Below, piece after piece: positions 1 to 64,000 of a DNA stretch of 64,000 nucleotides. The first letter of the stretch is position 1, and every line of letters begins with the position of its first letter. A program made the position numbers and the translations under genes. A model generated the notes under the pieces. It was not told the DNA's origin. It made no database searches and worked only from the letters and a program-made list of their open reading frames with translations. Source of the stretch: Tubulanus polymorphus (Eukaryota; Animalia; Nemertea); NCBI RefSeq assembly GCF_964204645.1, contig NC_134032.1:2352416-2416415 (forward strand), written 5' to 3'.

Positions 1-165
1 CAATAGTTTTCAGACGCATCTTGCAGAGAGGGCATGATTTTGGGTGAAATGTGCGAACTTTAATTGATCGAACGAATAATTTAAAAAAAAACTATTCCTG
101 AGCTTAGATAGGACAACCCGATAATATTTGCCGAATCAAAACGTTTAGGCTGTTTAAAACATTTA

Positions 166-3100
166 TTAACGTAAGCGTTTAGTTTTTGCTCGTATGGATT
201 TCATATCGATAGTCAGTATTGTGTAAAGTAGGGGATTGAGGGACGAGTTGATCGGTAGGAAAAGAACCGCCAGCCAAGCCGCCACCTGATTCGGTATTTC
301 TACCCGTAATACCGCGCAAAACTGAACGATAATTAACGGCATCCAGCAAAATAAATTACAAAGATTTATCACCAAACTTCTACGTGCTAAAATCAGTTCG
401 GTAGGGTCAATTCTACCCGATCCAGACCTGCTTCCAGAGACGAGTCTGTACATTTGCGCATAAGTCGTCATTATCGTAGCGAGTATGAAGGTGTTGAATA
501 CGGCAAAAATTGCGAAGGAATATTGCCAGGCGTTGACGTCAATTGATATTAAATTCATAGGTAAACAAACTCCAGTTTTTCCGTAGAATTTAATACCGAA
601 ATAAGATAATTCTGACAACGGCAATATGGAGATTGTACTTATAGTAACCCAACACACGCCACAAATAATGGACACGTATCTCGGTGATGTAATCGGGCTT
701 CCAGAAAATGGATTAACGATATTTGAAAATCTATGACGTGTTAGAAAGAATAGAAACGTCAACGAGCCTTCGCAAGAAATAGTGACCGTAACTCCAGCGA
801 AACTGCACAATGAACTGTCCGTCCAAGTTTCAGAATTCAGGAAATAAACTCCTTTAAAAACGTAATCCGCGCCCGCGATCGAAAACAAATAAATCGACAT
901 GAGAAAATCACAAGCTGCGATATTAATAATTAGGATGTCGGAAGATGTGTTGCGCTTTTCGGAGGATGAAAGTCGAATTGATCGAAGACGAAATAAAATG
1001 ACAATTGTGTTCGCGAAGAAACTGAACGCGGCGATGACCCAGATGATAGCTCTGAGGACTGTGTTACCCATCAGATCAGAACAAGAGGAAAACTGATCAG
1101 CTTTAGGAAGGCACCGGTCGACATTCGGAGCCATGCAGCAAAATTTGTAAGCGTCAGACGATAGAGATACTAGCGATGTCAGATTGATGAAAACTTCTCT
1201 TTCTGTGGAAATGAATTGAGAATTGTTGGTTAAATCGAGAATTCTAAGTTTATTTAATCCTGAAAAAGCATATCGTGAAATATGATGGATTCTGTTGCTG
1301 CTGATATTCAACGACTGTAATGTAGATAATCCTCTAAACACATTTCTACCAAGCAGCAATAGCGAAAGCCCTTGAAGGTTCAGAATTTGTAATGACATTA
1401 AATCTCGAAAGGTATTGTCGTCTAAATGGCGTAGTGGATTTGCAGTTATCAATAACTCTTTTAAATTATACAAACCGATGAATGTGTTTGTGGATAATGA
1501 CGTTATGTTGTTGTATGTAAGATCTAATGTATGTAAATTATGCAGGTTTGTGAACGAGTTCGGTAAAATATGAGACAATTCGTTGGAAGAGATGTTGAGC
1601 ATTCGAAGATAAACGAATGAAGAAAACGTCGATTCATTGAATCGAAATTCGTTTTTTGACAGAATTAAAACTCGAGTTGATTCCGAGAAAAGACCAGTAA
1701 TATTTGTTAAACCGGCATTCGCGCAATCAATCAAATGACCTTGGCATCTACAGCCCATCTGACACGTGACGTTACAGAAAGCCTCGTCATCAATTGTGAA
1801 TTTACAATTTACGACACCATCACAAACTTCAGATTGTGGAATACATCGATTTTCGTGGCCACATTTAAACATTCCTGGACACGAAAATGTCTCACAGTTT
1901 TGTTCATCTTCTGAATTAGGACAATCTGATTGACCATCACACACCTGTCTGATCGGTATACAGTACGATGCTGGACATTTTACAGTATCAGCTGGGCATT
2001 CAAATTCTTCACATCTCAATACGTGCTCAAAATTTCTACAAACTGGGAAACCATTCGTCATTCTTTCTAGAATACATCTGTGACGTCTTGAATAGCAGTG
2101 AGGAGAATTGAAAGAACATCTTTGTTCATCTGATTCCGTACAGAGATTTGTGAAGTTAGTCGTGCAGTAGTTTTCATTATTGCACTGAACAGTAGGATTC
2201 ACTGTAATACTAGTTGTTGTTACTAATTCATCTTCTTCGAGGCTTCCACTACAATCCACGACACCATCCTGGTACAACTGAGAACTGATACAGTCTCCAC
2301 TGTTACACTGGAACCCCTGACACAATTCAGTAGTGCATCCCATTTCATCTGATCCGTCTTTACAATCAGTGACTCCATCACATCTGTTAGCCATACTGAT
2401 ACATTGACCACTTTTACAGCTAAATCGTTCAGACAAACACGGGGGATGAAAACAAGATTCCTCATCCGAACCATCCACACAATCTTGTACGAAATCACAA
2501 AAACCACTTATTGATATCACCTGACCATCATCGCATTGAAACTGACTGTGTAGATTTATATCCGTACAATCGATTTCATCTTCACCGTGTTGACAGTCGT
2601 GTCTGGTATCACATACGCGATGGTTGCTGATACATCTTTGATCGTTACATTTAAACTGCCGCGATTTACAACCGCTTATAGAAGCTGACTCGTCATCAGT
2701 TACATTGAACGAACACAAAACAGAATGCGCTGTATCTGTCGCATTATCAAAATATTTCATCATCCATTTAACTGATTGAATATAAGTTATTTCATCTCTA
2801 GTGATTATTGGGTTTATAACTTGCAGTCTGTCATTAGACGTTATCGTTAGTACAGAGCCATATTGATGTTGATATTGAAATGCTGTTATCAAATTTAAGA
2901 TATCTTTTTCAGTATTACTGTTAATACTACCTACTTCGGCCCGGACGCCATTACACATCTCTGTCGCAGTTTTTATATCAAGACCTCGATGTTTGTTCCA
3001 TTGCGTCAGTATTTGATAGCATTGTCTGCCTATGCTTACCAAACCAATCGTACAGCTCGATTCATTGAAATCAATATCTTGAAATGTATTTTCCAGTATT

Positions 3101-6100
3101 AGAAATGTGTCGTTTTTGGTTATATTTAACATTGTTGCTGTTCTATTTTCGTTATCAATCCTTTCCGATTCGCAAATAAAACTCGTATGAACCTCTTCAA
3201 TTTTGCAGGGGAATCGAACCCAGTTCGCTGATCCTCGTGGATTATTCAGTATCATCGCCGTGCACGGCATATTGACGTCATTTATCGGTTGTTTTCTGAG
3301 AGGAGATATCAATCCTTGAACAACTTCTGGTATCGTGTCGTTATTTGTAGGTTTATACCACTCTGTGTAGCTCAATGGTTTCCCATCAGTCCACGTGTAG
3401 TAACCAAAAGTAGGCTAAAAGTTTAAGTTGCAAATTCATGATTAAAACATCAAAATGGTATATAAAATTCTTTTAACGAGATGGATTTTAGAAATTAAGA
3501 ATTTTACCTGCATTTTTAATCCAATCATCATTATGAGCGCTTTCTGTGAATAGGCATTTAGAAGAAGTTCTGTTGCGAATAATCTTTTGATGGAAATCAT
3601 TTCCTGTTCTGAGTTGATACTGAGTAGATGTCCCGCATACTTCTGTCTACAGTATATTTCAGCGTTCTCCCAATTCAGACGTTCATCTCTTATGTATTTT
3701 ACGCATGAAATTCCCGAATCTAGAAATCCCGATTTACAGACATTTTCAAACTGTTTAACCGGTAACGACTGTTCTAATGTGTATTGTATTTGAAATGTAG
3801 GGATGAAATGTTTCACCTCAAACCACAGGTTGTCATCTCTTAAACTATAAAACACAAGTCCCGTTATCGCGTTATTGTCACATATTTTATGCTCATGTGT
3901 GATTCTTCTAGTATCCGATTCATATATCGATTGTTTGTAGATTATCGGATCATTGTCTCTTGCACCCGATTTCGTGCACAGTACCCTGCCTATGTATTTG
4001 ATTAGAAACCGGTGGTAGGAAAATTTGCCCCGCCTGACCACTACAGGATAGTTATAATATAGCGGTTGATGTTGATACTCAGATGATCCCGGATAATTTG
4101 GTGACTGCAACAACCCGCATTCATCTTCGAATACGCTCCCATGCACATACGCTTCTATAACGGCAGATTTCAATTTTTGACATTTACTCCGAAGTTCAAC
4201 CATTAAATAATAATTCCAGAATAAACTCGCGGTTCGCATTTTCACAGTGTTTAATACCAGGCTGTTATTGAGCGACTGACTAATCAAGCTAACGTACGTA
4301 CCACATGACCCGAATGGTATAGCACCCTGAAAACATCGGTCGATTTGATATTCGTGTTCTGATAATATGTAAATGTTTCTCAAAGGTAGGCGTCGGTTTT
4401 CGGGTGTTATCACGAGACAGTGTGACGTCATATCGACCTGCTGTTCTCCCTCCCGGAGGATGTACCCGTCACAGTCGGTAGGACGAAATCTGAGATATGA
4501 TTCTTTTTCAACGGTCAACTGGTCATTCCACTTATACGCGTATGCTGCTACAGTTACCGACCAACCGGATGTAATCAGACTGACGACGTTACGGTCGTAC
4601 GGGTCGTATAAACGAGGACAATACGGACCGTATCGTCTAGCCGTGAAATTACCACCGTCGAATATGTAAAATCCAGCTCGCTCGCAGTTCTCTGATAAAA
4701 CTGTTAGTCCCATATTCTCTTCATAAATGTCAACTTTCCATTTAAACTCGTATCTAGTGATGCGATAATTTACCGATACTTTTTTTTGTTTCGGAAACAG
4801 TGAGTTTGGCGTCAAAAACGGCAACTGGTTCACCTAAAGTTCGTCAATAATAAGTATATCAGACAGATTTTTGATAATATATGTTATTTCGGTACGGGGT
4901 AACATAATTACAGAGGTTATACTCACCCGACGGTTGTTGACCTTGATATCGTCTATCGAAATAGATTCCATTTTATAGCTTATTTCAAATCTTACATCAT
5001 CGTGAACTGTTGTTTTTAAAACGCACAGTATGACGAGAAAGCCGTCAGATTTGACACTCAGTGATTGCAGGTAGTTGTGACCGAGTAAAACATCAGTTCC
5101 TACAACGCGTAACCCTTCTAGTTTATATACACCAATGACGTCACCGGATGTGACGAGATCACGTGTCCAGTTAAAGACGACGTACTGTAACACCTGTCCT
5201 GTGATAGACCAGCAGTGTAAGTGTTTTGATCGAGTTGTTACGTGTAAACTGTTGTCATCGGGAATGAGCACTCCCGACTCGTTGTTAGAGATCTGAATCA
5301 ACCGATTAGCGACGTTCCAATCTGATATTTTATACAATTGGACTAAAAGCAGTGATTGCACAGTTGTCTTCCGTAAAACGAATACAGCTTTGTTTGTTTT
5401 AGAATAAAATGATGAAGGTGGATGTCCAGATTGTTGTGGTATTAAAGCGAAAGGATCACTGCTGGTGTTCCATCCGTCGTGGAGTTTAATGGACACCGAT
5501 GATGATTCCCCAAATCGGTAGAATGTGAAATCGATATCAATTAACGTAAGATTCATCGCATAACCTCGCGGCATCCCGCTCCACTCAACAAACAACTTGC
5601 AATTACGTAATTTATGAATCGCGAATTTATAACCCCGCTCAGCTTTTAGCCGCTCCAATTTTAAATCGAATCTTGAACCGTCGTGGAAAATATTTATTTG
5701 ACTTCGCCCATAACGATAAATGACATAAACGCGACTACCTCGCGCTCCAGCGACTTTACTCCTAAACATCAACGAGATCGAATCGTCACGGCGGATTTCA
5801 TGTTTTCCATCACCGCACAATCTGTTATCGGACTCACTGACGAGAAGGTAGTTATCACCACAGAATATTGACAGCTCGATATCATGGTAAACTTGGACGT
5901 GAAAAGTCCCCGGTAAAGAGCTGTTGATGAACCACCGACATTCAACACCGCGCGATAACGAAGGGTAATTCGGCGAAACGATGTAACCGGACGTAGAATC
6001 TAACGGGTACCACGTATTGTTACAAGACGAACTTACCGTCACAGACGATTCCTCGATAGAGTCTGCTGTGCGATCAGCGCGCGCGATGCGAACTTGACAG

Positions 6101-6156
6101 ACGATCAGCGACGCTATAAACAGCGCTCTCAGTCGCCGCTCCATACCGAACAACAT
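166..6156 (-). CDS. GRL101-like LDLa-LRR GPCR with extended N-terminus (signal peptide, CUB, C-type lectin, ~6-7 LDLa, LRRs, 7TM); exons 6156-4927, 4833-3508, 3414-166; ~1930 aa
   Basis: Three same-frame ORFs join through two 93-nt phase-0 GT-AG introns (4926-4834, CGG|GTGAGT...TTTAG; 3507-3415, CAG|GTAAAA...TTTTAG). Motifs: signal peptide MERRLRALFIASLIVC; CUB SGYIVSPNYP..CRW; CTL WENAEIYC..GHLLSINS..IGL..WTDG; LDLa CD...DC.DGSDE; LxxLxLxxN repeats; hinge FCC..C.P..DQFSSCSDLM; TM7 NPLLY. Confidence 0.9.
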
Positions 6157-6411
6157 CGACACGATACGAATTATGCTCGGCTGTCCACAGATTTTGAAGT
6201 TCTGTTTATAACTGAACTTTAGATCACCTGTTTAGAACTTTACATGACTGCAGAAATAAAATGTTTGAACCACTCAGCAATTTAAGGATACGAATAAACT
6301 TTTCAGTCCATTATATTTTGCCAAAGGCGATTTTGGTATCATTTACTCGTGTAGTCATTATTTCACGTTTTCCCTGACTCGATGGTATCTATTTCTCAGT
6401 AATTACCATCA

Positions 6412-6568
<157 letters not shown>

Positions 6569-6879
6569 CAACAATTATCAATTATGTGCAACAATTATAG
6601 CTCGTGGATTTGCGCATCGTAGATATCCATGTCCAATTATATTTTGAACCTTTCGTCGTTGTAGATACTCGAGGGTATCTATTTCCCAGTAATTACCATC
6701 AGTGAATATATGTGCAACAATTTCAGCTCGTGGTTTTACGCATCGTAGATATCGATGTCCAATTATTTATTTTGAACCTTTCGTCGTTGTACTGCGTGTA
6801 TATCGAGCACACCAATCTGACTATATTCACGCCTGACAACTACGAAACTAGCAAACTTACTTAAATCTTATCGACGTCT

Positions 6880-7215
6880 TGGAAAAGTGGTTATAGCGTT
6901 CGACTGTGGTAGGCCAGGTCGTGGGGTCGAACCCCGTACATAACCGTAGTATCCGCGGGCGCTTAACACTTATCCGCATCGCCTCTCTCCACCCAGGGGT
7001 ATGTGGGTACCTGGCCTGACATGACGTTTGAGCGTCTAGTAACTGCTTGGATGTTATGTTTTTTCCCCAGAGTATTTATGTCTTTAATGTCTTTTTTTAC
7101 TCATAAATGGTTAGAGTTAAAGGCTGGGGGTAATAATACTGATTTAATAGCGAGCGCCATTGAACATTGCATCGCAGTGAAAAGGGCGCAATCGAAATTA
7201 AATTTTCATAAATTA
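6880..7215 (+). mobile_element. tRNA-derived SINE
   Basis: A-box-like AGTGGTTATAGCG and B-box-like GGGTCGAACCCC, followed by CCTCTCTCCACCCAGGGGTATGTGGGTACC, which resembles the conserved central segment of marine-invertebrate SINEs. 3' boundary approximate. Confidence 0.6.
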
Positions 7216-8291
7216 CTATGAAGTACTATTACTAAATCGGTATTTTCGCGAGGTATACATTGAGGTAGATACTCTTCGCGAGTTAAATTGAGGAGGGCCC
7301 AGTCCGTACGAAAAAAAACTCGCAGATACAAATACAAACTGTTATATTTTTGACCACGACTGCCAATGCGTTTGGGACGCATTGGCAGTCGAGTTTGATT
7401 AACAATCAATGTATAATCAAACTCGAATACGATTGGTTGCTTTTAGTGCTAGATACAAAACTTACTGTATGGAAGCCCTGAAACGACATTACGAATTACG
7501 TTTTACGTTTTACGAATTATGTTTTACGAATTACGTTTTGGGCAACGATTTACCACTACATTTCGGTTCAATTTATGACAAGAGGTCAAGGTTGTAGTGC
7601 ACTCTCCGTGAATAACAATTAAAAATTGCCACTTGGGTAGCTTACAGGCAGGAGGCAGCGCTGTAGTGTGATCGGTTGTAATTTTTTGCCGAATGCTTCC
7701 TTAACTGATAACGATGATGGATGACTTTGCAGTCCAAACGCTGTGCTTTCAAATTTAGATATAATTATTAAAAGCTAAGACTTGTTCTGGTCATTTGTTA
7801 CAATCGCACAATTGTATCCACACCGATATGGAGTCCAATTAAGCTTTTTTATATCTCCATGAACCCCGAATAATTTCCAGTTTTGCATCATCGTGTGCCC
7901 TTCCTTGCCAAACAGGACAGTGTCAGTGCTTGTAATTTATTAATTAATGAATCCGGGACTTTGTATGCAGGCTGAATCTCTATACTTTAAATCATTTGAA
8001 ATTATCATCAAGTCACTTTTTGACTTCCTAATTCCTCATTATTACTCTGATACTAAAAGAATGCATTCGAAACTCCGTCAATTTTACTATTGATATAGTG
8101 TTATTTCGAAATGCAAAATAAATTCAGTCAGATTTATTCTATCATTCGTCATGATTCGACTTCATTGCAAAGCCTGTGTTTTTCTGAAAACTCATGGAGC
8201 AATAGCCAAAAGCATGGAAGCCCTGAAACGACATTACGAATTACGTTTTACCAAATACGTTTTACGTTTTACGAATTACAAATTACTAGTT

Positions 8292-8866
8292 ACTTGTGTT
8301 CCGTGGTACCCAGTGACAATTAAACAACTTGTGTTCCGTGGTACTCAGTGACAATTAAACAACTTGTGTTTCGTGGTACTCAGTGACAATTAAACAACTT
8401 GTGTTCCGTGGTACCCAGTGACAATTAAACAACTTGTGTTCCGTGGTACCCAGTGATAATTAAACAACTTGTGTTCTGTGGTACCCAGTGACAATTAAAC
8501 AACTTGTGTTCCGTGGTACCCAGCGACAATTAAACAACTTGTGTTCCGTGGTACCCAGTGACAATTAAACAACTTGTGTTCCGTGGTACCCAGTGACAAT
8601 TAAACAACTTGTGTTCCGTGGTACCCAGTGACAATTAAACAACTTGTGTTCTGTGGTACCCAGTGACAATTAAACAACTTGTGTTCTGTGGTACCCAGTG
8701 ATAATTAAACAACTTGTGTTCTTTGGTACCCAGTGACAAGTGTTCTGTGGTACCCAGTGACAATTAAACAACTTGTGTTCTGTGGTACCCAGTGACAATT
8801 AAACAACTTGTGTTCTGTGGTACCCAGTGACAATTAAACAACTTGTGTTCTGTGGTACCCAGTGAT
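8292..8866 (+). repeat. 35-bp minisatellite (ACTTGTGTTCYGTGGTACCCAGTGACAATTAAACA), ~16 copies
   Basis: Head-to-tail near-identical units with no unique spacers. Confidence 0.95.
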
Positions 8867-9685
8867 AAACTATTTATCCATGTATTTTTCTATTTTATTT
8901 GGTTTTAGAATTTATTGTAAATAGGATTTGTCTCACGGCTCTACAGCTCTTCTACGAAGTTAGAAACTTGACCTTTTAAACGTTTCGGCGTGAAAGTCTT
9001 GTTGATAGGCTAAGGCGCGCACGTGACCTAACGCGCACCTGCTGGTAACGCTTTAAAGCTGAAGAAACCGGGCTTTGGCATTCGTATTTGAGCGTACATA
9101 GTACATGAATGGATAGGCATATATTAATTCGTAACCAGTATAGATCGCTTCCTGAAGACCCGAGGTACCTCGCGGTATATTGTTTGAGACTTTAGTTCGT
9201 GGTGGAGAAACCGTGACAACCTGCTCCGAAATCGTAAGTAATTTTTTGATAATTTAGGCATCTCCAAATGCCAAGCTATTCATAGTTTAATGCCAAAGCG
9301 AACATTAAAACATAATACTTCATAGTGGATTCCGATTTAGCGAGGTAGATCATAAAAAGATGAAGAAATTGACATACAATAACCCCTATTGACGAATTAG
9401 GGCTTCAGAGATTTTTTGACGCTCGTAAATTTGTACCTCGTAAGAATTCGACCGATTTTATAGAGCGGCCACTTTCCGGCCCCTAAAATGATTTCCCCTC
9501 CCATGTATTTCCTCTTGGAGTAGAATAATGGTGCTCTCCTATTTTTTTACAGAAATTTGATATATAAGAAGCCCAGAAATACCCGATGAAAAGGCCTAGA
9601 AATTTTATTTAGTGAAATGAAGTACATTTATTTGACCAGATATTTATTCTTTCATTTTTAGCATGATTAGTACTGACCGTTAGGA

Positions 9686-12600
9686 ATGTCTGCTGCTGAG
9701 CAAGCCACTGGTAAATATATCAAATTTTTTAAACTTGAGATTAAGATTAAGGCAATATGAAAACATTAAGATGCACTATATTTCTCTTTTTACAGCATCA
9801 AAAAAGCGCTCAGTAAATCTCACTACCAAGCAAGGTGCCCATTCGAGAAAGAAGTACTTCGGAAGTTCCAGAAAAAAGCGTAGGAGTGAGTCTTATATCT
9901 ATATTTTTTGGAATGTTTTTATTAAAGAATTAAAATTCATTACACATGTTAGAAATTTTGGTTATTCGTTAGTTGATTGTGAGGTTTACAAGTTTTTTTA
10001 TATTTCGAACTCTGATTGAGTGACTGTCAATCAAATGACTTAAATGAAAGGATAACGACAATGAGGATAATGCAAGTATAAGTATGAGGATAATGCAGGT
10101 ATGATAAATATGTTGTTCTCTATTAAACCCCTGAGGCCAGTTTCAGTTTCTCTGTTTAAGGTGGTACAGGTTTATTCGGTACAGGTTTATTTTTTACTAA
10201 CATCTGCAAAAAATATGAGACAAATATTTCTGATTCTGCTCAATTCAACACATATTTCATTCAAATAATGAAGGTCTTTGAAAGGACCCATTTTCTACAA
10301 TCATATTTATTCTTCCCTCTTAACATTTCCCTAGGAACAAAAACTAGGGACATAGTTGCAAATTCAACATTTGAAGAAAGCCAGAGTAGTGAATTTACGG
10401 AAAGAGAGGAAAGCTCGACTAATGACGATATTTTGCTGGAAAATCCACTCGAGATATCTGCTGTTGATGGTGTAGATGGTGTAGATTTGTCTGATATTGA
10501 TGTCCTCCTCCAGTGTAGTGATCTAAATTCGGTTTCCTTATGTTCAATATCACCTGTTAAGTCTCATTGTCAATGTTCTTGTCATCCTGATTTGATTACC
10601 ATGAAAGAGAAAATCGATGAATTATCCGACCAAATTCGACAGAAGAATGAAGAAATTCAAAATTTGAAAGCGAAACTTGAGCAAATTTATTCACAAGATT
10701 TATTAAAAATTGACACAGATTCATCAAACTTAGAAACATTTGAAGCTACTCCCCTTGTTACTAGTTTTCGCAGTAAAAGCAGTTGTTACACCAAATTAGA
10801 ACATCCAACAATTAATTCCAGTTCAGCCTCAAAGAAAACTCTTGACTCGAGAGCAAGAAAATTGAAACTTGTTTTGGATAAATTATCCTCTATTTCATCG
10901 TCAGGCAATGATATGGCTGTAACATTATCTTGTTTCATGAAAAGGTATCCTGATTTAGTCAAAAAGGCTCTGGAGTTGGCCGGTATCGCAACTGTAAATC
11001 AATTAGATCCAACTCAAGTAATAGAATTGAAATTAAATTTGAGACTACCGATGAATAAGTTACTTGAACTTAAAAAAATCTTGAAACATTACAATATTCA
11101 GATTTTTCCGTCTAGTCGAAATATTAGACAAGAGCTTGCAGCCAGACAAGAGTCGTTTTCTACATTCATTGAAGCTGGTGAAATAGAACTGGAAATTAAT
11201 AGCAGAACGCATGAAAAGCAATTGTCAGCGTTTGTTTCTGTGACATCAATAGAGCTATTAATACAAAAGTCAGTAGAAAAACTGATAATGAAAAATCAGT
11301 TAAATAGGTCCCCAGAATTTCATGACGAAATATGGGCAAAGATCGGGGTGGATAAAGGGGGCGGTAGTACAAAGATGGTACTAGCCATCATAAACGGACC
11401 ATCCCCGAATAGTCCAGATCAAACGCATTTGATCAGTTTTTATGAAGGGGTTGACTGTTTGGAGAATTTGAATAAGGTTTTTGGAAAATTCCAGGGTGAA
11501 ATTTCAACTGTCAAAACCATCATCGTTTTTGATCAAGAAATTACCGTTAGACTATTTCTAATGGGGGACCTTCATTTCCTTTGCCAGATGATGGGCCATC
11601 AAGGCAGCGCATCATCTTATCCATGCCTATGGTGTGAGGTAACACTCCATGATTTGCGCAAAAAAGATGCAACACCTCATACCCCAACATTCAAGCAGTA
11701 CCAATCGCGTTCAATCGGGTCCTATTTAAGGAATGCACAAACTGCTGAAGCTACACCACGGGTTATTGGTGCGGAGACACAAAATATTCAAAGTAGTATG
11801 CTTTTCAAGCCCTCTGATTTAGGCCATCTAGTTCCTCCTGGTCTCCATGTTTCTCTTGGCTTAGGGTTAATGTTCTTCGAGATGCTAGAAAAACGTTGTT
11901 GTGAACTTGATGAATCTTCCCTCGGAGAACGTTTTCCCGAGCAATGGGAAGCATGGAGAGCAGCTTCAGCATCTGTAACTAGCTTGCAGGATGAACTGGA
12001 TAGCCTAAAACAGAAGTTACAATCTTGTCAAGAGCTAGTCGACTTATTGAAAAATGCAAAGAAAAAACGCTCTAGTCCATTAAACTGTGGGGCGCCGATT
12101 TGTATAATTCGTTCTATTGAGAATCCGCAGCCACATATATATTTGTATTGCACGAACTGCGAAGCACCATACCACAGCCAATGTGTTCAATCTGTATATG
12201 ATCCTGATATTTCTGATAGCGATTTCCTTTGTTTGAAATGTCGGCCACTTGCGGACAAAAAAATAACACCGGATAAATTCCTGAAACAAGCAGAAGAAAA
12301 CATGAGCAAAATCAAAGATATAGAAATTCCATCAATAAAAGTACTGTTAAATCCGAGAAGAACCAAGCTTAACCAAATATATAAGGACATAACCTTAGAG
12401 ATGGGACCAATACAAAAAGATCTAAATGAAAATCTTAAAAAGATAGGAGTCGACAGACAGGCATATCACTCGAATAGCTTTGTAGGAAACCATGTACACA
12501 AGTTGTTTAAAAAGGATGAGGAAAATGGAATTAACAATCCACAAATACTATTATCCTGTCTCAACAATTATCCGAATGACCGAAAGTTATTTTTGGATCT

Positions 12601-13054
12601 TTTCGAGAAGTTTCAAGATATCTATCAAGTATATTCAGCTTGTCGGTTTTTGTCCGAACCTGAAATAGAACATGTAGTGAACAGTATTCATGAATTTGGT
12701 ACATGGTTTCCTCAAAATTTCCCCACGGCGAATATAACTCCCAAATTGCATGTTTTGATCTATCACGTGCCTGAATTCATCCAAACATGGAAGTCATTGG
12801 GGCTCTTTGGAGAGCAGGGGCTTGAAAGCAAGCATGCGAGTATGAACCAAGATGCCAGAATCTATTCCTGTTTGCGGAACAGAGTAGTCCGCACAAAATT
12901 AATGTTTTTGAATCAAGGTCTCTACTCAACAAAATCACTGCACTTACACAAAATAATCCGGAAGTGTAACTGTGGAGGATTCTTCAAGAAAATGTCACCA
13001 TCGAGTAATACACGAACTTGCCAGAAATGTAGCAATGTCAGTGATCAGGTTTAA
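9686..13054 (+). CDS. RAG1/Transib/Chapaev-like DDE transposase with internal PHD finger; exons 9686-9710, 9796-9885, 10335-13054 (944 aa)
   Basis: Phase-1 GT-AG introns join in frame. Motifs GVDKGGG (D), MGDL (D), YPCLWC, PPGLH.SLG, FVGNHVHKL, PKLHVLIYHVPE and GEQGLESKH (E) parallel RAG1 D600/D708/ZnC2/ZnH2/E962. C4HC3 PHD at 12086-12241; basic NLS-like N-terminus; C-terminal CxC..CxxC. Confidence 0.88.
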
Positions 13055-13466
13055 CCTATAATGAGAAATATTTCTTCATGAGCTGAATATGCATTGATAT
13101 AAGTTTATTCATCATACTTGTTATAATGTTTAAAAACTTAAAATGCCGAAAATTTTGAGGAACTGTACCTTCGAAGCTAGCTTCCCAATCAGTTCCAGAT
13201 TCTCTAATTAGTTTTTGTTCTATGATGTAAATCACTGTTGCACGTCATAAATTTATGTAATTTCTGAAAAATAAAAGAAAAAACAAGCTGAAACTTATAA
13301 CCAGTTTTAGTTCATACTTAATTACTGATTCTCATTGACAGCCCTGCCTGATTCGGTCTTAAGTGATGACGAGAGATAAAACAAAATAGGGAGGGCAAGG
13401 GAGAGAGATGTAGCCTACAGCCAGCAAGCCTCTGATAGGCCTACCGCCCGCCCGCATCAGTATTAA

Positions 13467-13693
13467 GCTAGGGACACACGAGCGCTAGCGAATTCGCCGG
13501 CGAATTCATACACCCGATCGCCGGTGTAAATAATCGGCCGAAAATATTAAACATGTTTGATACGGGCGATTCGCCGGGCGATCGAGTCGGCCGACGAAAT
13601 CGTCGTCGCCGTGAGTGGCCACACGAGCGAATTTTTCGGGCGATTTATAAATTCGCCGCGATCGGGCGAAAATACGCTTGTGTGCCGCTACAT
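13467..13693. mobile_element. Palindromic MITE nested in element 1
   Basis: Imperfect terminal inverted repeats (GGACACACGAGCG / CGCTTGTGTGCC), GC-rich internal inverted repeats, TTAA on both flanks (13463-13466, 13694-13697). Confidence 0.6.
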
Positions 13694-15887
13694 TTAAGGA
13701 TTTTGACAGTATAGAAAGTATGGCGGTTTATAGAGGATAATTAACTATACATTTGAATAGACGTGTACTACAAATGAATGGAGTTTGTGGACGTGATGTA
13801 TAGGTAGGCTAGTAGCCTAGGCTATCGGCAGCAAATCGAACGAAGGTGCATACATTCTGGCCTCATATTTTGTTTATTCATATAGCAATAAAGTACTTAC
13901 CGTGGGTGAACTCATGCTTTATCCTTTATACGTGATTTGATCAGCGGCAGTTTTCAATAAAACTAATTGAATTTGGATTGAATCGCTTTCCGGTGACAAG
14001 CTGTCGTTTCATTCTTCCATTTGAAAGCATGATGATCTTAAAACAATAGTAACCGTCGTATCCTAATAGTTGATCATTGTTATTTGGTAGGAAAACACAT
14101 TTTTGGGTGTAATTTAAAGACATATTCATCTTCTCTAGCTGTCATCACTTTTTGTTTACAATCCGCCATGATGTACGGTCACATGACTCCGCACGAAATC
14201 TAATTTTATAAAATACCGTAATATCAATTTATTTATGAAAAGAAAGTTTAAATATCGTATATTAGCAAAATACAATTGAATATTCATCACAAGACTAATA
14301 AAATATAGCTTACAAACTTATTTAATATGAATCGGAAATCATCGACAAACGCCGATGACTCCGCTGGCTGAATATGCTACAGGTGCGCGTTCGCATACTA
14401 AGTAGGGTCAAGGTTGCTTCAAGTTTCCTCGCTGTACAGCCGTGGTCTATAATAATGATAATAATGGTTACTGAAAAAAGGGATGTTCAAGGGTATAAAT
14501 CGCAGTGGTCGATCGTGTTCGAATCCGCAATTTCTGCCACTCTCAGTCTACGGCCGCGGTGCCTACAACTTATTTCGCTTTCGAGGTCATGTGTTTTATC
14601 TTACATACCATAATACGGTTGATAACGATTCTTTTTCTAAATTTCTTTTTCGAATGATTATCACGTGATCGTGATCGTGATTATTATCACGTGATATTTT
14701 AACTACGAAAATCCGACCGAGCAGACGGCGTTTAATTCACCGTACTCTGCTAATACGGTGTGTTGACCACGATCGCCGCTAGGTGGCGCTTGCGTGTGAA
14801 ATAATCTTCGTTTTTCGAGCATTTCATGAAATTAAATGATTTAGGCGAGACACAGGACAAGCACGATATTGTTGACAATCAGCTGCCTATCTATGATAAT
14901 CATATTCTGAACCGCGAGATAGATACTGATGAAGTAATAAAAGCGATCTCGCTACTTAAGAATAAAAAGGCATCTGGCATCGACGGGATAACAAATGAAT
15001 TGCTAAAAGTCAACCGATATCCCTATTTAGTTGATATTTTGCAAAACCTATTCAATCTTGTTCTAAGGACTGGCCATGTACCGGATACTTGGTCGATTGG
15101 GGTGATCAAACCGATCTACAAGAACAAAGGTGATCCCGACGATCCCGATAATTACAGAGGCATCACTCTAGTGAGCTGCCTAGGAAAACTGTTTACGAGC
15201 ATATTGAATCAGAGACTATCTCTATTTTTAGATGCAAACAATATTATAAGTGAAGCCAAGGGTGGTTTCAGATCTAAATACTCGACAGTTGATCATATCT
15301 ACACTCTTAAAACCATTGTTGAACTGTACCTTGGCCAGGGGAGAAGACTGTTCTGTGCGTTCGTAGATTTTAAAAAGGCATTTGATTCAATCTGTAGAGT
15401 AACTCTTTGGAAGAAACTAATTAGTAATTGTATTACAGGAAACTTCCTGAACGTTATTAAAAGCATGTACGACTCTGTAAAATCGTGCGTAAAATATAAT
15501 GGCAATACCTCACAATATTTCACTGCCGGCAGAGGTTTGAGACAGGGCGAAAATCTATCACCAATCCTATTTTCACTCTATTTAAATGATATAGAGGCAT
15601 TTTTCGTGGGTAATGGTAATCCAACTCTCTCATTTATAGAAAAGCTGAATTCGGACTGCGATCATGATCTTGACACCCTGTTAAATCTATTTATTATTTT
15701 GTATGCAGATGACACAGTTATCTTAGCTGAGGATGAAAATTCACTGCAGTCGCAGCTGGATACTTTGTATGCATATTGTTTAGAAAACGATTTAACGGTT
15801 AATATCGATAAAACTAAAGTTTTAATTTTTGCAAGAAGTAAATGTAGGATCAAGATAGATACAAAGTTTATGTTTGGCACAGATGAG

Positions 15888-18800
15888 TGTTGAATATTGT
15901 AAGCAAGCTTATCTGTATATCCTGTTGTTACGGTTTATGGTCGAGTTAGTTCACGGTTTATTACTCACATTATTTGTACCTTATATAAATACAGTATTGG
16001 GAATAAATTCTATGTCATTTTTGTATCTGCGATATACGTGGTGTGTTGTTGGTCTTTGGTGCGCCCGTTTAAGGGCCCGACTGTCGCAGAGTTTTCTACA
16101 TTTTTGGTCCCTCGAGCCCTCGAGCCTGGCAGTACGTGATGGCGGAAGACAGACGACAAAGCGAAGGCTACAAAGGCCTTGTGCGGAAGAGGACAGCCCA
16201 GCGGGGACAAGTCACGATGATTTTGAATGACGCAGATTCGGTGGTCAATTCAAGAACAACTCAGGCGCCGGACATCGCGAAACTCGAACGATTAGTGCAG
16301 CGACTCGAGAGCAAGATCACGCTTCTGACTGACATAAATGAAGAAATGTTGGTGATGATGAAAGATGACAGCGTCTACATGCAAGTTTCTAATGAAGCAG
16401 AAGAGGCCATTTCGAATGCCACTGATCGTAAGTTGTTTTATGAACAATATTTGAAGAATACGACGTTAACCGCTACTAAAGTTAGAACTGAAGGATTTCG
16501 GAAATCCACACTTCCGACGCTTAAATTGCCCACGTTTACTGGGAATCTGCTTGAATGGTCTACCTTTTGGGGGTTGTTTGAATCAACAGTGCATAATAAT
16601 TCAGCGTTTTCTAACATTGAGAAATATAGTTATTTGCTCGGTCAAATTAGTGGTGACGCTGTATTGATGGTCTTCCTATGACTTCAGAAAACTATGATAG
16701 TGCCGTTGAATTATTACAAAATCGTTTTGGTCAGACGCACCGTTTGTCAAAAGCATATTTGCAGGCTTTAACTGAATTGAATCCGCCAACAACTGAAGTT
16801 TCGTCATTAAGGCGTTTTTATGATAGTTCTGAAACGTATATTCGACATCTCGGTTCAATTGGTATTTCTACTGAATCCTACGGCGTGATGCTTGTTCCAG
16901 CTATGTTGGACAAGTTACCTTACGATGTTAAAATGTCTATGGCAATTATGTATAATAAACCTGATAGTGATTGGTGTTTATCTGAGCTCAGAGAAGCTTT
17001 ACTTGTTCAAATTCAATTAAAGGAATCATGCATGTCACCAGAAACGAACGCGCCTATTCAATCGTTGCATTTAAATATCAATTCAAAACAATCTGTTAAT
17101 TCGAAACCCGTCAGGAATGTTACTCGAAACTGCGTGTACTGTTGTAAATCTCATTTGCCATCAGATTGTTTTTATGTTACCGACGTTAGGAAGAGAAAGG
17201 ACATCGTTCAAAAGGCAGGCTTATGTTTTAATTGCCTTGGAAAGCATAGAGTGAGTAATTGTCGGTCGGAAGTTTTATGTAAGTTTTGCAAAAAACGACA
17301 CCACAGTAGTTTGTATTTTGCCGTATCCCGCATGTGGCCTGGTACCGGAAATCAGGCTGACATGAGCTTTAGTGAACCGGGTAGAGTTAAGCAAAGAAGA
17401 TTAATCGTATCTAATTCAGCAACTCAAACTAATTCAGTGGTTGAAGGTGGAACCTGCCAATCAAACCAAAATATATCCTTGATAGAATTTGAAACCACAG
17501 CTGTAACGACTAATGCTAAGTTATTAGATACTGTTATGTTAAAAACTGCGGTGACGGAAGTTTCCGGTACTGATAAAACAATCATTGCTAATTTGCTTTT
17601 TGACGATGGGGCGCAACGGACGTTTATTACGTCTCAATTAGCCAAAGATTTAGGGCTTCCAATCACTAGGAAAGAGACAGTAAGCATATCTGTTTTTGGT
17701 TCTGATAAACGTAGTGTACATCATTTGGATTTGGTTACATTGAATGTCCGTTGCAATGACAGCTGTGTAGTTGTAAAAGCATTGGTAGTACCCGAAATTA
17801 CTCAGCCTATATCGGTGAATACTGCATTCAGAGATATTCCAGAATTTAAATCGCTGCAGTTTGCGGACACTGTAAATTCTGACAAGATTAATGTTCAGGT
17901 GTTAATCGGGTCGGATTTTTATTATGATTTTGTGACCGGTCATATTGTTAAGTCGTCTGTTGGTCCTGTAGCAATTAGTTCGAAATTGGGCTATTTGGTT
18001 TGTGGTCCGGTTGGTATTTTTGCTGATCGTCCTGTAGCTGTAATGAGTGTATTAACAAGCGCAGGAAAAACGCCGGAATCAGTTGGTGATTTTTGGTCAT
18101 TGGAGAACACTGGAATTATGCCAAATTCATCGTTTGATAATGATAAAGAATTTGTTACATATTATTGCACGGATTATATTGAAAAGCATGACAATACATA
18201 CTACGCTAAATTGCCATGGCGTGAAAATCATCCAGTTCTGCCGTCAAATTTTGACGTGATAGTGAATAGAACGCATTCAACTATTGATAGATTAAGGAAA
18301 TCTCCTGAGATGTTGGGAAAGTATTCGGACATCATTGTTGATCAGCTTTCAAAGAATTTCATCGAAAAGGTTTCCGAATCTGAATTAGATAATTCTAATG
18401 TTAAACACTACTTAGCTCATCACCCAGTATTCAAACAGTCAGTGACGACGCCTGTGCGTATCGTATTCGACTGTAGTTTTAGTGTAGGCGATAATCCTAG
18501 TTTAAATGACTGTTTGAATAGTGGCCCTTCGTTGTTCAATGAAATAATTCAAATACTCATGAGATTTCGCTTCGGTAAAATAGGTCTAGCTGCTGATATA
18601 GAAAAAGCTTTTCTACAGATTGGGTTACACCCTCGGGATCGTGACGTGACTAGATTTTTTTGGCCTAAAGATCCAACCGATCCGAATTCACCCTTGGAGG
18701 TATACCGTTTTAAACGGGTTTTGTTTGGTGCGACATGCTCGCCTTTCATTTTAAACAGTACAGTTTTGTTCCATTTACAGAATAATTTGAATTCTGTTAC

Positions 18801-21800
18801 CAACGATTTGATACACAACATTTACATGGATAATGTAGTTTCCTCCGTAGATTATGAGGAACAGGCCTTGGAATATTATTCACGATCGCGAGATGTGCTC
18901 GCTGAAGGTCATTTCAATTTACGTTCCTGGTCTTCGAACTGTTCTCTATTGAGGGAACACGCTCGAAGTGATGGCGTCTTAGAGAAGTCATTAACTGTAG
19001 ACATTTTAGGTGTTACTTGGGATACAGAATCCGATTGTCTATCATTGAAATCTAGATCCATAAATACCCTAGAACCCGGTACACCTATCACGAAACGCAC
19101 AGTAACGAGAGACATGAGTAAGATCTATGATCCATTAGGGTTTTTCACCCCAGTAACTGTTAAAATAAAGGTCTTTGTTCAGAGTCTTTGGAAGGATTCT
19201 TACGACTGGGACGATCCCCTGCCAGACGTTTTGTGTTCTCGGTGGAGAGAAATAGCTGGTGACCTAAGCAATCTTCCAGAAATCTCGTTACCTCGATGTT
19301 ACTTTGCCGGTCGTGATCAAAATGCACAGCTAGAATTACATACGTTTGCTGATGCCAGTAAATCTGCGTATGGGGCTGTTTCATATTTGAAGTGTGGTGA
19401 TGAATGTATCTTGATTTCTTCTAAATCACGGGTAGCTCCTAACAAAGAAACTACTATTCCAAGGTTAGAATTAATTGCAGCATTGATAGCGTCAAGGTTG
19501 ACTGATTATATTTGTACCGCTTTAAAGGCAAATGCTCCAAATATCGATGTATATATGTACACAGACAGCCAGATCGTGTTATCATGGCTTAAGTCTAAAA
19601 AGAAATTAAGTGAATTCATTAGGAATAGAGTGTATGGAATAAGATCTTTGGTTGAGAGTACACGCTGGTATTATTGTAGGTCTGATGAAAATCCTGCTGA
19701 TTTGCTCACTCGAGGTGTTGATTGTTCTAAACTACGTGAGTTGTATCAATTCTGGTTCCATGGTCCAGACTGGCTTATTAGTAATATTAGGCCGGAGTAC
19801 CTTTCGATGGCCATTGATGATTCTGAAATCCATGTTATGTCCACTGATTCTGATGCCGATGTTTTCGATGCACCGTTACCGTTTGTTGATTAAAATTGTT
19901 TTTCTTCTATTGTTAGTTTGTTACGACTGTCTTCACTGGTGTTTCGATTCATCAACAACTGCAGAGCCGGAGTTACCCCGAGGCTTCACGGTAGAATTAC
20001 AGCGGAAGAAATGCATTCCGCAGAATATTGGTGGATAAAATTCATTCAAGATTCTGAGTTTCCAAAGGTACGCGAACCATTGACGAAGGTTCAGGGTAAC
20101 AAAGGTTCTTGCTTGGCCATTGTCAATCAATTACAATTATATATAGGTAACGATAATTTGATAAGATGTAGAGGGAGATTGCAAAATGCTCCTATCATCG
20201 ATTCTGCTAAGACTCCAATATTACTCCCAAAATATCATTACCTTACTCGTTTGATAGTGTACAGAGAGCATTGTTACAACTTCCATTCTGGAGTTAATTC
20301 TACTATCGCACAACTCAGAGAGGTCTATTGGATTCCGCAGATTCGACAACTTGTAAAGAATATACTTGAAAATGTGTTGTATGTCGCAAATTATCATGTA
20401 AACCTTACAGGCTCCCAGATCCTCAACCCTTGCCTATATCTCGAATCACAGAAGTACCATGCTTTCATTTTACAGGCGTGGATTATCTGGGGCCTTTGTT
20501 CGTAAGATCGAAAAGTGGAGATTATGTGAAAACACACATTTGTTTGTTTACATGCGCGGTGAGCCGTGCAGTTCATTTGGAGCTTGTGTCAGATCTTACT
20601 ACAGAACAATTCATATTAGCATTTAAGAGATTTGTGTCACGTAGGTCCGTACCTAGACAGCTCATTTCTGATAATGCATCTACGTTCACTTGTGCTAATG
20701 ATATTCTGATCCGCATTTTTTCTGCAGTAGAATTTTCGACATATTCATCCCAACAAGGGATTATTTGGAAATTCATTCCAAAACGTGCGCCGTGGCACGG
20801 CGGATTTTATGAACGATTAGTATCTTTGGTGAAATCATCAATTTATAAGGTGCTAGGTAGAACCTCCGTGACATTTGATGAGTTGCATACTTTAGTTACG
20901 CAGATTGAAAGTCGATTAAATCAATTACGTATATATCTGATGATGTACGCGACCCGGAACCTCTGACTCCGTCCATGCTCCTTTGTGGACACCGTCTTAC
21001 TTCTGTTCCGGTTGCAGATTTTGATAATACTGATCCAGACTTTCGTGTTGATAATGAGAAATTTGTGAAAAGATATAATTATTTGGATTCATTGATTACA
21101 CAATTTTGGAATAGATGGAAGGGTGAATATGTGTTAAGTTTACGTGAGTTTCACCGTACTACGGGCCATAATTGTTGTGATATGAAGGTCGGTTCAGTAG
21201 TTCAAATTCACGATAGCGGTCCTCGTTTAAGGTGGCGTCTAGGTGTAGTTACTGAATTACATCGAGGAAACGATGGCCACGTGAGATCCGCATCTCTTAA
21301 AACATCAACCGGATTTACGAATAGAGCTATAAGTTGTTTGTATCCGTTAGAGGTTTGCGCTAAGGAACCCGTAATAAGTTCTTCAGTGAGTGATGCTCCA
21401 GTATCAACACGTCCGAAGAGAGCAGCGGCAGTTGCAGCAGAAGCAAAAATTCGTCAACTTTCGCGCCGGGCGGAGGAGTCGGATGATGATTAATTGCGCT
21501 CTTGAAATATTTATAATACTTGCTGTTAAAATCGAATTTAATTATTGTATGTATATCTGTATTTTTTATTTGAGGTAAACTAGAATGGTGTAAGAAAATG
21601 AAATTGTAATATCAAATTTGAGATTTATATTTTGCGGCGGGAGAAATGTTGAATATTGTAAGCAAGCTTATCTGTATATCCTGTTGTTACGGTTTATGGT
21701 CGAGTTAGTTCACGGTTTATTACTCACATTATTTGTACCTTATATAAATACAGTATTGGGAATAAATTCTATGTCATTTTTGTATCTGCGATATACGTGT

Positions 21801-21860
21801 GTGTGTTGTTGGTCTTTGGTGCGCCCGTTTAAGGGCCCGACTGTCGCAGAGTTTTCTACA
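15888..21860 (+). mobile_element. Full-length BEL/Pao LTR retrotransposon
   Basis: LTRs 15888-16100 and 21647-21860 (TG...CA), TSD ATGAG (15883-15887, 21861-21865), PBS TGGTCCCTCGAGCC, PPT GCGGCGGGAGAAA. Confidence 0.96.
16136..21493 (+). pseudogene. BEL/Pao gag-pol (DUF1759 gag, Cys/His knuckles, protease, RT YMDN, Pao RNase H, integrase, DUF5641-like tail), broken by frameshifts and a stop
   Basis: Five consecutive ORFs with LPTFTGNLLEW, CFNCLGKH, LFDDGAQRTFI, ADIEKAFLQ, FADAS..AYGA, ENPADLLTRG, GVDYLGP, SDNASTF, APWHGGFYERLV. Confidence 0.92.
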
Positions 21861-24029
21861 ATGAGATTGAGATCGTTGAGGACTATCTATACCTGGGAGT
21901 TAAGTTCAATTGGAATGGCAGCTTCGCCAAAGCAAAAAAATAACTATATGACAAGGCAATGAGAGCAATGTTCTCGGTAATACAAAAAGGCAGACGCTTG
22001 AAGCTCCCGATAGATGTTATGCTGAAACTATTTGATATGTGCGTCGCACCCGTTGCGTTATATGGTTGTGAGATATGGGGCTTTGAAAGCCTCGATTTAT
22101 TAGAGAGTCTGCACTGTACGTTTTGCAAAATTATTATGAAAGTGTCAAAATGTTCGCACAACCTGCAGGTATTAGCTGAACTTGGGCGGTACCCCATGAG
22201 TATCGAGGTAAAACGGAGGATGGTAAACTTTTGGCTTAAAACTGTTACCGGCAAAGAATCAAAACTTAATGCAATCCTGTACCGTATATCCCTCAATCTG
22301 TATGTACGCGAAAAACACAAGTCCCCTTGGTTATTGTATATAAAGAAAATATTTGACGACATTGGCTTATCTTACATATGGTTACAGCAATACATGGAAA
22401 ATTATAAAACGCTCTCCAAGTACGTGAAACAAGTCCTCCGTGACCAACACGTACAAGAAATGCTTCAAAAAGTGAATGACGATCAGCAGTATGTTAATTT
22501 CAAACTATATAAGAACGATGTTAGGCTTGAAAAATATATAACTCAACTTGATGGAAGTCTTGTGCATAGCTTATTCGAATTCAGAATTGGTTCCTATTTA
22601 TTACCGGTAAATAATCGATCGAACGCTCATATAGACCGAAGTGAAAGACTGTGCCCTGCCTGTAACACCGTAGGAGATGAGCTTCACTTCATTTATGACT
22701 GCACTTTGCTAAGTGATCTGCGTGATAATTCCATCCATTTAAGTATGTCCAGAAACTTGGAAATATTAAGGAATCCTACCCCACAATTAGCTAGATTTAT
22801 CCAGTTAGGTTTAAGTTTATACAGATCCCTCCAGTGAATTGTGTATATACGTGTGATATATCTTGCTGTATATAATGCAATCTCTGTACTTGCTTAGTTT
22901 GTAAATAGTTTTATTACTGAAAGTTTGATATTAAATTTTGTTAATTCCTATTTTGTTTTGTATATATGTATATAATTCTGTTCATGTTTTGTAAATTTTT
23001 ATATTCCATATTTTGTATTCAATCTTGTCTCCACGTACCATCTTATGGTTGGAGTGAAATAAATATCTTATCTTATCTTAACTCGCTCGAGTTTGACCCA
23101 GGCCGTACTATCACTGAGAACCGAAGTGATACCACGTTCTATTGTAGAAATCGAGGCTTCCGATTGTGGCAAGCCGGGATCCAACCGGTTACACATGTTT
23201 TGTGATATTATAATTCCATTTGTGGCAAGTGAGGATGCACCGTGTCGCTAGTTTGCATTAGGAACAGATGCCCACAAAAAATATTTCAACTTTATTTAAT
23301 GAATGATTGATTTTTAGGCTTCGGTAATACATTTTCTGAGATAGTGTAACATGCTGTGATAGAGGCCGTCCACACATCTGAATTCGTCTGCCCGTCGGTG
23401 TTGGAGACACGCAGTACAACACAACAAAATGTAACGGGGGCTTTAAAAACTTCGATTGTCCGTCGTGTAAATTACTTGTTTGCGAACAGTATATGTGCTT
23501 GTTACCAATCTTATAAAATGGCAATTACATTCCAGACTTCTCGCAGAAGTGTTTATACCATCATGACGACGACGTCTATAATCGTAAACCAATTGATTAA
23601 AAGATGATCAATTTTCGATGGGACGATGGTGTAGTGCGAGCCTAATTTGCATACACAGATGAATGGTGGAGACATAACAATTGAAAATGAAACATTGAAA
23701 TCGCATTCTCCTTCCATCTTTCTAACCAGGGCAGCTCGATAGCGATAAGTCAATATCCGATATTTTCAGAGTTCGCGAGAGATAGATTATTCCAAACCCA
23801 GCCCACTGCAGGCTTTCGAAAAATATGAATGATTCGGATGTGACAAATGGAGCTACAAGGCCGAACGACATCCTCAATGCGCGTGCGGTAACTCTAACGT
23901 GTTGGCAGCGTGTTTGACTCTAACGTGTTTGATTCTTTTTGATTAACGACCTTTACCAATTCGTGAACATTTAATCGCAATCAACGCCAAAATTAAGATA
24001 GCGTTTACACTGACAAGCGTGAATGATAC

Positions 24030-24470
24030 AAAACAGGTTCTGGGACCTTGACCTTCGACCTACAGGACCCGAAATGTAATAAGTTATTGACCCTACTCTT
24101 AGTCTTTAGGATAACCCATCCAAAAAATGGCACCAAATTATCTTCAATCCATGAGATAGAGCCCGGAAATGAAAAATACATAACAGCTTCTAGTAACCTC
24201 ATAGTAACCTTGACTTTGACCAATACGACCAGGAATCTAATCAGTTACCCACGGTCCCTAGGACAACCCATCCATAGAATTTCAGTTAGTTATCCTATAC
24301 CGTTTATGAGTTAGAGCCCGTAAATGAAATTCGCAAAATGGCTTCCTGTGACGTTGACCTTGGATGTAACAGGACCCAAAATCTAATCAGTTACTAACCA
24401 CATATAGTACAACACAACTGTTGAATTTGAAGAAATTTTGTCGTTTAGCTGCTATGACACGGAAACCACT
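24030..24470. repeat. Interspersed repeat rich in TGACCTTGACC motifs
   Basis: Recurrent GACCTTGACCTT / TAACCTTGACTTTGACC blocks and duplicated ATCTAATCAGTTAC. Confidence 0.45.
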
Positions 24471-24689
24471 GCGTACAGGCGGACGACGAATTTAATACAG
24501 TATGCCTCCCCCCGCAACGCGAGGAATAACCCGCGGGAGGCTTTCACCCAATCCCCTTCCGAGGGTTATTCTAATTTAAATAACTATCGAAATTTTGAGA
24601 TGCTCCCTTATTGCTATGTCTTTATCCTGACCCAAGCATAACTGTATTTCTTTTTTCAGCTTTACAACTGATTCCACTTAATTTAATAA

Positions 24690-25400
24690 TTCCATTTTGG
24701 TGTTAGTACTGGATTGTTGTTGACACCAATATTAGCCAGACGTGTTATCCATGAGTGCGTCACCTGTCGACGTTAACGAGTGAAGCCACTACAGCAACGA
24801 ATGGCCGACCTATCAAACTTTCGGCTGACGCCATTCAGCCGACCGTTCAAGACAACGATTGTTAATAACCTTGGACCAGTCCTCGTGACGTTGAACCGTA
24901 ATACGACAACCAAGGACAATTGTGCGGTATTCGTTTGGGCTTGCTACGAGCTGTACATTTAATCTCTGTCCGAGACTTGTCGACGTCAGCATTTATGCCA
25001 GCTTTCGAACGATTCGCTAGCACACGTGGTGCCCCCGCTATTATCGTTCGTGACGGCGCAACTTGTTTAGGAGGAGCAGATAACGAATTCCGTTAGTTGC
25101 AGTTTAGCCTAGATCGGGAAAAACTTCAAACTTACACGCGGAAGTACGATGTCCAGTGGAAGCTTGCTCCACCCACAGGACCACGTCATCAGGGTCTGGT
25201 TAAACGCATGGTGCAAGAAGTGAAGAAATCCGTGAGACATATCGTCAAAGCCGACAACCTAACATTTGAATGGGAGAAGTCTTCTCGATTATTGCCGGGC
25301 TACTGAATAGTCGCCAAATCGCCACTGTATCGCCTTCGCCTCTAGACGAGCCATCGATTACTTCCAAGCATTTTCTCGTTGGGCGAGGTTATTAACATAG
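24690..25400 (+). pseudogene. Decayed BEL/Pao integrase fragment
   Basis: ECVTCRR, QRMADL..RL, NLGPV, FERFASTRGAP and WKLAPPTGP.HQGLV.RMV, with stops and frameshifts. Confidence 0.75.
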
Positions 25401-26747
25401 TGTGCAAACGCCGTTTGAAGACTACGTTAGTAATACCCAAGCAAAGAAGAGAACTTTGCAAGATGATGGTGGACGGTTCCTGGTGAATGGTGTTTCGGTT
25501 TTTGGAACTGAACATAGTGTCATATTAAACCAACACAGTGCACACGATGACGAGGAACAGCCTAGGTTCGGACTTGATGCTGACGCTGAATTCATAAATA
25601 ACAGGGATGCAAATCCCAGAATTGATTTCGATTGGTCCCAATACTTCATTGAGGTTGATCAGGGGATTAACAGGTTCAGACCTGAATAAAGCTACAGCAA
25701 CAACATACCATAACATAATATGAATGTATCATTAAGTTATACCGATATGATAAATAAACGAACAGCTGCAACGCGATTTAAAACGTTATAAACTATTTGC
25801 ATATGAAAACCATAACAAATCATATTCTATCATATATTCGTAAATCCTGATCTGAATATGCACACGTGTCCCCGAGCTTTCACTGGCCATTTTACATGGT
25901 ATAATACGAAGGTGATTTTGGGTGAAACTAGTGTCTCCAGTTAACTTAAGCATTACTTAGGAGCTACTGAACCTATATAAACAAACTATACACCAAATTT
26001 GAGATACGAAATGGGGATTAATTTCAGAGTTCCTGGGTTCAGATTGGTGCGTTGAGGTCATGTGACCTAAGTCAGCAATCTTGGATTCGAAATTACCATG
26101 CACAATTTCTGGAATAGAAGCCTGGAAAAATAGTAATCCTCAAAATAGAGCAAATTTCCACACAGATATAGATAACTACACTTCTTTTCTTTGATACGAT
26201 GATAAAAGAAATCTATTTTAACAAAATATTTCATAGAAATATGGTACGGAAATATGGAACTCAACGGTGAACAATATCGTATTGATGGGGTTATGTTTGA
26301 TCTGAGTGACCCCTGGGCACCGTCATTATTGTTCTCCACTTCTTTAGAATCAGTCTATAAAAAGATTTAGAAACAATTTTTGCGTTATTTGCTTGAGATA
26401 AAATCCTAATTTCTAATCATATATGTATCTAGGTCACAAGGTCTGTATGTTGCTTGCACAGTGTATGGCAAACAATTTATTTGTATGATAAGTTCATTAT
26501 TCAAAGATATGATGGATATATTTCCAGCGCAAATGAAATTGCAAAATCCCTCGATTGATCATTCTGTCAGAACAATGACCTCTGAACAGCATCAATCGAC
26601 AGATTACTGCACGTATTTTGAATAAAATTTATATTCGAATCCGCATTTAAATAGGTTTAGATTATATTAGATTTTTGATTGTAGTTTTATCAGTAGTTTA
26701 GTTCTGGCAGTTGCAGTTATCGTGTGCTCCAAGACTGACGTAGAAAA

Positions 26748-29093
26748 ATGTGAGTTTTACAGGAAGTCTTTTTGCATAGTTTCAACAGATAATTGGATAT
26801 ATTGAAAAAAACACCAAAATTTCATTTACAATGATAATACTAAAAACGTTCGTGCAATGTTCTTGTAGATTTCTTCTTTACTTTCAGGAAGTAACTATAG
26901 TTGAATGCTACTTTTTGTTTTACAGGAATTTCATATTCTATCGTTTGTTTTACATTTGTTTGTTGTGCTCATTGTGGAAATTTGGTAAGTCTTCTCAGGT
27001 TTTGCTTTACTGTACGTCTTTTGGAGCTTCGTTCACGCAGATTTTCAACCTATCTGATCGTTGTTGTTTTAACCTAACGGGACCGCAGTCTCTGAAGTGT
27101 TGTCCGTGCACTGTTAGCCGCAAGCAGGACTCCATCCCGTTTGCCACTCACGAGTTTTATCGAATGTTCGTTTATTTAAATACGATCGAAAACTGAATTA
27201 CATTGCACAGGTTATAATACAGTGATGCAATTACAGATTGAACTTTTATTACAGATACCGTAATTTCTATCAGCGTTGAGGAAAGAAGCTTGGACCAGTT
27301 TGGCCATATGATGAAAGAATTGACAAAACGACCGGTATCAGATTTCAACGAATACGGCAACTATTGCGGGAAGGGAGGTAGTGGGCGTGTCCTTGATCAG
27401 ATTGACAGGTATATAGCACCCAACAGTGACGATGAAATTACGTTCTATGCGATGATAATACCTTGCAACAAACCTACACCAAATTTCATTCAAATGCATT
27501 TAAAGCCATTGCAATGCAAGAGACAAATACGTGTATTTCGATCTATAACTTCAAAAGACAATCTTCAATGTTTAACCGGAGTTAATTACTTTTTTTGACC
27601 TTTTTACTTAACTGGAAATTAAATTCAATATCCTTAGATCAGTTAAAGTACCAACTTAGATTTTACAGGTCCTATATTGTAAACGGTTATAGAACCAAAG
27701 CATAATTCCGCTGGCCTAATGCTGTTGGAATGCTGTAGAACCTGAATGAATTAAGACTGGTCTCAAGTTGTTAGGTTTGGTTATGGAGCCAACATTTCCT
27801 TTATTGGGTTTTAAGTTATTAACTGGTAAAAGTACCAACGCATCTCATTAATTGTCGGTTTGTTTTATTCAATACATATATATCATTTTATTCACATGTA
27901 AATTGTCACATGAAATTCAAGCTTAAAATCCCGTACTATTTTTCTAAAGGTGCTGTAAAGTGCACGATGATTGTTACGGTCGTATTAGCAACAACGAATG
28001 TAAAAGCAAGAGTTTTTGGGACATTCTGTTTACTTCAGTTTATCTGAATAGATACGCGTGGAAAATGCAAAATGGCGCGATCATTTGCGGTACGTATATC
28101 CAACCAGAGATATCTTAACGTCGATAGTGCCGATCACTTAAACCCGATTGTTGCACTTAGCGTTTTGAAATTACGTACTTTACTCAAATTCAATGTAAGA
28201 TAAGTAACGACGTTTACTCGGTACATTTGAGGAGAACATTGACACTACAATCTGCGTCCGTGTTGCAAAGATGGTACAAAATCTAACATTGAAAATAAAA
28301 GCAGCCTGAACCCTTTCGCTGGGTACTATTTGAATAATCCACGAGCAATAAATCTGTGTTTATGTTGATTTTGATTTCAAAATGAATTCATGCGGTTTTT
28401 TAATGAAGAAAGACTCATCAAACTATCGGTTATGATGCTAGTTGTAAGAGCTTTAAACGACGATAAAATGTTTGGTACACAAAGTTTGAACATCAAGGTA
28501 ACCAGTGACTTAGATCTCGATGTTAATCTTAGTTCACGTCTTTGTTAACATAAATTAGTTTTATTATAATAGAAAACATTGTAAGCACTTTCTATGAGAT
28601 AGAGCATTTCAACGACTGTAAGACATCCGTAAAGCATACTGATGACGTTTTAGCAGCCAGGTGGCTAGTTTGTCATCTAGTCGAAATTAGGTTAATAGGT
28701 CAAGTGTCACGTGTCAGGGGACATCGCCGTTATCTATCGGATTACATCGTCACAGCCCAAATGATATCGCCAGTGAAAGGGCGAAGCAGATGATATGAAA
28801 TTCGACACGTCAAAAAGTGCATTGTATCGTTGAGCTAATAGATTATTCGGCGTTTGTAATTAAGCTCACGAGATCTTATGATTAATTCCATATTTAGTGC
28901 ATTTTGTTTTTTATGAAGATTCTTTTGAAGATTCTCATTTTTTCTACTAGAATCAAGAAATAACAGATGTGATATGGTACTGTGCCAATGCGACAAGACT
29001 GCCGCCGAGTGCTTCAAGAAAAACTTGCGATTTTACAACCCGGCCAGAAAATCGTCGAGTCATTTGGATAAATTCATCCACGCGTTCTACTAA
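26748..29093 (+). CDS. Secretory phospholipase A2 (165 aa); exons 26748-26749, 26926-26984, 27255-27408, 27950-28089, 28951-29093
   Basis: GT-AG joins give MNFIFYRLFYICLLCSLWKFDTVISISVEER-SLDQFGHMM, then the Ca2+ loop YGNYCGKGGSG, catalytic DRCCKVHDDCY and LCQCDKTAAECF. The two 5' exons are less certain. Confidence 0.9.
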
Positions 29094-30971
29094 AATGATG
29101 ACTCATTTAGGTAAAAAATGTAATATTTTGCCATAAATACATATTGAGTCTATGTCACCAGGTCATCATTAAACGTTTGTTTTTGCGTCTCTAGGATCTT
29201 TCACTTTGTGCTCGTCTATAAGTTACCACGGTGAAGTTGGTAACTTGTTCCTTATTCCTTATTCCGTTACTTATTGAGTTCTCTACTTTTGGGAAGACGT
29301 TCGATGGCTCCTCTGTAGCCTGATGTCAATGATTATCACTTGTGAATTGCGTACCAATTGATGCATTGTTTCACTGCGATTTTCACAAGAATTAAAATTT
29401 TCTCTAATCTCTAAAATCATTCATTCTCGCACTTAGGAAGAAATTGGATTTCAATGGATTTCAAATTCATTCGATGATAACCTAACCACGCAAAAATGCC
29501 CTTGTTTCTCATCTGCCCTCTGAAAACGTGAGGAGGGCGGCAAGTTTTTACCTGCCCTCTGAAAAAGTGAGGAGGGCGGCAAGTTTTTACCTCTACCTCC
29601 ATTTAAAAAAGCAGCAATAACAAGAAAATTAATTTCAATGAATTATTTGATGCCTGCGAAAAATAATGTAGAATTTTTGGGATAAGCTAACGTGGGATTG
29701 CAAATTTGAAATCGAAGTTTTAAGAAATTTGGGGAATTGTGAGATTTAGCAATTAGGTAGCAGGTTGACCGGGCTAAATCCAGGCCGGGCACTGCTACTC
29801 GATCCTCCTGAGTATGGGTTGAAGTAGACATAGTAGATTTTTATGCTACGAATGTCCAGATGCGAGCGAACGAATGAGTAAATGTACTTATATGGGCACA
29901 TATAATTAGACACTGGCCAGTCCGGCAGTGCGTGAAAACAAGTTGTTATTATTAAGAGATGAAGGGGAGTTTTTGATTTTCCTGAGAAGGGGACAAAAGG
30001 TACAACAATGGGCTGCTTTATCGTGGCAACGGCTTTTGTCGAACTGAAAATATCAAGTTTTACATTTTACTTACAGCGACGCTAAGTGAATAAGTCTATT
30101 TCTAGCTACCGTACCGATATAAGATGTTTCAGATATGATAAATTTCCTTAAATGTAACGGTGATAGTGGTGTGTGTGTGATCTAACTATGAACCCTCTCA
30201 AACTTACGATTCACATCAATTTGAGTAGATTTGTATTCTATGAATGTCAGATGCAATAGAACGAATTTGAAAATGTACTTATATAGGCACAGATAATTAG
30301 ACACTTGGCCAGTCCGGCACCGATAAAAGGTCAAGCCTACTATTTTTTTGCATATTTAATTAATAATGAAACATTTATTAAGTTACTTGAATATATTGTT
30401 TAAGTTATTCAAATAATAATAATAATTTATTTTCGTAAACCATGACACATATAATCGCAAGAACAGTTAATACTTTTAACAAATAACGTAGTACGGTTAC
30501 GAGGTATCCAGTGCAAGCCAACAGGCTGTAATTAAAATTAAGGCGCTGGAACCTTGTGCAGAGTGCAGGGGAATTTGCAGTGATACTTACGTAAAATAAT
30601 CTTAATGCTAAAGAAATTACAAAGAAATTCTCAAAGAAATTACAATTTGTATCATTCCTGTATCATATGCCCCTCCTTACACAGATTCGACCTAGAATCG
30701 TTGAAAAATGTACATACATCATCAAATGGCAAGAGAGCAAAATTATATGTCAAAAAAATTCCAGAAAACAACAAAAAACGTATATGCGAAGAGATGCGTA
30801 ATAAGACTGATCAATCGAGGGGATGACTACACTACTACATTTATGATATGACTTGCGGATGATATCGAAACTACAAAATAGAAAATAGAGAGGTAACCAC
30901 CAAATAAATAAGATCATTTCAGCTCTCCCCGGTCCGTACCACAAATATTTAGCACGCGGTTATCTAAATGG

Positions 30972-31309
30972 TATGGTGGCTGATTCGGGCCATGCAAAAA
31001 AAGATTTCTGTACGGCTAAAGCAACGATAAAAAAATTTTCACATTGGCCCGTTTTTTGGTTTTCTCGCGCGAGAATTCAAAAAGTTTGGTTTTCTCGCGC
31101 GAGAATTCGGGAACTTTGGTTTTTATCCAGCTTCTAGCCAGTCAGAAAAAATTTCCAAACCAAAATGTTTAGTTTTCTCGCGCGAGAAAACCAAAAGTTT
31201 TGAATTCTCGCGCGAGAAAACCAAAAAACGGGCCATTGTGGAAATGTTTTTATTGTTTGCTCTAGCCGTAAAGAAAAATTTTTTAGTATGGCCCGAATCA
31301 GCCACCATA
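30972..31309. mobile_element. Foldback MITE
   Basis: Perfect 22-bp terminal IR TATGGTGGCTGATTCGGGCCAT, imperfect symmetry extending ~140 bp, internal TTCTCGCGCGAGAA palindromes. A degenerate relative lies at ~61255-61360. Confidence 0.85.
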
Positions 31310-33738
31310 AAATGGCGAGACAAATTATTGCGATTTATATCAGAACTATATCATTATATTTGCGATGGTCGCGCGTCAAACTATACGCATAAGCAGGTAT
31401 ATATCTTTTTTCACTTGACAAATTCTTGAAAAACATTTAAAAAAAAATTTAGTATATAAGTTACGACCTAAGATCTGTCTGATGGAAAAAAAGGTATCTC
31501 TTATTAGCCGTAAATTAGTCAGTCATTCATTTATCCTTCACATTGTGCGTATAGTTCACATACCACCCGCGGTGGCTCTATTTATGATGTTATCTTTGAC
31601 GATCAACACAAGCACATGCGCGCGCTAGTTCGCGTAGCCTATGTGCGTAGCCTATGAAATAAACATCGTTTGTCACAGACCGACAGCACCACTCACTAAT
31701 ATACGTTTATCGTGTCATATATAAGAGAAGCAACAATATCAGGAGTTCGAAAACGATGTGATGTCCCTATGAAATGCCTAGTGAAATGACTGGAAGCCGT
31801 TAGCGTTTGGCAGAGATGACGTCACAACGCGCACCTACTAACAAAAGCAATGACAGTGACCACGTGCTGAAAAATTGCCGATTTAAAAGTCTAATTTTTC
31901 GGTAATAGCTTGACTTAAACTCAAAAGTCGCATATTTGATATACTTTACGTTTGAAAATAACTTTTCCACAATATTCTATTTTGATGGCAGTTGATTTTA
32001 AACCCGTTAAACATGTTTATGGATTGGAATACGAATTTCGGAAATGGTAAACCAACCAAAAATGTGTAGGTCCGAACCTACATTAGGTGCTCGCCCTCTT
32101 TGAATCCAGGTATCATATTATTTACAATACAGATGGTAATTAGCTGAATTTATAGTATTAACTGAATTTATAGTATTAACTGATATTCCGTAGAATGAGC
32201 GTATATGCAGTACGTATACAGCGTTTTGTGCACAAAATTGATTTGCAATTCAATTGTTTACTGAAATCTATCGTTCTACATACTTTCAATGAGATTGAAC
32301 TGTGAGATCTAATAAAAACCATGTCACTATAACAATTTATATCTAATCTGGACCGAATTCCACGTTCTTGAAATATATATGTAACTGCATATTGAAACAG
32401 ATCTCTATAGAACCTAATCAAGAGGTGTGTAACCAGGAGAACTTTTCAATCACATCAGCTTATTTACTTACAAGAACAACCGTGCAAACATAAAACACAG
32501 GTTCAAATCTCAAACAATGAGAACAAATCTGCTTCAAAATCACGAGGAATTCAAATAAACAGAAAACCTGTGATCTTATTCATTTTCAATTACTAATTTT
32601 TTATACAGCGCGATCTGAATCTAGCTACATTTAAAACCTCGATATTATTTTGGGTTCATTGGATTAAACATTTTCAAAACTTCATTTTTCAAAAGTCGAC
32701 CCATAAAATGTGGCCATCTGAAAATAAACATCACCGATCAAGCCTTTGAAAGAAATGCTTTGTTCTATGGCGCAACTTTCCCATATTATAAACCAGGGGT
32801 ACACCTCCGATTCGTGACTTTGGAATATAATGTGATTGAACGTCATTTAGGACTGTGCTCTCGCTTATCTTACTTTTTGAACAATTTCGTTTTAGGTCAG
32901 TGTGTTACTAGACCGGGTGTTGAAAATAAATTTTTTAAACAAAAATTTTTTGATTTCACTTCAATCGCGTGGACCGAAACAACAGCCGACATGGCTATAT
33001 CAATATATCACGTGACAGAGGCATGGTTGAATATTGGTCCGTGAAAATTCAATTTTACCGCATTTCAGTGTCTAAGTAGAAGATACGGAGCAGTAGTGTC
33101 CGTACATTTTTCATACAGTTTCGTCATATCAAGAGGTATGTTGTTTAGATCTTTTTCAATGTCGAGAGCTGTGAACTGTCCGATAGCGGGTGAACTGCCC
33201 GATAACTAGCGAACAGTCTGACAGCTAGTGGGCCATCTGACGGCTCGCGGGCTAGTCAGCTGTCTGGTAGCTAGTGAAATGTTTGACAGCTGTCTGGCAG
33301 CCAGGGAGCTGTCTGATTAATAGGGAAGTGCCTGAGAGCTAGTGAGCTCTTTGATAGCTAAAATGTACTGTATGATATCGCGCGAACTGTGAGAGAGCTA
33401 GCGAGCTGTTCGACAGCTGTTAGCTGTTCGATAACTAGTGTGCTGATTATGGCTAGTCAACTGTCTGGCACTAGATACTAGCTATTGAGTAGATACTCAG
33501 GTTTTGATTCGAATTCTGTAACGCTGACAGAAGCGACCGATAGAGAGTTTGTAATCTGTTAACCTGATAGAAGCGGCCGGTAGAGAGTTAAAGTCAGCAA
33601 CACGGAAAGCTTCAGCCTGAATATGAGTAGAGGTTAATTGTGAAAATACAGGAAAAAACAATTCATAGGTCAGTAGAATGTCTGCACTGTTAGAGATAGA
33701 ATGATGTAATTCTAATTCTGTTTTTCAGTGCAAGTACG

Positions 33739-35345
33739 ATGGCGGAGAGAAAACCAGAAATAAATGTAGACAATTCCAAAATAAGGATAGGCGGTAACAA
33801 TAATAAGACGACAATATCGTCAAGTTTCGAAGGCATCAGCAGACCTGCTGAGAATCTAGGTAATAATATATGGTTATATTCAGTGTTCATTTGTACGGGT
33901 GTGACTGAGTCCAAATGTGATCTTAAATAGTAAAGTAGGCAATAAAAAGATGTGTGTCTGGAGATTCTGAAGTAAAAAATGGACCCCCTCACCCGAATGT
34001 TTTTAATTCTTGAATGAATATTAAACGACCAATGGTCGAGTGGCCCACTAAACTGTGCGAGGTAAAAATCAGCTACGCTGTAACAACAATGCATAGATAA
34101 GAAAAAAGTTTATCAAAAATTGACTCGATTTTGGTCAGTGTCGACTTTTAATGAAACCGAGCATTAGTTGGGCAAGAATGAAATCTTCGAAAGTTTGTTT
34201 ATGGGAATTTTAGATGCAACAAATGTTCTCAATTTTAATACAACCCGAGAGGGAGTAACACAAAATAACTAAATCTACCAGAACGGCATAAGATAAGTAA
34301 AACTCCCAGGTTACGCGCATCTTTACAACGATTTGTCAGTGAAGATGTAAGCTTGAACCATGTTGTTTTCATGACTCTAGTCCCAGCGGGCTATTGTGTT
34401 CACTTATCGTCCGTTGTCCATAGAAGGTATCGAGTTATCTTAGTAAGTTTTGCAGACGCTTCCTCGATGGATATGATATTTGATTTGTACAATATACGTT
34501 CATCTTCCCGGGATGAATCAAAAGAAAATCCCACTATTTGTATTATTTATGTTTTGATTTAGTTTAGTTTTAGAGAATTATTGATAAAATTAGGTTTTCG
34601 TATCTGAAAAACCTGATAGAAGCGGCAGGCAGAGAGAGTTTGTTATCTGTAAACCTGATAGAAGCGGTCGGTAAAGAGTTTGTAATCTGTAAGACCTAAT
34701 AGAAGCGGCCGGTAGAGAGTTTGTAATATGTTAACCTGGTAGAAGCGGTCGGTAGAGAGTTTGCAATTTATAAACCTGGTAGAAGCGGTCGGTAGAGAAT
34801 TTGTTATCCGAAATTTCTATTCCTAAATCGCAATACGTTCAACCGAAATCTGCCCAATAGGTAAATGATAATCCATATGAATTGTTTCAACATGGAAAAC
34901 CTGAATGATTATGAATAGAGGCTAATTGTGAAAATACTCTGGACAGTACTAGTACTAGGGCAATGTCTTACTATAAGATGATAAAGACTTATTGAGATGA
35001 ATTGACTGCATTCTAAATTCGGCTTTTCAGTACATGGGACCGTGGCGCAGAGAAATCCAGAAATACATGTAGAACATTCTGAAAATGTTCAAATCGGTGA
35101 CAATGTGGCGGAGAAAAATCCACGGATAAATGTAGACCATTCTGAAATGAGTGTAGGCGGTTCCTCTAATGAGACGAAAATATCTTCAACTTTCGGAGGC
35201 GTCGGCACCTCTGAGAACTCAGGTAGAATTATAGATTGTAATCACCAGGGCTATCAAGGGTTGATTGTATTTTGACTCTTTTGTACTTCTCATTGTAGAG
35301 CATGGTCGCAAATCTGGCCCATCGACTGTTGCTACCTTGCTGTAA
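33739..35345 (+). CDS. Small spliced protein (~120 aa) with three RHIM-like repeats; exons 33739-33859, 35030-35222, 35299-35345
   Basis: Phase-1 GT-AG joins. IHVEHSENVQIGDN matches the RHIM core; paralogous segments INVDNSKIRIGGNNN and INVDHSEMSVGGSSN. 5' and 3' extent uncertain. Confidence 0.55.
34605..34805 (+). repeat. ~40-bp tandem repeat (AACCTGATAGAAGCGGYCGGTAGAGAGTTTGTAATCTGT), 5 copies; 2 more copies at 33520-33590
   Basis: Directly visible; precedes each of the duplicated RHIM-like exons. Confidence 0.85.
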
Positions 35346-38300
35346 ATTGACGAGAGACTAGGTAGGGTCTAACCGTCGGTTTTCAGGCCCTAAAAGCGGG
35401 TGCTGAGATCATGGACGTATAAACTAGTTCATACGTCCATGAACGTATGAACTAGTTCATACGTCCATGCTGAGATCAACTTTCAGATCTTGAAAACAAC
35501 TAATACCTATAAACATTGGTCTGAGTAAAATATTCGAGAGAAACATCCTAGGTGATTCAATCAAATGATATCAAAAGTGATTTAAAATCGGGAATGGGGA
35601 TGAATCTAGGAGCAATAGGTTGCGAGCCTTGTGGCAAAGGAAAATAGCACTTTATTGAAAAGGTACTTCCAAAGGTTTGATATTTTACTACATCTGATTA
35701 ACTAAGACAATCTCTTAAAACCATTGAACTGCAAAGTTTTGATCCCTAGAAATAATTTCTTAGGAGAAAAACAACTCGTCTCTATCTTTGAGTGGCGACG
35801 AGTAGCACATTTTGAAAAGTTTAAAAGAGCCTTTGTTACAAATTCATTTTGAATAACTGAATTCTATGAAGAGCAGCCATTTTACAGTGATTAGTTCCAG
35901 ATTCTTGTTTTTAAATATGGCTATGCGCCTTTCTAAAATGCAATTGCACGAACCGTGTGTCCTTTTCATATTCATCTTGCCCATGCTCGTGAACCTTCTT
36001 CAACGTTTAGGCTAATGTGTATTACTTTTTCCATTTTCAAATGAACCGATACCTATACCCGCCTTTTTCAAATTGCTCCAACTTTCCAGTTGCATATCCA
36101 GTAAGTCGGTATCATATTTCACTGATATCACGGGTATTCTACACGTAACTAAATTATCAGCAGATGAAAAGTGAAAAGGAATATTCAGAATTTGAGGGTC
36201 TTCTTCAGGACCACCAAGATAGCCCTTGGGCCAAAAGTTGTTTTCTCGTCCAAAGTTGATTTCAATTACAATTACAATTACAATAAGTTAATTTAGTCCA
36301 GAATTATGCAATTGCACAAAGCAGAAAATTATTTTACAACATACCTCGCAGCATTCAATTTACATTAACAATGTGTTAAACATTTGCGTATATGCAACGC
36401 CAGTTTTTTAAGGGTTTGGCAATTTGAATTAAAAAAAATTGTGCAACTAACTGGGGAATCTCCAATAGCGTTCCGGGATGTATCTTGCTCTGAATTCCTG
36501 GAAGGACGGGCAGACGAGTAAAAAGTGATACTCGTCCCCTACCGCCTCTAAATCACACTTTTGGCACAGCCTATTGACACGGGCGATTCCGCGCCACTAC
36601 CAGAATTCCACCGGTAGCCTGTGATTGAGCATCTAACTCTACATAAAGTGGGTGCTAAAATCAAGCTGTTTTCAGCGATGCCTCGACAAATATTTTTTAT
36701 TGCACAACCTTTCTTTGAAACAATAGGAAATATTGTGACCAGAATCAGCCACCATAGAAAACATCCGAAACTGATCTCATTATTTCAGATGTCACTCAAG
36801 TTCAGAGGTGTCTGGAAGAAACGTCTAAACAAAATGATCGACGTTGAAAATGACTAACAAAGAGGTTTGGTGGAGCGACGAATTACTCAATTTCAACAAC
36901 TTATTCACCAATGAACACTCGAAAATTCTACCCCAAAACGAAACCCGATGATAAATGAAGAAAGCGAGGAGCAAAGAGTGATTTTACCCGGTAATTTCGG
37001 GAAGCTTTTGCAACTCGCTACAAAAAAGACGTCCAGAAATTCTTACAGAATATTGTGTTTTGATGATCCTCTAATCTAGCAATGCGAAATTCCTGTTTCT
37101 TGTTGGATATGAGCGTATATCCATATTCCTCTGGTTATACTGGATGAAATAATTTGGCAATTGTAAGTTATGAAATTTGAACATGAATAGTTAGAATTTT
37201 GTAATATGTTTCAATTTTAGGATATTGAATTTCTTGAAGATAGGATCAGTGTGTTCTAGATAGTGGGACGTATTGTTAATTATTATTGCTTTTTGCAATA
37301 AAATGAGTGGACTTATTGCATAATTACTACCCCAGATTAAGTTACAATATAAATCGGAATAATGTTTAAAAGGAACTATATTGGATGGTCGAAACGAGAC
37401 GTCATGAACGGAGTTAACGCGTGTTTAGATATGTTCAGTTTTTTAACGACGAGGAGACACGGTTTCTACAAAATACAAATTGTAAACATACTAAGTCTAC
37501 GCAATTACTCCAAGCCTTAATTAACATGTTTAATTAATATGCAAACTAGCTACGAAATTCATATATAAATGAAGAAGTTTCAAGTTTATTAAGTATGCGG
37601 AAAAAACGATAAATTTAAGCGCTCTAGCGCTCAAATAAATGTTGACAAATTATAAAGAGAAATAAGTCGAAACTTATCCTGAAATTGGCTGCAAAAATGT
37701 AAACTACGAGCTTTCAAATCGTTGAATCTTGACAGAAATTTACACAAAACGTCGACAAACGCCTAAATACATTACAAAATTAATAGTACATGTACTTACA
37801 ACACATTATTCCCGCAGAGATTTATTCCAGAGCGAACGAAAACCGTCCTGCCGACTTACAGAATGGACTGACACCCAAAAAGCGCGCATTTCGACTTTTG
37901 TACCTCAACTAAGCATTAAACTCACAAAGCGTGAAAATACATTTGTCAGAATTTCTAAATCTGTATACAATACGAGTTGACTTAAAATTCAGATCAGAAC
38001 TGAAATAACTAAACTATACATACGCACATTACAGAAACTGCTATTTTATAACAGTATAAATAAGCTTATTTCACAAGCAAGGAAGTACATATTGAACTCG
38101 TGAATGGTGGAACCCCGCTTATTCACCCCCGCTTTTTTCTTCATGTCATTTCCAGCAGCAAGGATTTTAAAATTTTAAAAATTTGAAATTAAGAAAAAAA
38201 AGGCTTGTCACTATAGAGGCGCTGGATTTAACGACATAACACAAATACAGTTTATATCTACTCTGTACCGAATTCCACTACTTGAAATATTCATGTGACT

Positions 38301-39639
38301 GTATAGTCAAACAGTATTAACTCTATAAGGTGTTTATGCTTTCATTTTTTTTCCTAAAGCAAAATCTCAACTGGAACTGGGAAGTGAGGACGTCGATGGA
38401 TAAAACAATATACAGGGAGAAACCGGCGATAACAACGAAAAACAAGAGGTTCACGGACCTTGAGACTTCATCGAGATAATCGGAAGTTCCAGTTAGGGAA
38501 AAGGAACAGGATCAATGTATCTAAACGTATCAATTACAATTACATGTATAACAAATAATAAATGTCACCACTTGTGCTGAAATGTAATTTATAATTCAAT
38601 ACTGTCTTAATTGTAAAAGTTATGCTTGTTTTCTGGCCTTATTTTCTCAAAGATCCGCATGAATTTTCGTAGTACTGATATCCGCGAACAAAAAAAAAAT
38701 ATATTATTATAGAATGTTTAAAAGGAACTGCTTTTTCATAATAGTATGAATAAGCTTATTTCACAAACAAGGAAGTAGTACATTTTGAACTTGTGAATGG
38801 TGGAACCCCGCTTATTCACAGTAACTGGTAATTTGGAAATTCTCGGAGCCTTTCTTCTTTATTTATTTATGAAATGACGTCACGAACTTCCAGATTTTAG
38901 CAAGTCCGCGCCATGATTGGCGATTGCTATTTCCACCGGTGCTATCTTTAAGTAATTCTAAGTTTAAAATACGATGCACAGTACATCCATAGAATCTATG
39001 AAGAGAAAGAGACTGTTATATTACTATCACAGTTTAACATTTCGTTTAAAAGCTGTTAGTGGTCGAATCTAATAGATGATTTTTACGTGACGAAACTAAG
39101 TGGAAAATATGTTAAAATGATAATCAGTGGGAATACAATAGGGTTTATGCGGAGGCAGCAGAAAACCTAATAAAGAATGATAAGAACGCTTTACTAGACA
39201 ATGACTGTCAGACCCCCCTACTTTACCCAAACACTCTTCAATTAGACTTCCCTATGAATAAGCTCATTTCAACTTATTTCCACGTTAAGACATAATCTTG
39301 GATATGTCAAAAATGATAAATATCCATTGACATACATTTCCCAGCGCTCTAATTAATGTATCAAGTATACTACCGCGTAATGAAAAAAGCACTATGCAAC
39401 GTATCTAACAATGACACTTCCTTTAAGATCAGGAACTATCTTCGAAAACTCGGTGACAGTGAACATCATTAGAATTATATACGTAGATATTGACTTGGTA
39501 TTTCAACCGAATTTTTCTGTAACTCAACCGTTATTTGCTTCAACTGATAGAACAGGAATTCCTATTGGAATCGATAGTGCCAAATAACTCACACAAGTCT
39601 TTCTTCGCGCATTGGCATCGCATAAGAACAAGGCATCAC

Positions 39640-40270
39640 CATCCGGTATCAGCTCAACGGGTCATTTGGCCAAAAAGGATAACATTTCAGTTCCGGATGA
39701 TTTACCAATAACATCAGTCTAAATAAATGCTACGTATTAATGATTTTTACCTACTCTATACTTATTCATCATCGACATCTTAAATCATAACTCAGTGATT
39801 TGATGAAAACTCTTCTGTAGAGGTTGAAAAGCATAATATCTCAATCTGCGCTTTTAACGTTCGTAGTTGTAACGTGAATTTTGAACCATTTTCATATCTT
39901 TTGAACAATTCAAAAGCAGACTTTTCTATTTTGAGGCTTTCGGAAACCTGGACAAACGAACTGCATGATAATCGCAGGTTTTACAGATTCCAAGGTATGA
40001 AAAGTGTTTTTAAGATTATAAAAAATTGTCAGGGGGTAGGTTTTTAGATACATTTTGTACGTGAAATTTAGACTAAATCTATATGAAGACAGAAATAGTT
40101 TTGATTGCCTCTTTATAGATATGGATTTTGAAAAAGAAAGAAATAAGTTAATTGGTTTGATCTATCGACCACCCGCACAAAACAAAGCTGAAATGGCTTA
40201 ACCAATTTTTCGTTTCATTCCACTTTTAAAGAAACTCAATACAGAAAACGAAGTAGGCTATGTAATGGGC
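39640..40270 (+). pseudogene. Decayed CR1-type LINE AP-endonuclease fragment
   Basis: FNVRS, LSETW and IGLIYRPP remnants, interrupted by stops. Confidence 0.6.
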
Positions 40271-42139
40271 TATTTCAGTTAGTAGAGTATCATATCATAA
40301 AAATGGATATGGGAAATGATAAGGATGTACAGGGAAATGATCTACTGACCATTAATTATAACAAGGGCAACGTATTAGGCGGGCCTACGTTAGAAGCAAT
40401 GTATACGTATTTAGAATATATGGAAGATATTCATTTGAAAATAGCGCAGCTGAAATTGTTGACGTATTTAAATCGATGAAAATGGATTCAAATTCCGTTC
40501 ATTTGTTTGAACTGAACAAACTGTCTAATTTACGTTGTATATAACAGCACCCAGCGGAAAGAGACTCACAACTGAATTCAGTTAGTTCTAAGAAATACGT
40601 GAGTAAAACGATTTTTGATCATTCTAAAGTGGCAGTTCCTAGTTTTGTGCTGTGACGTCTCCCTTTTAAACCCTGTAATTTAAAACACCTTTTCCAGGTT
40701 TTAATACATTGTCAACGATGATCAGTAAGTCAAATATCATAAATCAATTCATTCTTTATATATATATTCATTCGAATGTTTTCTAATTCATTAAGTAGCG
40801 ACTCAATACGTTTCATACAGATAAGACTAGGTTTACGGTTTATTAATGAACATGTATTTCTAGGTGAGTTATAAAAGCTTATTCTTCCACTTTGTGGGAT
40901 TTTTGCGTCAGTGTGCGCCATGGCTGTAGGCGAAGAAGAACGAAAATTGACGACCAGAGGTTTCGTTTTCGACTGCTTTGTTGATAAATTGTATGCGTAC
41001 AATCGCTCTCGGTGTGGATATCATCAACATGTGTTTTGACTATTCCATTAGACTTATTCCATTTGATTTTAACAATTCAAAACTACATGTTTTTGTAATT
41101 CGCATTCAGTTCTGGAAAAATAAACTCAGTTCTCTCTTCATGGATTGTATTCGTATCAGTAATCACAGTAGCGTTTAGACTGCTGAAAATATTTCAGCAA
41201 GTTGATGTACAGGTAGCTCGGTAGGATGGGATTGTTGAAACAATAGTCAGTGGCACAGCCATGGCTTCGATCAACCTGAGACCATGTAAAGGCCGACGTG
41301 CAGTGCGAGAGGGATGTCATCTATCAGACATGGCGTAATATCTGAACAAACACTGCAGTCAACGGTTGGATCTGGTATTTTCTTATTGTCTCCATCGATA
41401 AATCGAAATGGACCCTCCATTTTGTCAATGATGTGTGAACATGTAAAACATACTGCAGTTGTAGTGACTGACGAGGACTGTATACCCCAATTTATGTAAC
41501 AGTAGTTTATTTCTCTCTCATTACATTACATGTGAGCCCAGTACTCAGAAAATCGGACCCATTTATTGAGGCACCGTGACTGTAGGATTTCAACCGCTAA
41601 ATGTACACAAAACTCAATACCGAACGATTATACATGCTTACAAAATATAATACATACAAATCAAACTAAAACGTAACGACATACTCCCGCCCCAAAATTT
41701 CGTGAAAATAAGTATCTCCCCTATGCAATATTAATATTTCAATATAATATACATTTAAAGCTGATTTATATTTTCACAAAGAGGAGATAACGTTGGTAAA
41801 GAATACCTAATTGATTACAAATGAATGCAAATTACGAGAGTTTCATGTTCAGAAGACAGAATCCACATAGAGATTTAGTCGTTATGCTCGGCCGTTGCAA
41901 TAGCCGTGATTCTTTGATCAGCAACAACGGCAGCAGCGCAGATTGGACGTTTTCCAACAACAGATTCATCTACGTTTTCCGTAGTATTCCCTTAGTCTTT
42001 TCCACGATGCAGCGCTGTGTCGACTATGGGCGGCCATCCCCGCCAAAATGACAAACTTCTTGTGTTCTTGAAAATGACATCAACGCGTGAAAATGTCAGT
42101 AGATGGCGCTATTTATCAAAAAGACAATTGTCCTGTCCT

Positions 42140-42290
42140 GTGGAATGGTGGCATAGTGGATAAGGTGTTAGGCTCACAACCGAGAGGTTGGGTTCGAATC
42201 CTTGTGAAACCACGTTATACCGGTAAGCCACATATCAGTGCTCGTCGACTCACTGATCCAACAAAAGTCCGTACCTGGCAAAAATCTTCA
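42140..42290 (+). mobile_element. tRNA-derived SINE head
   Basis: A-box GGTGGCATAGTGG, B-box GGTTCGAATCC, downstream GTACCTGGC as in the 6880 SINE; no proper tRNA acceptor stem. Confidence 0.6.
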
Positions 42291-44322
42291 ACATGATGAA
42301 GTTGGCCAGTAATAGGTAGAAGGTAGTACGAAGGACAAACTCGTGTTTTCGTAAAAAAGACATCAATGCATTAAACTGTAGGTGGCGATACTAGGGCCTA
42401 GTTTTGTAAACCGGAAATTAATTACTTTTACTGGATAAAATAAAATAAATTGAAATTGAATCAAGGTCGTATAAATAAACGCCATGATCCAATAAAGTCA
42501 ATTGACTTCATTCGAACAACAAATTAATAGGCCAATGAGAAAGGCTAAAGCTGTGGCCTTAGGACGGAAAAAATAACATTTTCATTCATTCTGAGTTTTG
42601 TTGCAAGTTCTGTTGTGTTCAGATAATTCGAGTAAAGCTTTAAAAAGTTTATGTACCGGTGTTAGCTTTACTATGTAACACGATAGGCCTACATCTGACA
42701 TTAAGGCACGGCGGCAAGTGAATGTGGCCCAGATGTGAAAAAACCATTCTAAGTTATGTAGTTACGTACTGCTGGCCAGTTCAAGGATTGAAAATGCAAC
42801 GAGCCTATCGAATTTGACATCGGACGCGAAGGTTTGAATATTTATCATTCGTGGTAATCAGTGGTGGTCAACTTTTGAAGTTGCGTTGATGAAATCCTTT
42901 TTTAGCCGAAATCAAATCTTTCCAATATTCGAAAAGTTTGAATTGGTCAGTGTGGTCAATTCATAATTTTGCATTGGTGAATCCTTTTTAGTCTGACATT
43001 AAACGGGGTATATCGTTCTCGACGACTAAAGATGAATCCGCGGTCCAACAGATTTTCATTTCGCGACCCGGTGTATCGGTACAGTATGGTCAAATGCACA
43101 CCAGCAATTGTTTTTGACATATTGAAGTCGCCCATTAAAGCACTAGTCAATTTATGAATTTTCAATGGCGAATCCTTTCTAGTTTCACACCAAACACCGA
43201 AGCTTCGGCAGGCGGGGTTCAGACCCTGGCAGGTGAGGATGCCGCGGAGCAGATTCGGTCATATTCAAATTGCCAGAACAAACCTTATTTCGTCATGGCG
43301 GCTGAAAGGAAATGATGAAAATGATGCTAGAAAACAGATTAAGATATAAGTTTCTCGTTCGGGAAGCTTTTTGTGGTGTAATGTCGTATTTATGCACGAA
43401 TTCCTGGTTGAATGGGATGTGGATGAAAACCTATTCGGTACGACTGTAGTTTAGGTGTCATTAAGGAGCATGTTTATTAGTTAAAATCATGAGAATGGAG
43501 AATGTTGATTTTGTGACACATAAATAAAGTCTCATTGTCATTGAATTGCTTAGTAGCGCCACCAAATCGTGTACATAGTAGACTAAATGTAACTCTGAGG
43601 TTATAGTACATTTTGGATTTTAGTGTGACAACGGTAGCCTGATACCTTACTGTGTTTTAGTAGACTTTGATTTTAGTGTAGACATCGTGGGCAGCGTCAG
43701 CGTGAATGGGTGTATGTACGGGGCTATAGTAGACTTTGATTTTAGTGTAGACGTCGTGGACCGGTTCCTGAACTTCGCTGAAAAAGCTGAATCACTGAAA
43801 CGCTGAAACGCTGAAATAAAAACGCTGAAATTTCAGGGAATTTCTGAAAAACGCCGAAATTTCAGGGAATTCCCGAAAAACGCTGAAATCGTGCTAGGTA
43901 CCGACAATACACGTTTTGAAAATCATTCTGGGCCGGTGTCCGCTGACGAGTCCTGAACCGTGTTTTATGCTCTTCCTTCGGTTACAGAGACATGCCTTAA
44001 GGTCGTCGTCATGATTGACTTGATCGATTGCGGATTGCGTGGATTGTTAGATGTGTTTTTTGCCATAGTTTTATTTGCATACACCGGTACGATCTAACAA
44101 TGAAGTTATCACTTCATTTGAATAAATTCTTAATTACAGTAATATTAATTCACAATATTTTTTCTTATGTTTGGTGATTTCGTTGCATGATTTCAGTTCC
44201 AAATGTCATCAGGGGATTAACAGTCATAGAAACCACCGTGAAAGAATGGACAAGTTGCCTTTTAACAATTAAGAGCACATATTTATTTAGAAGTAAAAAT
44301 TATACAATAGCTATCTATATCG

Positions 44323-46269
44323 TTATCCTTTCTTTTTAGAAGCTCCTCCAACGGCAGCGCTCGCTTTCTGCCGTTTCTGTCCGTGCCGGGTTCCACAACT
44401 GGACGAAGGTTGTGGTTCGTCGGTTTGGGTCGGTTGCGGGTCCTGGGTTTCCTGCCGTTCTTCCTGAGGTTGTTCAACATCCTGTGTAACTTCTTTTTCG
44501 GACAAATCGGCTAATAAATGCGCATGCGGATGGTGCGCTGCAGCGATTTGTTTTAGTGATTGCTCTGTATTTCCGAAGTTGTTGAAACGTTCTCTATACC
44601 GTTCGTGGTTGAAGTTTTTATTTAATACAGCGGCGTGGGTAGCATCGAAACTGTCGAGGTGTGGCTTGTAGAATACCTCGCGAAATGTTCGGCCGCATTT
44701 TAACCTCTCCCAATTGCAAAAGCGCATCTGTTCACAAATTATCGACAATTCGACAGCAATGCGAAAGGTATTTAACATGAATATCTATAACATAATCTAT
44801 TCTGAATTGATTAGCATGGTGTATGAAAACAATTGCTTACTTTTAAGTGTGAGTGCTGTATTACCTCGAATTCTCTTTTGTATAGCTCTTACAGGTATAA
44901 TCAGGCCGTCACTTTACAAAATGACATTAACCACCTTCTGTTGGTAAGTAAAAAAACACATTGATCGTGGCCTTGGAAAGGGAAGATACTGCCTGGAAGT
45001 AAATGAAACGGTTAGTATAGAAACTTAAAAAATCACTGACAACAAATAGGTATATATATACTTTGTGTGTGTATATACCTCTGTGAACACTGCCTTTTGC
45101 TTTTTAGAGCCGTGCAGTAATGACGCTGCTACGCTCCACATCGGTTCATTAATGACTAGTGGGATGTCAACTCCAGTTCGTGCCGAATAAAACACATGGA
45201 GCACTGCTACAAGTTTAACCACGTGCATCGGGTCTTTCGTGGACATCAGCGATGCCTCCATTTTAGGATCGGAGTTTCCATTTCAGTATCAGTATCTCCA
45301 TTTCATCGTCTGAAACAATGTAACGTAACACGTTAGATTGCCTGCAAATTGTATCAATACATAACGTGAACTGTCATTAAAGAAATAATTGTACTTATCG
45401 TCTGATGAGTCGGATGCATATTTTGCAGCCATATATGCAGCGAAGTTGTTTTTGAGGGTAGTGTACATTGTCGATGCTGCTGCATCGAGGGTGTAAACCC
45501 TCGGCCGGCTGTGCGTATTGTATATTATATCGTATATATCATTAATAACATCAGCTTTATAAAAAGAGCGGCGTTTTCGTTGTTTATTTCGGCCGCAAAA
45601 TATTTTGGCTTGCACACCATACAAATAAACCTGTCATAAAAACCATCTGCCGTTCCTTGAATCTGCACCAATTCAGTCAGCTAGGTGTCTGGCTGAGTTA
45701 TTATGTGCATGGAGAAACTATTTTGACCGTTTTGTCAAATCCACGTTGTCCTGATGATAGATTAACGGCATCTCCTTCGCCGCCCCCTCCCCCCAATAGT
45801 TAACAAAGTAGAGCTTGCTCAGACTCCCCTTTGCTTTGTTTTTGGATGATTGCTTTAAGGATTCGTCCTCCTTCGTCCGATGTTATAATTCCATAACCGC
45901 CGGAACGTTGTTGGTGACTTGTTGGAGACTCGTGTTTCGCAGCCTAAAAAGTATTAAAGGCCGGTTTCATTAACTTGTCGAAGGCAATACTTTTGCCCGC
46001 CCCCGATGCTGCAACTGTTGTCATGAATATATTCAGTGACGTCGACAGGTGTGGTCCAACTTTAATCGTTGTGTTGGCCCCATTTATGCAGCTGTGGTGG
46101 ATATAATAACCGACAAACTTAATGTCTTGCTGACGTTAAAAGCCCTTTCGAAAACTTCTAGAAAGCGAAGAGTTTCCTCCGGCAGAGTGTCTTCCAAATA
46201 ATATTTGACCCTGTAGGCCGACTTATACAGTTTCTCGACGGATGCCGCGTTGAATCTTCGTGCGTTCAT
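44323..46269 (-). pseudogene. Decayed multi-exon P-loop NTPase (DUF3987-like)
   Basis: Walker A in SLNIFMTTVAASGAGKSIAF (~45975-46035), preceded by LPEETLRFL..AFNVS..IISTTAA; later helix KDPMHVVKLVAVLHV. Internal stops and frameshifts. Confidence 0.5.
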
Positions 46270-46555
46270 GCTGACATCTCGATACTTTCAGTCAGCAACA
46301 GTGTGCAATGGTTTTATAGCTGTACAGAAAATATTCCAAATGTCGCATTCCAAACTAAGTTACCGATTGGCCGTAGATACTGAATTTCATGAGATTTGCC
46401 GAAACCCGTATTGTAACATTGAGGTGTTTTTCATGTGCTATTATTCCCTCATGGAAAACCAAGTAACCGATTGGTGTGGTTTACTGAAATGCATTGGGAT
46501 TTACTGCAATCCGTATTGTTAGATAGAGACGTGTAAGGTTCCAAATACGTTTCCG

Positions 46556-47239
46556 TTAATATAGATTCTGAATAGCTGAAAGTGAATTGATGTCTGAAAG
46601 TGAACCAAATTCATTGGATGACTTGTAGATTTTAATTTCTCCAGGTAATGAATCTAATTGAATTCTGTTTCTCATTTCACTTTGACGAACTACTTGCTCC
46701 AAAATACATACGTGATGGAATTTGAAAACATCACCCTTAAAGCAGTATTTATCGTCATCATAACAGGATGGATTTGGAACAAGTGGGAGCTGAAAGAAGT
46801 CACCACTAAGAATAACTTGCAATCCTCCAAAATTACTATCATTATTACGAACTAACCGACAAACATACTCCACCTGTTCGAAAACATGACGGGATATCAT
46901 CGAGATTTCATCAATGATCAAAACCTCTGTCTCAGATATAGCAGACTTTACATTGGATAATGAAGAATCATGTAAAAACCGATGAGATAATTCAGATTTC
47001 GAATATCGTCCATCTTGAATACCACTCCAACTATGTAAAGTCTTTGCATTCATATTGCTTAGCTGGAGGCATGCTATGCCAGTACTCGCACAAACTGATT
47101 CCACCTTACCATTTCTACGCATGGTTTTATATATATGGTGCAAACAAAACGACTTGCCAGTACCTGCTTGGCCACGAATACACAGGCTATGGCCAGCGGT
47201 CGCTAAGAAAATGATGTTTGATTGTTGTTGATTAAGCAT
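46556..47239 (-). pseudogene. PIF1-family helicase, N-terminal RecA domain only (truncated)
   Basis: GQAGTGKS, ASTGIA, TLHSW.GI, LIIDEISM, FGGLQVILSGDFFQL and VVRQ; the C-terminal half is missing. Confidence 0.85.
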
Positions 47240-47428
47240 ATTTCAGCAATTTGTCATATGGAAACGAGAAAAAGCATTAACGAGTCAATGTTTTTAAAAA
47301 CCAATAAGCACATGGCAAAATCTCAAATATGGAAAAGTGAATGCAATAACAGCAAGTACACAGACCCAGCCTTCTATAGAGAGATCACAAGCCCATTACA
47401 AGCCCAGTGTGGTAATGAAACATTAACA

Positions 47429-50400
47429 CACGACCGTAGAGCTAATACTAACTATAAATGACCTTGACCGACGTTTAATTGAATTGAATCGGTGACAGCA
47501 AGCCGATACATAGGTTCCGAGAAATAACAATGGCCGCCTTTTCGCTAGCGACACGACCGCGGATTATTGCCGTTTCACGCGTATTTTAGATGTCTGTATC
47601 AGTTTAAACACGGACTATCGCAACATATTTATACCTCAATCGGTTCATATTTGAGCTTGAGATAATTCTTGAGAAGATGCAGTTTGTTAGTTACTTGATA
47701 TTGACGTTTACTTTTACTTCCGGGTTCATTGAATCGATGATGAATGCGATGTTTCAACGAAGAAAAAAGCTTAAAAGAGTTCTCCCTTAACTGCAGAGAG
47801 TAATTAAGTCTATTTAGGAAATGTGTGCTGCCAAATAAGCGTGTAAGTATTTATAGGATCTTTTGTAAGGCAAATTACAGGCTGATTAGGTCTCCTGGTC
47901 CAGTGTACCTGGTAGGCCTTTTTGTCCTTCCTTTTTATTTGATGAAGACTAAGCTAATAGTAGGCCTAAAGACCCACTGATTGCCGTATATATGGCAGTG
48001 AGGTTAAGTATGGGAGGCTTAGTTTCTTTCATCTTTTGATTTCAGTGATTGGAAATCAAAAAGTTTCTCACAACGTACTCAAAACTTAGCCTTGGCTACC
48101 GAAAATGAAATGAACCCTAAACTAATATGGCGATTGAACCCAGGAATATTTTAGAATAAAGTAAGTAGTTTTGAACCACTTCCATGTTTGTTTCTGGTGG
48201 CTAGGTGATTTGTTCGATTTGGGTCTACTATAAATTTGGGAAACTGGGTCGACTCGGGTCCATGGGAAACATTTAATGTTGATTCGAGGCTGTAGTCTGT
48301 GCGGTTTGGTTAAGTTTCCAAGTCAACTCACGCAGCTAACCCATTCTGGCAGAACCAACATGATACTTAAGATTGTGCACATGAAAATGATTGTCAGTAT
48401 TTTTGTTCCAAATATATTAATTTATTTGTTATTCCATTTATTGCACAACATTAATCAATAAGCTATCATTAGCTAACCAGACAAAATCTCATAATCTACT
48501 TGTATTAGAATTCCAAATTTTCAATTTAATATTTTACAGTAATTGATATTTTTTATGCAGAGAAGACAATTGTATATATATCGTGAATCTTGAAACCGAC
48601 AACTGTTCGTGTGAAGTAAAAAGGTGAGTAAATAAAATCTCATAATTTTTTCCTCTCAATTATATTAAGAGCAAACAAGAAATACTCTGCCTTATTTCAC
48701 CGACCTGTGTGATTTTAACGAATAAAAGTGAAATATAAGATATATACATGCGTGCGGTATACATTTACAATAATTTTCCGTTTTCTTTTCAGGTAACGGT
48801 ACATACATTCAAACAAGCCTTTTACACTTTTTACACTGTCGAGTGTTATCTTGACTGATGTAAAAGCCACCACACTCGCATTTTCGTTTCGTTGCTTCGG
48901 ATTTTGGTGGTTTTGTCGCGTAAAGACCTTGATTGATGAATAGATATTTAGTTCGCAGAACTTGATCACGGACTGTACAGTAGATTCTGTTGTCTCTGTT
49001 CACGCTTGCGTGTTTACCTTCAAGTGCTTGCTCACCGAAGAGCCCCAGAGAACCCCACATATCAACAAAATCAGGAGCGTGGTAAATAAGTATATGGAGT
49101 TTTGGCGTGATAGTGGAACTAGGAAATGCGTCGGTGTAAAATCGTCCGAAATCATGACACAGTTTACGGAATAAGGACTTTTCATCTGCTGTGAGAAATC
49201 TACATGCCGTGTATAGTGCATATAAGTTACTAAGTCTCTCGAATAGCTCGAGAAATTTCGTGTAATCATCATCAGCATGACCTGAGAGAACACTACATAG
49301 TTTCTGTGGATTGTTGGATTTGTCATCATTTTTGAGCATTTTATTTATATGGTTTCCAACAATGCAACCACTATAGTACGCTTGCCGATCAATACCTATT
49401 TCGGCAAGAATTTCATTTAGCCGTTTTGTAACCGGCCCCATTGATGAATTAACAACTTTGAATATTTCCTGTAATTGGTTTTGAGCTTCAGACAATCTCG
49501 ATTTTAGATCAGCTAACTCAGATTTCTTTTCCGATATTTCTTGAATTTCCAGCTTGATAATACTATCCGCTGACATAGTTTTCCCCGTACAACATTCCAT
49601 ACATTTGAAATTAGCTGTAGGTCCAAATATACATTGCTTGTGATAGGGGGAATCGCAATCAATGCACTCAACAAAATCATTTTGTTTGGCATTCGGAATG
49701 TTTCTAATCAAACAAATCTTTGCTGAACAACTAATAACACAACGACCCTTTTTTTGGATTGTTTAAGAAGGTCAACAGTTTGATTAAGAGTGACAATCAT
49801 TTCCTTGTACTGATTTAATTCCTCCTGCACTGCGCATACATCTAGGGATTTTTCTTTCCAGTTTCTGTACAAATCGATATCCCGATCTTTTAATCCTTCA
49901 TTGTCGACTTCCTGACATTTCTGCTCCAACATCTCAAAGAATAACAGACCTAACCCCAAAGATATGTGCAGTGGAGGAGGAACTAAATGGTCCAAATCGT
50001 CAATCCTCACTAGCATTTCATTGCAAATGCTTTTTGTGTTTTGCCCTGGTTGCTGCTTTTCAGCATTAACATTATAATCGGCTACAGTTCTACACTGCAC
50101 TACTATATGATCAGGTGTGTGTGGTTTACCATCACGTTTTCTCAGCTGTTCCAATCTAATTTCACACCAAAGGCATGGATAAGAAGCCGATGAACCCTGG
50201 TGGCCCATACATGTACACAGAAAAGCTAAATCGCCGATCAGAAAAAATCTTATAGCCAAAGTTCCTCTACTACATTCGACATATCTAATTTGTGGCAGTT
50301 GATCAAAGATTTTGCCAAATATGATCTTCATATTGCTGTAAGTATCGACAGCTTCGAAATATGAAATCAACTCGGTGTGATCGGTACTGTTTACTAGTGT

Positions 50401-52964
50401 ACTATTTAGTACAGACAGTACTAGCTTCGAAGAGCCACCACCTTTATCGGCTCCGATCTTTACCCAAATTTCATCATGAAAATGCTCATCCGTCACAAAT
50501 TTTCCGGTGACTATCAAATTGTTAACAACGTATTCAAGATGTGATTTTAAATTCACTATGTATACATAGGGGACAAGTTTTTCTTCTAGAGTTCGAGCAT
50601 TGATCACTAAATTCTTTTCGCCAGTGAATATATTCTGATCGATGTGATCACTGCGTTTTTTTAGTTCTACTCGAATCTTATCTGATGAGGGAAACACCTT
50701 TACATTTTGACTTTTCAAGTTACGGTCTTATTCTAGCATTTTGGTCATTGTAAGACGCAAATTCAGTTTCAAGTCAACTGACTGTTCAGGAGTGAGCTTA
50801 GTTCCTTTCATTTCTGGAAATTCATTGATTACAAGATTTTTTAGATTTTCATCTTTTTTCAACATATGTGCAACTAATTTAGCAGCCTCAGTGATACTTT
50901 GGTCTTTGGATGAAATAAATTGTAGTATTGATTTTGCTTTGGAAGCTCTCTTCTCAACAGTCTGTCGACTTGACTCTGAAATGGATGTGTTTGGTTTTTC
51001 AAGTTTGCAAAAATGATGTTCATTTGTTCGAGAACCTGATGGAATAATAGCTTTGAATATATGATCTAGAGAACCTTCCGATACAGTAAAAACATTATTA
51101 TCCGTCATTAATTTTTCCAAGCGACTATTAATGATTTTTAAATTGCCATTTTCCTTTTCGACATTTTTCAGCTGTTCTTTTAATAAATTCAGTTGTTCCA
51201 GATAATCTTCAGATATGTCTGTCTGTGTCGTTTGTTCATGTACTGGTGTTGTGGCATCTTCACTCGCAAGAAGGTTTTCTGTGTCGTGTAGTTTATTGCC
51301 TTGTCCTAATGAAATTCAGAATATTTTCATTGCCTGTATTCATTTGTAGAGATTCATTTTTATTGTAATGAAATGACGGTCTGACAAGCATCGATGAAAT
51401 TAAGTTAACGAGTAAAATTAAGTTTTTAAACTATGCCTAATTACTATGATTCATCGAATTCATACTGTTTCATTTGACTCTGAAGAAATTTGTGATCCCA
51501 ATTTGTTTAAAGTTATTAGGCACAAATCCAAATGCAACTTCCAAAAATTTACTGCAAATGAACAACAATTTTCAGCTGAAGTCGAAGAACGTTTGACTTA
51601 TGTACCACAAGTTAATAACAATTGATCTTGGAGTAACGATTTGACCATTAAATGATTGCTCCAAGTATAGATGAAATGTCAATTGCAAAGAAATGGAGTA
51701 TACGATACCTTCTGGATACGGGAATTGAACGAAAATGAGACAGAACATAGAATCCTCTAACAATAATTACAAGAACAAATTAGTAACTTTTGAATAAATT
51801 TAATCGTACTAAAAATCACAATATTTGTATCAATAACTTACTAGATAAAACCATTTGAACAATTTTTTTTAAATTTTTTCTCGAACTGCTTCCCTGGAAA
51901 TATTTTTTTCTTTTGCTGGAACCAGACTTTGAGGAAATACTTTTATCACTATCCATCGTCTTACAAAAAAACGCTGCCGAAAAACCTGTTTTTTAAAAGT
52001 AAACAAACAATTATTAGACTTTTTTACTATCAAATGTATGACTAATTCACGAGACTTGAAATACTGACCAGATTCCGACCCGAGATTTGAAATAGTTGGT
52101 CCAACTAACTCGTGGTTCGAGACTCCATCCGAATCTACATAAAATCCTGCCGCCAAACCTATTTTAGGATGTAAACGAAACAATTATATAACTGGCCTAA
52201 CTAACTTGATAATTTCTCAACTTCCAACACCAATCATTTTGTTTTTTTTTTCACTATTTATTGTAGTAGGCCTAGGCATGTCGTACCCTAATAGGGCTAG
52301 GCCTGTCAGGCTAGACCTGACTTCAGCCCCTGGGCTTCATTCAGGTCTTAACTTTAACGATATTAAGAGACCAGACTTATTTTTTGGATGTGCAAGAGTG
52401 ACTAGTTCTTGTTCGAAGGAGGGGCAAGGCCTGGGCAGCTAGCGCTACGTAGGTTGTAGGCGCTGAAAAACGCCAAACTTAAAAAAGTCCTTAAAACGCA
52501 AAAACAAATGACATTCGCTAGCCACTCATGAGGTATCTAACCATATGTATCATATATCATCGGAAAGCTTATGGCACCATCTACATCGGTATGTTGAGAT
52601 AATTTCGTTTTCCCAAACCCCTAAGAAATAATTAGCGAATATGTACCTCGAAAGTCGTTAGTTTTGGCCTAACCGGTTTTCAGCAGCCAACCAGGCGCAG
52701 ACGACTGACAAATTTCAACTTGTGACTACATATAGATCTTCAAAACCTGGTTGAGAATACATTAGAACGAAGTGGGCTCGAATCCCGTTATCCGTTTTCT
52801 CTACGGAACTGCGCGCGTACAGCTGGTCGTATTCGGTTAGTTTTCTATGAGAATGAACAAAGCAGGTGCGCGCACTTATTGTGCTGCCATCAATCGGTTT
52901 TCAAAAGAGGCTCAGAAAATCAATATTAATTGTTGACAAATTCTGTATCTACTCTACGGTCGTG
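47429..52964 (-). mobile_element. Second, divergent RAG1/Transib/Chapaev-related DNA transposon, 5536 bp (element 2)
   Basis: Perfect 13-bp TIR CACGACCGTAGAG at 47429 and (reverse complement) ending 52964. Shares subterminal motifs with element 1. Flanks AACA/TCCA do not form a TSD. Confidence 0.85.
48809..51956 (-). pseudogene. PHD-containing RAG1-like transposase; exons 51956-51842 and 51305-48809; frameshifts near 50725 and 49750
   Basis: GADKGGG, IGDL, GHQGSSASYPCLWC, PPPLHISLGLG, PHD CIDCDSPYHKQC..CMEC, VGNHINKM, TPKLHILIYH, GEQALEGKH. The first exon has RKKYFQGSS, matching RKKYFGSS in element 1. Confidence 0.88.
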
Positions 52965-53613
52965 TCCAGAAGAAAGCGTTCCGCATTATCTTTAAAACCG
53001 ATATTAGAGCCCATACCTCACCATTATCATCGACGTGACTCATCCGATGACGACTTCAGAGAGTTTCACTAAGAAATCACCGACGATTCTGAACAAACAG
53101 TATTTCAATGGTACAGGTGAAGAACCTGCTCCAGATCGTTAGACAACAAACAGTGTTGCATCCCGAGTTGCTGATTTTTCTTTTCAATTATCTGCACTAG
53201 TGTCACCTCGCAGCAATTATATATAACTGCACGTGCTGCCGCCAATCTAACGCTCCCGATAATAGATTGCGTAGTCGTGCCGAAGATCTAACAAAAGCGA
53301 CGATAAGAGGAGGTTGCTGCTGCTGCTGCTGCTGCGATCGAATTAGAATTGATTCCTGTGTTTCCAACTCCCTGTTTTGTTTTCGTTTCGTTGTCGCTAA
53401 TTGGGCGCCGGAATCGATGGGTGAAATAAGCAATTAATTAATTTCATTGAATGACGTCATAAGTTGTAAAATCAACGACCAGAAATGGTTAAAGACGGTT
53501 CTTTATTTCATGAGGAATAATCTCCTAAAAATCCTAGACCTTCCAGAGTGACTAGGTTGGAACACGAGAATAAAATAAACGACAAAAAATGCCGATAACC
53601 TTAAGATACGCCT

Positions 53614-53680
53614 TAAGATGGACTCGAACCTGCGACCTCCAGCGCGCGCCAGACGAGCACGCTAATCACTCGACCATAGA
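53614..53680 (-). mobile_element. tRNA-derived SINE head (second copy 56570-56636)
   Basis: Minus strand TGGTCGAGTGATTAGCG...GGTTCGAGTCC, i.e. A- and B-boxes. Confidence 0.55.
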
Positions 53681-53999
53681 CCAGTAGTGACTGACGAAGT
53701 TTGTAAGTTTGTCTAGCGATTGAAGTGGCTAGTGACCAGTCAGATGATTAAGTGACTTGGTGCATGGTGACTGTTGGCCGTTTCTACGGCCCGCTCATTC
53801 TATGGTTACTGCAGTACCTTATCGGCCCTAAACCCTCTCTGATTACGAGTCGCCCATTGTAAGAAATCAAACTAATATAGTTTGTGTAGGCTGCAGTTCA
53901 TGTATTTCTTGCTATATTTGGCATACATATACACATAAACATACGCCTACATCAATAAATCTACGACATTTGATTTCGCCTGTTTAGTCACGGAGTCGT

Positions 54000-54014
54000 C
54001 CACTAGATGGCGCT
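54000..54014 (+). promoter_or_regulatory. CTCF-consensus-like site CCACTAGATGGCGCT (copy at 56956; similar CCGCTAGGTGGCGCT at 14776 and TCAGTAGATGGCGCT at 42096)
   Basis: Matches the bilaterian CTCF core CCASYAGRKGGCRS; sequence match only. Confidence 0.4.
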
Positions 54015-57000
54015 ATATTCACCTGTGCGGTGTTATTTGCCAGTCGCCCGAATAAATGTTTCAATATTCTGGAGTTTATAGGCCGCCTGCACATGTACCT
54101 CTTCTTCTTGCGGCGACGCGCCGGAGAGCGGCCATTTTTCTTTGTAAAACGTATCTTGCAGATAACAAATTTCTGTCGTCCTAGAAACAAATCGAAAAAC
54201 CGTTTTAGTTTGAATCAAATGTATGACTAATTCACGAGACTTGAAATACTGACCAGATTCCGACCCGAGATTTGAAATAGTTGGTCCAACTAACTCGTGG
54301 TTCGAGACTCCATCCGAATCTACATAAAATCCTGCCGCCAAACCTATTTTAGGATGTAAACGAAACAATTATATAACTGGCCTAACTAACTTGATAATTT
54401 CTCAACTTCCAACACCAATCATTTTGTTTTTTTTTTCACTATTTATTGTAGTAGGCCTAGGCATGTCGTACCCTAATAGGGCTAGGCCTGTCAGGCTAGA
54501 CTTGACTTCAGCCCCTGGGCTTCATTCAGGTCTTAACTTTAACGATATTAAGAGACCAGACTTATTTTTTGGATGTGCAAGAGTGACTAGTTCTTGTTCG
54601 AAGGAGGGGCAAGGCCTGGGCAGCTAGCGCTACGTAGGTTGTAGGCGCTGAAAAACGCCAAACTTAAAAAAGTCCTTAAAACGCAAAAACAAATGACATT
54701 CGCTAGCCACTCATGAGGTATCTAACCATATGTATCATATATCATCGGAAAGCTTATGGCACCATCTACATCGGTATGTTGAGATAATTTCGTTTTCCCA
54801 AACCCCTAAGAAATAATTAGCGAATATGTATCTCGAAAGTCGTTAGTTTTGGCCTAACCGGTTTTCAGCAGCCAACCAGGCGCAGACGACTGACAAATTT
54901 CAACTTGTGACTACATATAGATCTTCAAAACCTGGTTGAGAATACATTAGAACGAAGTGGGCTCGAATCCCGTTATCCGTTTTCTCTACGGAACTGCGCG
55001 CGTACAGCTGGTCGTATTCGGTTAGTTTTCTATGAGAATGAACAAAGCAGGTGCGCGCACTTATTGTGCTGCCATCAATCGGTTTTCAAAAGAGGCTCAG
55101 AAAATCAATATTAATTGTTGACAAATTCTGTATCTACTCTACGGTCGTGTCCAGAAGAAAGCGTTCCGCATTATCTTTAAAACCGATATTAGAGCCCATA
55201 CCTCACCATTATTTAAGTCTGCAAAAATTTTTAAATTGGCAGATATAAACAATTTTCAAATTGGACAATTCATGTATCGTATTAAATTATAGTATTAATG
55301 ATCTAGTTTATGGGTTGGGTGTGATAGCCTCTTAACTGGGAAACCCAAGTGGCAACCATGCTGTTGATGCTCTTGGAGTAAAGCTCCTAGATCTATGTAA
55401 AACTTCAGAATCACCAATGGTCGTGTTTCAGCTGACTAAACGGGTAAATCTGCTTGTTACAACCACCATGGTGCGTGCACCAAGTACAATTGGTTATTTA
55501 GTTGGAACTGGAGATTATTTTGTAATGTTGAAATGTTGTATATTAATCCAACATCTGCGCACTGTATTCTTTGTAAGCTATCTACTCTAATCTAAACTGG
55601 TTCCTTCCATATCCCCCTCACGCACGGTTGCTTACAATTCCACCTCCGACATCGCCCTTACCATTGGATTTTTTGTGAGCCTTGTTCTGATGTCGCAAGA
55701 TATATAATTGCTCCCTCTGCTGCGGATATCCAGTCAGAAATTACAAATGCCATTGACAATATCTCTGGTGTCAATATCTCTTTGATTAATAACATCCTTG
55801 TCAAAACTGCAACGCGCAGGCAGCGGAGGAAACCCTTCGGATTACTTCAGTAATATGACGACTAATGAAAATGCGTATAACTTACACTTAGTAAATTGAA
55901 TTGGAAGAAGTGGTGAATTTGAGTGTATCGAGAAAAGAAAGTACGACTTACAGTTAGTTAAGAGCGATGAGACAAACGATTTCAATCGACGTGACTCATC
56001 CGATGACGACTTCAGAGAGTTTCACTAAGAAATCACCGACGATTCTGAACAAACAGTATTTCAATGGTACAGGTGAAGAACTTGCTCCAGATCGTTAGAC
56101 AACAAACAGTGTTGCATCCCGAGTTGCTGATTTTTCTTTTCAATTATCTGCACTAGTGTCACCTCGCAGCAATTATATATAACTGCACGTGCTGCCGCCA
56201 ATCTAACGCTCCCGATAATAGATTGCGTAGTCGTGCCGAAGATCTAACAAAAGCGACGATAAGAGGAGGTTGCTGCTGCTGCTGCTGCTGCGATCGAATT
56301 AGAATTGATTCCTGTGTTTCCAACTCCCTGTTTTGTTTTCGTTTCGTTGTCGCTAATTGGGCGCCGGAATCGATGGGTGAAATAAGCAATTAATTAATTT
56401 CATTGAATGACGTCATAAGTTGTAAAATCAACGACCAGAAATGGTTAAAGACGGTTCTTTATTTCATGAGGAATAATCTCCTAAAAATCCTAGACCTTCC
56501 AGAGTGACTAGGTTGGAACACGAGAATAAAATAAACGACAAAAAATGCCGATAACCTTAAGATACGCCTTAAGATGGACTCGAACCTGCGACCTCCAGCG
56601 CGCGCCAGACTAGCACGCTAATCACTCGACCATAGACCAGTAGTGACTGACGAAGTTTGTAAGTTTGTCTAGCGATTGAAGTGGCTAGTGACCAGTCAGA
56701 TGATTAAGTGACTTGGTGCATGGTGACTGTTGGCCGTTTCTACGGCCCGCTCATTCTATGGTTACTGCAGTACCTTATCGGCCCTAAACCCTCTCTGATT
56801 ACGAGTCGCCCATTGTAAGAAATCAAACTAATATAGTTTGTGTAGGCTGCAGTTCATGTATTTCTTGCTATATTTGGCATACATATACACATAAACATAC
56901 GCCTACATCAATAAATCTACGACATTTGATTTCGCCTGTTTAGTCACGGAGTCGTCCACTAGATGGCGCTATATTCACCTGTGCGGTGTTATTTGCCAGT

Positions 57001-57257
57001 CGCCCGAATAAATGTTTCAATATTCTGGAGTTTATAGGCCGCCTGCACATGTACCTCTTCTTCTTGCGGCGACGCGCCGGAGAGCGGCCATTTTTCTTTG
57101 TAAAACGTATCTTGCAGATAACAAATTTCTGTCGTCCTAGAAACAAATCGAAAAACCGTTTTAGTTTGAATGTTCACTTAGGAAGTCGACTAGAGACCCT
57201 GTCTCCGGCTGAATGGTTGTGTTGAGCGAATTTTTTCACGACAAATTTGACAAATTT

Positions 57258-60200
57258 TCAGTGACTATCTTCACTGGCTGCTAGAGATACCCTACCGTTT
57301 GACTCGTCTGGATGTTGCGCACTTGGAGCTGGAGTCCTGGTACTTGGAGTCGAAGTTATCTTCGAATTTTGAGTCGTTGTTGATGTTGGAACGAGAGTCG
57401 TTGGAGCTGGTGTCATTGGAGCTGGGGTCGTCGGAACTGGAGTCGTTGGAGCTGGAGTCGTTGGCACCGGAGTCGTTGGAACTGGAGTCGTTGGAGCTGG
57501 AGTTGTTGGAGATGTATCCGGTGTCATACAAGACGCTACTAAATCCTTCATCTCCAGGTTAGAATCGATCCCGTCAAACTGTTGCGTCATACTTTCATCC
57601 GTTCTCACTTTTGTACAATTTACTACAGAACAAACGAGAAGATGAAGTTAATCAACGCCTTGAAAAATAAAACACATTGCGTAATGTTGTCGATAACGAA
57701 TTATGTGATACAAATTGTATATTAAGAATAATATTGTATTTGTACAGATGGATCTCGCGAGAACCCTCGAGAAAATTACTTCGGGAAACGCGACGGGATC
57801 TCGTGAGAACCTTCGAGACACTTACGCGAACATGATTCGTCTCTGTTAACGTACGGTTTGACGGAAGATACGAAAACTCTATCGCACCAACAACTGCAGG
57901 TGACCGGATAAAGCAAAGCGTTATAGCTGCACACATTCCTGTCACCACAATCTGAAAACAATCAAATAAAAACAACCAGAATAAAATTGTTGTTTATAAT
58001 GGTGATCTACCGACTGAAACAACTTAAGGAGTTTCAACAAAAGACGTCCACGCTAAATTTCAAAGTTTTGACCTCCCTCCCCCATGCCCACATATAAATG
58101 TCTACATTGAACTACCCCTACCTCCATCGGAGTAAGAAAACGACCAAAGAATCATCCAGTCATAAGAGATAATGTCTTTTTCCTTCATTTATTTTATATT
58201 CCCCAGCCCAATGCGTTACTTGAAACTCACCACATAACTGATATTCTGCGTTGAAGTTGTCGGGACAATCCAGTGAAGGTTCCGCACTCGACATTCGCTC
58301 ACTGTTTTGACGAACTTTCCTATGGTAAAGCAAAAATAATCAGGATGAATTAGAATTTGCAGATGTTCCTGGAATCATGGATCGTCATCTATCAGAATTT
58401 ACCGGAACTGACTGAATTCCGATGGAGCTACTAAAGACATGTTGTTCGAAAAGACCATAATCATAGCTCGCCATCTTTTGGAACTTTCCAAAAATTACTG
58501 AATGTCCGGAATTGTTAAGTTAAACGAAAATCCAAAAGGTAGGATCATTCCCGAATTAATGATTTATGTTTAATTAGGAACCAATTAGAATTTACAATCA
58601 ATGGGTTCGAACCTAGGACCTCTCTTATCATCGATTCAGCATCTGAGACCAACTCGGAATCAACTCGGTTTCGAACCCGGGACAGCCTGATTATGATAAT
58701 TTGCTTATTAGGTCGGTTTAAAGCTCTTGAGATTTTTTCAAATATTCGTTTTGTAAATATTTGTTTAAACTTTTGCGTGAGAGGACGTCAGTTGGGTGGC
58801 CTAGCTCAGCCAGTTTTAGTGGAACAAACTTGATAGGTGTTTATTGAACCAGCACAGATTGAGGCAGCTGAACTGAAACATCAACCTTTAAAATCCATTT
58901 TATGCTGTAATGAAAGATTACCAAAAAGTCTCTTTGAAGACAACCCAATTCTAAAGGAGAATTTTCGGTAACATTTCAATGAAATGATCGATGTTTTTAG
59001 TTAAGCTGCTCATCTGTGCTTGTCCAACTAAACAACTTTATCAGATATGTACTACTGAAAAGACAGCTCAGCAGGAACCCGACCCGGCGCAATTTGATAT
59101 TGACACTAGACACCAATTCTGCAAGCTCCATGCGGGTGACTCCATGATCAATTCTAAACTTGAGTGAAATGCTAAATACCTGGGGGCTATGTTACAAACG
59201 AGCACGTTCTTTTGCGGTGAACACGCCTTCAGACCGCAGCCCAACTTCATAGCAGTAGCATGTTCAAACTATAACATTGAAACAAGAAAATATAATCATA
59301 GAAATCAAGCCATTTTTAGGATCCCTGACATGATTGACATAGCGCGTTACATCTTGAGTTTGTGGAAAACTTTAAAATAAAACTTTTAAAAATTGAAAAA
59401 ATAAGATAATTAGTTCTTGAATAAACGAATTTGTTTTGGTAATACAAAACTTTTTTTTCGAATCGACGGGAGGTGCTATAAGCTCTTACTTTCACCGCAT
59501 TATCCGGGGAGAGGAACATCGACAGAAATTGATTCGTCGTTCCGTCACTGAGTTCTCCAGCCGCATCCATGAGAATACCCGCGTAGTCACGTGACTCGGC
59601 CGCAGTGACGTAATTCCGGTAGACGTTCATCACCTCATCCGCCATTACTAACACCAACTGATCCACGCGACCTCGACCTGAATCGTATAGATTATATTAT
59701 TGAATGATGACGTCATTAGGGTTGTACGGAGGGAGGTCTCATGTTTTATTTCTGGATGGTTGTGTATTACCTGGTATATAGTTCCTCGTTTCGGATATGA
59801 CGGTATCGGGACAAGTGGACGCGTAGTTTTCAGCCATACGACTCAATACTGTATCCCAATACTGAAACACAATAACATCGGCAATATCGAGTTTACGTGT
59901 AATGAGAAGAGAAAATTATCATTTAAGTGTCTGGCTCCCGGTTATTAAATGGTTCCTAACAAAATCGGGGGCTGTTCATAACGCGCGCGAAATGTGCCCA
60001 TTTTTAAGCGTTACGTCCACATGGACTGACTTCCATCGTCTGTCTTCCATATGCAATGGATTTGACACCCAGCACAAAACCTGTCACTTAGAGTCAAAAA
60101 CCGGCTCTACTTAGGACCTGCGAGTAACATCATTAGTTAACACTGACTACCCAACTATAACAAGCAGCACACACGTGCAATTCGATCAGCTAATCAAGTT

Positions 60201-61190
60201 TCATTAGTTGTTCATAGTCACAGTATAATGGTGGTCGTGCATTTTCCAACAGTGCCCCAAAGTGGGACGAGTTTCCTATCACAGCCGGGAAGTCACTTCC
60301 ATCGATGGAGCAGTTAAAATGCTTTCTTTGTGGAGGCATTTTTAACTTGTAAATCGCCCTGGTGAAGCTCTTTATAAATCGCTTTGATAATTATCATTAT
60401 TGTAGTTTTTGTCATTGTTATTACTAGCTTACCATACGGAACATGTATCTGTTTCGATCGCGGGTCATTTTCAGAGTTCTATAACTGTTGACGATTTTTG
60501 TCAAAACGTCTCGTGAGGCGCCGTCCATTTCTGAAACAAAACCAGACAGGGAGGGGATTCGATCCCGGGGGATGTTCATCGAAATTTAGACAGGACGAGA
60601 AAGGGACCACTTAAATGAAGTCCATTGGATATCCGAAATAAAAATCTAGCTGAAATTTCAATCTTGCAAACATTACAATCTTCGTTATTATTTTGACGCT
60701 ATTTCAGTTCATCACAACTAGAAACAGCATCTGGAAAACACTCTAAACATTTAAGCTATTATTACGTGTTCTGAAAATAAGGATTGACCCTCTGATTCAC
60801 TTGATTCGTAGATTTGATTGGATTTGGTGTCCCTTGCAAACCCACCACACCTGCTGCCGCGAGCGAAACCGAGGGTTTGATTTTGAAATCGGAAATCTCG
60901 AAGTACAAAAGTACATAGTTGTGTGATCGGCGGTCGAGTTTACAGAATTTTCTGTTTTTATCGATTTAGCGGTATTCTTACCTGAGTCGGCGCCTCTTTT
61001 CAGACACATGGCGTGATCGGTAGCGAAACGTTCGAATCGCGCATCACAAGTCGTACCCTAAAAACCAGTCACGTGGTCAATTCATTAGAACGTAGTTTTG
61101 ATGGATTCGAATAATCATCCAGGTATCACTATACGGATTGCGTTTCTTACCCGAATCGCTTCAATCAAATAACCAGCCGTCAGCGAAACT
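57258..61190 (-). CDS. Divergent CAP/SCP (CRISP/venom-allergen-like) protein with Cys-rich region and Thr/Pro mucin-like stalk; multi-exon
   Basis: Spliced exons give DHAMCL, VLTKIVNSYR..MFRM|YWDTVLSRMAENYASTC, KLGCGLKAC..VLVCNIAP (CAP signatures), then LDC..LC|DCG..C..CSCWC and (TTPAP/TTPVP)n at 57390-57510. Start and last exon uncertain. Confidence 0.65.
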
Positions 61191-62575
61191 GTGGAGGTAA
61201 AAGGAAAAAATGATATCCTTCACTAAATGACAAGACGTTTATGTTTTCTTTTTCAGAAAACCCAGTTTCGAAAGCTCTCGCGAGAAAACCACATTATCTA
61301 CAAATTCTCGCGTGAGAAATCCAAAAAGTTTTGAATGCTCGGGTGAGAACAAAAACCAGCAAACATTTTTTTTTTAACATGTCATCCAACATAAATAACG
61401 GTTTTTACAGTGGAAAAAATTGACGCACCTTTTATGAGAAAACCAATCGTTGAGTTTGATTTCATTATGGCTACAGCGGTCTGGATGCGTGGCGGCTCCG
61501 AAATTCGATATGTTAGACTTGCTTTCGGTCTCCTAACTCGTCTCCTCCCTTACCGAATACCGCGGGACTTCTGACTAATCATCCAGGCCCTGTGCGCTGA
61601 TCATTGCATTAATATTCAGTGTTGATTGATTGAAGATCCATAAAAACCATCTGTTAGCATCTCAGCCGAGTGAGACAACAATTATAACTACGTGATGATC
61701 ATATTTTCAATAGTCATTAGGAACCGAATTCAATATCTCAGTATTGACTCATATCACCTGGAGGGATATTTAAGTGCGTCTTAGTTCGTCGTGATCAGGG
61801 TTATTAGGTACTTACAAAGGTTTACGGTTGTCAAATGGAAAAAATGAAAAGCTCAACTTCCGAATGGTCAAAACTGAAACAAAACTGAACAAAAGTGAAA
61901 CTGATACTCACGCGGTATAGAAAATTGATCTTGGGTAAAGAGTTCAAGTATCCGAACAACCATAAAAGCGATAACGTTGAAAACCTCATTTTCTAATGAG
62001 TAAAAACGGTTTATTAAACACGAAATTTTCGAGATCGTATCCCCTCATCAGATGAATACAAGTGAATCAAACAGATAGACCTTTATAGATTTAAGTATTG
62101 AACGCGAGAAATTCACCATATCATATTTTAATCACGACAGGGTAACGACTTGTTTTATGAACTCATTGGCCAGTCAAATTCGGCGTCGGTTATAGCGTCA
62201 AAGTAAGTAGAAGGGGTACCGAGTTCCAATTCCCGGCTGCATACGAAGACTCCGCTCTAGTCACCGTAATTTATTTAAATTTAACCAAATACCGACTAAG
62301 AAATCAGGGAATTTAGGATTTTCACGCGAATGATCAGATAATGTGTATGGAATTTCACCGATGCAGCCAGCCAGAGTACGGCTGGGTCTACTATAATTAG
62401 ACTGTTGTAGTCACTAACTCCGGAATCACGTGTAACGACATTACCAATCGTCAATCAAATGTTAGAATCATTGACTCTAAGAGTTCGCAGGTCATAAGAG
62501 TTTCACTGTCGCACTTTTTTATAGAAAATATTCTGGTCATTTTCTTTGTCCCACGGATTTTGATGGAAAAGGAAT

Positions 62576-63526
62576 TCAAACGGCTTTCAATAAAAGAAAC
62601 ATCGTTTTTCTGAATTGCTTGTTTACAATTATATAAAGTATGAAATTGACACACGAATTAAAAAGTGATGTAACCCCGTAAATGTGATGCATAATATCCT
62701 TGTGATATACGCGGCCTCCGAACTTACCGAGAAAACCTGGCAATTCTAGAACGGTAAAAACAATACTCATTGTAAGCACCATTTTAGTTGCTTTAGTCTG
62801 ATTTTGAGAGGTTGAGATCTTGGTCGCCGAGAGAGTTTTTTGGCGTTGTTTACTTTTGACATATAAGACAACAATGAGAGCAATGTTTGCAGCGAAAACT
62901 AGAATATTTGAAATAATAATTCGTATAATTGGTTCTATGTATCTGTTCATTAGAACAAAAAATGGTTTATTTCGTCTTATGGCTATGTAATGAAGGAAGC
63001 GGAATCCTTCATATCTTCCGGACAATACTACAATGAGTGTCATGGGATAGTAAGTACATAAAGATATTGATAATATACCCGTGATTATGATGACTGGTTT
63101 TAGGCTGCGTTTAATTTGTAGCGGGGAAATTATAGTAACCAATCTTTCGCACTGAATTATGACGGTTAGGTAATTTCGAAACACAAGAAATCCTTTAGCA
63201 AATATAATTCCCCATATATTTAAGTTTATCGGAGAAATTCGGTTATCAGGAAATTTCTTAACAGACTCTAAACCGAATCGCGCATAGTGAATGTAATAGC
63301 GAACTGGGTTCTGAATGAAATTCGACAGTAAAAACACGATGTCGACGAGTGCGAGGTATTTCAGTAAATCGATGCAGCGGTTCTTAGTTTTCAGTTTGTG
63401 GAATACGACGATAACCATTCCGTTAAACGTGGCACCGACTAGAACCAGTGCCGGAGTGATGTACGCTATACCTAGCCATCTAAACTCCCCTGGCGTATGG
63501 TAAACATATGCTCGTGTATTGTTCAT
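62576..63526 (-). CDS. Intronless rhodopsin-class GPCR (FMRFamide/peptide-receptor-like or chemoreceptor)
   Basis: Seven hydrophobic helices; GATFN, LALVD, ERLVTIISPL, KATKMVL, NSCVNFILY..NKQFR; N-glycosylation sequon NNT. Confidence 0.9.
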   Translation of the reverse strand: MNNTRAYVYHTPGEFRWLGIAYITPALVLVGATFNGMVIVVFHKLKTKNRCIDLLKYLALVDIVFLLSNFIQNPVRYYIHYARFGLESVKKFPDNRISPINLNIWGIIFAKGFLVFRNYLTVIIQCERLVTIISPLQIKRSLKPVIIITGILSISLCTYYPMTLIVVLSGRYEGFRFLHYIAIRRNKPFFVLMNRYIEPIIRIIISNILVFAANIALIVVLYVKSKQRQKTLSATKISTSQNQTKATKMVLTMSIVFTVLELPGFLGKFGGRVYHKDIMHHIYGVTSLFNSCVNFILYIIVNKQFRKTMFLLLKAV

Positions 63527-64000
63527 TATTTTCAAACGATCCCGTTGGTTTGCAGCAGTTCTCTGTTACTATCATCTAAACTGAAACATTCGCATTAGTT
63601 CCAATTTTATACAAATTTGTATCAATGTCATTGAAACCAATCATCTTGCAGGCAAACTAATTTGAACAGGAGGTGTGATACGAGAGCTTCAATAGGAAAT
63701 TGAAAAGCTGAAGCGGTGAAACCTCTGGAATTCGGATATTAGCTTTTTTACTTAGAATATTCGCAACAATAGAGAATAGAAAGGTGTTTAAAGTTTGATT
63801 CAAGTCGCTACAATGTTTTGGAAACGTTTTAAAGCTGGGTACTGATTACTTGTTCCGTTTTCTATACAGAATATTAGTTTCCGAGAACTACCCGAGAAGT
63901 AATAGGGGGTTTCAATGGGGTTGTGTTAAAATTGTAGTTGCGGTTAATCCAATATGACAACGGTCATGTGATCCAAGATGGTGCCCGTCCAAGATGGCGG

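What the first reader, a model, noticed from the sequence alone, without database searches (positions are those of the whole stretch)
8930..14448. Intact, possibly active RAG1/Transib/Chapaev-like transposon whose transposase carries a built-in PHD finger
Seen: 14-bp CAC-initiated TIRs, a 4-bp GTCT TSD and an uninterrupted spliced 944-aa ORF. Its motifs are collinear with the RAG1 core: GVDKGG ~ D600, MGDL ~ D708, YPCLWC ~ YICTLC, VGNHVHKL ~ NGNFARKL, LHVLIYHVPE ~ FHKTLAHVPE, EQGLES ~ EGNES/E962. A C4HC3 PHD sits inside the Zn-binding insertion. Established: in the V(D)J recombinase the chromatin-reading PHD is supplied in trans by RAG2, and RAG/Transib make 5-bp TSDs whereas Chapaev makes 4-bp. 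Inference: this is a single-polypeptide transposase + reader lineage within the CMC/Transib radiation, and it may be unclassified.
Basis: partly seen in the sequence, partly recalled or inferred. Interest (0 to 1): 0.92.

Follow-up and report, generated by a model that had tools for sequence, protein, structure and literature searches.

The report
Young Chapaev transposon with PHD-bearing RAG1-like transposase
This is a real, very recently mobile cut-and-paste DNA transposon of the known Chapaev group, whose RAG1-shaped transposase carries a PHD zinc finger on a coiled-coil stalk, a design that many uncharacterised animal proteins share and nobody seems to have studied.

Summary
Window 8934-14444 is a 5,511-bp element with 13/14 CAC...GTG terminal inverted repeats and a GTCT duplication.

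- **Mobility.** The genome holds five copies differing by six substitutions and one 24-bp deletion. Each has its own perfect 4-bp duplication and an open transposase frame. Public contigs contain the exact empty site.
- **Family.** The transposase is Pfam DUF1280, the Chapaev family (87 bits). A family profile hits RAG1 and RAG1L at E 1e-15 to 2e-18. An AlphaFold model (pLDDT 93) superposes on mouse RAG1 459-1008 (Z 28) and on HzTransib (Z 26). D340, D412 and E831 are the catalytic-triad candidates. D412 and E831 align by profile to D708 and E962. D340 is placed by fold topology.
- **PHD.** A C4HC3 PHD sits at the tip of two roughly 43-residue helices. It is weak in this protein (17.7 bits) but clear for the family.
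- **Lineage.** The insert marks a deep lineage in cnidarians, a nemertean, echinoderms, hemichordates and nematodes. This lineage lacks the N-terminal Chapa (RAG1 NZD-like) domain of classical Chapaevs.
- **Limits.** RAG1-Chapaev kinship is published, and databases already auto-name such proteins "PHD-type". Histone reading is untested, and the methyl-lysine cage is degenerate here.
- **Earlier notes.** The scan flagged the same kind twice elsewhere in this genome (s1-496671, s1-496701).

The parts
8930..8933 (.). left copy of the 4-bp target-site duplication (GTCT)
   Evidence: The empty-site contig keeps a single GTCT.
8934..8947 (+). left terminal inverted repeat, CACGGCTCTACAGC
9030..9041 (.). 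subterminal 12-mer AACGCGCACCTG, repeated in inverted orientation at 14380-14391; candidate transposase-binding site (inference)
   Evidence: (I24). It lies 96 bp inside the left end and 53 bp inside the right end.
9234..9661 (+). intron in the 5' untranslated region (GT..AG)
   Evidence: joint 9233->9662 in run X4; weak (depth 6.6, 29 letters on the short side)
9686..9710 (+). coding exon 1 (ATG plus 8 codons and 1 base)
   Evidence: The junction to 9796 appears as a loose end in X4, from a slightly diverged copy.
9796..9885 (+). coding exon 2, basic and NLS-like (KKR...RKK...RKKRR)
   Evidence: Splice sites are kept in all five copies.
10335..13054 (+). coding exon 3: almost the whole transposase, including the stop codon
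   Evidence: The junction 9885->10335 is predicted only; no contig covers it.
11351..11353 (+). codon of D340 (GVDKGG), first catalytic Asp on strand beta-1 of the RNase H fold
   Evidence: invariant in A1; DSSP strand 144-153 of the model. Equivalence to RAG1 D600 rests on fold topology.
11567..11569 (+). codon of D412 (MGDL), second catalytic Asp, aligned to RAG1 D708
   Evidence: at least 90% conserved; profile alignment
11618..11635 (+). YPCLWC, aligned to RAG1 YICTLC (zinc ligands C727 and C730)
11936..12064 (+). ascending helix of the coiled-coil stalk (residues 535-577)
   Evidence: model helix 346-388, pLDDT 87-93; matches SMC-type coiled coils at Z 9-10
12086..12241 (+). PHD-type C4HC3 zinc finger (C585 to C636)
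   Evidence: Pfam PHD 17.7 bits, below the cutoff; family profile against solved PHD fingers E about 1e-6; two short strands plus a helix in the model
12269..12400 (+). descending helix of the stalk (residues 646-689)
   Evidence: model helix 457-500
12482..12505 (+). VGNHVHKL, aligned to RAG1 NGNFARKL
12746..12775 (+). LHVLIYHVPE, aligned to RAG1 FHKTLAHVPE (zinc ligands H937 and H942)
   Evidence: H806 is at least 90% conserved.
12824..12826 (+). codon of E831 (EQGLES), catalytic Glu aligned to RAG1 E962
   Evidence: at least 90% conserved
12965..13030 (+). C-terminal CxC...CxxC zinc-ribbon-like tail
   Evidence: The model superposes on BbRAG1L out to residue 709, further than on RAG1.
13471..13696 (.). 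nested short high-copy repeat (MITE-like), part of all five copies
   Evidence: dozens of genomic copies of 13514-13696 at 87-97%; depth spike and loose ends
10730..14444 (-). spliced antisense non-coding transcript, with minus-strand GT..AG introns at about 12280-12946, 13054-13166, 13264-13900 and 14200-14313
   Evidence: four CT..AC joints in X4, one also in X5; no ORF above 62 aa
14380..14391 (.). inverted copy of the subterminal 12-mer
14431..14444 (-). right terminal inverted repeat (GCTGTACAGCCGTG on the + strand)
14445..14448 (.). right copy of the target-site duplication (GTCT)

Best explanation
Window 8934-14444 is an autonomous cut-and-paste DNA transposon of the Chapaev group (CMC / Transib-related). 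It transposed very recently in this invertebrate genome and probably still can. Its single gene has three coding exons and about 944 codons. It encodes a DDE transposase with the whole RAG1 core fold, from the dimerisation/DNA-binding domain to the C-terminal domain.

Shown: the identity of the ends, the 4-bp duplication, the insertion polymorphism, the fold, the conserved triad candidates D340/D412/E831, the C2H2 zinc site, and the presence and position of the PHD finger.

Inferred by analogy with RAG and Transib: the enzyme pairs the two CAC ends, nicks at the CAC and forms hairpins on the flanking DNA. It then inserts the blunt element ends with a 4-bp stagger, where RAG and Transib use 5 bp.

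Also inferred: the acidic PHD finger, held on a stalk of two roughly 43-residue helices, docks the transposase on a basic chromatin ligand, most likely a histone H3 tail. That would bias or license where or when cleavage and integration occur. This is the job RAG2's PHD does in trans for RAG1. I put this last step at about 40%.
For: - Mobility: five copies differ by 6 SNPs and one 24-bp deletion. All five have distinct perfect 4-bp TSDs and open frames with intact splice sites.
- Empty site: a joint 8929->14445 skips 5,515 bases with 4 shared letters, in X1 and X4. In X1 it sits on a haplotype with its own SNP (8899 T>C), and its contig depth is 29.6 against 54.1 for the shared flank.
- Family: DUF1280 at 1.9e-24 and 87 bits. 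DUF1280 is the Chapaev transposase family (PMC3985635). There are 1,794 representative homologues.
- RAG1 kinship: the family profile hits RAG1 at 2e-18 and BbRAG1L at 1.4e-15, collinear through D708, the CxxC, the HxxxxH and E962.
- Fold: model pLDDT 93.3, pTM 0.86. All 49 Foldseek hits at E<=1e-3 are RAG1, RAG1L or HzTransib; the next hit is Hermes at E 0.1. VIA-align gives Z 28.1 over 462 residues at 3.7 A on mouse RAG1 459-1007, and Z 26.0 each on BbRAG1L and HzTransib.
- PHD: C4HC3 pattern. The family profile hits solved PHD fingers (KDM5B, BPTF, PHF1/2/8, MLL) at about 1e-6. Relative P0029 passes Pfam's PHD cutoff at 30.8 bits.
- PHD charge: the Cys-to-Cys core has net charge -4 here and a median of -2 in 31 relatives.
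- Expression: a sense 5'-UTR splice and an exon 1-exon 2 junction in X4.
Against: - No transposition or binding experiment exists.
- The PHD scores below Pfam's cutoff in this protein (17.7 against 24).
- Its first ligand pair is CxxxxC rather than CxxC. Only one of the four BPTF aromatic-cage positions is aromatic (Y603); the Trp position is Pro612. H3K4me3 reading in particular is therefore unlikely for this element.
- The exon 2-exon 3 junction has no read support. One X4 contig keeps the intron between coding exons 1 and 2.
- The best-supported transcript over the gene is antisense, which could mean the family is being silenced.
- Run kinds are not on record. Depths of contigs are only suggestive of heterozygosity.
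Confidence: 0.85

Rival explanations
1. The PHD-type finger is not a histone reader. Like the piggyBac cysteine-rich domain, it binds DNA (for example the subterminal repeats), or it holds two transposase subunits or a host partner together during synapsis.
For: A PHD-like cross-brace finger in the piggyBac transposase binds transposon DNA, while related ciliate domains bind H3 weakly (PMC8086355). The aromatic cage is degenerate here. A finger on a long stalk could reach DNA or the partner subunit. A 12-mer is repeated in inverted orientation inside both ends.
Against: The finger core is acidic (net -4; family median -2), which argues against DNA binding. Ten of 31 relatives keep Trp at the cage position before the His, and several also have Trp at the second cage position. 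The best profile matches are histone-binding PHDs.
Confidence: 0.35
2. The family moved recently but is now silenced or defective. The five copies are relics of a short burst, and the transposase is no longer made in useful amounts.
For: The best-supported transcript is a spliced antisense RNA across the 3' half of the gene (X4, also X5). Sense-strand evidence is thin. The family is small, with no non-autonomous derivatives carrying these TIRs.
Against: All five copies keep the full frame and splice sites, with 0-1 amino-acid changes each. The insertion in this window is still polymorphic. Several sister subfamilies in the genome also have multiple intact copies.
Confidence: 0.2
3. It is a true Transib or RAG-like (ProtoRAG-type) element rather than a Chapaev.
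For: The fold matches RAG1, RAG1L and HzTransib equally well (Z 26-28). The termini start with CAC.
Against: The TSD is 4 bp in 5 of 5 copies and at the empty site, not 5 bp. Pfam assigns DUF1280, and no RAG1 family reached E<=1. Sequence identity to RAG1 is 11-16%. There is no RAG2-like second gene: apart from the transposase frame, no ORF listed over 8800-14600 exceeds 94 aa. Only CAC of the heptamer is shared.
Confidence: 0.03
4. It is a domesticated host gene family or a segmental duplication, not a transposon.
For: The frames are intact and conserved.
Against: The copies end at identical TIRs in unrelated flanks, each with its own TSD. An exact empty allele exists.
Confidence: 0.01

Closest known systems
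Chapaev transposons (CMC superfamily; Pfam DUF1280/PF06918; Kapitonov and Jurka 2007; PMC4079192, PMC4411706)
   Same: DUF1280 transposase above the Pfam cutoff, invariable 5'-CAC...GTG-3' termini, 4-bp TSD, DDE triad, distant but significant RAG1 similarity, animal hosts.
   Different: This lineage has no N-terminal Chapa (RAG1 NZD-like) domain or RING: 0 of 23 N-termini, against 12 of 25 in the PHD-less clade. It has a roughly 190-residue insert (two-helix stalk plus PHD) where classical Chapaevs have about 80-140 residues. It is not Chapaev3, which makes TWA 3-bp TSDs.
RAG1 / RAG1L (ProtoRAG) and Transib transposases
   Same: The same fold from DDBD to CTD (Z 26-28). Equivalent second Asp and Glu of the triad, the C2H2 zinc site and a conserved His aligned to the His of RAG1's LHCDIG motif. 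CAC termini. The C-terminal zinc-ribbon-like tail overlaps the tail of BbRAG1L in the superposition.
   Different: Sequence identity is 11-16%. The TSD is 4 bp, not 5 bp. There is no heptamer/nonamer RSS-like TIR beyond CAC. There is no RAG2-like partner; the PHD is in the same polypeptide. RAG2's own PHD is not among the 60 best profile hits.
Rehavkus (Mutator-related) transposases and the piggyBac / Tpb2p cysteine-rich domain
   Same: DNA transposases that carry a PHD or PHD-like cross-brace finger (PMC6446971, PMC8086355). Tpb2p's domain binds methylated H3 tails.
   Different: They are unrelated catalytic folds and superfamilies. Their fingers are terminal rather than inserted on a stalk inside the catalytic domain.
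Chromoviruses (Ty3/gypsy integrases with a C-terminal chromodomain); from my own knowledge
   Same: An integrating enzyme fused in cis to a histone-mark reader that steers integration.
   Different: They are retrotransposon integrases with a chromodomain rather than a PHD, placed at the C-terminus.

Membership tests
Chapaev (CMC) DNA transposons | Transposase matches Pfam DUF1280 (PF06918) above the gathering score | tested here: met
   87 bits against a cutoff of 25, E 1.9e-24, residues 207-385. PMC3985635 equates DUF1280 with Chapaev.
Chapaev (CMC) DNA transposons | Termini 5'-CAC ... GTG-3' | tested here: met
   CACGGCT.. and ..AGCCGTG at the exact alignment limits of five copies
Chapaev (CMC) DNA transposons | 3-4 bp target-site duplication | tested here: met
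   4 bp in 5 of 5 young copies and 3 of 4 letters in an older copy. The empty site has a single GTCT.
Chapaev (CMC) DNA transposons | N-terminal Chapa domain (complex zinc finger, RAG1 NZD-like; Pfam RAG1_imp_bd) | tested here: not met
   No hit in this protein. 0 of 23 N-termini of the PHD lineage have it, against 12 of 25 in the PHD-less clade.
RAG1 / Transib-fold transposases | RAG1 core fold (DDBD, pre-RNH, RNH, ZnC2, ZnH2, CTD) | tested here: met
   Z 28.1, 462 residues, 3.7 A on mouse RAG1 459-1007. All 49 significant Foldseek hits are RAG1, RAG1L or Transib.
RAG1 / Transib-fold transposases | D-D-E triad and C2H2 zinc site at the RAG1 positions | tested here: met
   D412, E831, C431/C434 and H806/H811 align to D708, E962, C727/C730 and H937/H942 (RAG1 numbering from my own count). 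D340 is on beta-1; its match to D600 rests on topology, not on a printed alignment.
RAG1 / Transib-fold transposases | 5-bp TSD | tested here: not met
   4 bp
RAG1 / Transib-fold transposases | Heptamer-spacer-nonamer type TIRs; RAG2-like partner gene (RAGL only) | tested here: not met
   Only CAC is shared. Apart from the transposase frame, no ORF listed over 8800-14600 exceeds 94 aa.
PHD finger | C4HC3 ligand pattern with cross-brace spacing | tested here: met
   C585-x4-C590 ... C606-x2-C609-x4-H614-x2-C617 ... C633-x2-C636. The first pair is x4 rather than the usual x1-2.
PHD finger | Significant match to PHD models | tested here: inconclusive
   This protein scores 17.7 bits, below the cutoff of 24. 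Relative P0029 scores 30.8 bits. The family profile matches solved PHDs at E about 1e-6.
PHD finger | Aromatic cage for methyl-lysine (BPTF Y10, Y17, Y23, W32) | tested here: not met
   Aligned residues are I589, E596, Y603 and P612. Ten of 31 relatives keep the Trp.
PHD finger | Binding of a histone tail | not testable with these tools
   Needs peptide or nucleosome binding assays.

The most novel reading that the evidence does not exclude
The stalk-mounted PHD is a built-in functional counterpart of RAG2's PHD. Binding a histone H3 tail would position or allosterically license a RAG1-fold transposase on chromatin. RAG1-fold enzymes would then have been coupled to chromatin reading at least twice, once in cis (this lineage) and once in trans (RAG2). 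The PHD and the Chapa/NZD domain would be alternative solutions in sister lineages. A young, apparently active element would make this directly testable.
Probability: 0.25. Interest if true: 0.8.

Novelty: new variant of a known kind. Interest (0 to 1): 0.58.

Why it matters
RAG1's catalytic core comes from this wider transposase radiation, and V(D)J recombination depends on a PHD reader supplied by RAG2. Here the same fold carries its own PHD on a coiled-coil arm. The lineage is old and widespread, and it has given up the RAG1-like N-terminal zinc domain. Neither the 2015 paper on Chapaev domain architecture nor the 2026 preprint mentions this PHD. The five copies are nearly identical, intact and still polymorphic. 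That offers a native, probably active element for testing how a RAG1-fold enzyme uses a chromatin-type module and what sets a 4-bp rather than a 5-bp stagger. If the finger turns out to bind DNA or nothing, this is just a well-preserved new Chapaev family.

Tried and rejected
- The repeat finder did not report the TIR, because the central mismatch breaks its 9-nt seed. The ends were established from copies instead.
- A genome-wide search for the TIR found no non-autonomous derivatives, only family copies.
- Yuan and Wessler 2011 (the CMC definition paper) is not held. I could not check whether it mentions a PHD.
- Repbase and Dfam are not available, so I could not test whether the family is already catalogued.
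- The first alignment (A2) was too large for folding and for Pfam. I cut homologues to their cores (A3).
- I tried to fetch longer flanks of the sister subfamilies to test their TIRs and TSDs.
- No run is on record as RNA. Strand and splicing were read only from GT..AG or CT..AC joints in contigs.
- The subterminal 12-mer is kept in one older copy, and mutated or deleted in another. This says nothing about whether it has a function.
- Rejected readings: domesticated gene, segmental duplication and Transib proper (see the rival explanations).
- Only exon 3 was used, by reference. Exons 1 and 2 (25 and 90 nt) are too short to search.
- The antisense exons were joined only inside a local script, to scan for ORFs.

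Full report
**The observation**

- GTCT lies at 8930-8933. A 14-nt terminus CACGGCTCTACAGC lies at 8934-8947. Its inverted partner at 14431-14444 has one mismatch, and GTCT follows again at 14445-14448.
- A 928-codon ORF runs from 10268 to 13054.
- Canonical splice sites link 9686-9710, 9796-9885 and 10335-13054 in matching phase. That gives 944 codons.
- Below, residues are numbered on the translation of window:10334-13054 from 1. Add 38 for the full model.

**It is a transposon, and a very young one**
- A search of the window's own 268-Mb assembly found five full-length copies. They align from exactly 8934 to exactly 14444 at about 100% identity. Older fragments are 81-95% identical.
- The five copies lie in unrelated flanks. 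Each is bounded by its own perfect 4-bp duplication: GTCT, TGTG, AAAA, TTGG and ACTT.
- They differ by six substitutions and one 24-bp deletion in 5.5 kb.
- All five keep the splice sites and the open frame. Three have a single amino-acid change.
- The 14-nt terminus occurs 13 times in the genome. Every occurrence is at the end of a family copy. The reversed control gives 2.
- An older full-length copy on contig 5 has flanks TCGC and TCCC, matching at 3 of 4 positions.
- Public contigs laid on window:8860-14750 contain the empty site. A joint from 8929 to 14445 skips 5,515 bases, with four letters fitting both sides. That is the two flanks joined through a single GTCT. It appears in runs X1 and X4.
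- In X1 the empty-site contig carries its own variant (8899 T>C). Its depth is 29.6, against 54.1 for the shared flank. This suggests a heterozygous insertion rather than an excision scar. Contig depths are only suggestive.

**Transcripts**

No run is labelled RNA, so strand and splicing come only from splice-type joints.
- X4 shows a GT..AG joint 9233->9662, a 5'-UTR intron. The support is weak.
- X4 also has a loose end that joins exon 1 to 9796. It comes from a slightly diverged copy.
- One X4 contig retains the intron between coding exons 1 and 2.
- Nothing covers the 9885->10335 junction. The 944-codon model is therefore predicted, with partial support.
- The better-supported RNA is antisense. 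Four CT..AC joints (about 12279->12947, 13053->13167, 13263->13901 and 14199->14314) define a spliced minus-strand transcript. It overlaps the 3' half of the gene. One of these joints is also seen in X5, a run from a different study.
- The antisense RNA has no ORF above 62 aa.

**What the protein is**
- Pfam gives DUF1280 at 87 bits, against a cutoff of 25. Majorek et al. equate DUF1280 with Chapaev transposases and place it in one clade with RAG1 (PMC3985635).
- The published hallmarks of Chapaev are CAC...GTG termini, 3-4 bp TSDs and a DDE motif (PMC4079192). All are met here.
- The family is large: 1,794 representative proteins at E<=1e-3.
- The query alone only hints at amphioxus RAG1L (E 0.087).
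- A profile of 98 cores (A3) hits zebrafish and mouse RAG1 at 2e-18 to 2e-16, and BbRAG1L at 1.4e-15. The alignment is collinear through the second Asp, YPCLWC/YICTLC, LHxxLG/LHCDIG, GNHxxK/GNFARK, HxxxxHVPE and the final Glu.
The sixth (GVDKGG to D600) rests on fold topology.
- An AlphaFold2 model of residues 190-906 is confident: pLDDT 93.3 and pTM 0.86.
- All 49 Foldseek hits at E<=1e-3 are RAG1, RAG1L or HzTransib. The next hit is Hermes at E 0.1.
- VIA-align gives Z 28.1 on mouse RAG1 459-1007 (462 residues, 3.7 A). It gives Z 26.0 on both BbRAG1L and HzTransib. The P element transposase follows at Z 13.
- D340 sits on beta-1 and D412 at the end of beta-4. E831 aligns to E962. C431/C434 and H806/H811 align to the RAG1 zinc ligands.
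- That Chapaev is kin to RAG1/Transib is already published (PMC4411706).

**The PHD insert**
- About 190 residues lie between the LHVSLG helix and the GNH helix.
- In the model they form two roughly 43-residue helices packed as an antiparallel stalk. The stalk resembles SMC-type coiled coils (Z 9-10). A small two-strand-plus-helix zinc finger sits at its tip.
- The finger has the C4HC3 pattern.
- Pfam's PHD model scores it at only 17.7 bits. The family profile matches solved PHD fingers (KDM5B, BPTF, PHF1/2/8, MLL) at about 1e-6. Relative P0029 passes the Pfam cutoff at 30.8 bits.
- Among 98 cores, 34 match the PHD pattern (31 with all eight ligands) and 11 more have an insert of similar length. 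The other 53 have short inserts.
- A tree built without the insert columns separates a 45-member short-insert clade (SH-aLRT 99) from the rest. The element groups with three proteins of the nemertean Tubulanus polymorphus (support 100).
- Named members of the long-insert side come from Tubulanus, the echinoderms Amphiura and Antedon, the hydrozoan Clytia, and the hemichordates Saccoglossus and Ptychodera. All are labelled 'uncharacterized'.
- The Atlas adds nematode clusters automatically named 'Zinc finger PHD-type domain-containing protein' with DUF1280.
- The two sides also differ at the N-terminus. In the short-insert clade, 12 of 25 N-termini hit RAG1_imp_bd (the Chapa/NZD domain), 6 hit zf-AD and 4 hit RING. 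On the PHD side, 0 of 23 hit any of these and only coiled-coil signals appear.
- This genome holds at least four further subfamilies of the PHD side, at 42-49% identity. Several have multiple intact copies. One degraded copy lies in this window. Earlier scan notes s1-496671 and s1-496701 flagged such elements elsewhere in the genome.

**How it probably works**
- The fold and the conserved active-site and zinc residues are shown.
- Inferred by analogy with RAG and Transib: paired-end cleavage at the CAC by nicking and hairpin formation on the flanks, then integration with a 4-bp stagger.
- The role of the finger is also an inference.
- For a histone-tail ligand: the finger core is acidic (net -4; median -2 in relatives). 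Ten of 31 relatives keep the cage Trp. The best matches are histone-binding PHDs.
- Against an H3K4me3 reading in this element: three of the four BPTF cage positions are non-aromatic, and the Trp position is Pro.
- A DNA-binding or protein-contact role remains a live rival. The piggyBac cysteine-rich domain is the precedent (PMC8086355).

**Comparison and novelty**
- The element is a new family. No protein above 50% identity exists among 1.8 billion representatives.
- It belongs to a known superfamily.
- PHD fingers in DNA transposases have precedent in Rehavkus (PMC6446971) and in piggyBac-type domains (PMC8086355).
- Databases already auto-label DUF1280 proteins as PHD-type.
- I found no paper that links Chapaev with a PHD. 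The only paper holding both terms speaks of RAG2's PHD (PMC4411706). A 2026 preprint on Chapaev domain architecture does not mention one.
- The stalk placement and the mutual exclusion with the Chapa domain appear unreported in the papers I could search.
- I could not consult Repbase, Dfam or Yuan and Wessler 2011.

**Limits**
- The spliced model was not joined for any search or fold. Only exon 3 was used, by reference.
- The ends of the sister subfamilies could not be fetched.

Noticed in passing
window 10730-14444, minus strand: A spliced antisense transcript with four minus-strand GT..AG introns overlaps the 3' half of the transposase gene. It is seen in contigs of two studies (X4, X5), is better supported than the sense mRNA, and has no ORF above 62 aa. 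It could be a silencing precursor or a regulator of the element.
   Followed up: partly
window 13471-13696: A short high-copy repeat (MITE-like, ends GGGACAC...GTGTCCC in typical copies) is nested in the 3' non-coding part of all five copies. Dozens of copies at 87-97% are scattered over the genome.
   Followed up: partly
window about 48818-50802, minus strand: A second, degraded transposase of the same PHD-bearing lineage lies in the same window. It is 44% identical, in two pieces, with one stop. It belongs to a different subfamily.
   Followed up: partly
G000 contig 12, about 9.0-11.3 Mb: Many of the genome's related transposase copies, intact and broken and from several subfamilies at 42-57% identity, cluster in this 2-Mb stretch. 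It could be a transposon-rich or piRNA-cluster-like region.
   Followed up: no
window 9030-9041 and 14380-14391: An exact 12-mer (AACGCGCACCTG) is repeated in inverted orientation at unequal distances from the two ends (96 and 53 bp). A shorter shared CTTGACC lies nearer the termini. The unequal spacing recalls asymmetric end architecture in RAG/Transib systems, but this is untested.
   Followed up: partly
window 8700-8868: A tandem array of a 35-bp unit (about 5 copies) lies immediately upstream of the insertion site.
   Followed up: no
L037-L041 (G000 C4:16.14 Mb, C8:5.02 Mb, C12:9.77 Mb, C3:15.53 Mb, C6:18.12 Mb): A sister subfamily (844-codon frame, 48% identical) has five copies that are more than 99% alike. 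They differ in the number of an internal 161-bp tandem repeat next to the gene.
   Followed up: partly
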